Positions 1 through 41,292 of a stretch of DNA of 41,292 nucleotides are shown here, piece after piece. Position 1 is the first letter of the stretch. The number at the start of each line of letters is the position of its first letter. The notes beneath the pieces are model-generated. The model was not told the DNA's origin, ran no database searches, and worked only from the letters and a program-made list of their open reading frames with translations. Where the stretch lies: positions 1-41,292 of the forward strand of contig CAYHZG010000001.1 in NCBI GenBank assembly GCA_964361105.1, read 5' to 3'. The position numbers were made by a program, and so were the translations under genes. This DNA is from an uncultured Candidatus Saccharibacteria bacterium. Lineage in GTDB: Bacteria; Patescibacteriota; Minisyncoccia; 2-02-FULL-40-12.

Positions 1-94
1 TCAACAAATTTTTCTTTACATTTCTTTTTATTTTTTAAAAAATTAAATCAGCACCGGACTTTCGCGTTTAGTTTTAGAAAGGAGAGTCAAGATA

Positions 95-256
95 GTGAGT
101 GAAAATTCTAAAATTTCCGCGAAGCCGCCCCAAAAGGAAATTGTTCCGCTCAAAAAGAAAAAAAGACCCCGGCAATGGCGTCATTGGGAGGTAGAAAAAC
201 CCGAAGCTTCTTCGCCTGCCCGAGGTTCAGTCAGGCGCGATTCAAGCAAGGGTTGA
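95..256 (+). CDS. hypothetical small basic protein (53 aa, GTG start); could alternatively be a structured RNA
   Basis: AAAGGAGAG Shine-Dalgarno at 78-86 and GTG at 95, open to TGA 254-256. The product is Lys/Arg/Pro-rich. The segment is visibly GC-richer than the AT-rich flanks and is followed by a hairpin terminator. It is shorter than the 60-aa cutoff of the ORF track. Confidence 0.3.
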   Translation: MSENSKISAKPPQKEIVPLKKKKRPRQWRHWEVEKPEASSPARGSVRRDSSKG

Positions 257-279
257 GTGAAAACGATTTCCGAATGATA

Positions 280-313
280 AACGGGACTTAGGCCAAGTCC
301 CGTTATCTTTTTC
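280..313 (+). terminator. Rho-independent terminator
   Basis: 9-bp stem AACGGGACT (280-288) / AGTCCCGTT (296-304) with a 7-nt loop, followed by ATCTTTTTC. Confidence 0.6.
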
Positions 314-316
314 TTA

Positions 317-334
317 TTACTCAATTTACTCAAT
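317..334. repeat. tandem direct repeat, 2 x 9 bp (TTACTCAAT TTACTCAAT), upstream of the first SDR gene
   Basis: Read directly from the sequence. It lies 40 nt upstream of ATG 374, next to a promoter-like TTTACA (339-344), 17-nt spacer, TACTAT (362-367). A role as an operator is only a guess. Confidence 0.85.
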
Positions 335-373
335 TATATTTACAAAAATAAGATTTTTCATTACTATAAAAAA

Positions 374-1357
374 ATGTCTCTAAATCTAAAAAACAAGAGA
401 ATTCTTGTTACCGGCGGAGCCGGATTTATAGGAAGTTTCTTAGTTGAAAAGTTAGTCAAAATAGAAGCAAAAGTTAGGGTTGCTGATAACTTATCCAACG
501 GCTCTTTGGATAATTTAAAAAGTGTCAAAAATAAAATAGAGTTTTTGAAGCTTGATTTAAGGAACTATAAAAATTGCTTAAAAGCAACCGAGGGTCAGGA
601 TTTTGTTTTCAATTTGGCCGCAAAAGTCACCAATATCGGATACAACCGGGAACATCACATAGAAATGTTTGAAGAAAATATGCTTCTGCAAATGTATCCG
701 ATAAAAGCCGCTTTTGAAAATAAGGTTAAGAAATTTTTGCAGGGTTCCACCGTCTGTGTCTACCCCCATGATGCGATTATACCCACTCCCGAATCAGAAG
801 GAGAAAAAGGCCGGCCCGAAGATACCAATGAAGGTTATGGCTGGGCCAAAAGGATGGGCGAGGTGCTGGCCAAGTTCTATCATCAAAAAGGAATGCCGGT
901 AGTAGTCTCAAGATTTTCTAACGCCTACGGACCAAGAGACCATTTTGATTTAAAAATTGCCCATGTTATACCGGCCTTTATAGTTAAATGCTTAAAAAAT
1001 AAAAATGTGGAGGTTTGGGGAACAGGTAAACAAACCCGCTCTTTCCTTTACGTAGAAGATGCAGCCGAAGCCCTGCTAAAAATTATGAGATATGCCGAAG
1101 ATCCATATCCGATAAATACCGGCGGCAGCAAAATGATTTCCATGGAAAACCTATTGAAGCTAATCATAAAAGAGTTAAAAACAAATAATCAAGTAGTCTG
1201 GGATACTTCTTATTCTGACGGCCACAAAGAGAGACAGGCTGACACGACCAGAATGAAAAAAATCACCGACTGGACTCCTAAAACTGATTTAAAAGTAGGC
1301 CTTAAAAAAACGATTGACTGGTACTTAACGAGCCGAGCCGTTAAGCCGGGAAAATAA
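374..1357 (+). CDS. extended-SDR NAD(P)-dependent sugar epimerase/reductase, GDP-L-fucose synthase (Fcl)-like
   Basis: Rossmann motif GGAGFIGS and YGWAK (YxxxK). The block NAYGPRDHF..AHVIPAFI..VWGTGKQTRSFLYVEDAA parallels Fcl-type 3,5-epimerase/4-reductases. Confidence 0.75.
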   Translation: MSLNLKNKRILVTGGAGFIGSFLVEKLVKIEAKVRVADNLSNGSLDNLKSVKNKIEFLKLDLRNYKNCLKATEGQDFVFNLAAKVTNIGYNREHHIEMFEENMLLQMYPIKAAFENKVKKFLQGSTVCVYPHDAIIPTPESEGEKGRPEDTNEGYGWAKRMGEVLAKFYHQKGMPVVVSRFSNAYGPRDHFDLKIAHVIPAFIVKCLKNKNVEVWGTGKQTRSFLYVEDAAEALLKIMRYAEDPYPINTGGSKMISMENLLKLIIKELKTNNQVVWDTSYSDGHKERQADTTRMKKITDWTPKTDLKVGLKKTIDWYLTSRAVKPGK

Positions 1358-1987
1358 GTAGTTAGAAATTATATGAATCAGAAAAAGATGTAATGATTCC
1401 ACTGGACCATAGTGGCCCTTAGGTGAATCAATCACGATGGCCTGGCGGCAAATTCTCTTTGCTTCGCCGCCGTCAAACCCAAGGATTCCGAAAGCATCAC
1501 CATCTTTGGAATTGACATATTCAATCGCTTTAATCAGATTCGGCGAGTTTCCGCTTCCTGAAAAAACAATCAAGATATCGCCTGGCCGGTAAAGATTCCT
1601 TAGCTGCCCGACAAAAATTTTTTCATAACCTTCATCGTTGCCTAAAGCACTTATATAAGAGGTGTTATCGGTCAGACTTAGGGTTCTGAAGGGTTTGTCT
1701 TTTCCGGCACCGGCGCACAATGCCAAATCTTCGGCAAAGTGCGAGGCCGTGGCCGCGCTTCCGCCGTTTCCGATAACAAAAATTGTCGCTTCCCGCTCTC
1801 TGGCTTCTAAAAGAACTTCCGCTAATTTTTTAATTGAATCAATATCGATGGATTTAACCAAATCAAAAAAATTTTCAGTATATTTTTTGAAAAATCGGCT
1901 GAATGAAATTTTTGGTTCTTTAAAAATTTGTTCGACTCTATTCATTAAGAAGCTCTTATATCTTAGCAAAAATTGTTTAAATTTCAA
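1325..1987 (-). CDS. gmhA: D-sedoheptulose-7-phosphate isomerase (SIS domain, GmhA-like)
   Basis: VIGNGGSAATASHFAEDL, GNDEGYEKIF, GDILIVFSGSGNSPNLIKAI and GFDGGE match the GmhA SIS pattern. The 3' end overlaps the convergent 374-1357 gene by 33 nt. Met15 (1945) is an alternative start. Confidence 0.75.
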   Translation of the reverse strand: MKFKQFLLRYKSFLMNRVEQIFKEPKISFSRFFKKYTENFFDLVKSIDIDSIKKLAEVLLEAREREATIFVIGNGGSAATASHFAEDLALCAGAGKDKPFRTLSLTDNTSYISALGNDEGYEKIFVGQLRNLYRPGDILIVFSGSGNSPNLIKAIEYVNSKDGDAFGILGFDGGEAKRICRQAIVIDSPKGHYGPVESLHLFLIHIISNYLFSRLNGSAR

Positions 1988-2035
1988 ATCGGTCGATATG
2001 ACATCTGAACCAAAATCTTATAATATTCAGCTGAT

Positions 2036-3262
2036 ATGAATAAGCTTGAATTATTCCGTTTTTTCAGAGACACATTCGTACCGCCATCCTTAAGACCGCG
2101 TTTTAACTTTTGGTGCCGCTATGTTTTGTATAATCGTTGGTACAGGTTCTACTTTCTAGGATCATTCAATCTTTTAAAATATGTTTCGCGCCCGTTGGGA
2201 AAACGCAAGAAGCGGATCTTGGCCTTTGAAAATTTCTATAATAATTCGCCGGCCTTGGGAAGTTTTCTGGAATTTCAGATGAGGGCGCTTTGCTTAGCCG
2301 AATTGCACGATATTGATACGATAGACATCGCCCTAATTTACGATCTAAAAACACCTCTCTGGAATCCCAAAATGTCGAAATGGCTTAGTCCCTCAAACTT
2401 TCAACTGCTTCTTTACGAAATTCTACCCTTGTTAAACCTGAACTCGAAATTGGGCTCGGTATTTGTATTTAACTGTCGGGACGATTTTGAATCATTTCTA
2501 ACCCAGCATTCGGGAGAATATATTCTCTGCCCTTCCCTATTTCATTATATTAATAAAAGCGGCGCCGCTTCGGGAAATTATGGATTTGTGCGAAATTTTT
2601 ATCTAAAAAAGCGGTATCTGCCTCAATTTGTCTTCAAGCCCAACATTGCTCTTTGGGCCAAGGCCTTTATCAAAAAATATGCCGGAGATAAATATCCTGT
2701 TGCCGTCAACTTGCGGATGAATCCGTTTTTTGGCGAAAACCGCAACTCTGATATTCCTTCCTGGCGCCATCTATTTGAATATTGTCTCAATAAGCACCCG
2801 GAGATTGTTTTTCTGCTTTTGGCTCAACAACAAGAAGCACCAGACGACTTGAAACATATGTCTAATATTATCTTTGTAAAAAACCATAAAACCACTATGG
2901 AGCAGGATATGTGCCTTATCAAACACTCTCTTTTTTTTATGGGCGTCGCTTCCGGGCCGACATCTTTTACTAATCTTACTAATGATATACCATACCGTGT
3001 GTTCCGAGTTCAAATGTTTGATAGAAGCTACACTTATAACTGGCATAAACCGGGAAGCCAGTGGCCCTGGGCGGAAAAAACCCTGCAAAAGCTGGTCTGG
3101 GAAAAAGAATCTCCCGATTCACTAATAAAAGAATTTGAACATTTGTTCCGGCTGGTTGACAAAGAGTCCTGGCGAAAGAAAATGGAAGTAGATCAATCAA
3201 AAATCAAGATCCTGGAGTGGCCGTATATTTATGAAGACAACCAAACCCAATCAAAAAATTAG
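2036..3262 (+). CDS. hypothetical protein, distant GT9/GT-B-like glycosyltransferase
   Basis: 408-aa ORF. The C-terminal block HKTTMEQDMCLIKHSLFFMGVASGPTSF resembles the GT9 block (L..L..LI....LFIGNDSGPMHLA). The rest of the protein is not recognised. Confidence 0.4.
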   Translation: MNKLELFRFFRDTFVPPSLRPRFNFWCRYVLYNRWYRFYFLGSFNLLKYVSRPLGKRKKRILAFENFYNNSPALGSFLEFQMRALCLAELHDIDTIDIALIYDLKTPLWNPKMSKWLSPSNFQLLLYEILPLLNLNSKLGSVFVFNCRDDFESFLTQHSGEYILCPSLFHYINKSGAASGNYGFVRNFYLKKRYLPQFVFKPNIALWAKAFIKKYAGDKYPVAVNLRMNPFFGENRNSDIPSWRHLFEYCLNKHPEIVFLLLAQQQEAPDDLKHMSNIIFVKNHKTTMEQDMCLIKHSLFFMGVASGPTSFTNLTNDIPYRVFRVQMFDRSYTYNWHKPGSQWPWAEKTLQKLVWEKESPDSLIKEFEHLFRLVDKESWRKKMEVDQSKIKILEWPYIYEDNQTQSKN

Positions 3263-4322
3263 GCCCGATCAGGAATTTCCCCATTCAGAAGCCGTTTCTT
3301 ACGCTGAAGAATTCGGGCGGCATTTTACGCGGGATAACCTATTCGGCTATGTGGAAAAAATCAAAAAGATCCGGGTTCTTGTCATTGGCGAAGCAATCCT
3401 GGACGAATATCATTTTGGACACGCCATTGGTAAATCCGCCAAAGAGCCGACCGTGGCCCTGAAATTTATGCAAAAAGAGGTTTACCCCGGCGGCTCTTTA
3501 GCCATCGCCAATCACTTGTCTAATTTTTGTGACGAGGTCGGTCTTTTAGCCATGGCGGGAGAAAAAGAATCTCAAATCAATCTTATTAAAAAGTCATTAA
3601 ATAAAAACATAAAACTTTTCTTGTTCCGTAAAAAAAATTCTCCGACGATAACCAAAAAAAGATTTATAGAAATAAGCCCCATCCAAAAACTGCTGGAGTT
3701 TTACATAATCAACGACTCTGAACTTAGCAAAGCTCAAAGCTTGGAATTAAAAAGAATGCTTGATCTGACAGTACCTAAGTACAACATGGTTATCTGTGCC
3801 GATTTCGGCCACGGCATGATTGACTTAGCGGCCAGAAACACCATCGCGGCCAAGGCGAGGTTTCTAGCCGTAACTGCCCAAGCAAACGCCGGAAATATGG
3901 GCTATCACACCATCTCATTATATCCCAAAGCTGACTATCTGTGCGCCGACGAACGGGAAATAAGACTTGAGACAAGAGAAAGGAACAAAGGAATTCCAGA
4001 AATCGTAAAGGAACTTCAAAATAGGTTTTCGTATAAAAATTTGATTATTACGGCGGGTGAGGCAGGGTGTTTTCTGGTACAAAGGAATAAAATTATCCGG
4101 ATCCCGGCGCTGGTTGATAAAACCATTGATAGGGTGGGAGCCGGAGATGCCTTCCTTTCAATTACCGCTCCTTTGATATTTAGCAAAGCTCCGGCAGAAG
4201 TGGTTGGCTTTATCGGCAACGCCGTCGGCGCCATTGCCGCGAACATCATCGGAAACGAAAGGCCGGTCACCAAAGAAATGCTTTATGATTTTTTGAATAA
4301 AACCATAGGATGGACAAAATAG
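3231..4322 (+). CDS. hldA: PfkB-family sugar kinase, RfaE/HldE domain I-like (heptose-7-phosphate kinase)
   Basis: VLVIGEAILDEY..PGGSLAIANHL N-terminal block and C-terminal VDRVGAGDAFLS anchor motif. The start is uncertain: ATG 3231 overlaps the upstream ORF by 32 nt, and GTG 3351 is possible. Confidence 0.7.
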   Translation: MKTTKPNQKIRPDQEFPHSEAVSYAEEFGRHFTRDNLFGYVEKIKKIRVLVIGEAILDEYHFGHAIGKSAKEPTVALKFMQKEVYPGGSLAIANHLSNFCDEVGLLAMAGEKESQINLIKKSLNKNIKLFLFRKKNSPTITKKRFIEISPIQKLLEFYIINDSELSKAQSLELKRMLDLTVPKYNMVICADFGHGMIDLAARNTIAAKARFLAVTAQANAGNMGYHTISLYPKADYLCADEREIRLETRERNKGIPEIVKELQNRFSYKNLIITAGEAGCFLVQRNKIIRIPALVDKTIDRVGAGDAFLSITAPLIFSKAPAEVVGFIGNAVGAIAANIIGNERPVTKEMLYDFLNKTIGWTK

Positions 4323-5308
4323 CCGTTATCGGCAGCAACTCTTTTTCCGGCAGTCATTGTGTCAGCTATTTTCTGGAAAATAGCGATTTTGAAGTTATAG
4401 GCATAAGCCGATCGCCCGAATATCCGCCGGTGATGCTGCCCTATCTTTACAAAAAAAACAAGCGGCCGGCCCGATTCAAATTTTATCAGCTTGATCTAAA
4501 CAAAAATCCCAAACAAATAATCAATCGGCTCGACCGGGAAAAACCCGACATCATCGTCAATTTCGCCGCCCAGGGCATCGTGCCTTTAAGCTGGAACTCG
4601 CCGGAAGATTGGTTCAGAACAAATTGCTTAGGGATAGTCAATCTTACCAATGGCCTGCGTGAAAAGAAATATCTAAAAAAATACATCCAGGTTTCAACGC
4701 CGGAAATTTACGGCCCATGCAAAAACTTCAAAGAAACTCTCACATATTATAATCCCTCTACTCCCTACGCCGCATCAAAGGCAGCGGCTGATTTATTTTT
4801 AGTAACCCTATATAAAAAATTCGGCTTCCCGGTTTGTTTTACCCGTTCGGCCAATGTTTACGGCCCTCATCAGCAACTCTTCAGGATCATACCTAAGTCC
4901 GTGATCTCAATTAAAAAGGGACAAAAAATCCCTCTTCACCAGGGAGGATTAATAAGCCGAAGTTTTGTTCATATCACTGACGTGATGCGAGGCATTCATA
5001 AAATCATTAACCAAGGCCGAGCCGGTGAGGTTTATCACTTTGCCACCGGACAAAATATAACCATTAAAGAACTGGTTTCTATGATTTGCAAAAAAATTGG
5101 GATTAGTTTTGAAAAATCAGTCAAGAAAAGTGGCGACCGGCCGGGCCAGGATGATACCTATGACCTTAATTTTGCCAAAACAAGCAGGGAACTCGACTGG
5201 AAACCGACAATTGAGCTTGAAAGCGGCCTTGATGGTATCATCACCTGGATTAATGAATCGTGGTCAAAAATTCAAAAACTCCCTCTGGAATACAGCCATA
5301 AAAAATGA
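4310..5308 (+). CDS. NDP-sugar 4,6-dehydratase (RfbB/DmhA-like extended SDR)
   Basis: STPEIYG, YAASKAAADLF and RPGQDDTY parallel the STDEVYG, YSASKAA and RPGHDRRY blocks of 4,6-dehydratases. The glycine motif GSNSFSGS is atypical. Confidence 0.7.
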   Translation: MDKIAVIGSNSFSGSHCVSYFLENSDFEVIGISRSPEYPPVMLPYLYKKNKRPARFKFYQLDLNKNPKQIINRLDREKPDIIVNFAAQGIVPLSWNSPEDWFRTNCLGIVNLTNGLREKKYLKKYIQVSTPEIYGPCKNFKETLTYYNPSTPYAASKAAADLFLVTLYKKFGFPVCFTRSANVYGPHQQLFRIIPKSVISIKKGQKIPLHQGGLISRSFVHITDVMRGIHKIINQGRAGEVYHFATGQNITIKELVSMICKKIGISFEKSVKKSGDRPGQDDTYDLNFAKTSRELDWKPTIELESGLDGIITWINESWSKIQKLPLEYSHKK

Positions 5309-5814
5309 ACAAAATTTTATCTTTTAAACAACTCGTTCAGGAAATAAAGAAATTAAAAAAGAAAGATAAAAAGATCGGCTACTGCAACGGCAATTACGAC
5401 CTTTTGCACCCCGGTCATGCCAAGCATTTTGAATCCGCCAAAAAGCTCTGCGATGTCTTAGTGGTATCCGTGGCCAGCGACGCTTTTGTCAAAAAATGGA
5501 AGGACAAGAGCCGGCCAGTTTTTTCCGAAAAACTAAGAGCTTATATGGTCAGCCAGCTGGAACCAGTTGATTTTGTGACTATTAATACCCATCATAACGG
5601 CTCCGGGATAAAGTTTTTCAATTTACTGAAGCCGGATTACTACATCCGAGGACCGGATTACATAAATTCCAGAGCTAAACAATACCTCAAAGAAAAAGCT
5701 CTGGCTATAAAAGCTGGCTGTGCCGTAAGATACACCAAGGACCTGAAACTATCTGCCAGAGAAATCATCAAAAGCATAAAGGAAAACAAAACCTATCGAA
5801 TCAAGTCAATTTAA
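5305..5814 (+). CDS. hldC: cytidylyltransferase-fold nucleotidyltransferase, RfaE/HldE domain II-like (heptose-1-phosphate adenylyltransferase)
   Basis: GNYDLLHPGHAKHF carries an intact HxGH motif, and KPDYYIRGPDY is present. ATGA overlap with the upstream gene. The stop codon overlaps the stop of the convergent ThDP gene (5811-5814). Confidence 0.7.
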   Translation: MNKILSFKQLVQEIKKLKKKDKKIGYCNGNYDLLHPGHAKHFESAKKLCDVLVVSVASDAFVKKWKDKSRPVFSEKLRAYMVSQLEPVDFVTINTHHNGSGIKFFNLLKPDYYIRGPDYINSRAKQYLKEKALAIKAGCAVRYTKDLKLSAREIIKSIKENKTYRIKSI

Positions 5815-7616
5815 ACAGGTTCAATAAGCATGTTGCTCTGGTGTTCTTCTTCGGGCAAAAACGGATACATTCTTTCAATCGGCGAACCTAAGTAGCCACG
5901 CGATTTGTCCAAAACCGAAAGAGGGATCAGCGGCTGGTCCACGGGCATCATCACTTCGCATAAAACCGGCGAGCTTGAGTGTTTGGCTGAAAGCATGAGT
6001 TTTATCATCGTCTGGAGCTTTCGAAGGTCGCCCAATCGGTAAGCCACGACACCATAGGCCTTGGCGATTTTTGTGAAATTCGGGGCACTGTAACCGCTTT
6101 TGGGTTCTGAACCAGAATAATAGCGATCAAAAAACATTTCTTGGGTATGCTTAATGGTCAAATAGCTTTCATTATTGAGAATAAATATTTTTAAAGGAAT
6201 TTTATAATGCACGACTGTTTGTAGTTCTTGGATATTCATCTGAAAACCGCCATCGCCAAATATACCAATAATTCTCCTGCCCCCGCCGCCAAACCAGGCG
6301 CCAATTGCTCCGGGCAGGCCGTAACCCATCGGCGCAAAACCGGTATTGGTAAATATCCGCTGTCGCCCTTTGACTTTGAAGGTCTGCATCGTCGAGGTTA
6401 AGCTCGTCCCCATGTCGGTTACAACAATATCATCATCTTTTAAGTTTCGACAAAGTTCCTGGATAAAAATGTAAGAATTGATTCTCTTTTTAGTTTTATA
6501 ATAGGCGGGCAGGACAACCGGGTACTTGGCCTTCCATTCACGGCATTTCTTAAGCCAGTCGCTAACATCTGGAATATTGTTGATTTTTATTTGCTTGGTA
6601 AGGGCTTCGATAAATTTATCAGCCGGAGCGACAATCGGAAGGTCAATCTTTAACAAGTTTTTACCCAACTCATGTTCGTCAATATCGATAACTACCTTTT
6701 TGGCTAACCGAGCGTAAAGGTCTGGTTTATTGCCAACCTGGCGGGTATCCAGTCTTGAACCGATGGCAATGATTAAATCGGCATTGGCTATTGCATAGTT
6801 TGAACCACGTTGACCCATTACGCCAGCCGAGCCGATAAAAAACGGATGGTCATGACTGATTAAATCAAGGCCATTCCAAGTTAAAATAAACGGAAATCTT
6901 AATTTGTTTAATAAAGCAAGGAGTTTAGCCGGACCGCGACGGGGGTCGCTCAATCTGACCCCGTGGCCGGCAATTATTATAGGTCTTTGGCTTTTTTTGA
7001 GCATCATCAAAACTTGCTTTATTGTTTCGCTGCTAGGCAAACCATCTGAAAGAGCCCTATCTGCTTCCTGGTAGCCAGTCAGTTTTTGGGGTTCAATTTG
7101 GGCGTGCTGAAGATTAGTCGGCAGGTCTAGCCAAACCGGTCCTTTTCTGCCTGTTTTAGCCAAGAAAACCGCTTTTTCCAAATGATATCTGATGTCCCGT
7201 TGATCCGTGACCATGGCGGCATATTTAGAGTACGGCTTTGCTCCCTCGATAATGTTTATGTGCTGAACGCCAAGTTGCCTGATGGTCCGGCCGTCGGTCG
7301 TCAAAGATAGCGGCAGCTGGCCCGAAATAAAAATGCAGGGCACCGAATCGGTCCAGGCACAGCAAAGACCGGTAAAGGCATTAGTCCCTCCGGGGCCTGA
7401 TGTCACAAGCGCCGCCCCGATATTGCCGGTCGCTCTGGCATAGGCTTCTGCTGCCATAGCCGCTCCCTGCTCATGCTGGGTACAAACAAATTTAATATTC
7501 CGATTCTTGAAAAACGAGTCGGCTAAGTGGCCATTGGCCCCTCCGACAATGCCGAAAACATGCCTGATGCCCAGTTGATTTCTCAAAAATTTAACGACGT
7601 AGTCAGAAAGTTTCAT
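5811..7616 (-). CDS. thiamine-diphosphate-dependent enzyme of the acetolactate-synthase large-subunit family (YerE-like candidate)
   Basis: N-terminal GIVGGANGH region and C-terminal ThDP motif GDGGFQMN...NNESY. I start it at ATG 7616 (MKLSDYVV), 1 nt after the HAD stop, not at 7661. Confidence 0.8.
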   Translation of the reverse strand: MKLSDYVVKFLRNQLGIRHVFGIVGGANGHLADSFFKNRNIKFVCTQHEQGAAMAAEAYARATGNIGAALVTSGPGGTNAFTGLCCAWTDSVPCIFISGQLPLSLTTDGRTIRQLGVQHINIIEGAKPYSKYAAMVTDQRDIRYHLEKAVFLAKTGRKGPVWLDLPTNLQHAQIEPQKLTGYQEADRALSDGLPSSETIKQVLMMLKKSQRPIIIAGHGVRLSDPRRGPAKLLALLNKLRFPFILTWNGLDLISHDHPFFIGSAGVMGQRGSNYAIANADLIIAIGSRLDTRQVGNKPDLYARLAKKVVIDIDEHELGKNLLKIDLPIVAPADKFIEALTKQIKINNIPDVSDWLKKCREWKAKYPVVLPAYYKTKKRINSYIFIQELCRNLKDDDIVVTDMGTSLTSTMQTFKVKGRQRIFTNTGFAPMGYGLPGAIGAWFGGGGRRIIGIFGDGGFQMNIQELQTVVHYKIPLKIFILNNESYLTIKHTQEMFFDRYYSGSEPKSGYSAPNFTKIAKAYGVVAYRLGDLRKLQTMIKLMLSAKHSSSPVLCEVMMPVDQPLIPLSVLDKSRGYLGSPIERMYPFLPEEEHQSNMLIEPV

Positions 7617-7617
7617 T

Positions 7618-8241
7618 TTATGGTGATAAATAAGAATATAACTGCGGCAGGTTTCTGGCAATAAAGTCAGGGTTAATCAAACGAAGCTCTTTGGGCGAAT
7701 GAAAGCCCCAGCTTACGCCTATTGCTTTTAGGCCCAGTTTTTTAGCCAGTTCAAGGTCGCCGCAAGTATCGCTAACCATTGCCGCTTCTTGAGGGGAAAT
7801 TTTGAGCCGCTCCAAAGCCAGATTAATTTGCTTCCTCTTATCTTGATTATCGCCGGCGCCAACGAAATAAAAGCATCCCTTAATCTTAGCGCCGGCGAAT
7901 AACTTATTGATCCAACGGCTCTCTCCAGACGAAACCACAGCTAAAGCAAATGCCCGGCTAATCTTTTCAACAAAACCAGGCATGCCGGGAAAGAGTTTAA
8001 CCGCCGAATAGTATTTCCCGAAATTCTGATGCCTGAACTCGGAAAACTTGCCGTAGGCCGCGTCGCTTTTTATAAATTTACGCACACCGCTATGGTAATT
8101 ATCAATAAAAAAATCTCGATACATTATTTTGGAAAGTTTGATCCCAATTTTGGCCATCGCCTCTTTATTTAAGCCGTAGAGATGCTCAAAAGAATCCGCT
8201 AAAACACCATCGAAATCAAAAACAATCGCTTTAACTTTCAT
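7618..8241 (-). CDS. HAD-IA family phosphatase
   Basis: FDFDGVLADS (DxDx[TV]) and MVSDTCGDLELAKKLG (motif IV). Confidence 0.8.
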   Translation of the reverse strand: MKVKAIVFDFDGVLADSFEHLYGLNKEAMAKIGIKLSKIMYRDFFIDNYHSGVRKFIKSDAAYGKFSEFRHQNFGKYYSAVKLFPGMPGFVEKISRAFALAVVSSGESRWINKLFAGAKIKGCFYFVGAGDNQDKRKQINLALERLKISPQEAAMVSDTCGDLELAKKLGLKAIGVSWGFHSPKELRLINPDFIARNLPQLYSYLSP

Positions 8242-8984
8242 CTTGCTGGGCTAACCCGCTTAATGGTCAGAAGGCACAGGTCGGCAAGGACGGCTTTGTC
8301 CAACTCGCCGAGCCCTTCCCTCTCTAAAATATCAACTGGCCCGTATACAACATCTCCCTGCCTAGAAACAATGCGACCGCCCAGGATCACGGCTAAACCA
8401 ATCTTTTCTCGGTTGATCTCGGCCGAATCCTCGCCGTTTTTTAGAGTTTTGATACAAATGTTTTTGCCACCGAAATTTTTTGTAATATTGACTTCGGTGA
8501 CGGAGAATCTGGCAAGATCAGCCGCGGTCTCCATTTCTTTTAAACCCTCGTAACCCTTATTGGCCCGGCCGTACCTATCTTCCAAGCGAATAATATCGTG
8601 TTTCATCGGGGGGGTTTCAAACTCCAGAATCCTGACTCCGCCCGGAGAAACTGCCTGGGTTGAATGAAAAACGCCTGGATCCAGAATGGCCGCGGACATA
8701 GGTAACAGCTCGATCGATTCATTCAGGGATGAAAGCCGGGCTTTTCCGTCTAAAACAACCAGGGCTGTTTTTTTATTGGGGTGACAATGCATCGAAGTGG
8801 CCTCACTTTGCTTTATAAACAAATTCCAAACCTCAACTTCCGAATTTCGATACACCAAGTATTCGTTACCCCAGGGCTTGTTTACAATCAATTCCGAAAA
8901 ATTAGCCTCAATAGCCGTAACCTTGTAAGGCCGGACAGCCAGATAATCTTTATCAAGCTTAGTCTGATCAAATCTTAAAATCAT
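8238..8984 (-). CDS. cupin-domain protein (type II phosphomannose-isomerase C-terminal-like)
   Basis: WGNEYLV..MHCHPNKKTALVVLDG..FHS cupin pattern. ATGA overlaps on both sides. Contains a C7 run in the coding strand (8608-8614). Confidence 0.55.
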   Translation of the reverse strand: MILRFDQTKLDKDYLAVRPYKVTAIEANFSELIVNKPWGNEYLVYRNSEVEVWNLFIKQSEATSMHCHPNKKTALVVLDGKARLSSLNESIELLPMSAAILDPGVFHSTQAVSPGGVRILEFETPPMKHDIIRLEDRYGRANKGYEGLKEMETAADLARFSVTEVNITKNFGGKNICIKTLKNGEDSAEINREKIGLAVILGGRIVSRQGDVVYGPVDILEREGLGELDKAVLADLCLLTIKRVSPAR

Positions 8985-9529
8985 TTGAATTTTGCCAGGA
9001 TAGCTTTCATTAAATCACCAACATCTCGGGGATGACGGGCCGTAATGATATGCCCGTCAACTACCGCTGGTTTATCAACGTAAATAGCGCCGGCATTTTT
9101 AAGATCGTCAATGATACCGGGATAGCCGGTGGCTTTTTTATTTTTCAAAATCCCAGCTGAAATCAAAACCCAAGGGCCGTGGCAGAAAGCGGCAATTATT
9201 TTTTTATGACGATCCATCGTTCTTACAAATTCCAAAACTTCAGGGGTCTGCCTCACCCGATCCGGCGCCTCAAACCCGCCAGGAATCAAAACCAGATCAT
9301 AATCTTTGGGATCAAGAGCGGTGGAGTCAACCAAGGTACTGTAATATTTAACGACTAATTCAAGCGGGAAATTCAGTCTTCCGTTTACCAGTTTCTTTCC
9401 TTTAGTGGCAATATCAACCTCAAAGCCAGCTTCTTTTAAACGAATAACCGGATAAATCACTTCTTCATCCTCAAAGCCTTCGGCGGTAATAACCACTGCT
9501 TTGTGCCTAGTCAAAATTTTTCTTTTCAT
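8981..9529 (-). CDS. DJ-1/PfpI family protein (class I glutamine-amidotransferase-like fold)
   Basis: Nucleophile elbow AAFCHGPWVL, and VVDGHIITARHPRD near the C-terminus. Confidence 0.85.
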   Translation of the reverse strand: MKRKILTRHKAVVITAEGFEDEEVIYPVIRLKEAGFEVDIATKGKKLVNGRLNFPLELVVKYYSTLVDSTALDPKDYDLVLIPGGFEAPDRVRQTPEVLEFVRTMDRHKKIIAAFCHGPWVLISAGILKNKKATGYPGIIDDLKNAGAIYVDKPAVVDGHIITARHPRDVGDLMKAILAKFK

Positions 9530-9532
9530 AAT

Positions 9533-10390
9533 TTAAACTGCCTTCAGACGATACTCCATTGCTCCGTCTTCGAGCCTGGTGAATTCAAACCCGGGAAAGT
9601 CGGCTGAAAACTTCGACAAGTCAAATCTCAAATTCGGAGAAATCTTGGCATTTTGAACCATCTTGATTCCTGTTCTTTTCCCGCAAACATTAAAGGCTAC
9701 CTCGGCCAGGTTTTTCAAAGAGGTGCCGTTGCCGTCGGCGATAATGTTGTAATCGCCGGTTTTGCCTTCATTAATAATCGAGCGGATAGCCCGCCAAGCG
9801 TCCTCCTTATGAAGCCAAACCAACCTGGTAGAATCATCGCCGTGCATTTCAATCGGCCGACCGGCATAGACATCGTTTATAAACCGGAACAAAGGGCTTC
9901 GGTTGTCGCCTTGACCGTAAAGAATTCCAGGCCGCACAATCGTCAAATTAACTTTAGAGTCTTGGCAGGCTCGATTAAACATTATCTCACCGATTAGCTT
10001 GGCCGTGCTGTAAATATCATCCGGCTTGACCGGGCTCGATTCAACAATCGGAACATCAGAATGATGACCATAAATTGCCGTTGAGCTTACCAAAATAAAA
10101 TGCTTTACGTGACCTAACAACTCTGGGTTGGCCAAATTGTTAAACATAGCGATTTCTTTCCAAAATGCGCCATAACTCTTTTCTTTATTCAAGGCCGAGG
10201 CCGCCATAATCATCACGGCGTTTTGACCCGAAATCCCGACTAATTTAGGAATTGCCTCTTCGGACGTAAGATCAAGGTCGGCTGACGAAAGGCCCACGAC
10301 CTCGTGTTCTCCATCTTTGGAAAAATTTTCATAGAGACAACTCCCCAAAAATCCCCGGCGACCTAAAATTATTATCTTTGATTTAGCCAT
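9533..10390 (-). CDS. NAD(P)-dependent sugar epimerase/reductase (SDR, RmlD-size)
   Basis: GRRGFLGS and YSTAKLIGE (YxxxK). SD-like GGCGGAG lies 5 nt upstream of the ATG. Confidence 0.75.
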   Translation of the reverse strand: MAKSKIIILGRRGFLGSCLYENFSKDGEHEVVGLSSADLDLTSEEAIPKLVGISGQNAVMIMAASALNKEKSYGAFWKEIAMFNNLANPELLGHVKHFILVSSTAIYGHHSDVPIVESSPVKPDDIYSTAKLIGEIMFNRACQDSKVNLTIVRPGILYGQGDNRSPLFRFINDVYAGRPIEMHGDDSTRLVWLHKEDAWRAIRSIINEGKTGDYNIIADGNGTSLKNLAEVAFNVCGKRTGIKMVQNAKISPNLRFDLSKFSADFPGFEFTRLEDGAMEYRLKAV

Positions 10391-10403
10391 TGTGGCTCCG
10401 CCT

Positions 10404-11417
10404 TTATTTTTTACTACATCTTATAACACCCCGCAACAGTCGGCCGGCCGTAAGATCATCTATGCCAGCATTAACGTTATCTAATTCGTAAATCTTACTA
10501 ACCAATTTGTTGATAGGCAAAGAACCATTAAGATACATCTTGGCATAGAAAGGTATGTCTTGATCGGGAAAACACATATCAAACCTGGTGCCCCTTAATA
10601 CTTTGCCGGTTAAAAGCCCCCAATAGTCAATGGAGATTTTGGTGCCGGGCTCCAAATTACCGGCAATAATGGCAGTGCCAGTCGGTTTCAAAAATTCGTA
10701 GGCCATTTCCATAGCCGTTTTGCTGCCGCTACATTCAATCGAATAGTCAAAGGTCCCTTTAAGCCCCTCTATTTCGGCATCGCTTGGGTTAATGGCTATT
10801 ACCTTGAGCTCTTCTTTCACCCACTTTAATTTCCACGGCACAATATCAAAAGCATGGCACTTGACTCCTAAAGATGCGGCTCTCATCAGGGCACTAGCGC
10901 CAAGACCGCCAATACCGAATACAGCAAGTCTATGGCCGGCGTTTATTTGGTGTTTATCAACAATGCCCGCCCCGACCTGGACCGCGCATCCCAAAAGTGA
11001 AGCAATTTGTGGCTCAACTGCTTTCGGAATAACGACCAGTCTGTTTTCGGAAATTACGGCATACTCGCTGAATACGGAACAGGCGCCGGCATTTACCGCG
11101 CCTTTGCTACTTTGGTATCTGACCGAAGGCGCCTCAAGGCCCGCTCCCCTAACCCAAGTACAAGCCACGTAATCACCAGGCTTAACCTTTGAAACCCCGT
11201 CTCCAATTTCCATAACCTCACCCGAGGCTTCGTGGCCGAGCAAATGAGGAATAAATTCAGCTCCCTTTCTTCCTTTAATTTCGTTAACGTTGCTGTGACA
11301 TAAACCTCCGAAAAGCACTTTAATAAGCGTCTGACCTCTTTGAAGTTTGGGAATTTCTAATTCCTCTATCGTAAGCGGCCCGCCAATATTTATTAGAACT
11401 GCTGCCTTGGTTTTCAT
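10404..11417 (-). CDS. zinc-binding medium-chain alcohol dehydrogenase
   Basis: GLCHSNVNE and GHEASGEV zinc-ligand motifs, and a GIGGLGAS dinucleotide fold. Confidence 0.85.
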   Translation of the reverse strand: MKTKAAVLINIGGPLTIEELEIPKLQRGQTLIKVLFGGLCHSNVNEIKGRKGAEFIPHLLGHEASGEVMEIGDGVSKVKPGDYVACTWVRGAGLEAPSVRYQSSKGAVNAGACSVFSEYAVISENRLVVIPKAVEPQIASLLGCAVQVGAGIVDKHQINAGHRLAVFGIGGLGASALMRAASLGVKCHAFDIVPWKLKWVKEELKVIAINPSDAEIEGLKGTFDYSIECSGSKTAMEMAYEFLKPTGTAIIAGNLEPGTKISIDYWGLLTGKVLRGTRFDMCFPDQDIPFYAKMYLNGSLPINKLVSKIYELDNVNAGIDDLTAGRLLRGVIRCSKK

Positions 11418-11435
11418 CTGTAATTTAGATGCGCC

Positions 11436-12092
11436 TCAAGCAAAAAACCAATAATAATCGCCGGTGTAACCGACTTCCTTAAAAAGTTTTTTCCAATCAT
11501 CAACGTGCATGATGGTCCCGCCCAGAACCACGACCCATTTGAAAAGCCTCTCTTTTTCCAAATCATTGCGCCAGGCATCAATCGTTATAAAGGCGTGCTT
11601 TTTCGATACCCGCTGAATTTCCCTGATGGCTTGTTTGCATTCTTCCAGAGGAAGAGCGTGAACAGTGGTAATAGAAACTACCAAATCAAAAGACTTGTCA
11701 GGAAAAGGCAAGCTCCTGGCGTTGGCCACCTGAATGAACGGCTTAACGTCTTCCATGGCATTATCAATGGCATATTCGGAAATATCAATCCCAGCCACTT
11801 TGATGCCGGGTATAAGTTTCATAAGGTCATGAAGCATAAAGCCCTTGGCGCAGCCGACATCCAAAACACTGCTTGAAGCGTCAAGTTTGTAGTGATCTCT
11901 GAATTTTTCAACAATTTTTACCCAACGGCCGTCATATTTATAGCCGCCGTATCCGTAGAGTCTATCCTCGTCAAAAAATTCTTTACCGAACTTACTTGCT
12001 GCCTTTCTCTGTTCCAGAGTAATATTCTTCGCCCGCCAATCAACGTCTCTATCAAGGTTGGGGTAAAAATCCATAAGATTAATCTCGGGCAT
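11436..12092 (-). CDS. class I SAM-dependent methyltransferase
   Basis: Motif I VLDVGCAKGF, with the downstream acidic and hydrophobic motifs of the Methyltransf_11 type. Confidence 0.8.
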   Translation of the reverse strand: MPEINLMDFYPNLDRDVDWRAKNITLEQRKAASKFGKEFFDEDRLYGYGGYKYDGRWVKIVEKFRDHYKLDASSSVLDVGCAKGFMLHDLMKLIPGIKVAGIDISEYAIDNAMEDVKPFIQVANARSLPFPDKSFDLVVSITTVHALPLEECKQAIREIQRVSKKHAFITIDAWRNDLEKERLFKWVVVLGGTIMHVDDWKKLFKEVGYTGDYYWFFA

Positions 12093-12170
12093 ATGATTCT
12101 TTTTTATCCTACACTAATAAATATTTTTTTCAAGCGGATTATTCCTTATTTAAATTATCTTTAAGTCAAA

Positions 12171-12202
12171 CCCCCCACACTCACGAATGGAGCATGGGGG
12201 GG
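12171..12202 (-). terminator. putative intrinsic terminator downstream of the radical SAM gene
   Basis: On the minus strand, CCCCCCA (from 12202-12196) pairs with TGGGGGG (12177-12171) around a 17-nt interior that holds a further 3-bp stem. TTTGACTT follows. The U-tract is weak. Confidence 0.45.
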
Positions 12203-12213
12203 CGTGAAGGAAC

Positions 12214-13461
12214 TTAGATAATGTTCCCGCGATGGGGAAAGCCCTTAGCGGCAAGATTAGCTTCAAGTCGCCGAAGTTCCGCCTCCTGCTCTTCTGGCTG
12301 GAGGTTGAGCAGCCAATACAGGTAGCGGTTTTCGTGGTCGGGATGGCAGCTTTTGGTGCAGACACTGATGTCAAATGTTTTCATTGACTCAAGATGCTGC
12401 TCTCGGCGCTCGCCAAACCAGATTTCTCTGAAGCCCTGCTCCTTGATGTTGCCGAGGTAAAACTGACTCTCCCGCCACTGAGCCATTTTCGAAGCAGGCA
12501 GCCAGTGACCCGAACAGGAAACCAAAAGCCCGTCGGACTGCATATAACACCACAGGGTCGGCGTTGCATGACAGACCGGGTAGCCCCGGTCGGGCATTTC
12601 GTACTCTTTGAAGCGGCTAAACCGAAAGACCACTTCAAAGTCATCAGTTTCGTACCGCTCACGGAGCCTCTCGCCTGTCTCCAGAATCTCATCCATTATC
12701 GGCTCATAGCTCATGTCGCCATAGAGTTCAAAGGTCTCGCGGTTCTGGGGCGGTTGTCTATAGGGCTTGAAGCAAACATAGTCGGCCCCGGCATCCCTTG
12801 TCCTCTGAATCAGGGCTTCGGCTTCTGGCCAGTTTGCCTTAACCCGCGCTCCTTTTTTGTTCAACGCTCCTTTCACGGTCACGGTCATGTTGACCCCAAC
12901 CTCGCACTTGCTTTTGAGCTCCCGTTTGATTCTGGCAACCCGCCTAATGTTGTCCCAGAGGCGCGACCAATCACCCGGATCGACCTGATGGAAGTTGGCA
13001 TAAGACTCGGCCGTTCCGGCATTAACGCTGAACTGGAGATAGACGTTAATGAAAGGGAGGACTTCCTCGGCGCGTTTTTCAGTGAAGGCCACGCCGTTGG
13101 AGAGCATTCCCACGTCAATTCCGGCGATTCGGGCTTGTTCGCATATCTTGCCGAGCTGCGGCTCCAGCATCGGTTCGCCTTCGCCAGCAAACTGAACGCT
13201 TCTGATGCCCAATCCATCCGGATCTGCCTCTCTTAACTCCCGGGCTTCCCCAAAAAATCTGGTTAAGACCGGGAGACTAAGATAATTGTACTTGAATTCC
13301 AGGATGGAAGGAGCGCAATGCAGACAGCGGTGATTGCAACCTCCGGCCGGAGAAACCTCGCAATAGATCGGCGGAACAGAAAACGGATCCTTAATCAAAC
13401 GGCGCAGCCAGGCCGGATGGTTCTGAACTTTAGTACCCTCAAACCACTCTCGAATCTTCAT
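12214..13461 (-). CDS. radical SAM enzyme with C-terminal Cys-rich (twitch/SPASM-like) extension
   Basis: CNHRCLHC (Cys42/46/49) and a GEGEP motif. Five C-terminal Cys (VCHATPTLWC..SC..CTKSC). Strong SD GGAGGAA upstream of ATG 13461. GC is visibly higher than in the neighbouring genes. Confidence 0.85.
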   Translation of the reverse strand: MKIREWFEGTKVQNHPAWLRRLIKDPFSVPPIYCEVSPAGGCNHRCLHCAPSILEFKYNYLSLPVLTRFFGEARELREADPDGLGIRSVQFAGEGEPMLEPQLGKICEQARIAGIDVGMLSNGVAFTEKRAEEVLPFINVYLQFSVNAGTAESYANFHQVDPGDWSRLWDNIRRVARIKRELKSKCEVGVNMTVTVKGALNKKGARVKANWPEAEALIQRTRDAGADYVCFKPYRQPPQNRETFELYGDMSYEPIMDEILETGERLRERYETDDFEVVFRFSRFKEYEMPDRGYPVCHATPTLWCYMQSDGLLVSCSGHWLPASKMAQWRESQFYLGNIKEQGFREIWFGERREQHLESMKTFDISVCTKSCHPDHENRYLYWLLNLQPEEQEAELRRLEANLAAKGFPHRGNII

Positions 13462-13554
13462 GGGCTTCCTCCAGAATAAACACTTACCCTAATTGTAAAG
13501 GTAAAACCTACTCTAAAATATCATATTCAACTGCTAAAAACAAATCAATCTGAT

Positions 13555-13584
13555 TTGACATCTCCATCAAAAATCTGTAATAAT
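13555..13584 (+). promoter_or_regulatory. sigma70-like promoter for the ABC exporter operon
   Basis: TTGACA (13555-13560), 18-nt spacer, then TGT-AATAAT (13576-13584). This would leave a leader of only about 7-8 nt before ATG 13599. No SD is present. Confidence 0.35.
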
Positions 13585-13598
13585 AAACATCTATTATT

Positions 13599-15407
13599 AT
13601 GTTCATAGACTACGAAAATATAAAGTACTACTGGAATCTTTTTGATAGAGCGTTTTTCGGTTATAAAAAAAACTTTTTAATCATTACCGTTATCGGTTTC
13701 CTAAGCGGCTTGGTCGGAGGACTTGGGATTGGTTCGCTTATTCCCTTGGTTTCTTTTGTCACCGAAACCGGCCAAACGACCGATATTATCTCAACATCGG
13801 TCCGCCGGGTATTTTCTCTTTTTGATATCCAATACAGCATCCCGGCTCTCTTAATAATGATGGTCGTATTGTTTTTTTCTAAAGCGGTGCTGAATTTAAT
13901 CGCTCAATACATAAATGCCAAAACTGCCATTGACTTTGAAAATAAAACAAGAGTTCGGTTATTTAAAACAACTTTATCCGCCTCATGGCCATACTTAAGC
14001 CGACAAAAAGTGGGATATCTTGAAAAGGTATTAACCGAGGACATCAATCAAAGCACCCAATTGATATTTTTAATCAGCACCATAATTTTAGCCGTGGCCA
14101 GTCTGATAATTTATGCTTTTATTGCCTACAGCATTTCGGCCCTTATCACCGTGTCCGCAATCGGTTTTGGCGTATTTATCATTCTTTCTTTAAAATTGTT
14201 CTTCAAACGGGCAAAAAATGTCGGCGAAAGATTAACCAGAATCTATAAGTTAATCGCCCATTTCATTAATGAAAACAGTATCGGAGCAAAAGTCATAAAG
14301 GCAATGGGAATAGAAAAAAAGGTTATTGAAAAAGCCGAAGTTCACTTTAATGGCCTAAAAAATATCAGAAAAGAGATGGCTCTCTACAATGCCTTCAGTA
14401 ATGTCTTGATGGAACCGGTTAGCTTGATATTCATCGTTTTGATCTTTGGCTTCTCCTATTCCTCGCCCGCCTTCAACATCGGCTCATTTGCCGCAACGAT
14501 TTATCTGATTCAGAAAATCTTTACTTTCACGGGAACAATTCAAGGCAATATTCATCACATCAGCCAGGTCATTCCTAACTTAAAAACGGTAATCAAGTAC
14601 CAAAATAATGCGGAGATAAATCTAGAAAAAAACAGTGTCCTCCGGTCAGGTGGTTCGCAATCTTTTTCATTTGACCGGACAATAGAATTCTCCAAAGTGG
14701 ACTTCGCCTACAAAGACAGAAAAGCTCTTCTTTCTCAAACAAGTTTTACCATAAAAAAGGGAGAGATGGTCGGGCTGATCGGTCCTTCCGGAGCCGGAAA
14801 GACAACGATTGCCGACTTAATCTTAAGATTATTTACTCCAAGCGGAGGCAAAATTTTATTGGACGGCAAGGATGTGTTTCTAATCGACATTGATGAATGG
14901 AGGAAAAAAATAGAGTATGTGCCCCAAGATCCGTTTCTAATTAATGATACAATAGAAAACAATATAAAATTCTATGATGACTCTATAACCGAGAAAGATA
15001 TTATTGAAGCCGCAAAAATAGCCAATATCTACGATTTTGTGCAAAAATTGCCGGACAAATTCAAAACCGCAGCCGGTGAAAGAGGGGTTAAGTTATCCGG
15101 GGGGCAGCGACAACGTATTGTTTTAGCTAGAGCTCTGGCCAGAAAACCGGAAATTTTAATCCTTGATGAAGCCACCAGCGCCATTGATACCGAATCAGAG
15201 GTTTTAATCCAAAAATCAATCAATGACCTTCGAAATAAAATGACGATTTTCGTCATCGCCCATCGATTATCGACCATCTTAAACTCTGACCGGCTCTTGG
15301 TTTTAGAAAACGGGAAAATAATAGAAGAAGGTAATCCTAAAAAACTTCTTGAAAGCAAGGACTCGCATTTCTATAAAATTTATAACCTCAGCGAAAAACA
15401 GATATAA
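13599..15407 (+). CDS. ABC exporter, fused permease-ATPase half-transporter (MsbA/PglK-like)
   Basis: N-terminal multi-helix hydrophobic domain. NBD with Walker A GPSGAGKTT, signature LSGGQRQR, Walker B ILILDEATS and H-loop IAHRLS. Confidence 0.9.
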   Translation: MFIDYENIKYYWNLFDRAFFGYKKNFLIITVIGFLSGLVGGLGIGSLIPLVSFVTETGQTTDIISTSVRRVFSLFDIQYSIPALLIMMVVLFFSKAVLNLIAQYINAKTAIDFENKTRVRLFKTTLSASWPYLSRQKVGYLEKVLTEDINQSTQLIFLISTIILAVASLIIYAFIAYSISALITVSAIGFGVFIILSLKLFFKRAKNVGERLTRIYKLIAHFINENSIGAKVIKAMGIEKKVIEKAEVHFNGLKNIRKEMALYNAFSNVLMEPVSLIFIVLIFGFSYSSPAFNIGSFAATIYLIQKIFTFTGTIQGNIHHISQVIPNLKTVIKYQNNAEINLEKNSVLRSGGSQSFSFDRTIEFSKVDFAYKDRKALLSQTSFTIKKGEMVGLIGPSGAGKTTIADLILRLFTPSGGKILLDGKDVFLIDIDEWRKKIEYVPQDPFLINDTIENNIKFYDDSITEKDIIEAAKIANIYDFVQKLPDKFKTAAGERGVKLSGGQRQRIVLARALARKPEILILDEATSAIDTESEVLIQKSINDLRNKMTIFVIAHRLSTILNSDRLLVLENGKIIEEGNPKKLLESKDSHFYKIYNLSEKQI

Positions 15408-15416
15408 TTTACTGCT

Positions 15417-16631
15417 TTGAATATAAAACCTGACAAATTTATTAAAGAATTAAGATACACGATCTCTCGCTATCTTAGAAAGGCCGCATCGCGTATTTCT
15501 CCCAGCGGAGCCGATAGCGGAATCAGCTACCCGGATATTGGCTCAGACAGACTACCTGCTTCAAGCCCCAAAGCTCTTATTATTTATGCCGTAACTGGAA
15601 TAGATAGATATGTCCGCGGAGTCGCTCTGGATGATCCGATTTTTAATAAACATACGATATATTGGGAATCTGTAGAAATGGTCAAACTCCTTAATAAAGC
15701 CGGCTATATTGTTGATTTCTGCGATGTCTGGAAACCATTTCGCACCGACTGGAATAAATATTCAATAATCATTGACAGTTCTAATAACCTTAAAGACATA
15801 GGTTCTGCCCCCGGATCAAAAAAAGTCTACTGGGCCACGGGCAACCATTGGCTCCAGTGGAACAGAGCCGAACTCCAACGCATCCAATGGTTCAAAGAAC
15901 GCACCGGTCGGGTCATACCTGCAAACAGACAACAGCCAAGCATTCTCTCGGATGAACATACAGATTACCTGACTTATTTCGGCACTGATTTGCAGATAAG
16001 TTCTTTCAGCCCCAAACCCGAAAAGATCCAAATAAATATTTCAAGCTGTTCTGTGCCTCCCTATCAGAAAAAAAATATTGAACAGACAAGAAATAAATTT
16101 TTATTGATTTCTGGCGGCGGGGCTTTACATAAAGGAATTGATTTAGTGATTGAAACATTCTGTAAAATTCCGGAGGCAGAGCTTTTTATCGTTGCCAACC
16201 TTAAAGAAGAACCGAAGTTTTACGAGTGGGCCAAACCGATATTGGCAAAACATAAAAACATACATGAGCTGGGACGTTATGATCTGACTTCAAAAGATTT
16301 TGATTCGCTGGCCGACCAATGTATCGGAACCGTTTATCTATCCGCGGCCGAAGGCGGCCCGGGCTCGATTGCCCGAGTCCTCCATAACGGCCTTATCCCG
16401 ATTGTCACGCCGACGTCTTTTGTCAGAGCCGAACATCTGGGATACCAGGTTCAAGGCAACTCAGCCAAGGAAATCGTCGGTAATACGATTAATCGAATTC
16501 GCCAAGTTATGAATTTGTCTGAAAAAGAGCTTCTGGACAAATCAGATGCGGTCAGAGAGTTCGCCCAAAAATATCATACCCGTGCCGCATTCTCAAAAAG
16601 CTTCTCTGACTTTATTGAAAAATTATTATGA
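15417..16631 (+). CDS. glycosyltransferase, GT-B fold (GT4-like C-terminal domain)
   Basis: ISGGGALHKGIDLVIETF and SAAEGGPGSIARVLHNGLIPIV. TTG start, with no in-frame ATG for about 87 codons. Confidence 0.55.
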   Translation: MNIKPDKFIKELRYTISRYLRKAASRISPSGADSGISYPDIGSDRLPASSPKALIIYAVTGIDRYVRGVALDDPIFNKHTIYWESVEMVKLLNKAGYIVDFCDVWKPFRTDWNKYSIIIDSSNNLKDIGSAPGSKKVYWATGNHWLQWNRAELQRIQWFKERTGRVIPANRQQPSILSDEHTDYLTYFGTDLQISSFSPKPEKIQINISSCSVPPYQKKNIEQTRNKFLLISGGGALHKGIDLVIETFCKIPEAELFIVANLKEEPKFYEWAKPILAKHKNIHELGRYDLTSKDFDSLADQCIGTVYLSAAEGGPGSIARVLHNGLIPIVTPTSFVRAEHLGYQVQGNSAKEIVGNTINRIRQVMNLSEKELLDKSDAVREFAQKYHTRAAFSKSFSDFIEKLL

Positions 16632-17476
16632 ACGATATCGTATATATAACCGGCGCCCGCGGATCACTCGGATCTCGCTTAACCCCATTACTTAAAAAAG
16701 CAGTTGCAGTTGATGGTGACATTACTGCCCTCGATTTCAAAAAAATTCTCAAGCCGGATGCGAAGTTGGTCCATTTGGCCGGGAAATCAAATATAGCCGA
16801 AAGCAAACAAATACCAGATGAATACTATCGAGTTAATGTCGACGGCTTAAAGCGAGTAGCCGATGCCTGTCTCACCCTTAATATAAAACTGCTTTTCCCT
16901 TCAACGGTCCATCATTACGGCTGTCCCGGACCGCTCATAGATGAAACCTGCTCAAACTTAAAAGCCTATAGCCCTTACGGAGCCACAAAGATTGCCGGAG
17001 AGCAATATCTTCAAGAGCTTGGCAAAAAGGGCCTTAAATTTACCATTCTCAGGCCAGCGGGCACATTTGGCTATTCGCCGGCAATGAAATTTAATACCTC
17101 ACTGAATCAAATGGTTTACCAGGCAGTCAAGGGTGAGACCTTAAATATATGGAAAGAAACGTGGCAGGAGAAAAGACCGCATTTGTATATCAAAGATGCC
17201 GTACGGGCAATAATCTTTTTTCTGAAAAACGATTTATTCAATAATGAAATATACAACGTTGTTACCGGCAACTTTACCGTCGAAGAAACGGTCAAGGCCA
17301 TCAAAAAATTTATTCCCGATTTGAAAATTTCATTTGTCAATGCCCCACCCACAAATCTTAAATTAGACGTAAGCGATAAAAAAATATGCGATTTGGGATT
17401 TAAGCCTGATGGAAACTTGGAAAAAGGCGTCTCTGAAATAATTACATACTTGCATTCATTAAGTTCATTAAAATGA
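16628..17476 (+). CDS. NAD(P)-dependent sugar epimerase/reductase (SDR)
   Basis: ITGARGSLGSRL and YGATKIAGE (YxxxK). ATGA overlap with the upstream gene. Confidence 0.75.
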   Translation: MNDIVYITGARGSLGSRLTPLLKKAVAVDGDITALDFKKILKPDAKLVHLAGKSNIAESKQIPDEYYRVNVDGLKRVADACLTLNIKLLFPSTVHHYGCPGPLIDETCSNLKAYSPYGATKIAGEQYLQELGKKGLKFTILRPAGTFGYSPAMKFNTSLNQMVYQAVKGETLNIWKETWQEKRPHLYIKDAVRAIIFFLKNDLFNNEIYNVVTGNFTVEETVKAIKKFIPDLKISFVNAPPTNLKLDVSDKKICDLGFKPDGNLEKGVSEIITYLHSLSSLK

Positions 17477-18582
17477 ATAAAAAAATCACTTTATTCAATA
17501 CTTATATCCATACTTCGGCCTTTAAAAACGTAAAATCAGTTTTGGATTCTGGTTTCTTAAGCGAAGGGAAATTGGTAAAGGAATTCGAAAAAGAATTATC
17601 GGAGAAATTGGGGTTGACTAATCCCGTGGCCGTAAATTCCGGCACCAGCGCCCTTCATTTGGCTCTTGTTTTAGCCGGAGTTGGCCCAGGCGACGAAGTT
17701 ATCCTGCCAAGCCAGACTTTTATTGCCACCGGCCTTGCGGTTCTGTATGTTGGCGCTAAACCGGTTTTCGCCGACATTGAATATGACACCGGGAATATTG
17801 ACCCAAAAGACATCAAAAGAAAAATAACCAAAAAAACCAAAGCCATAATCCCAGTTCATTGGAATGGCTATCCTTGCGACCTGGACGAAATAAATAAAAT
17901 TGCCAAAGGCCATAAACTTATAGTTATAGAAGACGCCGCGAGGGCCCTGGGCGCAACCTATAAAGGAAAACCAATCGGCTCTTTATCTCATTTCACTTGT
18001 TTCTCGTTTCAAGCGATTAAACATCTGACTACCGGGGACGGCGGCGCTATCTGCTCTAAGAATCTATTAGATGCTAAAAAATCAAAAACATTGCGCTGGT
18101 TTGGGATTAATCGAGAAAAGGCTAAACCGTCACTTCTTGGAGAAAGAATATTTAATATTTCTGAAATAGGTTATAAATATCATCTCAATGATTATGCGGC
18201 CGCCTTTGGCTCAGCCAATCTTGAAAATTTCAAAAAACGAATTGCCAAGAGACAGAGATTTGCCGCGATGTATAAAAAAGCACTCGGCAAAATTCCCGGC
18301 ATCCAACTTTTCAAAGAAGATAACTACTGCAAAAGCGCTTATTTTCTTTTTGGCCTGCATGTGGAGCGAAGAAATAATTTCATTAGAGCCCTGAAAGATA
18401 AAGGCATACCGACGACAATTGATACATTCGGCCTTAACCATCATAAAGTATTTTCTAAATATAAAACTAATTTACCGGTTAATAAAAAGTTTAACGAAAC
18501 CCAAATAAATCTGCCGGTTCATGACGGCCTAACTGAAAAAAAAATCAAATATATAATTGACATTATTAAAAAGGGGTGGTAA
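17473..18582 (+). CDS. DegT/DnrJ/EryC1/StrS-family PLP-dependent sugar aminotransferase
   Basis: NSGTSALHLAL and IEDAARALGA, with the PLP-lysine context FSFQAIKHLTTGDGG. Confidence 0.9.
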   Translation: MNKKITLFNTYIHTSAFKNVKSVLDSGFLSEGKLVKEFEKELSEKLGLTNPVAVNSGTSALHLALVLAGVGPGDEVILPSQTFIATGLAVLYVGAKPVFADIEYDTGNIDPKDIKRKITKKTKAIIPVHWNGYPCDLDEINKIAKGHKLIVIEDAARALGATYKGKPIGSLSHFTCFSFQAIKHLTTGDGGAICSKNLLDAKKSKTLRWFGINREKAKPSLLGERIFNISEIGYKYHLNDYAAAFGSANLENFKKRIAKRQRFAAMYKKALGKIPGIQLFKEDNYCKSAYFLFGLHVERRNNFIRALKDKGIPTTIDTFGLNHHKVFSKYKTNLPVNKKFNETQINLPVHDGLTEKKIKYIIDIIKKGW

Positions 18583-18614
18583 AAATCAATTCAGTTTCTT
18601 TCCAAGGAGTCGAC

Positions 18615-19490
18615 ATGGAAATTTCCTACAGACCAGCCAAAAAAGAAGACGTCCCTCAACTGGTGGCGCTATTTAACGCCCAATACCCCCGGAAAAAAGA
18701 CGAAACCCAGGTTTTGTGGCAATACTTTGGTTCTTTTTACCCGACTGTGTGCTACTGCGCCTTTTCTGAAAGCACCTTGGTCGGAGCGTTCACCGTTCAA
18801 AAAAGACTTCTCACTGACGGAACAGTCATAGGCCACCTAATTGACCTAATGGTTGCGCCAGAATGGAGAAATCAGGGGATCTTTAGAGCTCTGGGTGTAA
18901 AGGCGATTGAACATTTTCCAGATCTTGAGGTAGTGACGGTTTTGCCGAATCGGAGCGGCAAAGTTGCCAGTGAAAAAGCATTCGGCCTCCGCACCCTGGC
19001 TAAAATTGATGACTTGATTATCCAAAAACTGTCATCAATTGGTCAAACAACCAACGTCCCGCCTGGTGAAAAAATGGTACGTTACCAAGGCGGGCCGGAG
19101 TATGAAAAGTGGCGGTACGATGAAAATCCCAGATACCGCTATGAACGAATCAGGCTGCCAGACGGCTCTTACGTCGTGGCTAAATTGTTCACCGATCCTA
19201 CAACCGGCGAACAGTTCTGGGATATTGTTAACTACCAGCTGGCTGGCCAGGGCACAGAAATGAGAAAACTCTTTGCTCTGACGGTAGAAACTCTGTCAAA
19301 AAGAGGTCAAGTTAGAATATCAACCTGGGCCCTGCCCCATACCCCGCTCCATAAAGTTCTGACTGGTCTCGATGCCCAACCTTTGGCTCGAGAACGTTAT
19401 TTCTGCGTCAAAGTGCTGAATCCCAAACGAGAATATCTATATGATATCACTCGTTGGGAACTGGTGCCGGCTGATGCGGAAATCTACTAA
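18615..19490 (+). CDS. GNAT-family N-acetyltransferase with C-terminal extension
   Basis: AAGGAG SD at 18604-18609, then ATG 18615. Acetyl-CoA motif RNQGIFRALG. GC is higher than in the flanking genes. Confidence 0.65.
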   Translation: MEISYRPAKKEDVPQLVALFNAQYPRKKDETQVLWQYFGSFYPTVCYCAFSESTLVGAFTVQKRLLTDGTVIGHLIDLMVAPEWRNQGIFRALGVKAIEHFPDLEVVTVLPNRSGKVASEKAFGLRTLAKIDDLIIQKLSSIGQTTNVPPGEKMVRYQGGPEYEKWRYDENPRYRYERIRLPDGSYVVAKLFTDPTTGEQFWDIVNYQLAGQGTEMRKLFALTVETLSKRGQVRISTWALPHTPLHKVLTGLDAQPLARERYFCVKVLNPKREYLYDITRWELVPADAEIY

Positions 19491-19520
19491 GCCGCGAATG
19501 GACATTTCGCGGCTTTTCCC
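19489..19520 (+). terminator. putative intrinsic terminator
   Basis: 10-bp stem AAGCCGCGAA (19489-19498) / TTCGCGGCTT (19506-19515) with a 7-nt loop. The T-run is short (TTTT, partly inside the stem). The stem overlaps the GNAT stop codon. Confidence 0.5.
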
Positions 19521-19537
19521 TACAATCAATATTATTA

Positions 19538-20434
19538 ATGAACGACATAGAACTATCATATGTGATAACTACCCGAAATAAATTCCCTTATCTTAAAGGA
19601 GCTTTGGAGCGGCTAATTCAAAATGTCCAAGAAGATGAGGAAATTATTGTAGCAGATGGAGGCAGCACTGACGGGACAAAAGAATATCTTGGCCAGCTTT
19701 ATCAAGCCGGCAAAATCCATCAATTTATTTCCGAACCTGACCAAAATGAAGCTCACGGATTTAATAAATGTTTTCTTAAAGCCAGGGGCGAGCTTATAAA
19801 AATAATTTCAGACGACGACGTATTTTATTATCCGGCTATTCAGGAATGCAAAAAATTCATGCTTGAACATCCAGAGTACGATCTTTTGGGAACTGATGGC
19901 GTTGCGGTGCACTGGCACCATGCTCAACCCTTTAAAAAAACAGATTTTTTCAAACAATACCTGTCGTGGAAGGATAAAAAAACACCCTTTGCTTTCTGCG
20001 GCCTTGGCCTGATGCTCCGAAAAAATTCCCTTGCCCTTACCGGATTATTCAATCCCTTCTTCAGAAACACTGACGGCGAGTTCACCTTACGGACCACCAG
20101 CACCAGAGGAATAAATCTTGCTTGGTACACCGGCCCTTTGTGGGCCTGGATTTTAAATAAAAAAAGCAACACTAAACTTTTAAGAAAAAGAGTGGAACAA
20201 GAAATTGATCTTTACAGCAAAACCTATCTGGCTCTAACCTCAAATAAAATAAAATCTTTTGCCAAACCCGGACTAATTCAATCAGGTAAAATATGGCTTT
20301 GGCAATTAAGTAGAAGGGTGGGTCTGAAAAAACCGTTTTCCCAAGATTCGATCCCGCCGATTGATATTGGCTATGAACGCTCTTATAACTGGCTTAAAGA
20401 AGAACAAGGAAAAAATCCGGGTAAATTTTTATGA
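19538..20434 (+). CDS. glycosyltransferase family 2 (GT-A fold)
   Basis: SYVITTRNK..VADGGSTDGT..ISDDDV pattern. Confidence 0.8.
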   Translation: MNDIELSYVITTRNKFPYLKGALERLIQNVQEDEEIIVADGGSTDGTKEYLGQLYQAGKIHQFISEPDQNEAHGFNKCFLKARGELIKIISDDDVFYYPAIQECKKFMLEHPEYDLLGTDGVAVHWHHAQPFKKTDFFKQYLSWKDKKTPFAFCGLGLMLRKNSLALTGLFNPFFRNTDGEFTLRTTSTRGINLAWYTGPLWAWILNKKSNTKLLRKRVEQEIDLYSKTYLALTSNKIKSFAKPGLIQSGKIWLWQLSRRVGLKKPFSQDSIPPIDIGYERSYNWLKEEQGKNPGKFL

Positions 20435-21438
20435 CTATACTAATCGTAAAACTGGGCGCAGCCGGAGATGTCATTCGCACCACGGCCATCCTGCCAGGGC
20501 TTAAGGAAAAATATAAAAAAGCGGCTATTGACTGGATCACTGAAAAAAAACATGTTGATTTGCTCCGGGGGAATCCATACCTTCGGAATATTTTTGTTTT
20601 TGACGACCACAAATTATTCTCAAACCACAAATACAACTTAATAATCGATCTGGATGCTGATTTAGGGGTTTCAAAAGTGATTTCTTTAATGAAAACTGAT
20701 AGACTTTTCGGTACTTATGCTAATAGCGACAAGCTCGTCTATACCAAAGATTCGCGGCCCTGGTTTGATTTAGGGCTTCTTTCCAGATTCGGGAAAGAAA
20801 AAGCAGACATCCTCAAAGCCAAAAACAGAAAAACCTACCAAGAACTCTGCTATCAAATGCTCAAACTGTCTTATCGCCAACAACGGCCCCAGTTAACTCT
20901 TTCCCGCCATGACCTTGAATACGGCCGATTATTTTCCCACCTCAACAATATAAGAAAGGGTGATTTTGTAGTCGGTATAAACACCGGTGCCGGGACAAAA
21001 TGGCTTCATAAAAAACTGGATATGACTGACACAATCAAAGTCATTGAAAAAGTTAAAGAAAGATTTCCTAAATCAAAAATCATTCTTCTGGGCGGACCGG
21101 AAGAGATAGAACGAAATAGAAAAATCAAATTAAAACTGCCTTATGTGATTGACGCCAGTGGGAATCAAACCTTTATGCAATTCGCCTCTCTTATTAATCT
21201 CTGCGGTATTTTGATAACCAGCGATAGTCTGGGAATGCATCTGGCTACGGCTTTGAATAAAAAAATAATCGCTTTCTTCTCCCCTACTTCACCCTGGGAA
21301 ATTGAACTCTATGATACAGGGGTAAAAGTTCTGCCGGTAAAAGGGTGTTTGGCTTGCTACCACCGCCGCTGCCAAACAAAACCTCAATTTGACTTAAATC
21401 ATTTTATAGAATCGATTGAAAAGCCAAAATTAATTTAA
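20431..21438 (+). CDS. glycosyltransferase family 9 (heptosyltransferase)
   Basis: N-terminal ILIVKLGAAGDVIRTTAILPGLKEKY and C-terminal ITSDSLGMHLATALNKKIIAFFSPTSP are classic GT9 blocks. Confidence 0.85.
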   Translation: MTILIVKLGAAGDVIRTTAILPGLKEKYKKAAIDWITEKKHVDLLRGNPYLRNIFVFDDHKLFSNHKYNLIIDLDADLGVSKVISLMKTDRLFGTYANSDKLVYTKDSRPWFDLGLLSRFGKEKADILKAKNRKTYQELCYQMLKLSYRQQRPQLTLSRHDLEYGRLFSHLNNIRKGDFVVGINTGAGTKWLHKKLDMTDTIKVIEKVKERFPKSKIILLGGPEEIERNRKIKLKLPYVIDASGNQTFMQFASLINLCGILITSDSLGMHLATALNKKIIAFFSPTSPWEIELYDTGVKVLPVKGCLACYHRRCQTKPQFDLNHFIESIEKPKLI

Positions 21439-21441
21439 TAA

Positions 21442-21789
21442 ATGTTTACCAAAGGCAAAGACCTAAAAAAAGAACTAACCAGCCACGGGAAAAATATTCC
21501 TCTTCTTAAAAAAGTTTTCTTGGCCAAAGGCGTCGTACCTCGTATTATGCAAGTGGCAGAAAGCGAATTCAGCGAAGTTTGCAGTATGAAAGACAACTGC
21601 CACAGCCATCCGACAATGTGGGAGCTTTATTACGTTTTAGAAGGTGAGGCAAAATATTTTGTCGGAGATGAAATTTATAAAGTTATGCCCGGTGATTTCG
21701 TTGCGGTCGCGCCAAACACGCCTCATTATCAAGAAATAACCAAAGCCCCGCACCGAATACTTTATTGGGGCATCGCAGTTGAAGACTAA
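21442..21789 (+). CDS. small cupin-domain protein (possible NDP-keto-sugar isomerase/epimerase)
   Basis: HSHPTMWELYYVLEGE and PNTPHY form a two-motif cupin metal site. Confidence 0.65.
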   Translation: MFTKGKDLKKELTSHGKNIPLLKKVFLAKGVVPRIMQVAESEFSEVCSMKDNCHSHPTMWELYYVLEGEAKYFVGDEIYKVMPGDFVAVAPNTPHYQEITKAPHRILYWGIAVED

Positions 21790-21796
21790 AAATATC

Positions 21797-21825
21797 TTGA
21801 CAAAAACTACTCTTTTTGTTAAAAG
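21797..21825 (+). promoter_or_regulatory. sigma70-like promoter in front of the P-loop kinase gene
   Basis: Perfect -35 TTGACA (21797-21802), 17-nt spacer, then TAAAAG (21820-21825, 4/6 match). Confidence 0.4.
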
Positions 21826-21858
21826 AGGTTAGCACAAAACAGAAAAGAGGTGATAAAA

Positions 21859-22437
21859 GTGCTTAAAAAGCCGACAATCGTGGTCATCTGCGGGTGGCCT
21901 TGTTCAGGGAAAAGCGCAGTGGCTCGGGAACTAAGAAAAAGCATCCCAATGCATTTGATTGACAGCGACGAGACGCGGCAATTCGCTGTCGGCGGATTCA
22001 ATCCAAACTGGGAAGCTACTGAAGAAGCGCGGCGTCAAAATCAACAAGAAATGGCGCTCTGTTACGACATTGCCCACCGGGCTGCAGCTACCCACGCCAA
22101 GCTGGGTAAACACCTGATGCTTACCTTTCTGTACACCAGCCCGACTTCATGGAAGTTCCTCCGTGAAGCGCTATCGCCATACCCAGACACAGCGCTGAAA
22201 GTAATCTGGTGTTATCCTGGCTTTGATGACGAATCTCGAATCAGGACTATTCTGGAAAAACGAGTAACCGAAGGGTACTTCGGCGGATCGCAGACTTATG
22301 AACACTATTGCTACAACAAGTCTCAATTCCATCCGCCCGAGGTCCCCCATCTCAAGGTCCTGACTTTCGTTCAAACACCAGAAGAGTGCGCCCGGCAGGC
22401 CCTAAACTACATTCTGACACTAGAACCTTCTGCCTAA
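21859..22437 (+). CDS. P-loop NTPase/kinase (AAA_33 / zeta-toxin-like fold)
   Basis: Walker A GWPCSGKS, and DSDE. RBS AAGAGGTGA followed by GTG 21859; the ORF-track start 21850 lies inside the RBS. GC is clearly above that of the neighbours. Confidence 0.6.
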   Translation: MLKKPTIVVICGWPCSGKSAVARELRKSIPMHLIDSDETRQFAVGGFNPNWEATEEARRQNQQEMALCYDIAHRAAATHAKLGKHLMLTFLYTSPTSWKFLREALSPYPDTALKVIWCYPGFDDESRIRTILEKRVTEGYFGGSQTYEHYCYNKSQFHPPEVPHLKVLTFVQTPEECARQALNYILTLEPSA

Positions 22438-22440
22438 CAC

Positions 22441-22481
22441 CGAGCTCCGAGGCCTTTGACTTCGGAGCTCGCTTTTTTATT
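22441..22481 (+). terminator. Rho-independent terminator
   Basis: Perfect 10-bp stem CGAGCTCCGA (22441-22450) / TCGGAGCTCG (22462-22471), followed by CTTTTTTATT. Confidence 0.8.
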
Positions 22482-22498
22482 GAGATAACATCTTAATT

Positions 22499-23485
22499 AT
22501 GATAAGAATACTAAAAATGAAATCAAAATTAAAAACCTTGCCTCAACTGGTAAATCTTAGAAAAAAACTTAAAACCGCCGGCAAAAAGGTTGTTTTAACC
22601 TACGGAATATTCGATAAAATTCATTCCGGAACTCTGCAATATTTAAAAAAAGTTAAATCATACGGTGACATCATTTTTTTACTCGTCTCAAGCGACAAAG
22701 CCGTTAATACTAAGCTTAGCCAAAAACAACGGCTTGAAACAATAAATAAGCTAGATTTTATAGATCATGTCTCACTTTTTGACAGCATGATTCCAGATAA
22801 AGAAGTAAATCAAATTAAGCCTGATGTTTACTGTGATTTTATTGACCGGGGCCAAAACAGCAAAGAAGCCAGTATTATTAAATCATATGGAGGAAAAATA
22901 AAGATCGTCCCTATCTTTCCTGATCCATTTTTTAAAAAACAAACTATTTTTAGTGATAAAACAAGAATGCCGGCAATATTTTTAGACCGGGACGGAACTA
23001 TTAATAAAAATAAAGAAGGAACTTATGTCACTACTCCCAATGAGTTTGAATTTCTACCAGGAGTATTAGATGCTCTTAAAAAAATCTACCAATCAAAAAA
23101 ATATAAAATCGTCGTCATCACGAATCAAAGCGGCATTGAACGAAAACTATTTACTCATAATGACTTGAATAAAATTCATGATCATATGATGGAAAAACTA
23201 GATGGATCAGGCGTAAAAATTGATGGCATTTACTATTGCCCTCATCATCCAAAAAATATCTGTAGTTGTCGCAAGCCAGAAACTGGAATGGTTATTAAGG
23301 CCGCATCTGAACATAACATTAATCTTGAAAAAAGCTGGTTTGTTGGAGACAAACATATTGATGTATTAACTGGCTACTTGACGGGAACTAAAACAGTTAA
23401 ACTTGGCTCAAAAGTAAAGGGCACTAAACCAAATTTTTACGCTAAAAACTTAAATGATGCAGTTGAAAAAATATTAAAAACTTAG
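22499..23485 (+). CDS. gmhB: fusion protein: HldC-like nucleotidyltransferase domain (degenerate HxGH) + D,D-heptose-1,7-bisphosphate phosphatase (GmhB)
   Basis: The N-terminal half has VVLTYGIFDKIHSGTLQYL, an RfaE-II-like block in which HxGH reads HSGT. The C-terminal half has FLDRDGTINK, VITNQSGI, CPHHPKNICSCRKPETGM (zinc loop) and VGDKHIDV. Confidence 0.75.
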   Translation: MIRILKMKSKLKTLPQLVNLRKKLKTAGKKVVLTYGIFDKIHSGTLQYLKKVKSYGDIIFLLVSSDKAVNTKLSQKQRLETINKLDFIDHVSLFDSMIPDKEVNQIKPDVYCDFIDRGQNSKEASIIKSYGGKIKIVPIFPDPFFKKQTIFSDKTRMPAIFLDRDGTINKNKEGTYVTTPNEFEFLPGVLDALKKIYQSKKYKIVVITNQSGIERKLFTHNDLNKIHDHMMEKLDGSGVKIDGIYYCPHHPKNICSCRKPETGMVIKAASEHNINLEKSWFVGDKHIDVLTGYLTGTKTVKLGSKVKGTKPNFYAKNLNDAVEKILKT

Positions 23486-23501
23486 TAAAGTACTTAAACC
23501 T

Positions 23502-24422
23502 ATGAAAAAAATCGTTGTTCTTGGCGGCACCGGGTTTCATGGAAGCCATGTTGTCCGGTTGGCTAAAGAAAAAGGGTATAATGTTCATTCAATCTCGCGG
23601 CGCGAAGGAACCGACATTCGCGACTACTCTCAATTCTCCGCTAAACTAAAAGAAATCCAGCCAGATGCCATTATTGACTGCGCCGGCCACGAAGGCAGTG
23701 TTCATTATGTCAATCAGCATGCCGCTGAAGTGGCTTACGATACTTTCCAGATGGCTCTTAACCTTTACCGGGCTGTGGCTGAAGTTTGCCCAAAGGCAGT
23801 GGTCATAAACGCATTAGGTAATTGCTCTTACCCTGGAGATGCGACCGTGGCCAAAGAATCAGAGTGGCTTTCGGGCCCGGTTCATGAGTCGGTTTTGGCT
23901 TCGGGAATGGAAAAAAGAGTTAAATATGTTTTGGCTGAATCTTTTTACAAACAGCACGGCATTAAATCAGTAAATTGGATTATGTCCAACTGCTACGGTC
24001 CCGGCGCCGGCACCGACCCCAATAAATTGCATGCCATGAACGGCATCATTATCCGGCTTCTGACCGCTCAAAAAAACGGCGATAAAAAATTTGAAATCTG
24101 GGGCACCGGCAGACCAATTCGGGAATGGGTCTATGTTGAAGACGCGGCAAAGATTCTGGTTGATTCCGTAGAAATGCCGGAGCAAATTTATCCGGTCAAT
24201 TTCGCCCAGAAAAAAGGCTACTCAATCAAAGAAATAGCCGAAATGGCCTCCCGCGAACTTAATTACCCCGCTCAATTCGTTTTTAATACTTCAAAGCCAG
24301 ACGGCGCGCCGATAAAAATATTAGATGATGCCCAGTTCCGGGCTAAATACCCGGATTTTAAATTCACGTCGATTGAACAAGGAATTAAAAAAACAATAGA
24401 ATACTATTTATCCCGCACATAA
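23502..24422 (+). CDS. extended-SDR epimerase/reductase, GDP-L-fucose synthase (Fcl)-like
   Basis: GGTGFHGS and NCYGPGAGTDPNKLHAMNGIIIRL..IWGTGRPIREWVYVEDAA. The last three codons and the TAA lie inside the left inverted-repeat arm. Confidence 0.75.
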   Translation: MKKIVVLGGTGFHGSHVVRLAKEKGYNVHSISRREGTDIRDYSQFSAKLKEIQPDAIIDCAGHEGSVHYVNQHAAEVAYDTFQMALNLYRAVAEVCPKAVVINALGNCSYPGDATVAKESEWLSGPVHESVLASGMEKRVKYVLAESFYKQHGIKSVNWIMSNCYGPGAGTDPNKLHAMNGIIIRLLTAQKNGDKKFEIWGTGRPIREWVYVEDAAKILVDSVEMPEQIYPVNFAQKKGYSIKEIAEMASRELNYPAQFVFNTSKPDGAPIKILDDAQFRAKYPDFKFTSIEQGIKKTIEYYLSRT

Positions 24423-24429
24423 ATTGGAC
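24411..24429. repeat. left arm of a perfect 19-bp inverted repeat (TCCCGCACATAAATTGGAC)
   Basis: Exact reverse complement of 24684-24702, read directly from the sequence. Confidence 0.95.
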
Positions 24430-24684
24430 ATGTATTATGTTTATTTAATAAAAAGTGTTAAAAATAGAAAGTTATATCTTGGTTGTACAAATGATCTAGA
24501 AAATCGTTTACTAAAACATAATGCCGGTAAAATTTATTCAACCAAAAGAGATACACCTTTCGAACTCGTCTACTGTGAAATATATAAATCAAAAGATGAT
24601 GCCTTTGGCCGCGAACAGAAGCTTAAGTATTATGGTCAAGGTTTCCGTCGACTAAAAGAACGTCTTAAGAACAGCTTGAAATAG
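24430..24684 (+). CDS. GIY-YIG nuclease-family protein (YhbQ/UPF0213-type, 84 aa)
   Basis: YYVYLIKS..KLYLGCTNDLENRLLKHN..YSTKRDTPFELVYCE..REQKLK matches the GIY-YIG core. ATG 24430 is preferred over the TTG 24424 inside the repeat arm. Confidence 0.85.
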   Translation: MYYVYLIKSVKNRKLYLGCTNDLENRLLKHNAGKIYSTKRDTPFELVYCEIYKSKDDAFGREQKLKYYGQGFRRLKERLKNSLK

Positions 24685-24702
24685 TCCAATTTATGTGCGG
24701 GA
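24684..24702. repeat. right arm of a perfect 19-bp inverted repeat (GTCCAATTTATGTGCGGGA)
   Basis: Exact reverse complement of 24411-24429. It overlaps the last base of the GIY-YIG stop codon. Confidence 0.95.
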
Positions 24703-24715
24703 CAAGCAAAACAAT

Positions 24716-25666
24716 ATGAAACAAAAGGTTTTAATCACCGGCGGGGCCGGCTATGTCGGAACAAGCTTAATCCCCCAACTGCTTAAAAAAAGTTATGAGG
24801 TTACTGTCTTTGACCGTCTGCTGTGGGACAGTGATGTCTTGATCCCATTTTTTGAATCAAAGAATTTCCATTTCATTAAAGGTGATGTTCGAAATAAGGC
24901 TGCTTTGGCAAAAGCAGTAAAGGGGCAGGACGCAATCGTTCATTTGGCCGCGATTGTCGGCTTTCCGGCCTGCGACATGAATCCGAAATTGGCTGACGAA
25001 ACAAATATTGGGGGAGCTAAAAATTTAGCTGCTGTTACTAGTAAAAACCAGCATATAATTTTCGCATCATCACTATCAAACTATGGCCGAGTCATTGATG
25101 AAATCTGCACCGAAGAAACTCCGCTCGGACCAATCACCCGTTACAGCCGTAATAAAACAAAAGCCGAATTGATTTTAATGGATAAGACGACTTGTACCGC
25201 TTTGCGGCCGGGCACGGCTTTCGGCGCTTCGCCTCGCTTACGATTAGATCTACTCCCCCACCAACTCACAATAAGCGCCCTTAAAGATAAAAAAATGATG
25301 CTATACGAAGCCAATGCCATTCGCCCTTTTATTCACGTTCGGGATTTTGGCCGGGCGATTATTCATACTGTTGAACACGGGGGAAAAATGAAAAATGAAG
25401 TTTATAATCTCGGCGCTGATTCTCTAAATTACACCAAAAAACAAATCGCCGAAATTATAGCCAAAGAAACTAAGGCAAAAATAAAAGAGAGTGATGGCTG
25501 GGAAGACCCGGACAAACGTACTTATAATGTATCCTTTAAAAAATTAGCTGCCACCGGCTTCAAGCCGACGATTGATATGAAAGAAGGCATCCAAGAAATA
25601 ATCCGCATCCTGCCAATTACTGACCCTAAACATAAGTACTCCAACGCAGTTAAGATAACCAAATAG
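24716..25666 (+). CDS. NAD(P)-dependent sugar epimerase/dehydratase (SDR)
   Basis: GGAGYVGTS and YSRNKTKAE (YxxxK). ATG 24716 chosen; the ORF-track GTG 24695 lies inside the repeat arm. Confidence 0.8.
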   Translation: MKQKVLITGGAGYVGTSLIPQLLKKSYEVTVFDRLLWDSDVLIPFFESKNFHFIKGDVRNKAALAKAVKGQDAIVHLAAIVGFPACDMNPKLADETNIGGAKNLAAVTSKNQHIIFASSLSNYGRVIDEICTEETPLGPITRYSRNKTKAELILMDKTTCTALRPGTAFGASPRLRLDLLPHQLTISALKDKKMMLYEANAIRPFIHVRDFGRAIIHTVEHGGKMKNEVYNLGADSLNYTKKQIAEIIAKETKAKIKESDGWEDPDKRTYNVSFKKLAATGFKPTIDMKEGIQEIIRILPITDPKHKYSNAVKITK

Positions 25667-25668
25667 TT

Positions 25669-26382
25669 CTACTTTCTTAAAACAACAAGTATCCCCTGGC
25701 CAAAAAGGGACGGCCATAAACGATTCAAAATAGGCACTCCTTCATATAAACGGATTTTAAAATTTTTATAACTCTGACTTTTTAACCACCATTTCATATC
25801 TCCTAAAGTCCAAAAACGCAAATGTTCCGAGGGATGTACCCGCCACTGGAGCGGGAATCGGCCAAATAACAAACGCAGCCGGTGAACGACAAACCCGGTA
25901 TTGGGCACAGAAAAAATGACCGCCTTTTTCGAGTGGCCATAGGCCCACTCCAAAAGCTCCTCGGCATTAGCCATATGTTCCAAAACTTCAAATAAAACAA
26001 CAACGTCAAATCCGCCAACTGGCGGACCTAAATCTGAAAGCTGTTTCACGTCGCGGATGTCTTTTTTTATTACCACCAATCCCCTATTCTTAGCTTTTTC
26101 TAAAACATAATCCGAAGAATCTACCCCCAGCAACTCACCTTGATGGCTTTTTTCTTTTAGATAATCCAAAAACCGGCCATCGCCGCAGCCGACATCCAAA
26201 ATTGAATCGTTTTTGTCTATTTCGCGCCTTAAGAGAATAACCCTCTTTATCTGGAAACTGTTTAACCCAGCTTCAATATCCCGGCTCCGCCAATAAGCGT
26301 CATAATCATCGTCCGCTTTTTTCATCTTGGGATATCTGAAGATATCTTTGAAATAATGTTTTGACTTGTTTAAAAAACTCAT
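25669..26382 (-). CDS. class I SAM-dependent methyltransferase
   Basis: Motif I ILDVGCGDGRF. Its stop lies 2 nt from the stop of the convergent SDR gene. Confidence 0.8.
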   Translation of the reverse strand: MSFLNKSKHYFKDIFRYPKMKKADDDYDAYWRSRDIEAGLNSFQIKRVILLRREIDKNDSILDVGCGDGRFLDYLKEKSHQGELLGVDSSDYVLEKAKNRGLVVIKKDIRDVKQLSDLGPPVGGFDVVVLFEVLEHMANAEELLEWAYGHSKKAVIFSVPNTGFVVHRLRLLFGRFPLQWRVHPSEHLRFWTLGDMKWWLKSQSYKNFKIRLYEGVPILNRLWPSLFGQGILVVLRK

Positions 26383-26387
26383 TTGGA

Positions 26388-28247
26388 TTATAGCTTGATC
26401 TTAAATTTTTCGGCCCAGATTTGAAAAGCAAAAATCGGCATAAATTTTTTTATATTAACACTGGTAAATTCTGGGATTGAATCAATATAATTTTTCCTGA
26501 TTGAATTTAGATTAAAAAGATGGGAAGTAGGCGAATAGTAATGGTCGGATAAAACTTCTTTAACCATCTTGCCGAATTTTGAATGCATCCATTTTACAAT
26601 CGGCGCCCGCCAGCCGGATTTACGCTTATTAATAATATAATCGGGGAGATGATTTTTATAAGCTTGCCTAATGAGCGATTTTGACTGGCCTTCGGCTAAT
26701 TTCTTATCAGACGGGATACTATTGGCGTATCGGACCACTTCCTTGGCCAACAAAGGAAAACGGCCTTCCATCCCAAAGTTCATTGTGATTTTATCCGTTC
26801 TTAAAAACTCTTCATCGGCCAGCCAAAAAAGCCGGTCTAATTCTGCAATTGAATTTTCAATATCTTCTAAAGGTTGGGAAATAATCGGATTCTTTATTGA
26901 GGCCAAGTAATTTTTTAAATCGTGAAGGTCTGATTTTAACGGGAATTTTAATAATTTATCGTCTAAAACAAAATTAACTTTATTCAAATAAGTCCAGCGG
27001 TCTAAGGATTGATCCAATTTTAGAGAATGCCCGAATTTAATCCTTTTTTTTCTTAAAAAATTAATCTCATGCCAAAGATTCATCAAAAACGAGGGGTATT
27101 TTCTATAACGGTTTGAAATCTTTCTGGACTCAAAATACTTTGGGTACCCGAAAAATAATTCATCACCGCCGTTGCCGCTCAAGACCACGACAATGTCTTT
27201 AGCCGCAAATTTTGCCAGAAGCCAGTAGGCGGCAATCGAAGGGTTATACCGCGGTTCTTCAATCGTCTCAAAAACCTTTTCGGTAGCGGTTATAAAATCG
27301 TTTTCGTTAACTAAAAGTTCGTGGTGCTCAATTTTATAATCTTGGGTGAGTCGTTTGGCAAAATCGGCATCCTCATTAAAACTTTCATTATTAATATCGA
27401 ATCTGGTAGTATAAGTTCTGACAATATCTACACCGTTATTTACCAATTCATGCAAAATTACCGTTGAATCAAGTCCCCCGCTTAAGTAAAGACCAAATGG
27501 CCTTAAACCCATGGTATGGGCTAAAACCGATTTACCAATTTTCTCCCTAAGATAGTCAGGATTAAATTCAGTATTTTCGTCAAACCTTTCTTCACCGCCG
27601 AACCACTTTTCATCCAAAGTCTTGTTTTGTAAATCAAAAATTAAAATTTGGCCGGGACAAACTTTATTAACGTTCTGAATCAATGTCTTTGGACCAGGCA
27701 CGTAACCCAGAATAAAAAAAATATTCAAAGATTCAATATTAAGTTTCCTGTCGATGCCGTGAATCAAAATTCCTCTTAATTCGGAAGAAAAAATAAGCTT
27801 TCCGCCGTTATAATGATAATAAAACGGTTTCATGCCCATCCGGTCGCGGGCTAAATAAAGCTTCTTTGCTTTTTTATTCAGGAAAGCAAAGGCGAACATG
27901 CCGTCTAATTTTTTAACGAAATCAATCCCCTCTTCTATTAAACCTTGTAAAAGAACCTCGGTATCGCCTTGAGTATGAAATTTATAACCCTTGGCTTCAA
28001 GTTCTGATTTTAATTTTTTGTAATTATAAATCTCGCCGTTATAAATGAGAACAAAGTTTTTATCAGGTGAAAGAAACGGCTGACGGCCTTCGGCAGGCGT
28101 ATTGGTAATAGCTAAAAGATTATGGCCTAAGCTGATTTCGTCATCAACATAAAAATCTTGGCCATCAGGCCCACGGCGTCTGGTACTCTGGATCATTTTT
28201 TCAATCAGACCTTGATCTTTAAAGTTAAATCCATTTATCCCGCACAT
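26388..28247 (-). CDS. asparagine synthase (glutamine-hydrolysing)-family amidotransferase
   Basis: N-terminal Met-Cys (MCGINGF) Ntn nucleophile, GDTEVLL, and PP-loop SGGLDST. Confidence 0.9.
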   Translation of the reverse strand: MCGINGFNFKDQGLIEKMIQSTRRRGPDGQDFYVDDEISLGHNLLAITNTPAEGRQPFLSPDKNFVLIYNGEIYNYKKLKSELEAKGYKFHTQGDTEVLLQGLIEEGIDFVKKLDGMFAFAFLNKKAKKLYLARDRMGMKPFYYHYNGGKLIFSSELRGILIHGIDRKLNIESLNIFFILGYVPGPKTLIQNVNKVCPGQILIFDLQNKTLDEKWFGGEERFDENTEFNPDYLREKIGKSVLAHTMGLRPFGLYLSGGLDSTVILHELVNNGVDIVRTYTTRFDINNESFNEDADFAKRLTQDYKIEHHELLVNENDFITATEKVFETIEEPRYNPSIAAYWLLAKFAAKDIVVVLSGNGGDELFFGYPKYFESRKISNRYRKYPSFLMNLWHEINFLRKKRIKFGHSLKLDQSLDRWTYLNKVNFVLDDKLLKFPLKSDLHDLKNYLASIKNPIISQPLEDIENSIAELDRLFWLADEEFLRTDKITMNFGMEGRFPLLAKEVVRYANSIPSDKKLAEGQSKSLIRQAYKNHLPDYIINKRKSGWRAPIVKWMHSKFGKMVKEVLSDHYYSPTSHLFNLNSIRKNYIDSIPEFTSVNIKKFMPIFAFQIWAEKFKIKL

Positions 28248-28304
28248 ACCAAATAAGGATAATGGATTATTGTCTAAATCGCAAAAAATGATATATTTGA
28301 AGCC

Positions 28305-29762
28305 ATGATTTCAAAACTGGGAGACTCGCTTTTTTTGCTAAAAAAAATGAATCAAATCCGCATCCAAGACCGGCCGATTTATGATTTTTATTCTTACCAC
28401 GGATATTCTCTTTGGAGTTTTTATCAGCAGATACTTTGGGAAGAAATCCAGCGGTTTCATGCTGATGACGGCAGAACGAAAAAACGAAAGAAAAATTATG
28501 CTTTTGCGCCCCTTAAAGACTTAATCCAAAAGATTTTCATTCTTGGAATTTCTCTGGTTTCCTTTATCATATTTCTCATAAAAAGGCCGCGAGTGATTGT
28601 CTTTTCCAACGACATTGTCCAGGGACCTTTCAGAACTGATTTGCGCATAAATGAGCTCTATCGTTTTCTCAATGAAAGAAATATCTCCTATGGCGAAATA
28701 ATCCATACCGTTTTTAATCGCGGGATTATTAACCGGTTTTTGGCTAGGCGAAGGCCAATATTTTATCTTGAAAATGCCGATATAGTTTTTTCTTTGACTT
28801 CGCGTTTTAAAAGAAAATTTTTTGCCGATATTAAGCTCAATCAGATAAACTGGTCTGATTTTTCAGAAAAAGAAAGATCATTCGCTCAAGGAATTTTGAA
28901 ATTATTTTCCAAGCGGGCCGAAATCTCAATCTTAAAAATAAAGCTGTTTAAATGGTTTTTTAAAATACTGAAGCCGGAATTCTTATTCGCCATTGATGAT
29001 GTCCGATATTATCACGAGTTGCTTTTAGCCGCCAAATTGGCCGGGGTAAAAACCTGCGGCTTCCAGCACGGCCGTTTCAATCAATACCTTGTCGGTTGGA
29101 TAAATTACCAGATCCCCCCTCAAAAATGCCTGATTCCGGATTCGTATTTTGTCTGGAATGAATATTGGCAAAATAAAATTATTTCCCTAAGCCCGACATT
29201 CAGTTACTATCAAGACCGGATTCGGATTGCCGGCAAACCGGGATCAATTGACCAATCTCAAAATATTATTCATCGGACTGATGACGGAATAATGGCAGTC
29301 CTCATTCCTCACGAAGTCAAAGCCGTAAAATACGAGATAAACGCTTATGTCGAAAAATTCCTTGCCTGCCCAAAGACGAAAGTTCTTTATCGCCTTAGGC
29401 AGGACATTCCAGAAGAAGAACAGAAGAAATCAGTGGCCCAATTTCTGAATCACTCCGATTTTAAAATCGTCGGCCCCATGACTGACTCTGAATTAAGAAC
29501 CGTTGACGTTATTACCGGCACCTATTCCACTATGCTTTATGAAATGGTTGAAAAAGGCATCCCGATTGCTGTTTTAGAATCAAGCACGACCGAGGCAGAC
29601 GATTTAGTGGACGAAGGGATGGCAACAAAAATAACTCTGGATTCTGAAATTTGCAAAATGATGAAGAAAATATCTGAAACGAAGGAAAATGTCCTAAAAA
29701 AATCGGCAGAAAAATTCCACACAAAAGCCGATATTAAAGATACTCTTAGTAGTATTTTATAA
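28305..29762 (+). CDS. hypothetical membrane-anchored protein, possibly a TagF/KpsS-like (GT-B) transferase
   Basis: One hydrophobic helix (IFILGISLVSFIIFLI). The C-terminal VITGTYSTMLYEMVEKGIPIAVL resembles the terminal motif of capsule-synthesis and CDP-glycerol transferase families. The assignment is weak. Confidence 0.3.
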   Translation: MISKLGDSLFLLKKMNQIRIQDRPIYDFYSYHGYSLWSFYQQILWEEIQRFHADDGRTKKRKKNYAFAPLKDLIQKIFILGISLVSFIIFLIKRPRVIVFSNDIVQGPFRTDLRINELYRFLNERNISYGEIIHTVFNRGIINRFLARRRPIFYLENADIVFSLTSRFKRKFFADIKLNQINWSDFSEKERSFAQGILKLFSKRAEISILKIKLFKWFFKILKPEFLFAIDDVRYYHELLLAAKLAGVKTCGFQHGRFNQYLVGWINYQIPPQKCLIPDSYFVWNEYWQNKIISLSPTFSYYQDRIRIAGKPGSIDQSQNIIHRTDDGIMAVLIPHEVKAVKYEINAYVEKFLACPKTKVLYRLRQDIPEEEQKKSVAQFLNHSDFKIVGPMTDSELRTVDVITGTYSTMLYEMVEKGIPIAVLESSTTEADDLVDEGMATKITLDSEICKMMKKISETKENVLKKSAEKFHTKADIKDTLSSIL

Positions 29763-29772
29763 AAGAAGGAAC

Positions 29773-31014
29773 TTAAACGATTTTAATCGGAGCTACCGGC
29801 AGAACGAATTTTCCGCCTTGATTTCGGAATTCCTTTTCTTTTTCCATAATTACCTTGGCGTAGTTAGGTACCAAGATAATGAAATAGTCGGGCAGTTTTT
29901 TTTCGGCCTCGGCCCGCGAGATTACGGGAATATGGGTAACCGGCGAATATTTGCCCTGTTTGGCCGGCGAGTCGTCAACTAAAAACTTAATATGCTTTCC
30001 GTCTAACCCAGCCAGCTTAAGAATGGAAAAACCCTTAGCCGCCGCACCGTAACCAGCCACTGTTCCCTTTAATCCTTTGACCAAATCGCCGAGCTTCTTT
30101 GCTTCCCCAAGAACCTCGTAGCGGTAACGCTTCGCGGTTTCGTAATTGTTATATTTTTTATCTTCCTTTAATAAAGATGAGAATCTCTTGGTCGGTTTTT
30201 TATCGTACCCGCCTGCCGGACGGGCAGGAGCGGCGTAAAGACGCAAAGAAAGACCCTCGCCCTGGGCTTTGGTAACATAAGCATCAAAAAGTTTAAGGCC
30301 GTGCATCTTGGCAAGGTCAACCCAATTTTTAAGAGAAAAATAGGAATAGTGATCATGATAGATAAGAGCGTAATGTTTTTCTTTTACCATTCCCGGCCAA
30401 TAATTGCACTCAACCCAGAATATGCCGTCTTTGGTCAGGAGGGCCTTAACACCTTTAAGAACCGAGTGAATGTCATCGATGTGGGCCAGGCAATTGGCGC
30501 CGCCGATCACCTTGGCCTGACCAAACTCTTTGGCGATGTTTTTAGCGGTCCGTTCGTTAAACTCCGCCGCCAAGGTGGGAATGCCTCTGGCAATGGCTCT
30601 GGTGGCCACGTTGGTGGCCGGGTCAATGCCGAGCAGTTTTCTTTTCTTGAACTTTTTAAGAACCGTTCCATCGTTTGAACCGATTTCCACTATAAAATCG
30701 CCGGGCTTGGTCATTCTTTCAAGGTCAGCCACCAAGCCGTTAAAGGCCTGCATATATTGACTTTCTTGGGGCATGTCGCCGGTGTAGTAAAGATAATCCT
30801 GGTCTTGATAGATTTTTTTTGAAGAAATAGGGTTTACTACCTGAACCAAAAAACATTTCTGACACTGCTCTACCAACAGAGGATAGGTTTTTTCTTTTCC
30901 CAGTTCTTTTTTTTCAAGCAGGGAATTAACCAAAGGATTCTCGCCAAAATCAATAACAGTTTTGAACTTCCGCGAAGCGCAGATTCGACAAATTTTTTTG
31001 CGGTTGATATTCAT
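29773..31014 (-). CDS. NDP-sugar C-methyltransferase (TylCIII-like; zinc-ribbon + class I MT + C-methyltransferase C-terminal domain)
   Basis: CRICASRKF..CQKCFLVQ zinc ribbon, IGSNDG motif I region, and VAGYGAAAKGFSILKLAG..VDDSPAKQGKYSPVTHIPV C-terminal domain. Confidence 0.75.
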   Translation of the reverse strand: MNINRKKICRICASRKFKTVIDFGENPLVNSLLEKKELGKEKTYPLLVEQCQKCFLVQVVNPISSKKIYQDQDYLYYTGDMPQESQYMQAFNGLVADLERMTKPGDFIVEIGSNDGTVLKKFKKRKLLGIDPATNVATRAIARGIPTLAAEFNERTAKNIAKEFGQAKVIGGANCLAHIDDIHSVLKGVKALLTKDGIFWVECNYWPGMVKEKHYALIYHDHYSYFSLKNWVDLAKMHGLKLFDAYVTKAQGEGLSLRLYAAPARPAGGYDKKPTKRFSSLLKEDKKYNNYETAKRYRYEVLGEAKKLGDLVKGLKGTVAGYGAAAKGFSILKLAGLDGKHIKFLVDDSPAKQGKYSPVTHIPVISRAEAEKKLPDYFIILVPNYAKVIMEKEKEFRNQGGKFVLPVAPIKIV

Positions 31015-31871
31015 TATAATTTTTTAATTGACACCGAGATGGTAGCATCATCTTCATAGAACCTCAAGAGCTTATGCGGCCCCAAGCCCTTCTTCATCAT
31101 TTTCCTGACTTCACCAGAGTTAAATCTGGGATTACCAGAGAACCAGTCAAAATTTGACGACACTGATAAATTAAAATCAATGCTGGGACTATACCAGCAT
31201 CTGAAAACCTGATTATGGACAAATCTTTGCAGAGTTTCGTATTTTTTATTCTTGAAGATAACGCCTTTGAGGTTCAAGTTGTATAAGGCCTCCCCGAAAC
31301 GGGTCACTACCTCTGAAAATTTCCAAAGTTCCTCCGGTTTTAAGGTTCTGGCCCGATCCATAATAGCGTCGTCAACAAAATCACGATATTCATTTTTTTT
31401 TCGGCAGACGGAAAAATTAATCACTCCATTCGGAGATAAATATCTGTAAAGATGCCTTAATGTTTGGGCTGGATTCGGAGTATGGTGCAAGGCCTGATCG
31501 CAGGAGATAAAATCAAATGTTCCAGAGTATTTAAAATTTGTTATATCGTCCCTGATAACGCTGCAGTTTTTAAAAGGCCGAAGCGTCTCACTGGCTACTT
31601 TAATTGCGCTTGGGCTCTGATCCATCGCCAAAATTTTGGCTCTTGGATTAAGCTCGGCAAACATTTTAGAGTCCCGGGCCAAGCCGCAGCCGGCTTCAAG
31701 GATGCTGTTTTTATCACTTAAAAATTTTTGGAGTCCAGCGAAGGTAAAATAACCATAGCGCTGAAGATACCATTTCCGATACATTTCTTCGGTATCGCGC
31801 GCCCAGCTTGGCACCTTCTTCCATTTGAAATCGAAAAAATCAAAAGTCAATTTTTTAATCGGCTTTTTCAT
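31014..31871 (-). CDS. class I SAM-dependent methyltransferase
   Basis: Motif I ILEAGCGLARDS. TAATG-type 1-nt overlap with the downstream gene. Confidence 0.7.
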   Translation of the reverse strand: MKKPIKKLTFDFFDFKWKKVPSWARDTEEMYRKWYLQRYGYFTFAGLQKFLSDKNSILEAGCGLARDSKMFAELNPRAKILAMDQSPSAIKVASETLRPFKNCSVIRDDITNFKYSGTFDFISCDQALHHTPNPAQTLRHLYRYLSPNGVINFSVCRKKNEYRDFVDDAIMDRARTLKPEELWKFSEVVTRFGEALYNLNLKGVIFKNKKYETLQRFVHNQVFRCWYSPSIDFNLSVSSNFDWFSGNPRFNSGEVRKMMKKGLGPHKLLRFYEDDATISVSIKKL

Positions 31872-32760
31872 TTTTTAGCGTCGGTACGAACTGATTGAGC
31901 CATTCAATAACGTCAACCTTGGGACACCAGCCTAAAAGTTCTTTGATTTTGGACGTATCTGCTTCGTGCCGCTCCACTTCATAACCTCGTTTGGGAATAA
32001 AAATAACCTCTCCGCCGATTGCCCTGGCGACTTCTTCCATTGCTGTCACCTTACCAGTGCCGACATTAATGATTTCACCATTTCCGGTTTTGTCCGATTC
32101 AAGAGCTCTGACAAATGCTTCTGCTACTTCCTTGACGTAAACAAAATCTCTCTGGCCAGTCCTAAAAGACGACTGAGCTGTAGTTTCGGTTAAGGTTATG
32201 GGTCGGCCTTCTTTTTTAGAGCGGAAAAATGCCGCCATGGCCGAATCAGGTCTTGGCTCTTCGCCAAAGACCTGAAACAGACGCAAAATTATGGTCGGCA
32301 AACCGTATCGCTTATTCCACATTTTGAGCAGATGCTCGCAAGATAATTTCTGCCAGCTGTAGGGCTCGATCGGGTCTGAAGGCATATCCTCTTTCCAGGG
32401 AGTGGGATTGTTGCCGTAAAGAGACGCCGTAGACGGAAAAGCAAGCTTTTTTACGCCGGCCCTTGTCGCCAAATCTAAAAGTCGGACAGTCATTTCTATA
32501 TTATCCCGGGTCGTTTCAATCGGACGCTGAACAGAATTCGGAATATTGGTAACAAAAGCGAGATGAACAATATAGTCAACACCGCTTAACTCATCTAAGC
32601 TAAGGTTACGAACGTCTTTTTGTAAGAATGAAAAATTCTGCTGATTCAGGCCGCAAGGCTGAATATCCACGCCGACAACTTGCCAGCCTTTTTGAAGGCA
32701 AGCTTCCACTAAATTAAGACCGATAAAACCAGAGACTCCGGTGATAAGGGCTTTAGCCAT
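31855..32760 (-). CDS. NAD(P)-dependent sugar epimerase/dehydratase (SDR)
   Basis: ITGVSGFIGLNL and YSWQKLSCE (YxxxK). Confidence 0.8.
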   Translation of the reverse strand: MAKALITGVSGFIGLNLVEACLQKGWQVVGVDIQPCGLNQQNFSFLQKDVRNLSLDELSGVDYIVHLAFVTNIPNSVQRPIETTRDNIEMTVRLLDLATRAGVKKLAFPSTASLYGNNPTPWKEDMPSDPIEPYSWQKLSCEHLLKMWNKRYGLPTIILRLFQVFGEEPRPDSAMAAFFRSKKEGRPITLTETTAQSSFRTGQRDFVYVKEVAEAFVRALESDKTGNGEIINVGTGKVTAMEEVARAIGGEVIFIPKRGYEVERHEADTSKIKELLGWCPKVDVIEWLNQFVPTLKNEKAD

Positions 32761-32772
32761 ATGAAAAATATC

Positions 32773-34302
32773 CTAACTTTTTTCTATTTTTTTATCAAGA
32801 AAATTAGATTGCCAGTGTTTTTTAAGAAGGTTGAAATATAAACTTCGGTCCCAGTCGTTCCGTTTGAACCATTTATTAAATACTATCGTTAATCCTTGTT
32901 TCTCCATTTTGAGCGGCGTCATGATCCCTCGTTTTTGCAAAATATTGCGCAGAATCATTTTCTGTTCAAGGCCCTGGATTTTAAATTCCGGCGGCAGACT
33001 GAAACCGAACTCAATTATTCTCCGGTCCAAGAAAGGACAGCGGTTTTCAAGGCCAAAAGCACCGGCCATACGGTCACCCATTTGCAATAAACTTGGCATA
33101 ATCAATTTGAAATCGGCAAAACCCATGGCATTAATCGGGTCATCAAACATTTCAAAAAATGGTTTAAGCTTGGTTTTTACAAACTCCAAATTGTTGTTTC
33201 GAGCAGTTATTTCGCTAAATCCGTCCAAATGGCTCGGAAAATACTTGCTAAAGATATACTTATAGGAGGGATAAGCTTGCTGGAGCGACCATTCGCGAGC
33301 AATCGGCAGATAACGGACATATCCTCCGAAAATCTCATCAGCTCCTTCTCCTGATAAAACAACTTTTACTTTTTTACTGGCCTGTTCAGCCAGTTTCCAT
33401 AAAGGATAAGAAGAGAGCGAGCCAACCGGAAAATCAAGATGCCAAACGATTTTTTTTACATTCTTAAAAAAATCGTTTTTCCAGTCCTCGGTGTTGTCAA
33501 AATAAAAACGGTGTTCAAAATCGTAAAGAGAAGCAATCAGAGATGAATCCATACCGCCAGAATAATAAAGGCCATAAGGAACATCGCTTCGGGTTCTGAT
33601 TTTTATGGCGTCGGTAAGCAGCTCTTCAAGCTCTTCGGCCGCCGTTTTAAGAGCAATTTTTCTGGGTTTGAACTCCCAATGCGGCTTTATGGAAGTTTTG
33701 TTTTTATTGATGTCGTAGATGAGATAGTGGGCCGGAGGAACCTCAAAGACATTTTTGAAATGGGTAGTAATATGACAGTGCTGAAAGGCGTCGGCAAAAC
33801 GGTCCGGCTGATACTCAAGCGGAACTATTTCTTTAAAGGCTTTTGCTTCGGAAGCAAAGGCGAAATTTTTACCTTTGTGAAAATAGTAAAGAGGTTTCTC
33901 ACCAGCGATGTCCCGGCCAAGAATAATTTGTTTTTTGGCTTTATCATAAATAGCAAAAGCGAACATTCCGTTTAATTTATCAAACATTTTCAATCCCCAC
34001 TGGCGCCAGGCCTTCGCCAAAACTTCGGTATCGCCTGTAGTCTTAAACTCCCAGCCTAATTTTTTAAGCTCTTTTCTTAATTCAACAAAATTATATATCT
34101 CGCCGTTATAAGAAAGAACAATTGCCTCATCTTGATAGAGGCAAAGGCCGGGTGAGGTTAAATCTAAAATTTTCAGACGCCCCATTCCAAGCTCAATATT
34201 TTTATCTTTAAAAACTCCTTCTTCATCAGGAGCCCGGTGCTTTTGAACTTCAATCATTTTCTCTACTCCTTTCTTATTTACTAAGCCGGCGATGCTGCAC
34301 AT
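32773..34302 (-). CDS. asparagine-synthase-family amidotransferase (second paralogue)
   Basis: Starting at ATG 34302 gives Met-Cys (MCSIAG), as class II amidotransferases require. GDTEVL, and PP-loop YSGGMDSS. Confidence 0.8.
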   Translation of the reverse strand: MCSIAGLVNKKGVEKMIEVQKHRAPDEEGVFKDKNIELGMGRLKILDLTSPGLCLYQDEAIVLSYNGEIYNFVELRKELKKLGWEFKTTGDTEVLAKAWRQWGLKMFDKLNGMFAFAIYDKAKKQIILGRDIAGEKPLYYFHKGKNFAFASEAKAFKEIVPLEYQPDRFADAFQHCHITTHFKNVFEVPPAHYLIYDINKNKTSIKPHWEFKPRKIALKTAAEELEELLTDAIKIRTRSDVPYGLYYSGGMDSSLIASLYDFEHRFYFDNTEDWKNDFFKNVKKIVWHLDFPVGSLSSYPLWKLAEQASKKVKVVLSGEGADEIFGGYVRYLPIAREWSLQQAYPSYKYIFSKYFPSHLDGFSEITARNNNLEFVKTKLKPFFEMFDDPINAMGFADFKLIMPSLLQMGDRMAGAFGLENRCPFLDRRIIEFGFSLPPEFKIQGLEQKMILRNILQKRGIMTPLKMEKQGLTIVFNKWFKRNDWDRSLYFNLLKKHWQSNFLDKKIEKS

Positions 34303-35161
34303 ATTGATCAATAATATGTAGAAGTTTCAGTAATATAAATTGAAAAGGATGGTATTTTTTAAAATAGGCCAGAGTGCCCAGATTTGCGTATTTATACATC
34401 ATATCTCTGCCGTGCTGGCTGACAGAAACCGCTCGGTGATGAAGACACCTTGCGCCCGGAACACAATATATCTTAAAACCTTTTTTGTAAATTCTTTGAC
34501 ACAGGTCGCCGTCACAGGGACCAAGAGGGATTTTTGGTTCAATAAGCGGTTCGTCATTCAATGTTTCTCTCCTTAACATAAAAGCACAGAGATGGGTCTT
34601 TTCTACTAAAAACGGCTCTTGAGGGTCTAAGCCATCTTTAATAGTTGAAAAATTATTAAAAAATTTTAAAAAATGCAGACCCAACTTTCTGGTCATAAAA
34701 ATCCGTCCCTCAAATAATTCAGAAAATAAATTAAGATGCTTTTTATAAACATTCTGAAAAGTCAGGTCGGGATTATAGAATTTCGCTGAAACCGCGCCGG
34801 CATCCTGATTTTTGTCCAAAAATTCTTTCAAGTTTCCGATGACATCGGTTAAAAAGGGGGCTCCGGGCGCGGCAAGCATTATGTATTTACCTTGGGCCAT
34901 CGGCACAAATCTGTTTATCGCTGGTATAAACTCGTTCTCCTGATTTTTAAAAAAATGGAAATTGCCAGCTTTGGCGTATTTTTGAACCACTCTATCAAAT
35001 TCAGGGTCATTGGAACCATTATCGCAAACAAAAACTTCGACTGAGGGGCTGGTTGACGTTTGAAATTTCAAAAACACATCAAACCAATCATGTAAAAGCC
35101 AGGTATCTTTCCAGCTTAAAATTATGATGGAAACATCTTTGGAGAAATTATCAAGCATCAT
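34274..35161 (-). CDS. glycosyltransferase family 2 (GT-A fold)
   Basis: VSIIILSWKD..VCDNGSND. The 3' end overlaps the amidotransferase start by 29 nt. Confidence 0.7.
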   Translation of the reverse strand: MMLDNFSKDVSIIILSWKDTWLLHDWFDVFLKFQTSTSPSVEVFVCDNGSNDPEFDRVVQKYAKAGNFHFFKNQENEFIPAINRFVPMAQGKYIMLAAPGAPFLTDVIGNLKEFLDKNQDAGAVSAKFYNPDLTFQNVYKKHLNLFSELFEGRIFMTRKLGLHFLKFFNNFSTIKDGLDPQEPFLVEKTHLCAFMLRRETLNDEPLIEPKIPLGPCDGDLCQRIYKKGFKIYCVPGARCLHHRAVSVSQHGRDMMYKYANLGTLAYFKKYHPFQFILLKLLHIIDQYVQHRRLSK

Positions 35162-36123
35162 CCTAATTTTTCTTCAATAATTTGATGGAGATGAATGATT
35201 CCTACCGGCTTTCCGGCTTTGTCGGTCACGAAAAGAGAAGTAATTTTATATTGTTCCATTAAAGCTGTGGCTTCCTGGAGAGTTTTGTTTTCATCAACTT
35301 TTTTGGGGTTTCTTGTCATGGCGTCCCGAGCCAGAGATTCTTCTGAAAATTTTCCGGATAAAAGAAAACGTCTGACATCGCCGTCGCTGATGACTCCGAC
35401 TAACCTGCCTTGTCTATTGACAACAGCAGTGATTCCAAACTTCTTTTTAGTAATTTCTTCGAGGGCTTTTTTGAAACTAACTTTTTCTTCAACCAAAGGT
35501 ATAGCCGATCCTTTAGCCAAAAGCTCGCTGACTTTGGTTAATTTTAAACCCAAGGTTCCACCCGGATGAAAATCGGCGAAATCTTTTTTGGTAAATCCTC
35601 TTCTGATGCTCAAAGCCACCGCCAATAAATCGCCTAAAACTAAAGTCGCGGTCGTGCTGGCCATTGGTGCTAAGTTAAAAGGCGAGCCCTCTTCTTTTAT
35701 CTTAATATTTAAATTTATGTTAGAAATCCTGGCCAGAGGCGAATTTTTATCACCGACAATAGAAATAACAACCAGGCCGTGCTTTTTTAAATGCCGGGCG
35801 ACTTTTATAAGCTCTCTTGTTTCACCGCTGAAAGAAATCGCCAGCAGCACATCATCATCAGAAACAATCCCTAAATCTCCGTGGAGCGCTTCATTGGGGT
35901 TGAGAAAAATCGAAGGAATACCCAAGCTGGTCATAGTGGCGGCAATTTTCATTCCGACGTGACCTGACTTGCCCACCCCGGATACGACCACCTTGCCGCT
36001 GGCTTTATTGACTAAGTTGACCGCTTTGTCAAAGTCGGAATTTATAACTTTTGAAAGATTTTGGACGGCTAAAATTTCTTTTTTCAAAAGTTCTTTTATT
36101 TTTTTTCTGGCATTGTTAGGCAT
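35158..36123 (-). CDS. kpsF: arabinose-5-phosphate isomerase (KpsF/GutQ/KdsD family; SIS + tandem CBS)
   Basis: SGVGKSGHVGMKIAATMTSLGIPS SIS motif, and two CBS-like repeats at the C-terminus. ATG 36123 is preferred over TTG 36135. Confidence 0.85.
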   Translation of the reverse strand: MPNNARKKIKELLKKEILAVQNLSKVINSDFDKAVNLVNKASGKVVVSGVGKSGHVGMKIAATMTSLGIPSIFLNPNEALHGDLGIVSDDDVLLAISFSGETRELIKVARHLKKHGLVVISIVGDKNSPLARISNINLNIKIKEEGSPFNLAPMASTTATLVLGDLLAVALSIRRGFTKKDFADFHPGGTLGLKLTKVSELLAKGSAIPLVEEKVSFKKALEEITKKKFGITAVVNRQGRLVGVISDGDVRRFLLSGKFSEESLARDAMTRNPKKVDENKTLQEATALMEQYKITSLFVTDKAGKPVGIIHLHQIIEEKLG

Positions 36124-36976
36124 TGAGTGATTCAAGAACTCTAAAAAAATCAGGTCTTAAATGTTTTCTGGATATTTCATTATTCACAAGCTCTTCTGTA
36201 ATAACTCCTTTTTTTAATGCTTCTCTGGCTAAACTAAAAAAAAATCTTTCAATATTTTTGTCGGGGTGGGGCTGATAAGTCATTGGGTATCTACCCAGCA
36301 GACGCAAAAGCGGCTCTCGCGGGAAAATGCCTAAAATTTTCGGAAGCTTCTTTCTGGTAAAATCAATCTTTAATCCGGTTTTCCACGGCTGGGTCAGACG
36401 ATTAGTGGTATGAAGCATTTTAGTATTTTCTTTTAATTCATCCAGACTATTCCAAATTCTCGGGATTTCCAAAATAGTGCCCTGATCTTCGGCATTCAAA
36501 GTCATTAAATCCGAATAGTCAAGCTCTTTGTTCTCTAATTTTTTTAAAATATCATCAATTCGCCAATGCTTTAATCTGACGCAATCCATTAACATCACGC
36601 TTGTATCCCAAGCGCCCTTTTTCCGACAGGCGGCAATCGAGCGACCTTGCATATCAAGACTAAAAAGCTCATTAATGTCGGACAGGTTAAAAATATCAGG
36701 GTCAATAACAATGGCCCGGCCTTGAAAATTCGTCAGTTCCGGCGGCATGAAGCGGCTTAAAGTAAAAGATTGTAAATCATTGGAATCATATTTTACCGCC
36801 CTTCCATCCCTTAAATACTCTTTGCCTCTAAAATTCTTAAAAACTTCAAGCTCATCAACATTTATAAACTCAATAGAAAAAGCGTTTTTATTAATCGAGT
36901 TTTTCTCTAGGGCGTACTTAGCTAAAATCGCCCCAAATAACTGTTTATTATTCGTATGGATGAAAACTTTATTCAT
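36116..36976 (-). CDS. hypothetical protein, GT8-like nucleotide-sugar transferase
   Basis: LSRFMPPEL..GRAIVIDPDIFNLSDINELFSLDMQGRSIAAC..SVMLMDCVRLKHWR follows the GT8 pattern (DxD region plus a downstream NxGV-like block). Confidence 0.45.
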   Translation of the reverse strand: MNKVFIHTNNKQLFGAILAKYALEKNSINKNAFSIEFINVDELEVFKNFRGKEYLRDGRAVKYDSNDLQSFTLSRFMPPELTNFQGRAIVIDPDIFNLSDINELFSLDMQGRSIAACRKKGAWDTSVMLMDCVRLKHWRIDDILKKLENKELDYSDLMTLNAEDQGTILEIPRIWNSLDELKENTKMLHTTNRLTQPWKTGLKIDFTRKKLPKILGIFPREPLLRLLGRYPMTYQPHPDKNIERFFFSLAREALKKGVITEELVNNEISRKHLRPDFFRVLESLNA

Positions 36977-36978
36977 AT

Positions 36979-37992
36979 TTATCCTAATCTTTGGATATTT
37001 TTCTCAGTCCACTTATATAACTTGCTTAATCCATCATCTACCGAAACTTTAGGAGCCCAGCCTAATACTTTTTTAGCTTTAGTCGTATCACAGTAGAAAA
37101 CTTTTTGATCTGCCGGCCGCCAGTCGCTAAATTTTGGCTTTATCTTTAATTTTGAACACAACTCCAAAAGAGAAATTGTATTATTATACCCTCCCCCGAC
37201 TGTAAAAACCTCACTTCGCATGGAAACCGGGCTACTGATAAATTTACTGCCTTCTAAAAGCAATAAATCTATCACATCGCTGACATATAGCATATCCCGA
37301 ACCTGTTTCCCATTTCCAAATATAGTTACTGGTTTATTTTTAAGTTTTTGCATAATAAAATACGAAAGCCATCCCTGATCTACAATGCCATGCTGCCACT
37401 CTCCATACATACAAGAGAATCTATTTACTAAGCCGCCGTATTCTCTTACATATAATTCGCCAGCTAATTTTGAACACCCGTATGGAGTATGATGCGCCGC
37501 ATCAATTGAAAATTCTTCATTTATTCCCTTTCTCCTAAGAGCACCTTTAAAATCGTAACGAGTTTTCATTTCCAATATTGATACCTGATTCACATTATCT
37601 CCATAGGCTTTATTAGTAGAAGAATATATGACGGGGATATTAAATTCCTTTGCAGCTCTAGCTACTCCAAATGTTCCTTCTGCGTTTACTCTAAAATCAC
37701 TAACTGGACTAATTATGCTTGTAGTAACTGCAACTTGAGCCGCAAAGTGATAGATTAAATCTGGTTTAAATTTCATAATATAAGTAGGAATATCGCTTAT
37801 TTCCGCCTGAATATTGTTTAGATTCCCATACTCTTTTTTTAAATCTTCAAAATTCAATTCTGCTCCTCTTCGAGATAAGTTGTCACAGGTAATAACTTCA
37901 GAGCCTATGTCAAGAAGTCTCTTCACTAAATTTGAGCCCAAAAAACCGTAAGCTCCTGTAATAAGAATTTTTTTATTTTTTAGATTTTTCAT
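36979..37992 (-). CDS. NAD-dependent sugar epimerase (CDP-paratose/tyvelose 2-epimerase-like SDR)
   Basis: ITGAYGFLGSNL, SSTNKAYGD and YGCSKLAGELYV. Confidence 0.75.
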   Translation of the reverse strand: MKNLKNKKILITGAYGFLGSNLVKRLLDIGSEVITCDNLSRRGAELNFEDLKKEYGNLNNIQAEISDIPTYIMKFKPDLIYHFAAQVAVTTSIISPVSDFRVNAEGTFGVARAAKEFNIPVIYSSTNKAYGDNVNQVSILEMKTRYDFKGALRRKGINEEFSIDAAHHTPYGCSKLAGELYVREYGGLVNRFSCMYGEWQHGIVDQGWLSYFIMQKLKNKPVTIFGNGKQVRDMLYVSDVIDLLLLEGSKFISSPVSMRSEVFTVGGGYNNTISLLELCSKLKIKPKFSDWRPADQKVFYCDTTKAKKVLGWAPKVSVDDGLSKLYKWTEKNIQRLG

Positions 37993-39095
37993 ATCAACTC
38001 TTCGTATAAATTAAGGAATTTCTGCCCGATGACTGACCAATCGTTTTCAGCTGCGTATTTCATGCCATTTTGTCCAAGTCTAAAAGCCAATTCCCGGTCA
38101 TCCAATAACTTTTCAATTGCTTTTGCTGTTTCAGCCGGATTATCCGGGGACACGATTAAACCGGTTTGGCCATCTAAAACCGCATCGCGAATTCCGCCGG
38201 CATCAGAAGCAATAATCGGTTTTCCGCAAGCCGAAGCTTCTAAATAGACTATCCCAAAGCCCTCAAATTTCCAGTTAACTAATCTTGAAGTATGAACATA
38301 GATATCGCACGCCTGAAAGTATTTTACAAGAATTTCTCCTTTAACTGACCCCATAAAAGAAACATTCTCATCTAAGCCGTTTTTTGAAACCAATCCTTTT
38401 AAAAAATTAAGAAATGTTCCCTCCCCAACTATCAAATAGTGGAAATCGTTTCTCTTCCGCTTCAATACGGCCAAGGACTGGATTACCACATCCTGCCCTT
38501 TTCTCGGCCTTAGCTGACCCACGGTCAAAAGAATTTTTTTGTCTCCAAATTTATTTTTAAATTCACCGACATCATATTTTTTATGAAATCTGGCAAAATT
38601 GACGCCGTTATGAATAATTCTAATCGGAGTTTTTGTTCCGGAATAATTTATGATTGAATCTTTTGTGAATTGGCTAGGCGCGGTTATTACGTTGGCCTGA
38701 TTGTAAGCTTTTTTGACCCAGTATTTTTCAGGCCACATAAAAAGCGGTTTGATTGCGTATGTGCCTTGGGTACCGATGATAAAGGGTTTTTTGTTTTTTT
38801 TTGCGATTTTAGCAGCAAGGAGGGCATAGGGAAATTCAAACAGTGAATGAATTATATCGGCACCGGTTTGATAATTAAACAAAGCATAACTCAAAATCTT
38901 AGGTGTCTTAAAACTGTAAATATAATCAGGCAGTACATACTCTGTCGGATAAACAGTATGGGGGTATTTTGGTTCTTTTTTAGGCAGCAGCAGCTTTATT
39001 TCATGCTCCTTAGTAAGACGAGAACAAAGCTCATGGGTAATATTCCCGTAACCATTCGTAACATCGTTTGTAGAGGAAAAAAGAAGAATTTTCAC
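37989..39095 (-). CDS. glycosyltransferase family 4 (GT-B)
   Basis: EGFGIVYLEASACGKPIIASDAGGIRDAV (EX7E region). GTG start in a GTGA overlap. Confidence 0.85.
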   Translation of the reverse strand: MKILLFSSTNDVTNGYGNITHELCSRLTKEHEIKLLLPKKEPKYPHTVYPTEYVLPDYIYSFKTPKILSYALFNYQTGADIIHSLFEFPYALLAAKIAKKNKKPFIIGTQGTYAIKPLFMWPEKYWVKKAYNQANVITAPSQFTKDSIINYSGTKTPIRIIHNGVNFARFHKKYDVGEFKNKFGDKKILLTVGQLRPRKGQDVVIQSLAVLKRKRNDFHYLIVGEGTFLNFLKGLVSKNGLDENVSFMGSVKGEILVKYFQACDIYVHTSRLVNWKFEGFGIVYLEASACGKPIIASDAGGIRDAVLDGQTGLIVSPDNPAETAKAIEKLLDDRELAFRLGQNGMKYAAENDWSVIGQKFLNLYEELI

Positions 39096-40024
39096 GCAAG
39101 AGATCTAAATTTTTTCTCCAAAAAATACAAATCATTGCGAGGGCTTTCTGCATTGCGGTAGTTGACTTCTATCGTTTCCCGGACACCAGGCTCCAAAAAT
39201 TCGCCGCGCCGATGGAACCCCCCGACATTGACAAAAACCATGGTGTTTCTTTTGACGCTCACGACTTTTTCTTTAAGCTCATGCGCTTTGATTTCGCCTT
39301 CGGTGATTTTTACCCATGGCTCATTGTCTAAATATTCGCCCTGATGATCCGGATTCCAGCGATTAAACGCATAGCGAACGCTCAATTTATACTCCCAAAG
39401 AAGTCGTTTTAAGGAGTTTCTTTTTTGCGAACCAAGGCAGTATTGCAAAGGCCCATTTCTTTCATCGGCGTCGTTCAAGTAGTAAAATCCTTTCAATACT
39501 CGCAAGGGGGCATCAAAATGCAGGTTATTGGTTCCTCCGTTTTTAGGAAGGGCCAATTCGTCTTGATTGCAGTAAATTTTTACCAAATAAGCCTCTAAAC
39601 GCAAGTTATAGTTCCGGTTTAGAAAAGAACGCGGCAATTCTTTCAATATTGGGTTGTTCAAAAAATGCTGCCTCAGAAAATCGGGAACCCTTTTATCATG
39701 AAAGCTCATCCGGTCGACGTGAGGAAAAGGTATTTCGGAGTCATCTCTTCTGAATTCAAGGGATAACCGCCGATATTCTTCTTTTATTTCGTTGTATACG
39801 TCTTCGGGAAAAAAATTCGGAATCACTAAAATTCCATCTCGTTCAAGCGTTTTAAGATATTGAGCGAATTGAGGCTTAATCCGCTTCGGAGCTCGTAAAA
39901 CGCGCCGCAAGTAAAAAAAGAGGGTGCGATAAAACTGCATCCCCAGAACATTCAAAACTACCGATCTTGAATACATTGATGGTTTCAAGTTGAGAAATTT
40001 TACTGCCGCCATTTTCAATATCAT
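39092..40024 (-). CDS. PhyH-like Fe(II)/2-oxoglutarate dioxygenase (candidate)
   Basis: HFDAPL..NGPLQYCLGSQ..GGFHRRGE fits a His-x-Asp...His facial triad with PhyH-like spacing. Confidence 0.5.
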   Translation of the reverse strand: MILKMAAVKFLNLKPSMYSRSVVLNVLGMQFYRTLFFYLRRVLRAPKRIKPQFAQYLKTLERDGILVIPNFFPEDVYNEIKEEYRRLSLEFRRDDSEIPFPHVDRMSFHDKRVPDFLRQHFLNNPILKELPRSFLNRNYNLRLEAYLVKIYCNQDELALPKNGGTNNLHFDAPLRVLKGFYYLNDADERNGPLQYCLGSQKRNSLKRLLWEYKLSVRYAFNRWNPDHQGEYLDNEPWVKITEGEIKAHELKEKVVSVKRNTMVFVNVGGFHRRGEFLEPGVRETIEVNYRNAESPRNDLYFLEKKFRSLA

Positions 40025-40088
40025 AAATGACCGGGATATTGGTTCTTATTTTTACAAATTTTCAACTATAATATACTATATACCAGAA

Positions 40089-40796
40089 ATGAAACTGGCG
40101 GCAAGCCTATTAAATAAAATTATATCCAATATTATGTTCAATAAATTCTATAAAAACGACTATAAATTTAGAAAAGATCTGAAAGATTTTGCCAATAAAA
40201 ACTGGTTCGGAAAAATATTAAAACCTCTTTTTAAAGGCCCGTACGATTTCATAAATCGTTATCTGCCCTATCCCAGAGACTTTCTCTTGAAAAAAATCCC
40301 TAAGAACGGGGTGTGCTGCGAAATCGGGGCTTACGAAGGGGTCTTCTCGGAAAGAATTGAAAAAATCTGCAAACCTCAAAAATTATATTTAATCGACCCC
40401 TGGACAGGCCTAAAAGACAGGACCGAAGAAAAGTATGACCAAAAACATCAAGACAGAAGATACAATATTGTTATGGACAAATTTAGAAATGAAATCTCCG
40501 ACGGAAAAGTAGTAATCATAAGGCAGACATCTGATCAAGCGGCATCAAAATTTAAAGATGAGTTTTTTGATTTCGTCTACATTGACGGAGATCATAGTTA
40601 TCAGCAAGTGAAAAAAGATTTAAATAATTACTATCCAAAAGTAAAAAGGGGGGGATTTCTTGGCGGCGATGACTATCCGATAGAAAGTGTCAAACTGGCA
40701 GTTGAAGAGTTTGCAAAAGGAAAAAGTATTGTCCCTCAATTAAAAAATCAACAGTTTATTTTTAGAAAAACAGACTATATAGATTCAAAACTATAG
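40089..40796 (+). CDS. class I SAM-dependent methyltransferase (Methyltransf_24/CmcI-like)
   Basis: GVCCEIGAYEGVFS motif I and DFVYIDGDHSY. ATG 40089 is preferred because the ORF-track start 39990 overlaps the divergent gene. A perfect TATAAT lies at 40067-40072. Confidence 0.65.
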   Translation: MKLAASLLNKIISNIMFNKFYKNDYKFRKDLKDFANKNWFGKILKPLFKGPYDFINRYLPYPRDFLLKKIPKNGVCCEIGAYEGVFSERIEKICKPQKLYLIDPWTGLKDRTEEKYDQKHQDRRYNIVMDKFRNEISDGKVVIIRQTSDQAASKFKDEFFDFVYIDGDHSYQQVKKDLNNYYPKVKRGGFLGGDDYPIESVKLAVEEFAKGKSIVPQLKNQQFIFRKTDYIDSKL

Positions 40797-41134
40797 ATCG
40801 CCAATCCCTCGTTTTCAAAAACGGCCTTTAAAAATCTGCGGTCATTTAAGCGCCAACCCGGGTCTTTGTTTTTGTCCCAAACAAAGTAATCGATTTTATA
40901 ATCTTTTAATGCTGCCTCAAAAGAACTCTTTTGAACCCGGGTAGCCAGGGCCAAGACCTTGTTAACCTCTTCTTCCGGCAAACGGGTCTCATCTTTTAAT
41001 TTAAGACCTAAAGTTCTACGCCATTTATTAGCCTGAACTGCGTCTCCATATCTATCAATATAACGAACTCCCAAAATTGACCTTTCGTTTCCAATCACAA
41101 AATCTCGGTCAAATTCTTCAAAAAAGTTGTTCAA
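40775..41134 (-). CDS. hypothetical protein (possibly the C-terminal part of a longer protein)
   Basis: 119-aa ORF with a TTG start in a TTGA overlap with the upstream partial ORF. Its 3' end overlaps the convergent methyltransferase gene by 22 nt. Confidence 0.4.
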   Translation of the reverse strand: MNNFFEEFDRDFVIGNERSILGVRYIDRYGDAVQANKWRRTLGLKLKDETRLPEEEVNKVLALATRVQKSSFEAALKDYKIDYFVWDKNKDPGWRLNDRRFLKAVFENEGLAIYSFESI

Positions 41135-41292
41135 AATAAAACGTTCTTCGACTTCGGCATCAGGGATTATAAAAAGATTGGCATAACGAGAATAAAAGAC
41201 ATTATTGGCAGTATATATCGGGAGGAGACTTGAAATCTCTTCATTGGCGTAAACAACCGAATCAAAAGTAGTATTTTCATTAAACCAATCAA
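41131..41292 (-). CDS. hypothetical protein, 5'-truncated by the window edge
   Basis: Open frame from the window edge to TGA 41131-41133 (..NENTTFDSVVYANEEISSLLPIYTANNVFYSRYANLFIIPMPKSKNVLF*). Not listed in the ORF track. Confidence 0.3.

Follow-up and report, generated by a model that had tools for sequence, protein, structure and literature searches.

The window analysed here is a stretch of 41,292 nucleotides from the 524 kb genome of a tiny groundwater bacterium, available as a metagenome bin. On its minus strand, at 12214..13461, lies a gene for a protein of 415 aa that was identified from its open reading frame (ORF), translation and Pfam matches as a radical SAM enzyme with a twitch-like (truncated SPASM) C-terminal domain. 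Beside it, a seven-gene operon on the same strand (5811..12092; Pfam and NCBIfam) encodes a methyltransferase, a Zn-dependent alcohol dehydrogenase, an SDR, a DJ-1/PfpI protein, a cupin, a HAD phosphatase and an acetolactate synthase-like (ALS-like) ThDP enzyme, the last of which (5811-7661, minus strand) is located 4.5 kb from the radical SAM gene. The DJ-1/cupin/HAD/ALS block of this operon recurs in the same order in locus L025, with identities of 82, 52, 43 and 59%, respectively. Genes of the heptose type, assigned with Pfam, occupy 374..5814, namely an SDR (374-1357), a GmhA-like SIS isomerase (1325-1987, minus strand), a PfkB kinase (3231-4322), a second SDR (4310-5308) and a cytidylyltransferase-like nucleotidyltransferase (5305-5814). 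A 408-aa protein without assigned family is also encoded among them. The proposal of an earlier note on this DNA that the radical SAM gene resides in a glycan locus is supported.

Judged from the signals that surround it, the radical SAM gene probably forms a transcription unit by itself. The strong Shine-Dalgarno (SD) sequence that had been reported, GGAGGAA, is located at 13466..13472 (minus strand), where the GGAGG core precedes the ATG by 6 nt. A consensus scan retrieved a promoter-like TTGATT-17-TATGAT (13520..13548, minus strand; 9/12 matches, pattern only) that precedes the start codon by approximately 59 nt, within a divergent intergenic region of 29% GC. A GC-rich hairpin of the type C7...G6 (12171..12201, minus strand; terminator scan) begins 13 nt past the stop codon and comprises 12 pairs, 8 of which are G-C. 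The T-tract behind it is weak (TTTGACTT), and RNA folding of the spacer gives z = -2.87 with a centroid structure that retains only the hairpin stem. The hairpin is probably a terminator, as proposed in the earlier note, or a stabiliser of the mRNA 3'-end. The AT-rich spacer of 121 nt between the radical SAM gene and the methyltransferase gene was found as described (12093-12213), and its part at 12093-12170 (minus strand; 20.5% GC) contains a promoter-like TTGAAA-16-TAGGAT (12133-12106) from which the methyltransferase gene lies downstream. The radical SAM gene had been placed at the head of the operon, but the hairpin and this promoter-like site separate the two, and its closest homolog with available DNA (L019, 46.5% GC) is a stand-alone gene with its own SD sequence and a terminator hairpin directly after the stop codon.

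The gene is markedly GC-richer than its surroundings and deviates in codon usage. Its GC content is 53.7% versus 40.6% for the whole genome, a level that only 0.2% of the genome's 1,248-bp windows reach or exceed, and its GC3 of 62.5% is the fourth highest among 471 ORFs (z = 3.05), for which the genome mean is 39.8%. The z-scores of GC and GC3 are both approximately 3, and the codon-usage distance ranks ninth among the 298 genes of at least 200 aa. Foreign origin had been made to depend on such a departure from the genome mean, which is strong here. The GC step is abrupt at both ends of the gene and coincides exactly with the start codon and with the 12-bp hairpin, the downstream end of the GC-rich segment. 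Surroundings of roughly 30-45% GC had been estimated by eye; the gene is indeed richer, but the flanking genes have 38-46% GC rather than 30%. The gene exceeds its flanks by 11.5 points, the largest difference among this gene and 68 family members, for which the mean is -0.7 (SD 3.7). When the protein was recoded in the codon usage of the genome (1,000 simulations), a mean GC of 45.6% (maximum 48.2%) and a mean GC3 of 42.7% (maximum 50%) were obtained, and amino-acid composition alone explains about 5 of the 13 excess GC points. Expression-linked codon bias was rejected as the source of the high GC3, because the highly expressed EF-Tu and RpoB genes of the same genome have a GC3 of only 0.42-0.45. 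Atypical composition, atypical codon usage and sharp boundaries, as expected of a horizontally acquired gene, are combined in this gene. Three antisense shadow ORFs had also been reported. The ORF of 280 aa at 12394..13236 (ORF list) is antisense, lies on the plus strand wholly within the radical SAM coding sequence and is a by-product of high GC instead of a gene, whereas the ORFs at 12381-12692 and 12885-13217 lie on the same strand as the radical SAM gene in a different frame.

At the protein level, the previously noticed CxxxCxxC motif is present as C42-x3-C46-x2-C49 and is invariant in 34 of 34 aligned homologs, in which the SAM-binding motif AGEGEP (residues 92-97) is near-invariant. PF04055 (radical SAM; 43.7 bits, cut-off 29.5) and PF13186 (SPASM; 28.7 bits, cut-off 21.5) both match above their cut-offs, which places the protein in the radical SAM superfamily. 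The five C-terminal cysteines that had been counted are all present, but only C297, C316, C368 and C372 are invariant across the 34 homologs, C305 being variable. They are arranged as C297-x13-G311-x4-C316 ... C368-x3-C372, which differs from the seven-cysteine SPASM motif (CX9-15GX4C ... CX2CX5CX3C ... C). As both the sequence and the model indicate, a β-hairpin (residues 304-314) is positioned between the first two of the four invariant cysteines, a pattern that fits a twitch domain. Since only four C-terminal cysteines are invariant, at most one auxiliary cluster is likely, and their arrangement suggests one [4Fe-4S] cluster in a twitch-like, truncated SPASM domain.

None of the curated families or solved structures claims this protein. 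In the NCBIfam scan, the best match was the tungsten-cofactor maturase TIGR04317 (54.2 bits, cut-off 380), and MoaA (22.4/284), TYW1 (22.7/318), NirJ (26.5/515), the DesII equivalog TIGR04426 (22.2/450) and the prokaryotic viperin NF038283 (36.3/180) all scored far under their cut-offs. The same holds for the housekeeping radical SAM families of NCBIfam, including NirJ/AhbD, PqqE and NrdG, membership of which had been named as an argument against a tailoring enzyme. Among known folds, the AlphaFold2 model (pLDDT 92.8) is closest to DesII (PDB 8hzv, 8hzy; TM 0.60, E = 6e-14), and SPASM and twitch enzymes come next. In a PDB profile search, the similarity to every solved structure was limited to the radical SAM core and no match was informative on the C-terminal domain.

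The known systems that come closest each share a part of these features. DesII, the TDP-4-amino-4,6-dideoxy-D-glucose deaminase/dehydrogenase, is a member of the radical SAM superfamily whose substrate is a nucleotide-activated sugar, and its core is detectable by sequence, but it is only 16-17% identical, has a long N-terminal extension, lacks the four-cysteine auxiliary domain and belongs to the desosamine pathway; peptide-modifying SPASM enzymes, with TM values of 0.54-0.57, also come close to its 0.60. BtrN (PDB 4m7t) and SpeY (PDB 7wzv) act on carbohydrates and likewise combine a radical SAM core with a short C-terminal domain, in which four cysteines, the first two flanking a β-hairpin (here C297-x18-C316), hold one auxiliary [4Fe-4S] cluster. 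A C-terminal domain of the SPASM/twitch type, as suggested in the earlier note, is supported by the Pfam SPASM match, but the likeness to BtrN holds for the four-cysteine architecture only, as sequence similarity is confined to the core (E = 5.5e-8 over residues 34-135); SpeY reaches a fold TM of 0.27. The present protein is also approximately 150 aa longer than the twitch dehydrogenases and has an extra helical C-terminal tail, and its family is found in envelope-glycan loci with ThDP enzymes, whereas enzymes of the BtrN/SpeY type are found in antibiotic clusters. HygY and NeoN are further twitch radical SAM dehydrogenases/epimerases of aminoglycoside pathways. With the SPASM enzymes anSME, PqqE, SuiB and CteB, the protein shares the Pfam match, the CX9-15GX4C half-motif and a TM of 0.48-0.57, but its CX2CX5CX3C is reduced to CX3C, a peptide-recognition domain is lacking and the genomic context is one of sugars.

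We define the family of this protein by full-length homology and the four invariant auxiliary cysteines. Ninety-two homologs that are 25-75% identical across 85% or more of the length share the same invariant columns, and the family comprises 1,146 clusters at 50% identity (E ≤ 1e-30). Its neighbourhood was surveyed in 80 genome loci, 60 of which span at least 12 kb. Across the 80 loci, SDR, GmhA-like SIS, PfkB and nucleotidyltransferase genes are the top conserved neighbours. In the loci of at least 12 kb, a ThDP enzyme is encoded within 10 kb of the radical SAM gene in 53 of 60, and SDR, SIS and NT-PfkB neighbours occur in 46/60, 43/60 and 37/60, respectively. The window contains all of these usual partners within approximately 10 kb. 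The association extends over at least 12 phyla, with a single-chain ALS-like ThDP enzyme, as in the window, in most loci of the candidate phyla radiation (CPR, Patescibacteria) and E1 alpha/beta pairs in most other phyla. Many of the non-CPR cassettes carry a second, paralogous radical SAM gene. The radical SAM gene is thus strongly tied to a ThDP gene but the reverse is not a fixed rule, as some relatives (G038, G005, G031) encode the ALS-like enzyme without this radical SAM protein. A protein of approximately 330 aa (c17) adjoins the radical SAM gene in five CPR loci; the host genome contains no homolog of it, and its only Pfam match is sub-threshold. The family includes cultured carriers, namely Methylobacter tundripaludum SV96, Methylomonas species and Desulfobacter latus. 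A gene of this kind had been called rare, which is at odds with the size and spread of the family and with the frequent presence of radical SAM genes in the glycan loci of CPR bacteria.

The regular partners recall two known types of pathway. Analogues of the constant ThDP partner are YerE of the yersiniose pathway and the split E1-like pairs AviB1/AviB2 and Pau11/Pau12; we know of no radical SAM enzyme described as an obligate partner in these pathways, and the avilamycin pathway has a separate epimerase, AviX12. The sugar-activation genes here differ from those pathways in being of the heptose type (SIS, PfkB, cytidylyltransferase-like). They resemble the ADP-heptose pathway (GmhA, HldE, GmhB, HldD), with a GmhA-like SIS, a PfkB kinase, a cytidylyltransferase-like nucleotidyltransferase and an SDR among the companions of the family. 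Fused forms in the family, however, have the reversed order, with the nucleotidyltransferase N-terminal and the kinase C-terminal, the window has two separate genes, and neither a radical SAM nor a ThDP step belongs to the classical ADP-heptose pathway. A literature search for radical SAM enzymes associated with heptose and thiamine retrieved no report.

In the family tree, the radical SAM gene falls within a CPR clade (100% support). The protein is 70-75% identical to copies of another CPR lineage (closest protein P0002, 75%). Between the host and a genome of that comparison (G041), the radical SAM proteins are 70% identical, versus 65% for RpoB and 35% for the neighbouring ThDP enzyme, and on these grounds horizontal transfer within the CPR is well supported, with a GC-richer, unsampled member of the Patescibacteria as donor. 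The gene is also incongruent with its neighbours, as the closest relative of the operon, L025 (DJ-1 82%, ALS 59%), encodes a radical SAM protein of only 41% identity. The gene was not found in seven sampled genomes of the same taxonomic family. Among the 40 nearest genomes, which share only an ABC transporter (≤ 49% identity) or an ALS-like enzyme (≤ 47%), no empty site without the gene was found; these relatives are too divergent and none carries the operon. Lateral acquisition, as proposed in the earlier note, is hence supported by both phylogeny and composition, but the donor was another CPR bacterium and not one from outside the lineage. An identity of 70-75% does not point to a very recent transfer. 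The second GC-rich cassette of the window encodes an AAA_33 kinase (21850-22437) with weak similarity (23% identity) to a kinase encoded after the radical SAM gene in the sister CPR subclade. Joint acquisition of both genes was considered and dropped, as the close relatives of the kinase gene adjoin GT9 genes and not radical SAM genes.

Starting from the observed architecture, foreign composition, phylogenetic placement and gene neighbourhood, we infer a substrate, a position of attack and a preference for dehydrogenation over other radical outcomes. Substrate and reaction are read from the neighbouring genes only. The joint explanation that we favour, and that we regard as probable with considerable room for doubt, is that the gene encodes an intact, twitch-like radical SAM enzyme of a large, uncharacterised ThDP- and heptose-associated family, was transferred from another CPR bacterium and performs dehydrogenase-type sugar chemistry. 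As part of this explanation, and with the same degree of assurance, the gene would have arrived as a self-contained cassette, including the promoter-like site, SD sequence and hairpin, beside an operon that supplies its usual partners. SAM would be cleaved by the radical SAM cluster, and the resulting 5'-deoxyadenosyl radical would take a hydrogen from a C-H bond of a nucleotide-activated sugar. The substrate radical may then pass its electron to the auxiliary cluster, in the manner of dehydrogenases of the BtrN/SpeY type, to give a keto (or epimerised) sugar. This product could feed or follow the addition of a two-carbon branch by the ThDP enzyme in the manner of YerE or AviB1/B2, after which the methyltransferase, alcohol dehydrogenase and SDR would complete the sugar for an envelope glycan. 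ThDP enzymes of both types, YerE-like single chains and E1-like pairs, attach two-carbon branches to NDP-keto-sugars (PMC4753412). More speculatively, and in our estimation a possibility short of an even chance, the radical SAM and ThDP enzymes may form an undescribed two-enzyme module that ranges from the CPR to Proteobacteria, Nitrospinota, Omnitrophota and anammox Planctomycetes. The radical SAM enzyme would make or rework a keto or radical acceptor on a heptose-type nucleotide sugar, to which a two-carbon unit would be attached by the ThDP enzyme, yielding a chemically new branched or higher-carbon envelope sugar. The module would be sufficiently mobile for piecemeal assembly by cassette transfer, of which this window provides an instance.

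Among the other explanations, the one that deserves most weight, although we consider it rather unlikely, retains the family and the sugar context but assigns a different radical chemistry, either dehydration, deamination or deoxygenation in the manner of DesII or AprD4, or C-C bond formation or rearrangement on a nucleotide sugar, perhaps on its ThDP-derived branch. DesII is not only the top fold match but is present in both sequence searches, the core also matches cytosylglucuronate decarboxylase, a sugar-nucleoside radical SAM enzyme, and the second paralogous radical SAM gene in many non-CPR cassettes suggests more than one radical step. The four invariant cysteines, however, argue for an auxiliary cluster that DesII lacks, and similarities limited to the common core and fold discriminate no chemistry. 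Whether the gene could instead be native, its GC-richness being caused by amino-acid composition or by codon or mRNA selection, was weighed against the compositional data. The homolog is GC-richer than its flanks in 11 of 11 CPR loci examined (+1.7 to +8.4 points) and amino-acid composition accounts for part of the excess, but the observed GC3 lies above the simulated maximum, EF-Tu and RpoB are not GC3-rich and the GC excess is the largest in the family. Together with the identity values against G041 and the absence from the seven sampled genomes of the host's taxonomic family, this makes a native origin improbable.

A SPASM-type maturase of a peptide or protein (RiPP or anSME-like) would agree with the fold matches to SuiB, SkfB, CteB, anSME and EpeE and with the best NCBIfam match at 54 bits. 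We nevertheless deem it very improbable, given that all these scores are far under the family cut-offs, that only four C-terminal cysteines are conserved versus seven or eight in SPASM maturases, that only approximately 30 residues precede the radical SAM core and leave no room for a peptide-recognition domain, that neither a small ORF resembling a precursor nor a sulfatase gene was seen in the vicinity, and that conservation around the gene in the 80 loci concerns genes for sugar nucleotides and ThDP enzymes. An antiviral enzyme that modifies nucleotides in the way of viperin has even less to recommend it. NF038283 is the second-best NCBIfam match (E = 3e-9) and an AAA_33 kinase gene directly follows the radical SAM gene in the sister CPR subclade, but the score of 36 bits falls well short of 180, viperins are without a cysteine-rich C-terminal cluster domain and the context is glycan biosynthesis, not defence. 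The least credible explanation is an assembly or binning chimera in which a GC-rich foreign fragment was joined into the contig. The genome is a metagenome bin with two overlapping rpoB fragments; against this, three independent assemblies (separate runs or replicates) span both gene junctions with 99.97-100% identity, and the composition changes exactly at the gene boundaries.

Among the radical SAM enzymes described so far, few have nucleotide sugars as substrates, and nearly all of these are known from antibiotic pathways. The family delineated here comprises more than 1,000 sequence clusters, is unnamed in the curated libraries and without a solved structure, and is linked to genes for ThDP carboligases and for heptose-type activation. 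Its members reside in envelope-glycan loci across many phyla, among them the ultra-small bacteria of the CPR, whose surface chemistry is hardly known, and its cultured carriers make the product sugar and the reaction directly testable. The radical SAM gene of this window is real and foreign, yet not rare. It offers a clear case of one family member that passed from one CPR lineage to another as a cassette of a single gene and joined an operon that was itself exchanged, which shows how minimal genomes diversify their surface glycans.

The radical SAM gene (12214-13461, reverse strand) encodes a protein of 415 aa and occupies the interval given in the earlier note. Of the three antisense shadow ORFs claimed there, only one (12394-13236, forward strand, 280 aa) runs opposite to the gene; the remaining two share its strand but are read in a different frame. 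The gene has its own Shine-Dalgarno sequence (SD; GGAGGAA, 13466-13472, reverse strand), whose GGAGG core is spaced 6 nt from the ATG. At 12171-12201, 13 nt past the stop codon, lies a 12-bp hairpin with 8 G-C pairs, followed by the weak T-tract TTTGACTT; judged from its sequence, the hairpin is a candidate terminator of the gene's transcription. A 121-nt intergenic region separates the gene from the methyltransferase gene that begins at 12092, and the spacer outside the hairpin (12093-12170) has 20.5% GC and holds a promoter-like site. At locus L019, which carries one of the closest homologs, the gene also has its own SD (AAGGAAGGAG) upstream and a strong terminator hairpin with a T-run immediately downstream. 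This stand-alone layout, common to both loci, fits movement as a one-gene cassette.

Both junctions of the gene are also spanned, at 99.97-100% identity, by the assembly of a Logan run and by two ENA assemblies of separate replicates, three in all, and an assembly artefact was therefore rejected as its source. In the window's genome bin (G000), two rpoB pieces (C33:486-2270 and C35:4236-4985) overlap at profile positions ~292-541. Although its reported contamination is low, the bin may therefore be a mixture of two strains or populations.

The bin comprises 524 kb in 59 contigs at 40.6% GC. The radical SAM CDS reaches 53.7% GC, a value attained by just 0.2% of the 1,248-bp windows in the bin, and its GC3 is 62.5% versus a mean of 39.8% (z = 3.05; rank 4 of 471 ORFs), with z-scores of 1.9 and 1.1 for GC1 and GC2, respectively. 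It ranks 9th in Karlin-type codon distance among the 298 genes of at least 200 aa. As a null, the same protein was re-encoded 1,000 times with the codon frequencies of the bin, which yielded a mean GC of 45.6% (maximum 48.2%) and a mean GC3 of 42.7% (maximum 50%). About 5 of the 13 excess GC points are thus attributable to amino acid composition and 8 to synonymous codon choice. Expression bias was ruled out as a cause, as highly expressed genes of the bin are not GC3-rich (EF-Tu fragment 0.447, RpoB 0.42). At both ends of the gene, GC drops from above 50% to 25-32% inside 50 bp. The compositional departure that had been judged by eye is thus confirmed by calculation; the flanking genes, for which values down to ~30% GC had been given, were measured at 38-46%.

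Across 68 family members, the gene-minus-flank GC averages -0.7 points (SD 3.7). It is positive in all 11 loci from the candidate phyla radiation (CPR) (+1.7 to +8.4), and the window's gene shows the largest value of all compared (+11.5). A Yanofskybacteria copy (53% GC, GC3 0.61) shows that GC-rich CPR versions of the gene exist. Further ORFs of the bin with a GC3 of 0.58-0.80 and very atypical codons, among them a large serine-recombinase-like protein, are found at C6:6763-7440, C5:599-1465, C7:4978-8547, C14:105-1043, C14:8293-8949 and C12:346-1902, and may represent additional foreign or mobile islands. The window also contains a second GC-richer, self-contained single-gene cassette (21850-22437; GC 50.9%, GC3 53.6%) encoding an AAA_33 P-loop kinase. 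This kinase is weakly homologous (23% identity) to the AAA_33 gene directly after the radical SAM gene in the sister CPR subclade (L025-L028), and its close relatives adjoin GT9 genes, not radical SAM genes.

The family tree groups the window protein with a Paceibacterota copy and the closest homolog, P0002, with 100% support. This group is nested in a larger Patescibacteria-only clade, the other phyla making up the other half of the tree, which points to another CPR bacterium as donor. No copy was found in seven sampled genomes of the window's taxonomic family, and within its order the gene occurs in one genus only, at 41% identity. By core genes, the bin and the genomes of loci L019 (G041) and L025 (G042) are about equidistant (EF-Tu 79-81%, RpoB C-terminus 74-75% identity; RpoB of the bin versus G041, 65% across 963 aa). 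Compared with the window, G041 shares 70% identity in the radical SAM protein and 35% in the acetolactate synthase (ALS)-like thiamine-dependent (ThDP) enzyme, whereas G042 shares 41% and 59%, respectively, alongside 82% in DJ-1/PfpI, 52% in the cupin and 43% in the HAD phosphatase. The DJ-1/PfpI, cupin, HAD and ALS-like block has the same order in the window (5811-9529) and in L025 (3139-6905). These contrasting identities imply that the radical SAM gene and the adjoining operon differ in history, and the operon block, too, looks like the product of exchange among CPR lineages. L025 stems from a Saccharibacteria-labelled bin, and its DJ-1 identity to the window (82%) exceeds that of EF-Tu (80%). 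No empty site was found in the sampled relatives, which are too distant and do not carry the operon, and no donor was found; the nearest homolog with DNA sequence has 46.5% GC. Composition, tree and identity contrasts together support well the proposal that the gene is foreign, and the transfer took place within the CPR.

The protein carries the radical SAM motif C42-x3-C46-x2-C49 and matches the Pfam models Radical_SAM (43.7 bits, cut-off 29.5) and SPASM (28.7 bits, cut-off 21.5). The window holds this one copy; the sole other Radical_SAM match in the bin is on contig C51. No NCBIfam model came close to its cut-off: the best score was for a tungsten-cofactor maturase (54 bits versus 380), and MoaA, TYW1, NirJ, PqqE, DesII and viperin were all far under theirs. 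The protein is therefore not a housekeeping enzyme of the kind that, according to the earlier note, would have refuted its reading. A search of 5.8 billion proteins returned 92 full-length homologs, none specifically named, the closest being 75% (P0002) and 70% (Paceibacterota bin) identical. The three radical SAM cysteines and C297, C316, C368 and C372 are invariant among 34 aligned homologs, and C305 is variable. Of the SPASM motif, the first half is present as C297-x13-G311-x4-C316, and the second (CX2CX5CX3C) has shrunk to C368-x3-C372. Full SPASM enzymes have two auxiliary clusters, whereas these four C-terminal cysteines probably fit a single one ('twitch').

Downstream of the gene, on the same strand, lie seven closely packed genes encoding a methyltransferase, a Zn-dependent alcohol dehydrogenase, an SDR, DJ-1/PfpI, a cupin, a HAD phosphatase and the ALS-like ThDP enzyme (616 aa). 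These are followed by an SDR, a GmhA-like SIS isomerase, an unknown 408-aa protein, a PfkB kinase, an SDR and a cytidylyltransferase-like nucleotidyltransferase. Divergent genes upstream encode an ABC exporter, a glycosyltransferase, an SDR, a DegT aminotransferase and an acetyltransferase. For comparison, 80 loci from species-representative genomes were collected, ORFs were called and neighbours were clustered. The recurrent neighbours are an SDR (54 loci), an E1 alpha-type ThDP subunit (41), a fused cytidylyltransferase-like/PfkB protein of ~509 aa (40), a GmhA-like SIS protein (39), a transketolase-like E1 beta subunit (38), a B12-binding radical SAM enzyme (26), a GT2 glycosyltransferase (22) and a methyltransferase (15). 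With tblastn, 65 of the 80 loci were found to have a ThDP enzyme (ALS-like, E1 alpha or E1 beta) in the fetched flanks; among the 60 loci that span at least 12 kb, 53 did. The typical non-CPR order is radical SAM, SDR, SIS, nucleotidyltransferase-PfkB, E1 alpha, E1 beta and second radical SAM; in most CPR loci the ALS-like enzyme replaces the E1 pair. The window thus has the full usual company of the family.

The second, paralogous radical SAM gene (~330-485 aa) follows E1 beta in most non-CPR cassettes (listed at L029, L034, L043, L048, L060, L063, L070, L084 and L094). An unknown protein of ~330 aa, with only a sub-threshold ArgZ-like Rossmann match, adjoins the radical SAM gene in 5 of 11 CPR loci (L019 3608-4600, L021 8813-9967, L022 11277-12281, L023 12185-13213 and L053 8947-9945); no homolog was found in the window's bin.

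The protein has the motifs for SAM cleavage and a probable single auxiliary cluster site, and ThDP enzymes and genes for heptose-type sugar activation are its constant companions. A sugar-tailoring role is very probable. BtrN and SpeY, both twitch enzymes, convert a sugar C-H/OH to a ketone via hydrogen abstraction, the electron then passing to the auxiliary cluster. By a radical oxidation or epimerisation, the enzyme would act on a nucleotide-activated sugar, although this specific dehydrogenase or epimerase chemistry is proposed tentatively. Alternatively, it could catalyse C-C chemistry or, like DesII, a dehydration or deamination. With the confident AlphaFold2 model built from the 34-homolog alignment (pLDDT 92.8, pTM 0.91), Foldseek ranked DesII, a radical SAM enzyme acting on a TDP-sugar, first against the PDB (TM 0.60, E = 6e-14), followed by SuiB, SkfB, CteB, anSME, MoaA and EpeE. 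In sequence and profile searches of the PDB, the likeness to DesII (1.3e-8) is confined to the radical SAM core, as it is for MoaA (1.7e-11), anSME and BtrN (5.5e-8), which places the protein at a distance from every solved structure.

The two types of ThDP enzyme encountered here attach two-carbon branches to NDP-4-keto-sugars; examples are YerE in yersiniose synthesis and the E1-like pairs of avilamycin and paulomycin biosynthesis (PMC4753412). Under the oxidation or epimerisation reading, the radical SAM step would either create the carbonyl attacked by the ThDP enzyme or rework the branched product. Literature searches found no published description of the combination of radical SAM, ThDP and heptose-type genes. 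The gene had been called rare, which does not hold for a family of 1,146 clusters at 50% identity (E ≤ 1e-30; profile search of 1.84 billion representatives). This widespread, unstudied family has a clear functional partnership and is not a rare one-off; its gene belongs regularly to an uncharacterised cassette that recurs across loci, rather than being an odd tailoring enzyme.

Follow-up and report, generated by a model that had tools for sequence, protein, structure and literature searches.

The Ssn nucleases are single-domain GIY-YIG proteins of 94 aa (cd10448) that cut single-stranded DNA (ssDNA) only, upstream of a cognate hairpin repeat, and do not cut RNA (Chenal et al., Nat Commun 2025, PMC11893778). 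The repeat in Neisseria is the NTS, CGTCATTCCCGCGMAVGCGGGAATCYRG, of which the SRM is a degenerate generalization, and 42% of Ssn homologs are flanked by repeats at both sides (PMC11893778). Cleavage persists when the two halves of the hairpin are placed on separate oligonucleotides, and the authors point to the IS-like layout of NTS-ssnA-NTS and to an analogy with REP/RAYT systems (PMC11893778). Left open by that study are the role of hairpin-nuclease pairs outside Neisseria and the mobility of such pairs, and RNase P, tRNA, and Patescibacteria are not mentioned in it (PMC11893778).

The locus analyzed here lies in a stretch of 41,292 nucleotides from an uncultured Candidatus Saccharibacteria bacterium (contig CAYHZG010000001.1), referred to below as the window; the contig belongs to a Patescibacteria MAG from Hainich groundwater. 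Its features are as follows.

23502..24422, + strand: host gene, GDP-L-fucose-synthase-like (Fcl-like) NAD-dependent epimerase, 306 aa
24408..24429, + strand: left arm, TTATCCCGCACATAAATTGGAC, perfect from 24411; carries a motif common to the arms at homologous loci
24411..24422, + strand: left-arm stretch TCC CGC ACA TAA, the last three codons (S-R-T) and stop of the Fcl-like gene
24430..24684, + strand: ORF for an 84-aa single-domain GIY-YIG nuclease (Pfam PF01541), constituting the hairpin loop
24684..24705, + strand: right arm, GTCCAATTTATGTGCGGGACAA, perfect up to 24702
24693..24719, + strand: mini-ORF, ATG TGC GGG ACA AGC AAA ACA ATA TGA, read directly from the sequence
24703..24715, + strand: CAAGCAAAACAAT, probably left over from the original 3' end of the Fcl-like gene, from comparison of junctions
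24716..25666, + strand: host gene, SDR epimerase/dehydratase, with its ATG 13 nt past the perfect right arm

A nuclease gene in the loop of an inverted repeat

The preliminary description of this DNA recorded a perfect 19-bp inverted repeat around a lone GIY-YIG ORF, and all of its coordinates proved correct: TCCCGCACATAAATTGGAC at 24411-24429 recurs as its exact reverse complement at 24684-24702, and the only ORF between the arms runs from the ATG at 24430 to the TAG at 24682-24684. Its account of the edges was equally accurate, in that the left arm adjoins this ATG and encodes the last three codons and TAA of the Fcl-like gene, and the right arm begins on the last base of the TAG (24684) and ends 13 nt before the ATG of the SDR gene. 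When one mismatch is allowed, the repeat extends to 22 nt (24408-24429 and 24684-24705). The outer part of the left arm bears the family motif TT-N-A-T/C-CCC-N-C-A/C-C. The mini-ORF starts at an ATG within the right arm, its TGA overlaps the ATG of the SDR gene, and it may help to keep up translational coupling; the ancestral arrangement, an ATGA overlap of stop and start, is seen at the empty sites described below.

Seven contigs, each assembled independently from Hainich groundwater samples, contain the arm-ORF-arm structure, which excludes an assembly artifact. The ORF has a GC content of 31%, compared with 43 to 46% in the two neighboring genes. Further copies of the 19-mer, a feature raised in the preliminary description, were absent from the rest of the window at up to 3 mismatches (0 expected, 100 shuffles), and the window contained no second copy of the ORF. 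The window and its sequence cluster together held one copy of the element, with the identical protein at this locus only; the nearest homolog of the protein is 62% identical, which, together with the single copy, gives no sign of recent transposition of this particular element. Rfam and tRNA scans of the window gave no matches, and there were no other SRM-like hairpins in it. The sole further motif match, at 28235, was rejected as a hairpin, since it is the start of an AsnB-like gene (MCGIN) read in reverse complement.

Comparison with Ssn and other described systems

The window protein shared 31% identity with SsnA of N. gonorrhoeae over 71 of the 94 SsnA residues (BLASTP, pairwise E = 2e-11), and the same comparison in a database-scale tblastn gave E = 0.05; the thresholds of Chenal et al. 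were a tblastn E of <1e-10 over >75% of the query, with a stricter set at ≥60% identity. A profile of the family matched SsnA with an hhalign probability of 97.9% and scored 51 to 59 bits against Ssn-type proteins versus 47 to 53 bits against UPF0213 proteins (YazA and BH0048). An ssnA locus recovered from N. gonorrhoeae had canonical NTS on both flanks, and homologs from Azospirillum and Spirosoma (32 to 35% identity) had canonical compact hairpin pairs alongside. The designation of the window protein as YhbQ type in the preliminary description is approximate only, the family being about equidistant from UPF0213/YazA and Ssn, and for the same reason an Ssn-like specificity for ssDNA is an extrapolation.

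The likeness to Ssn extends from the protein to its surroundings. Both kinds have GIY-YIG proteins of about 85 to 95 aa that consist of a single domain and lack a DNA-binding domain (the window protein has 84 aa and no extra domain), in both a cognate inverted-repeat motif, its core of the CCCGC type, stands on either side of the gene, and in both there are dispersed solo hairpins (for the window type, across metagenomes) and the protein and hairpin appear to covary. The window sequence TTATCCCGC resembles TCATTCCCGC of the Neisseria NTS. The layouts differ, however: Ssn genes have complete compact hairpins, often paired, on each side, whereas the window gene is enclosed by a single hairpin whose two halves lie to its left and right. 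The hairpins differ as well. With the SRM written as HGTCWYN(0-2)YYVSBRHN(0-5)WNVSBRGN(0-2)RNCYNB, no match was found at the elements' own arms in 78 loci, the window included, and four pattern matches lay elsewhere. The window arms have ACTATTTAT in place of the required HGTCWY and lack the 5' GTC box (CGTCA in Ssn repeats), and only their CCCGCAC core fits the SRM, as its YYVSBRH half-stem. The protein clade is also distinct. Given the nearly equal UPF0213 score, the SRM mismatch, and the nested layout, the family is best regarded as a sister clade of Ssn and not as a proven member, and the window element appears to be a sister variant of the Ssn kind whose hairpin differs and whose gene occupies the loop.

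The preliminary description held that either a mobile or an RNA role would, as far as known, be new. Complete novelty is not supported: small GIY-YIG nucleases with cognate hairpin repeats in an IS-like arrangement were already described by Chenal et al. in 2025 (PMC11893778). The hairpin-plus-nuclease kind has thus been known since then, and the form with the gene inside the hairpin was not found in the literature searched. A literature search for GIY-YIG proteins associated with hairpins or REPs likewise found nothing.

Other systems share parts of this organization. Like the window element, the REP/RAYT systems (IS200/IS605-like) combine one gene with a hairpin repeat that flanks it in inverted orientation and is found scattered through the genome as well, and a hairpin-specific single-strand mechanism is presumed for them; however, the RAYT enzyme is a Y1 HUH transposase, not a GIY-YIG protein, and REPs flank the gene as whole hairpins without enclosing it. 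The UPF0213/YhbQ/YazA proteins and the nuclease domain of SLX1 provided the best solved-structure matches, with identities of 34 to 35%, but yazA of B. subtilis is a fixed gene that overlaps trmNF and rsmI and lacks a bracketing repeat of the family type. GIY-YIG homing endonucleases (I-TevI and SegA-G) are likewise selfish genes situated between or within host genes, including genes for structured RNAs, but their DNA-binding domain is a separate one and no inverted repeat encloses them, and in contrast to the intron-encoded GIY-YIG enzymes, the window element has no intron. The intervening sequences of rRNA, which are excised by RNase III, may offer a likeness at the RNA level, since the ends of those insertions form a long stem that closes off an optional ORF; the hosts here are instead RNase P RNA, tRNA leaders, and mRNAs.

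Precise insertion at the Fcl/SDR junction

Comparison with orthologous loci showed a precise insertion of one unit into a sugar-biosynthesis operon, at the junction of the Fcl-like and SDR genes. Empty sites, the check proposed in the preliminary description, were found at four orthologous loci (L088, 87% amino acid identity; L090, 85%; and L216 and L217, 82%, which are Nomurabacteria-type contigs), where the stop codon of the Fcl-like gene overlaps the start codon of the SDR gene (ATGA) and nothing lies between them. Alignment of the window with L088 placed the insert between GAATACTAT and CAAGCAAAACAAT-ATG, and the probable relic CAAGCAAAACAAT (24703..24715) can be set beside CAAAAAATATT of L088. 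At a further locus, L089 (92% identity), TTATCCCGCACATAAAT is followed directly by the SDR ATG; this 17-nt remnant of the left arm continues to provide the upstream gene with its stop codon. With L088-type sites empty, L089 decayed, and the window occupied, all three states of one site exist.

The native C terminus of the Fcl-like protein in the orthologs is ..EYYKKIL or ..QKIL, and ..EYYLSRT occurs only in the window and in a 92%-identical ortholog (P0032). The left arm now provides the stop codon of the upstream gene, replacing the native ..YYKKIL ending. No target-site duplication was found when the window site was compared with the empty sites. A 9-nt direct repeat near the arms, AAAACAATA, was considered as a target duplication and rejected, because the empty sites identify its right-hand copy as a relic of the native gene end; in addition, the upstream EYYL is native coding sequence.

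The protein and the arms across the family

The ORF matched the Pfam GIY-YIG family PF01541 over residues 1 to 66 (E = 4e-15). Among 29 aligned relatives, Y5, Y16, G18, R26, H30, and E62 were invariant, and the window protein has the conserved Tyr, Tyr-x-Gly, Arg, and Glu that define the GIY-YIG nuclease superfamily. Its 84 aa comprise the catalytic domain alone, with no separate DNA-binding domain. The best matches among solved structures were to UPF0213 (1zg2, 1.9e-11; 1ywl) and SLX1 (7cq2), and I-TevI was also matched; no NCBIfam family exceeded its cutoff. No relatives were found on plasmids at 1e-5 or among IMG/VR viral contigs, and phages yielded weak generic GIY-YIG matches only.

A homolog scan that retained one genome per species gave 80 loci with homologs of 45 to 60% identity, in hosts that include Patescibacteria, Omnitrophota, Balneolaceae, Bacteroidia, Planctomycetota, WOR-3, Bdellovibrionales, and others. 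The preliminary description had raised the occurrence of the repeats at other loci with the same ORF, and they proved to be common: an inverted repeat with a score of at least 24 brackets the ORF in 63 of 77 evaluable loci (82%) from several phyla, compared with 0.5 to 0.8% when flanks were shuffled or 255-nt spans taken at random and 3.5% when arms were paired across loci. Most of these repeats adjoin the start and stop codons of the family ORF. The arms share an outer CCC-N-C-A/C-C core, and the 5' arm is almost without G. The inner parts differ between loci yet stay complementary within them, so that the inner 12 arm positions match their own partner at a mean of 8.5 of 12 and the arms of other loci at 3.85 of 12, and inner arm sequences are distinct in 59 of 62 cases. 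Arm subfamilies coincide with protein clades in a neighbor-joining tree, which for a protein of 84 aa is weak evidence but agrees with the other observations. The arm-ORF-arm layout, the outer motif, the covarying inner arms, and the match between arm type and clade are thus general to the protein family.

Relatives within RNase P RNA genes, at tRNA genes, and at coding junctions

At ten loci the right arm is followed immediately by AGGAAAGTCCGG, the 5' strand of P4 of RNase P RNA, and the gene is located there by Rfam RF00010 in 8 of the 10. The P1 pairing spans the element in 9 of the 10, where 10 to 20 nt upstream of the left arm pair with a 3' partner that lies just past the ACAGAAnCCGGCTTA motif, 300 to 520 nt downstream. 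This pairing around the element indicates that, within the RNase P RNA gene, the place of helix P3 is taken by the ORF together with its arms. At least nine copies lie at P3 and are co-oriented with the RNase P RNA gene, so that the stem must be tolerated there as an RNA helix. Copies at P3 are spread over several phyla and no fewer than four protein clades, with hosts that include Balneolaceae, Flavobacteriales, WOR-3, Saccharibacteria, Moranbacteria, and Peribacteria. At two more loci the element lies just 5' of the P4 3' strand. There was no target-site duplication at the RNase P sites. Nothing relevant to GIY-YIG ORFs within RNase P RNA turned up in the literature searched; the diverged RNase P RNAs of CPR genomes are reported to have helix extensions, with no ORFs described (PMC8172020), and the element may account for some of those "diverged" or hard-to-detect RNase P RNAs (PMC8172020).

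Seven further loci have a right arm that extends into tRNA nucleotides 1 to 5 (Ala-TGC in five, Val in one, and Ile in one). At these tRNA-associated loci, tRNA nucleotides 1 to 11 are repeated directly (10 to 11 nt) on the far side of the element, which is seen in this subfamily alone, and the copies are co-oriented with the host tRNA gene. The element is thus tolerated at helix positions of RNA genes. At the remaining loci, which are tight coding junctions, the element runs in the same direction as both of its neighbors in 35 of 56 cases. Ten times the left arm contains or adjoins the stop codon of the upstream gene, and at L215, the locus of the closest homolog (62% identity), the ATG of recG is supplied by the right arm, TTATGGGTGGGAT.

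Dispersed solo hairpins

Solo copies of the same hairpin are widely dispersed in metagenomes. A search for the pattern CCCGCACATAA-N0-24-TTATGTGCGGG found it at 120 or more metagenome loci with unrelated flanks, compared with an estimated chance expectation of <1. The matches listed include 113 unique hairpins, with loops mostly of 1 to 4 nt, and a family gene lies within the retrieved flanks of only 5 of the matches listed. Direct repeats flanking the 113 hairpins among these matches did not exceed the null. What the solo hairpins have in common with the window arms is exactly their outer 11 bp, to which ORF-bearing copies add a unique inner repeat of 7 to 11 bp. One solo hairpin occupies the P3 position of RNase P RNA (L185), and at two other loci (L141 and L013) there are extra hairpins of the CCCGCACATAA/TTATGTGCGGG type elsewhere in RNase P RNA.

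RNA structure and expression

The stem proposed for a read-through transcript in the preliminary description also appears in predicted folds, the 19-bp stem being present in both the MFE and the centroid structures (z = -2.86), and an RNA role of the window stem is plausible on this model, with RNase III cleavage and masking of the start codon as its hypothetical forms. Wobble mismatches showed no strand bias (37 versus 32), which leaves pairing at the DNA level inseparable from pairing at the RNA level; both may apply. The element contained no promoter-like sites or terminator of its own beyond what chance would give (promoter sites were judged against shuffles), so expression of the gene probably relies on transcription that reads through from the host operon.

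Proposed mechanism and alternative explanations

Positions 24408-24705 are probably a selfish insertion of about 298 bp in which a single-domain GIY-YIG nuclease gene makes up the loop of its cognate hairpin and which spreads in an Ssn-like manner. By analogy with Ssn and NTS, the arms would pair in ssDNA, at replication forks or in incoming DNA; the nuclease would recognize the stem together with the C-rich 5' strand and nick nearby; and repair of the break or strand transfer would spread or maintain the hairpin with its gene. Expression would come from host-operon read-through, as the position of the gene suggests, and the resulting transcript would have its arms paired as a 19-bp RNA helix, with the ORF closed off behind it. 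Such closure would make the insertion structurally neutral and would explain why relatives are tolerated at P3 of RNase P RNA and at tRNA 5' edges. More tentatively, the distinct hairpin-guided GIY-YIG clade could represent an unrecognized class of helix-mimicking mobile elements that are expressed from stable-RNA and operon transcripts. The stem would then take the place of helices in essential RNAs (P3 of RNase P RNA and tRNA 5' leaders), and the palindrome CATAA/TTATG would provide the upstream gene with a stop codon and the downstream gene with a start codon.

The solo hairpins invite another account, in which they spread first and the gene with its inner repeat was then copied into their loops by break-induced gene conversion, with the arms acting as homology in the fashion of homing endonuclease genes. 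This would fit the outer 11 bp of the solo hairpins, to which the inner repeat is added only in ORF-bearing copies, as well as the occupation of P3 by either a solo or an ORF-bearing hairpin and the spread of P3 copies over several phyla and at least four protein clades. We consider it unlikely, since the empty sites at the window junction have no hairpin, so that arms and ORF are there either both absent or both present; moreover, arms of 11 to 20 bp are very short for recombination homology, and the cleavage of split half-sites by Ssn implies that an insertion would not protect the site. A device acting purely in RNA, with no role in DNA, where the repeat surrounds a resident gene as an RNase III site or as a stem that masks translation, could draw on the dominance of the stem in the predicted fold, the ATG adjoining it, and the co-orientation of nested copies with their host RNase P RNA or tRNA gene. 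It is nonetheless improbable as the whole explanation: RNase III would not need a conserved outer sequence motif that tracks protein clades, solo hairpins among the matches listed lie scattered at a distance from gene copies, the sense strand has no G-U bias, and the Ssn homologs act on ssDNA rather than RNA (PMC11893778).

The interpretation offered in the preliminary description is partly supported, and its mobile-element reading is right in substance. Empty sites, and the recurrence of the layout at unrelated sites in many phyla, speak for an inserted unit, but not for a classical TIR transposon that moves by cut and paste with the GIY-YIG protein as a double-stranded DNA transposase acting on terminal inverted repeats. 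The TIR-ORF-TIR layout and the 10- to 11-bp direct repeats beside the tRNA-associated subfamily are what such a transposon would have to its credit. Set against them are the absence of target-site duplications at the window site, at the RNase P sites, and (above the null) at solo hairpins, an 84-aa protein without a DNA-binding domain, and the lack of identical second copies in the window and its sequence cluster, which together make this alternative very unlikely; to our knowledge, no IS family in ISfinder has a GIY-YIG transposase. A chance local hairpin around an ordinary gene would agree with the single occurrence in the window and with nothing more, and it is ruled out by the expectation of zero matches and by the recurrence of the layout, found in 82% of homologous loci versus <1% in controls.

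Implications

The Fcl/SDR locus provides a clean occupied site, several empty sites, and one decayed site for a relative of the Ssn system. The wider family has a compact gene-in-loop architecture that has repeatedly invaded RNase P RNA helices and tRNA 5' edges across phyla, and it offers many natural protein-hairpin pairs for the development of ssDNA tools. It also suggests a testable model, that of a promoterless selfish gene that would live harmlessly in essential RNAs and tight operons.

GIY-YIG ORFs nested in RNase P RNA genes

In nine of the comparison loci from other genomes and metagenomes (L010, L013, L014, L016, L017, L042, L044, L064, and L075; locus coordinates are those within each locus), the P3 position of the RNase P RNA holds a GIY-YIG ORF bracketed by inverted-repeat arms, and the insert is spanned by the P1 pairing of the RNA. 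The hosts of these nested ORFs include several phyla, and the literature searched yielded no report of a GIY-YIG ORF nested in RNase P RNA at P3. Locus L020 has flanks like those of the nine nested loci; the P4 3'-strand motif was looked for there and was not found. Solo hairpins, in which an arm pair of the same type encloses a short loop rather than a nuclease ORF, also adjoin or lie within RNase P RNA genes in four loci, where they take the form CCCGCACATAA-n-TTATGTGCGGG, with a CCCAGCACATA variant in L013.

Nested ORFs and solo hairpins at RNase P RNA genes
~2965-3275 in most of the nine loci, same strand as the RNase P RNA: nested GIY-YIG ORF with arms
500-790 in L014, same strand as the RNase P RNA: nested GIY-YIG ORF with arms
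L185 5301-5323: solo hairpin at the P3 position
L095 329-351, opposite strand: solo hairpin immediately adjoining the P4 5'-strand motif
L141 14083-14105: extra hairpin elsewhere in the RNase P RNA
L013 ~3300-3325: extra hairpin elsewhere in the RNase P RNA

A subfamily abutting tRNA genes

Arms of the GCCCCTCAC type mark a monophyletic subfamily located at tRNA 5' ends (L024, L026, L048, L055, L062, L067, and L071), the abutted tRNA genes, which adjoin the right arm, being mostly Ala-TGC. The far side of the element carries a 10- to 11-nt direct repeat of tRNA nucleotides 1 to 11, and in L071 the whole hairpin, together with the tRNA 5' segment, is duplicated, one copy flanking the ORF on each side.

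Canonical hairpins and Ssn-type genes

An Ssn-type GIY-YIG gene (Ssn proteins are single-domain ssDNA nucleases) lies between sufB and sufC on Azospirillum lipoferum plasmid AZO_p3 (L093 277-789) with paired canonical hairpins on each side, and this site is a further insertion within an operon. Moranbacteria and Phycisphaerae MAGs contain near-canonical Neisseria-type NTS/SRM hairpins, such as TGTCATTCCCGCGAAGGCGGGAATCCAG, located away from the family GIY-YIG gene (L022 1369-1447, L075 ~5957, and L074 2862-2889); in L074, several different hairpin repeats occur in a run upstream of the GIY-YIG gene. The ssnA locus used for comparison came from the plasmid-labeled Neisseria gonorrhoeae records NZ_CP119140.1 and NZ_CP119142.1 of the plasmid collection (2.17 Mb), which are evidently chromosomes. 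Two loci each contain two family ORFs 1.3 to 3 kb apart, the second, located by tblastn, being at 4304-4510 in L063 and 4440-4685 in L076.

Arms supplying start and stop codons

A 14-nt segment of the window at 28235-28248, TTTATCCCGCACAT, shares 10 identical nucleotides (ATGTGCGGGA) with the right arm of the element. Read as its reverse complement, it gives ATGTGCGGGATAAA, with which a minus-strand AsnB-like gene opens (encoding MCGIN), and the match is probably a coincidence.

In the closest homolog (62% identity; L215 2400-2705), the ATG of the downstream recG gene falls within the right arm, TTATGGGTGGGAT, a mirror image of the arrangement in the window, where the stop codon of the upstream gene comes from the left arm. 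Both a stop codon and a start codon are contained in the CATAA/TTATG palindrome, each on a different side.

Window 24693-24719: 8-codon mini-ORF starting at the right-arm ATG, its terminal TGA overlapping the ATG of the SDR gene

The resulting overlap is ATGA, as in the empty sites, where the Fcl-like stop overlaps the SDR start with no insert between, and the SDR gene might remain translationally coupled through the mini-ORF.
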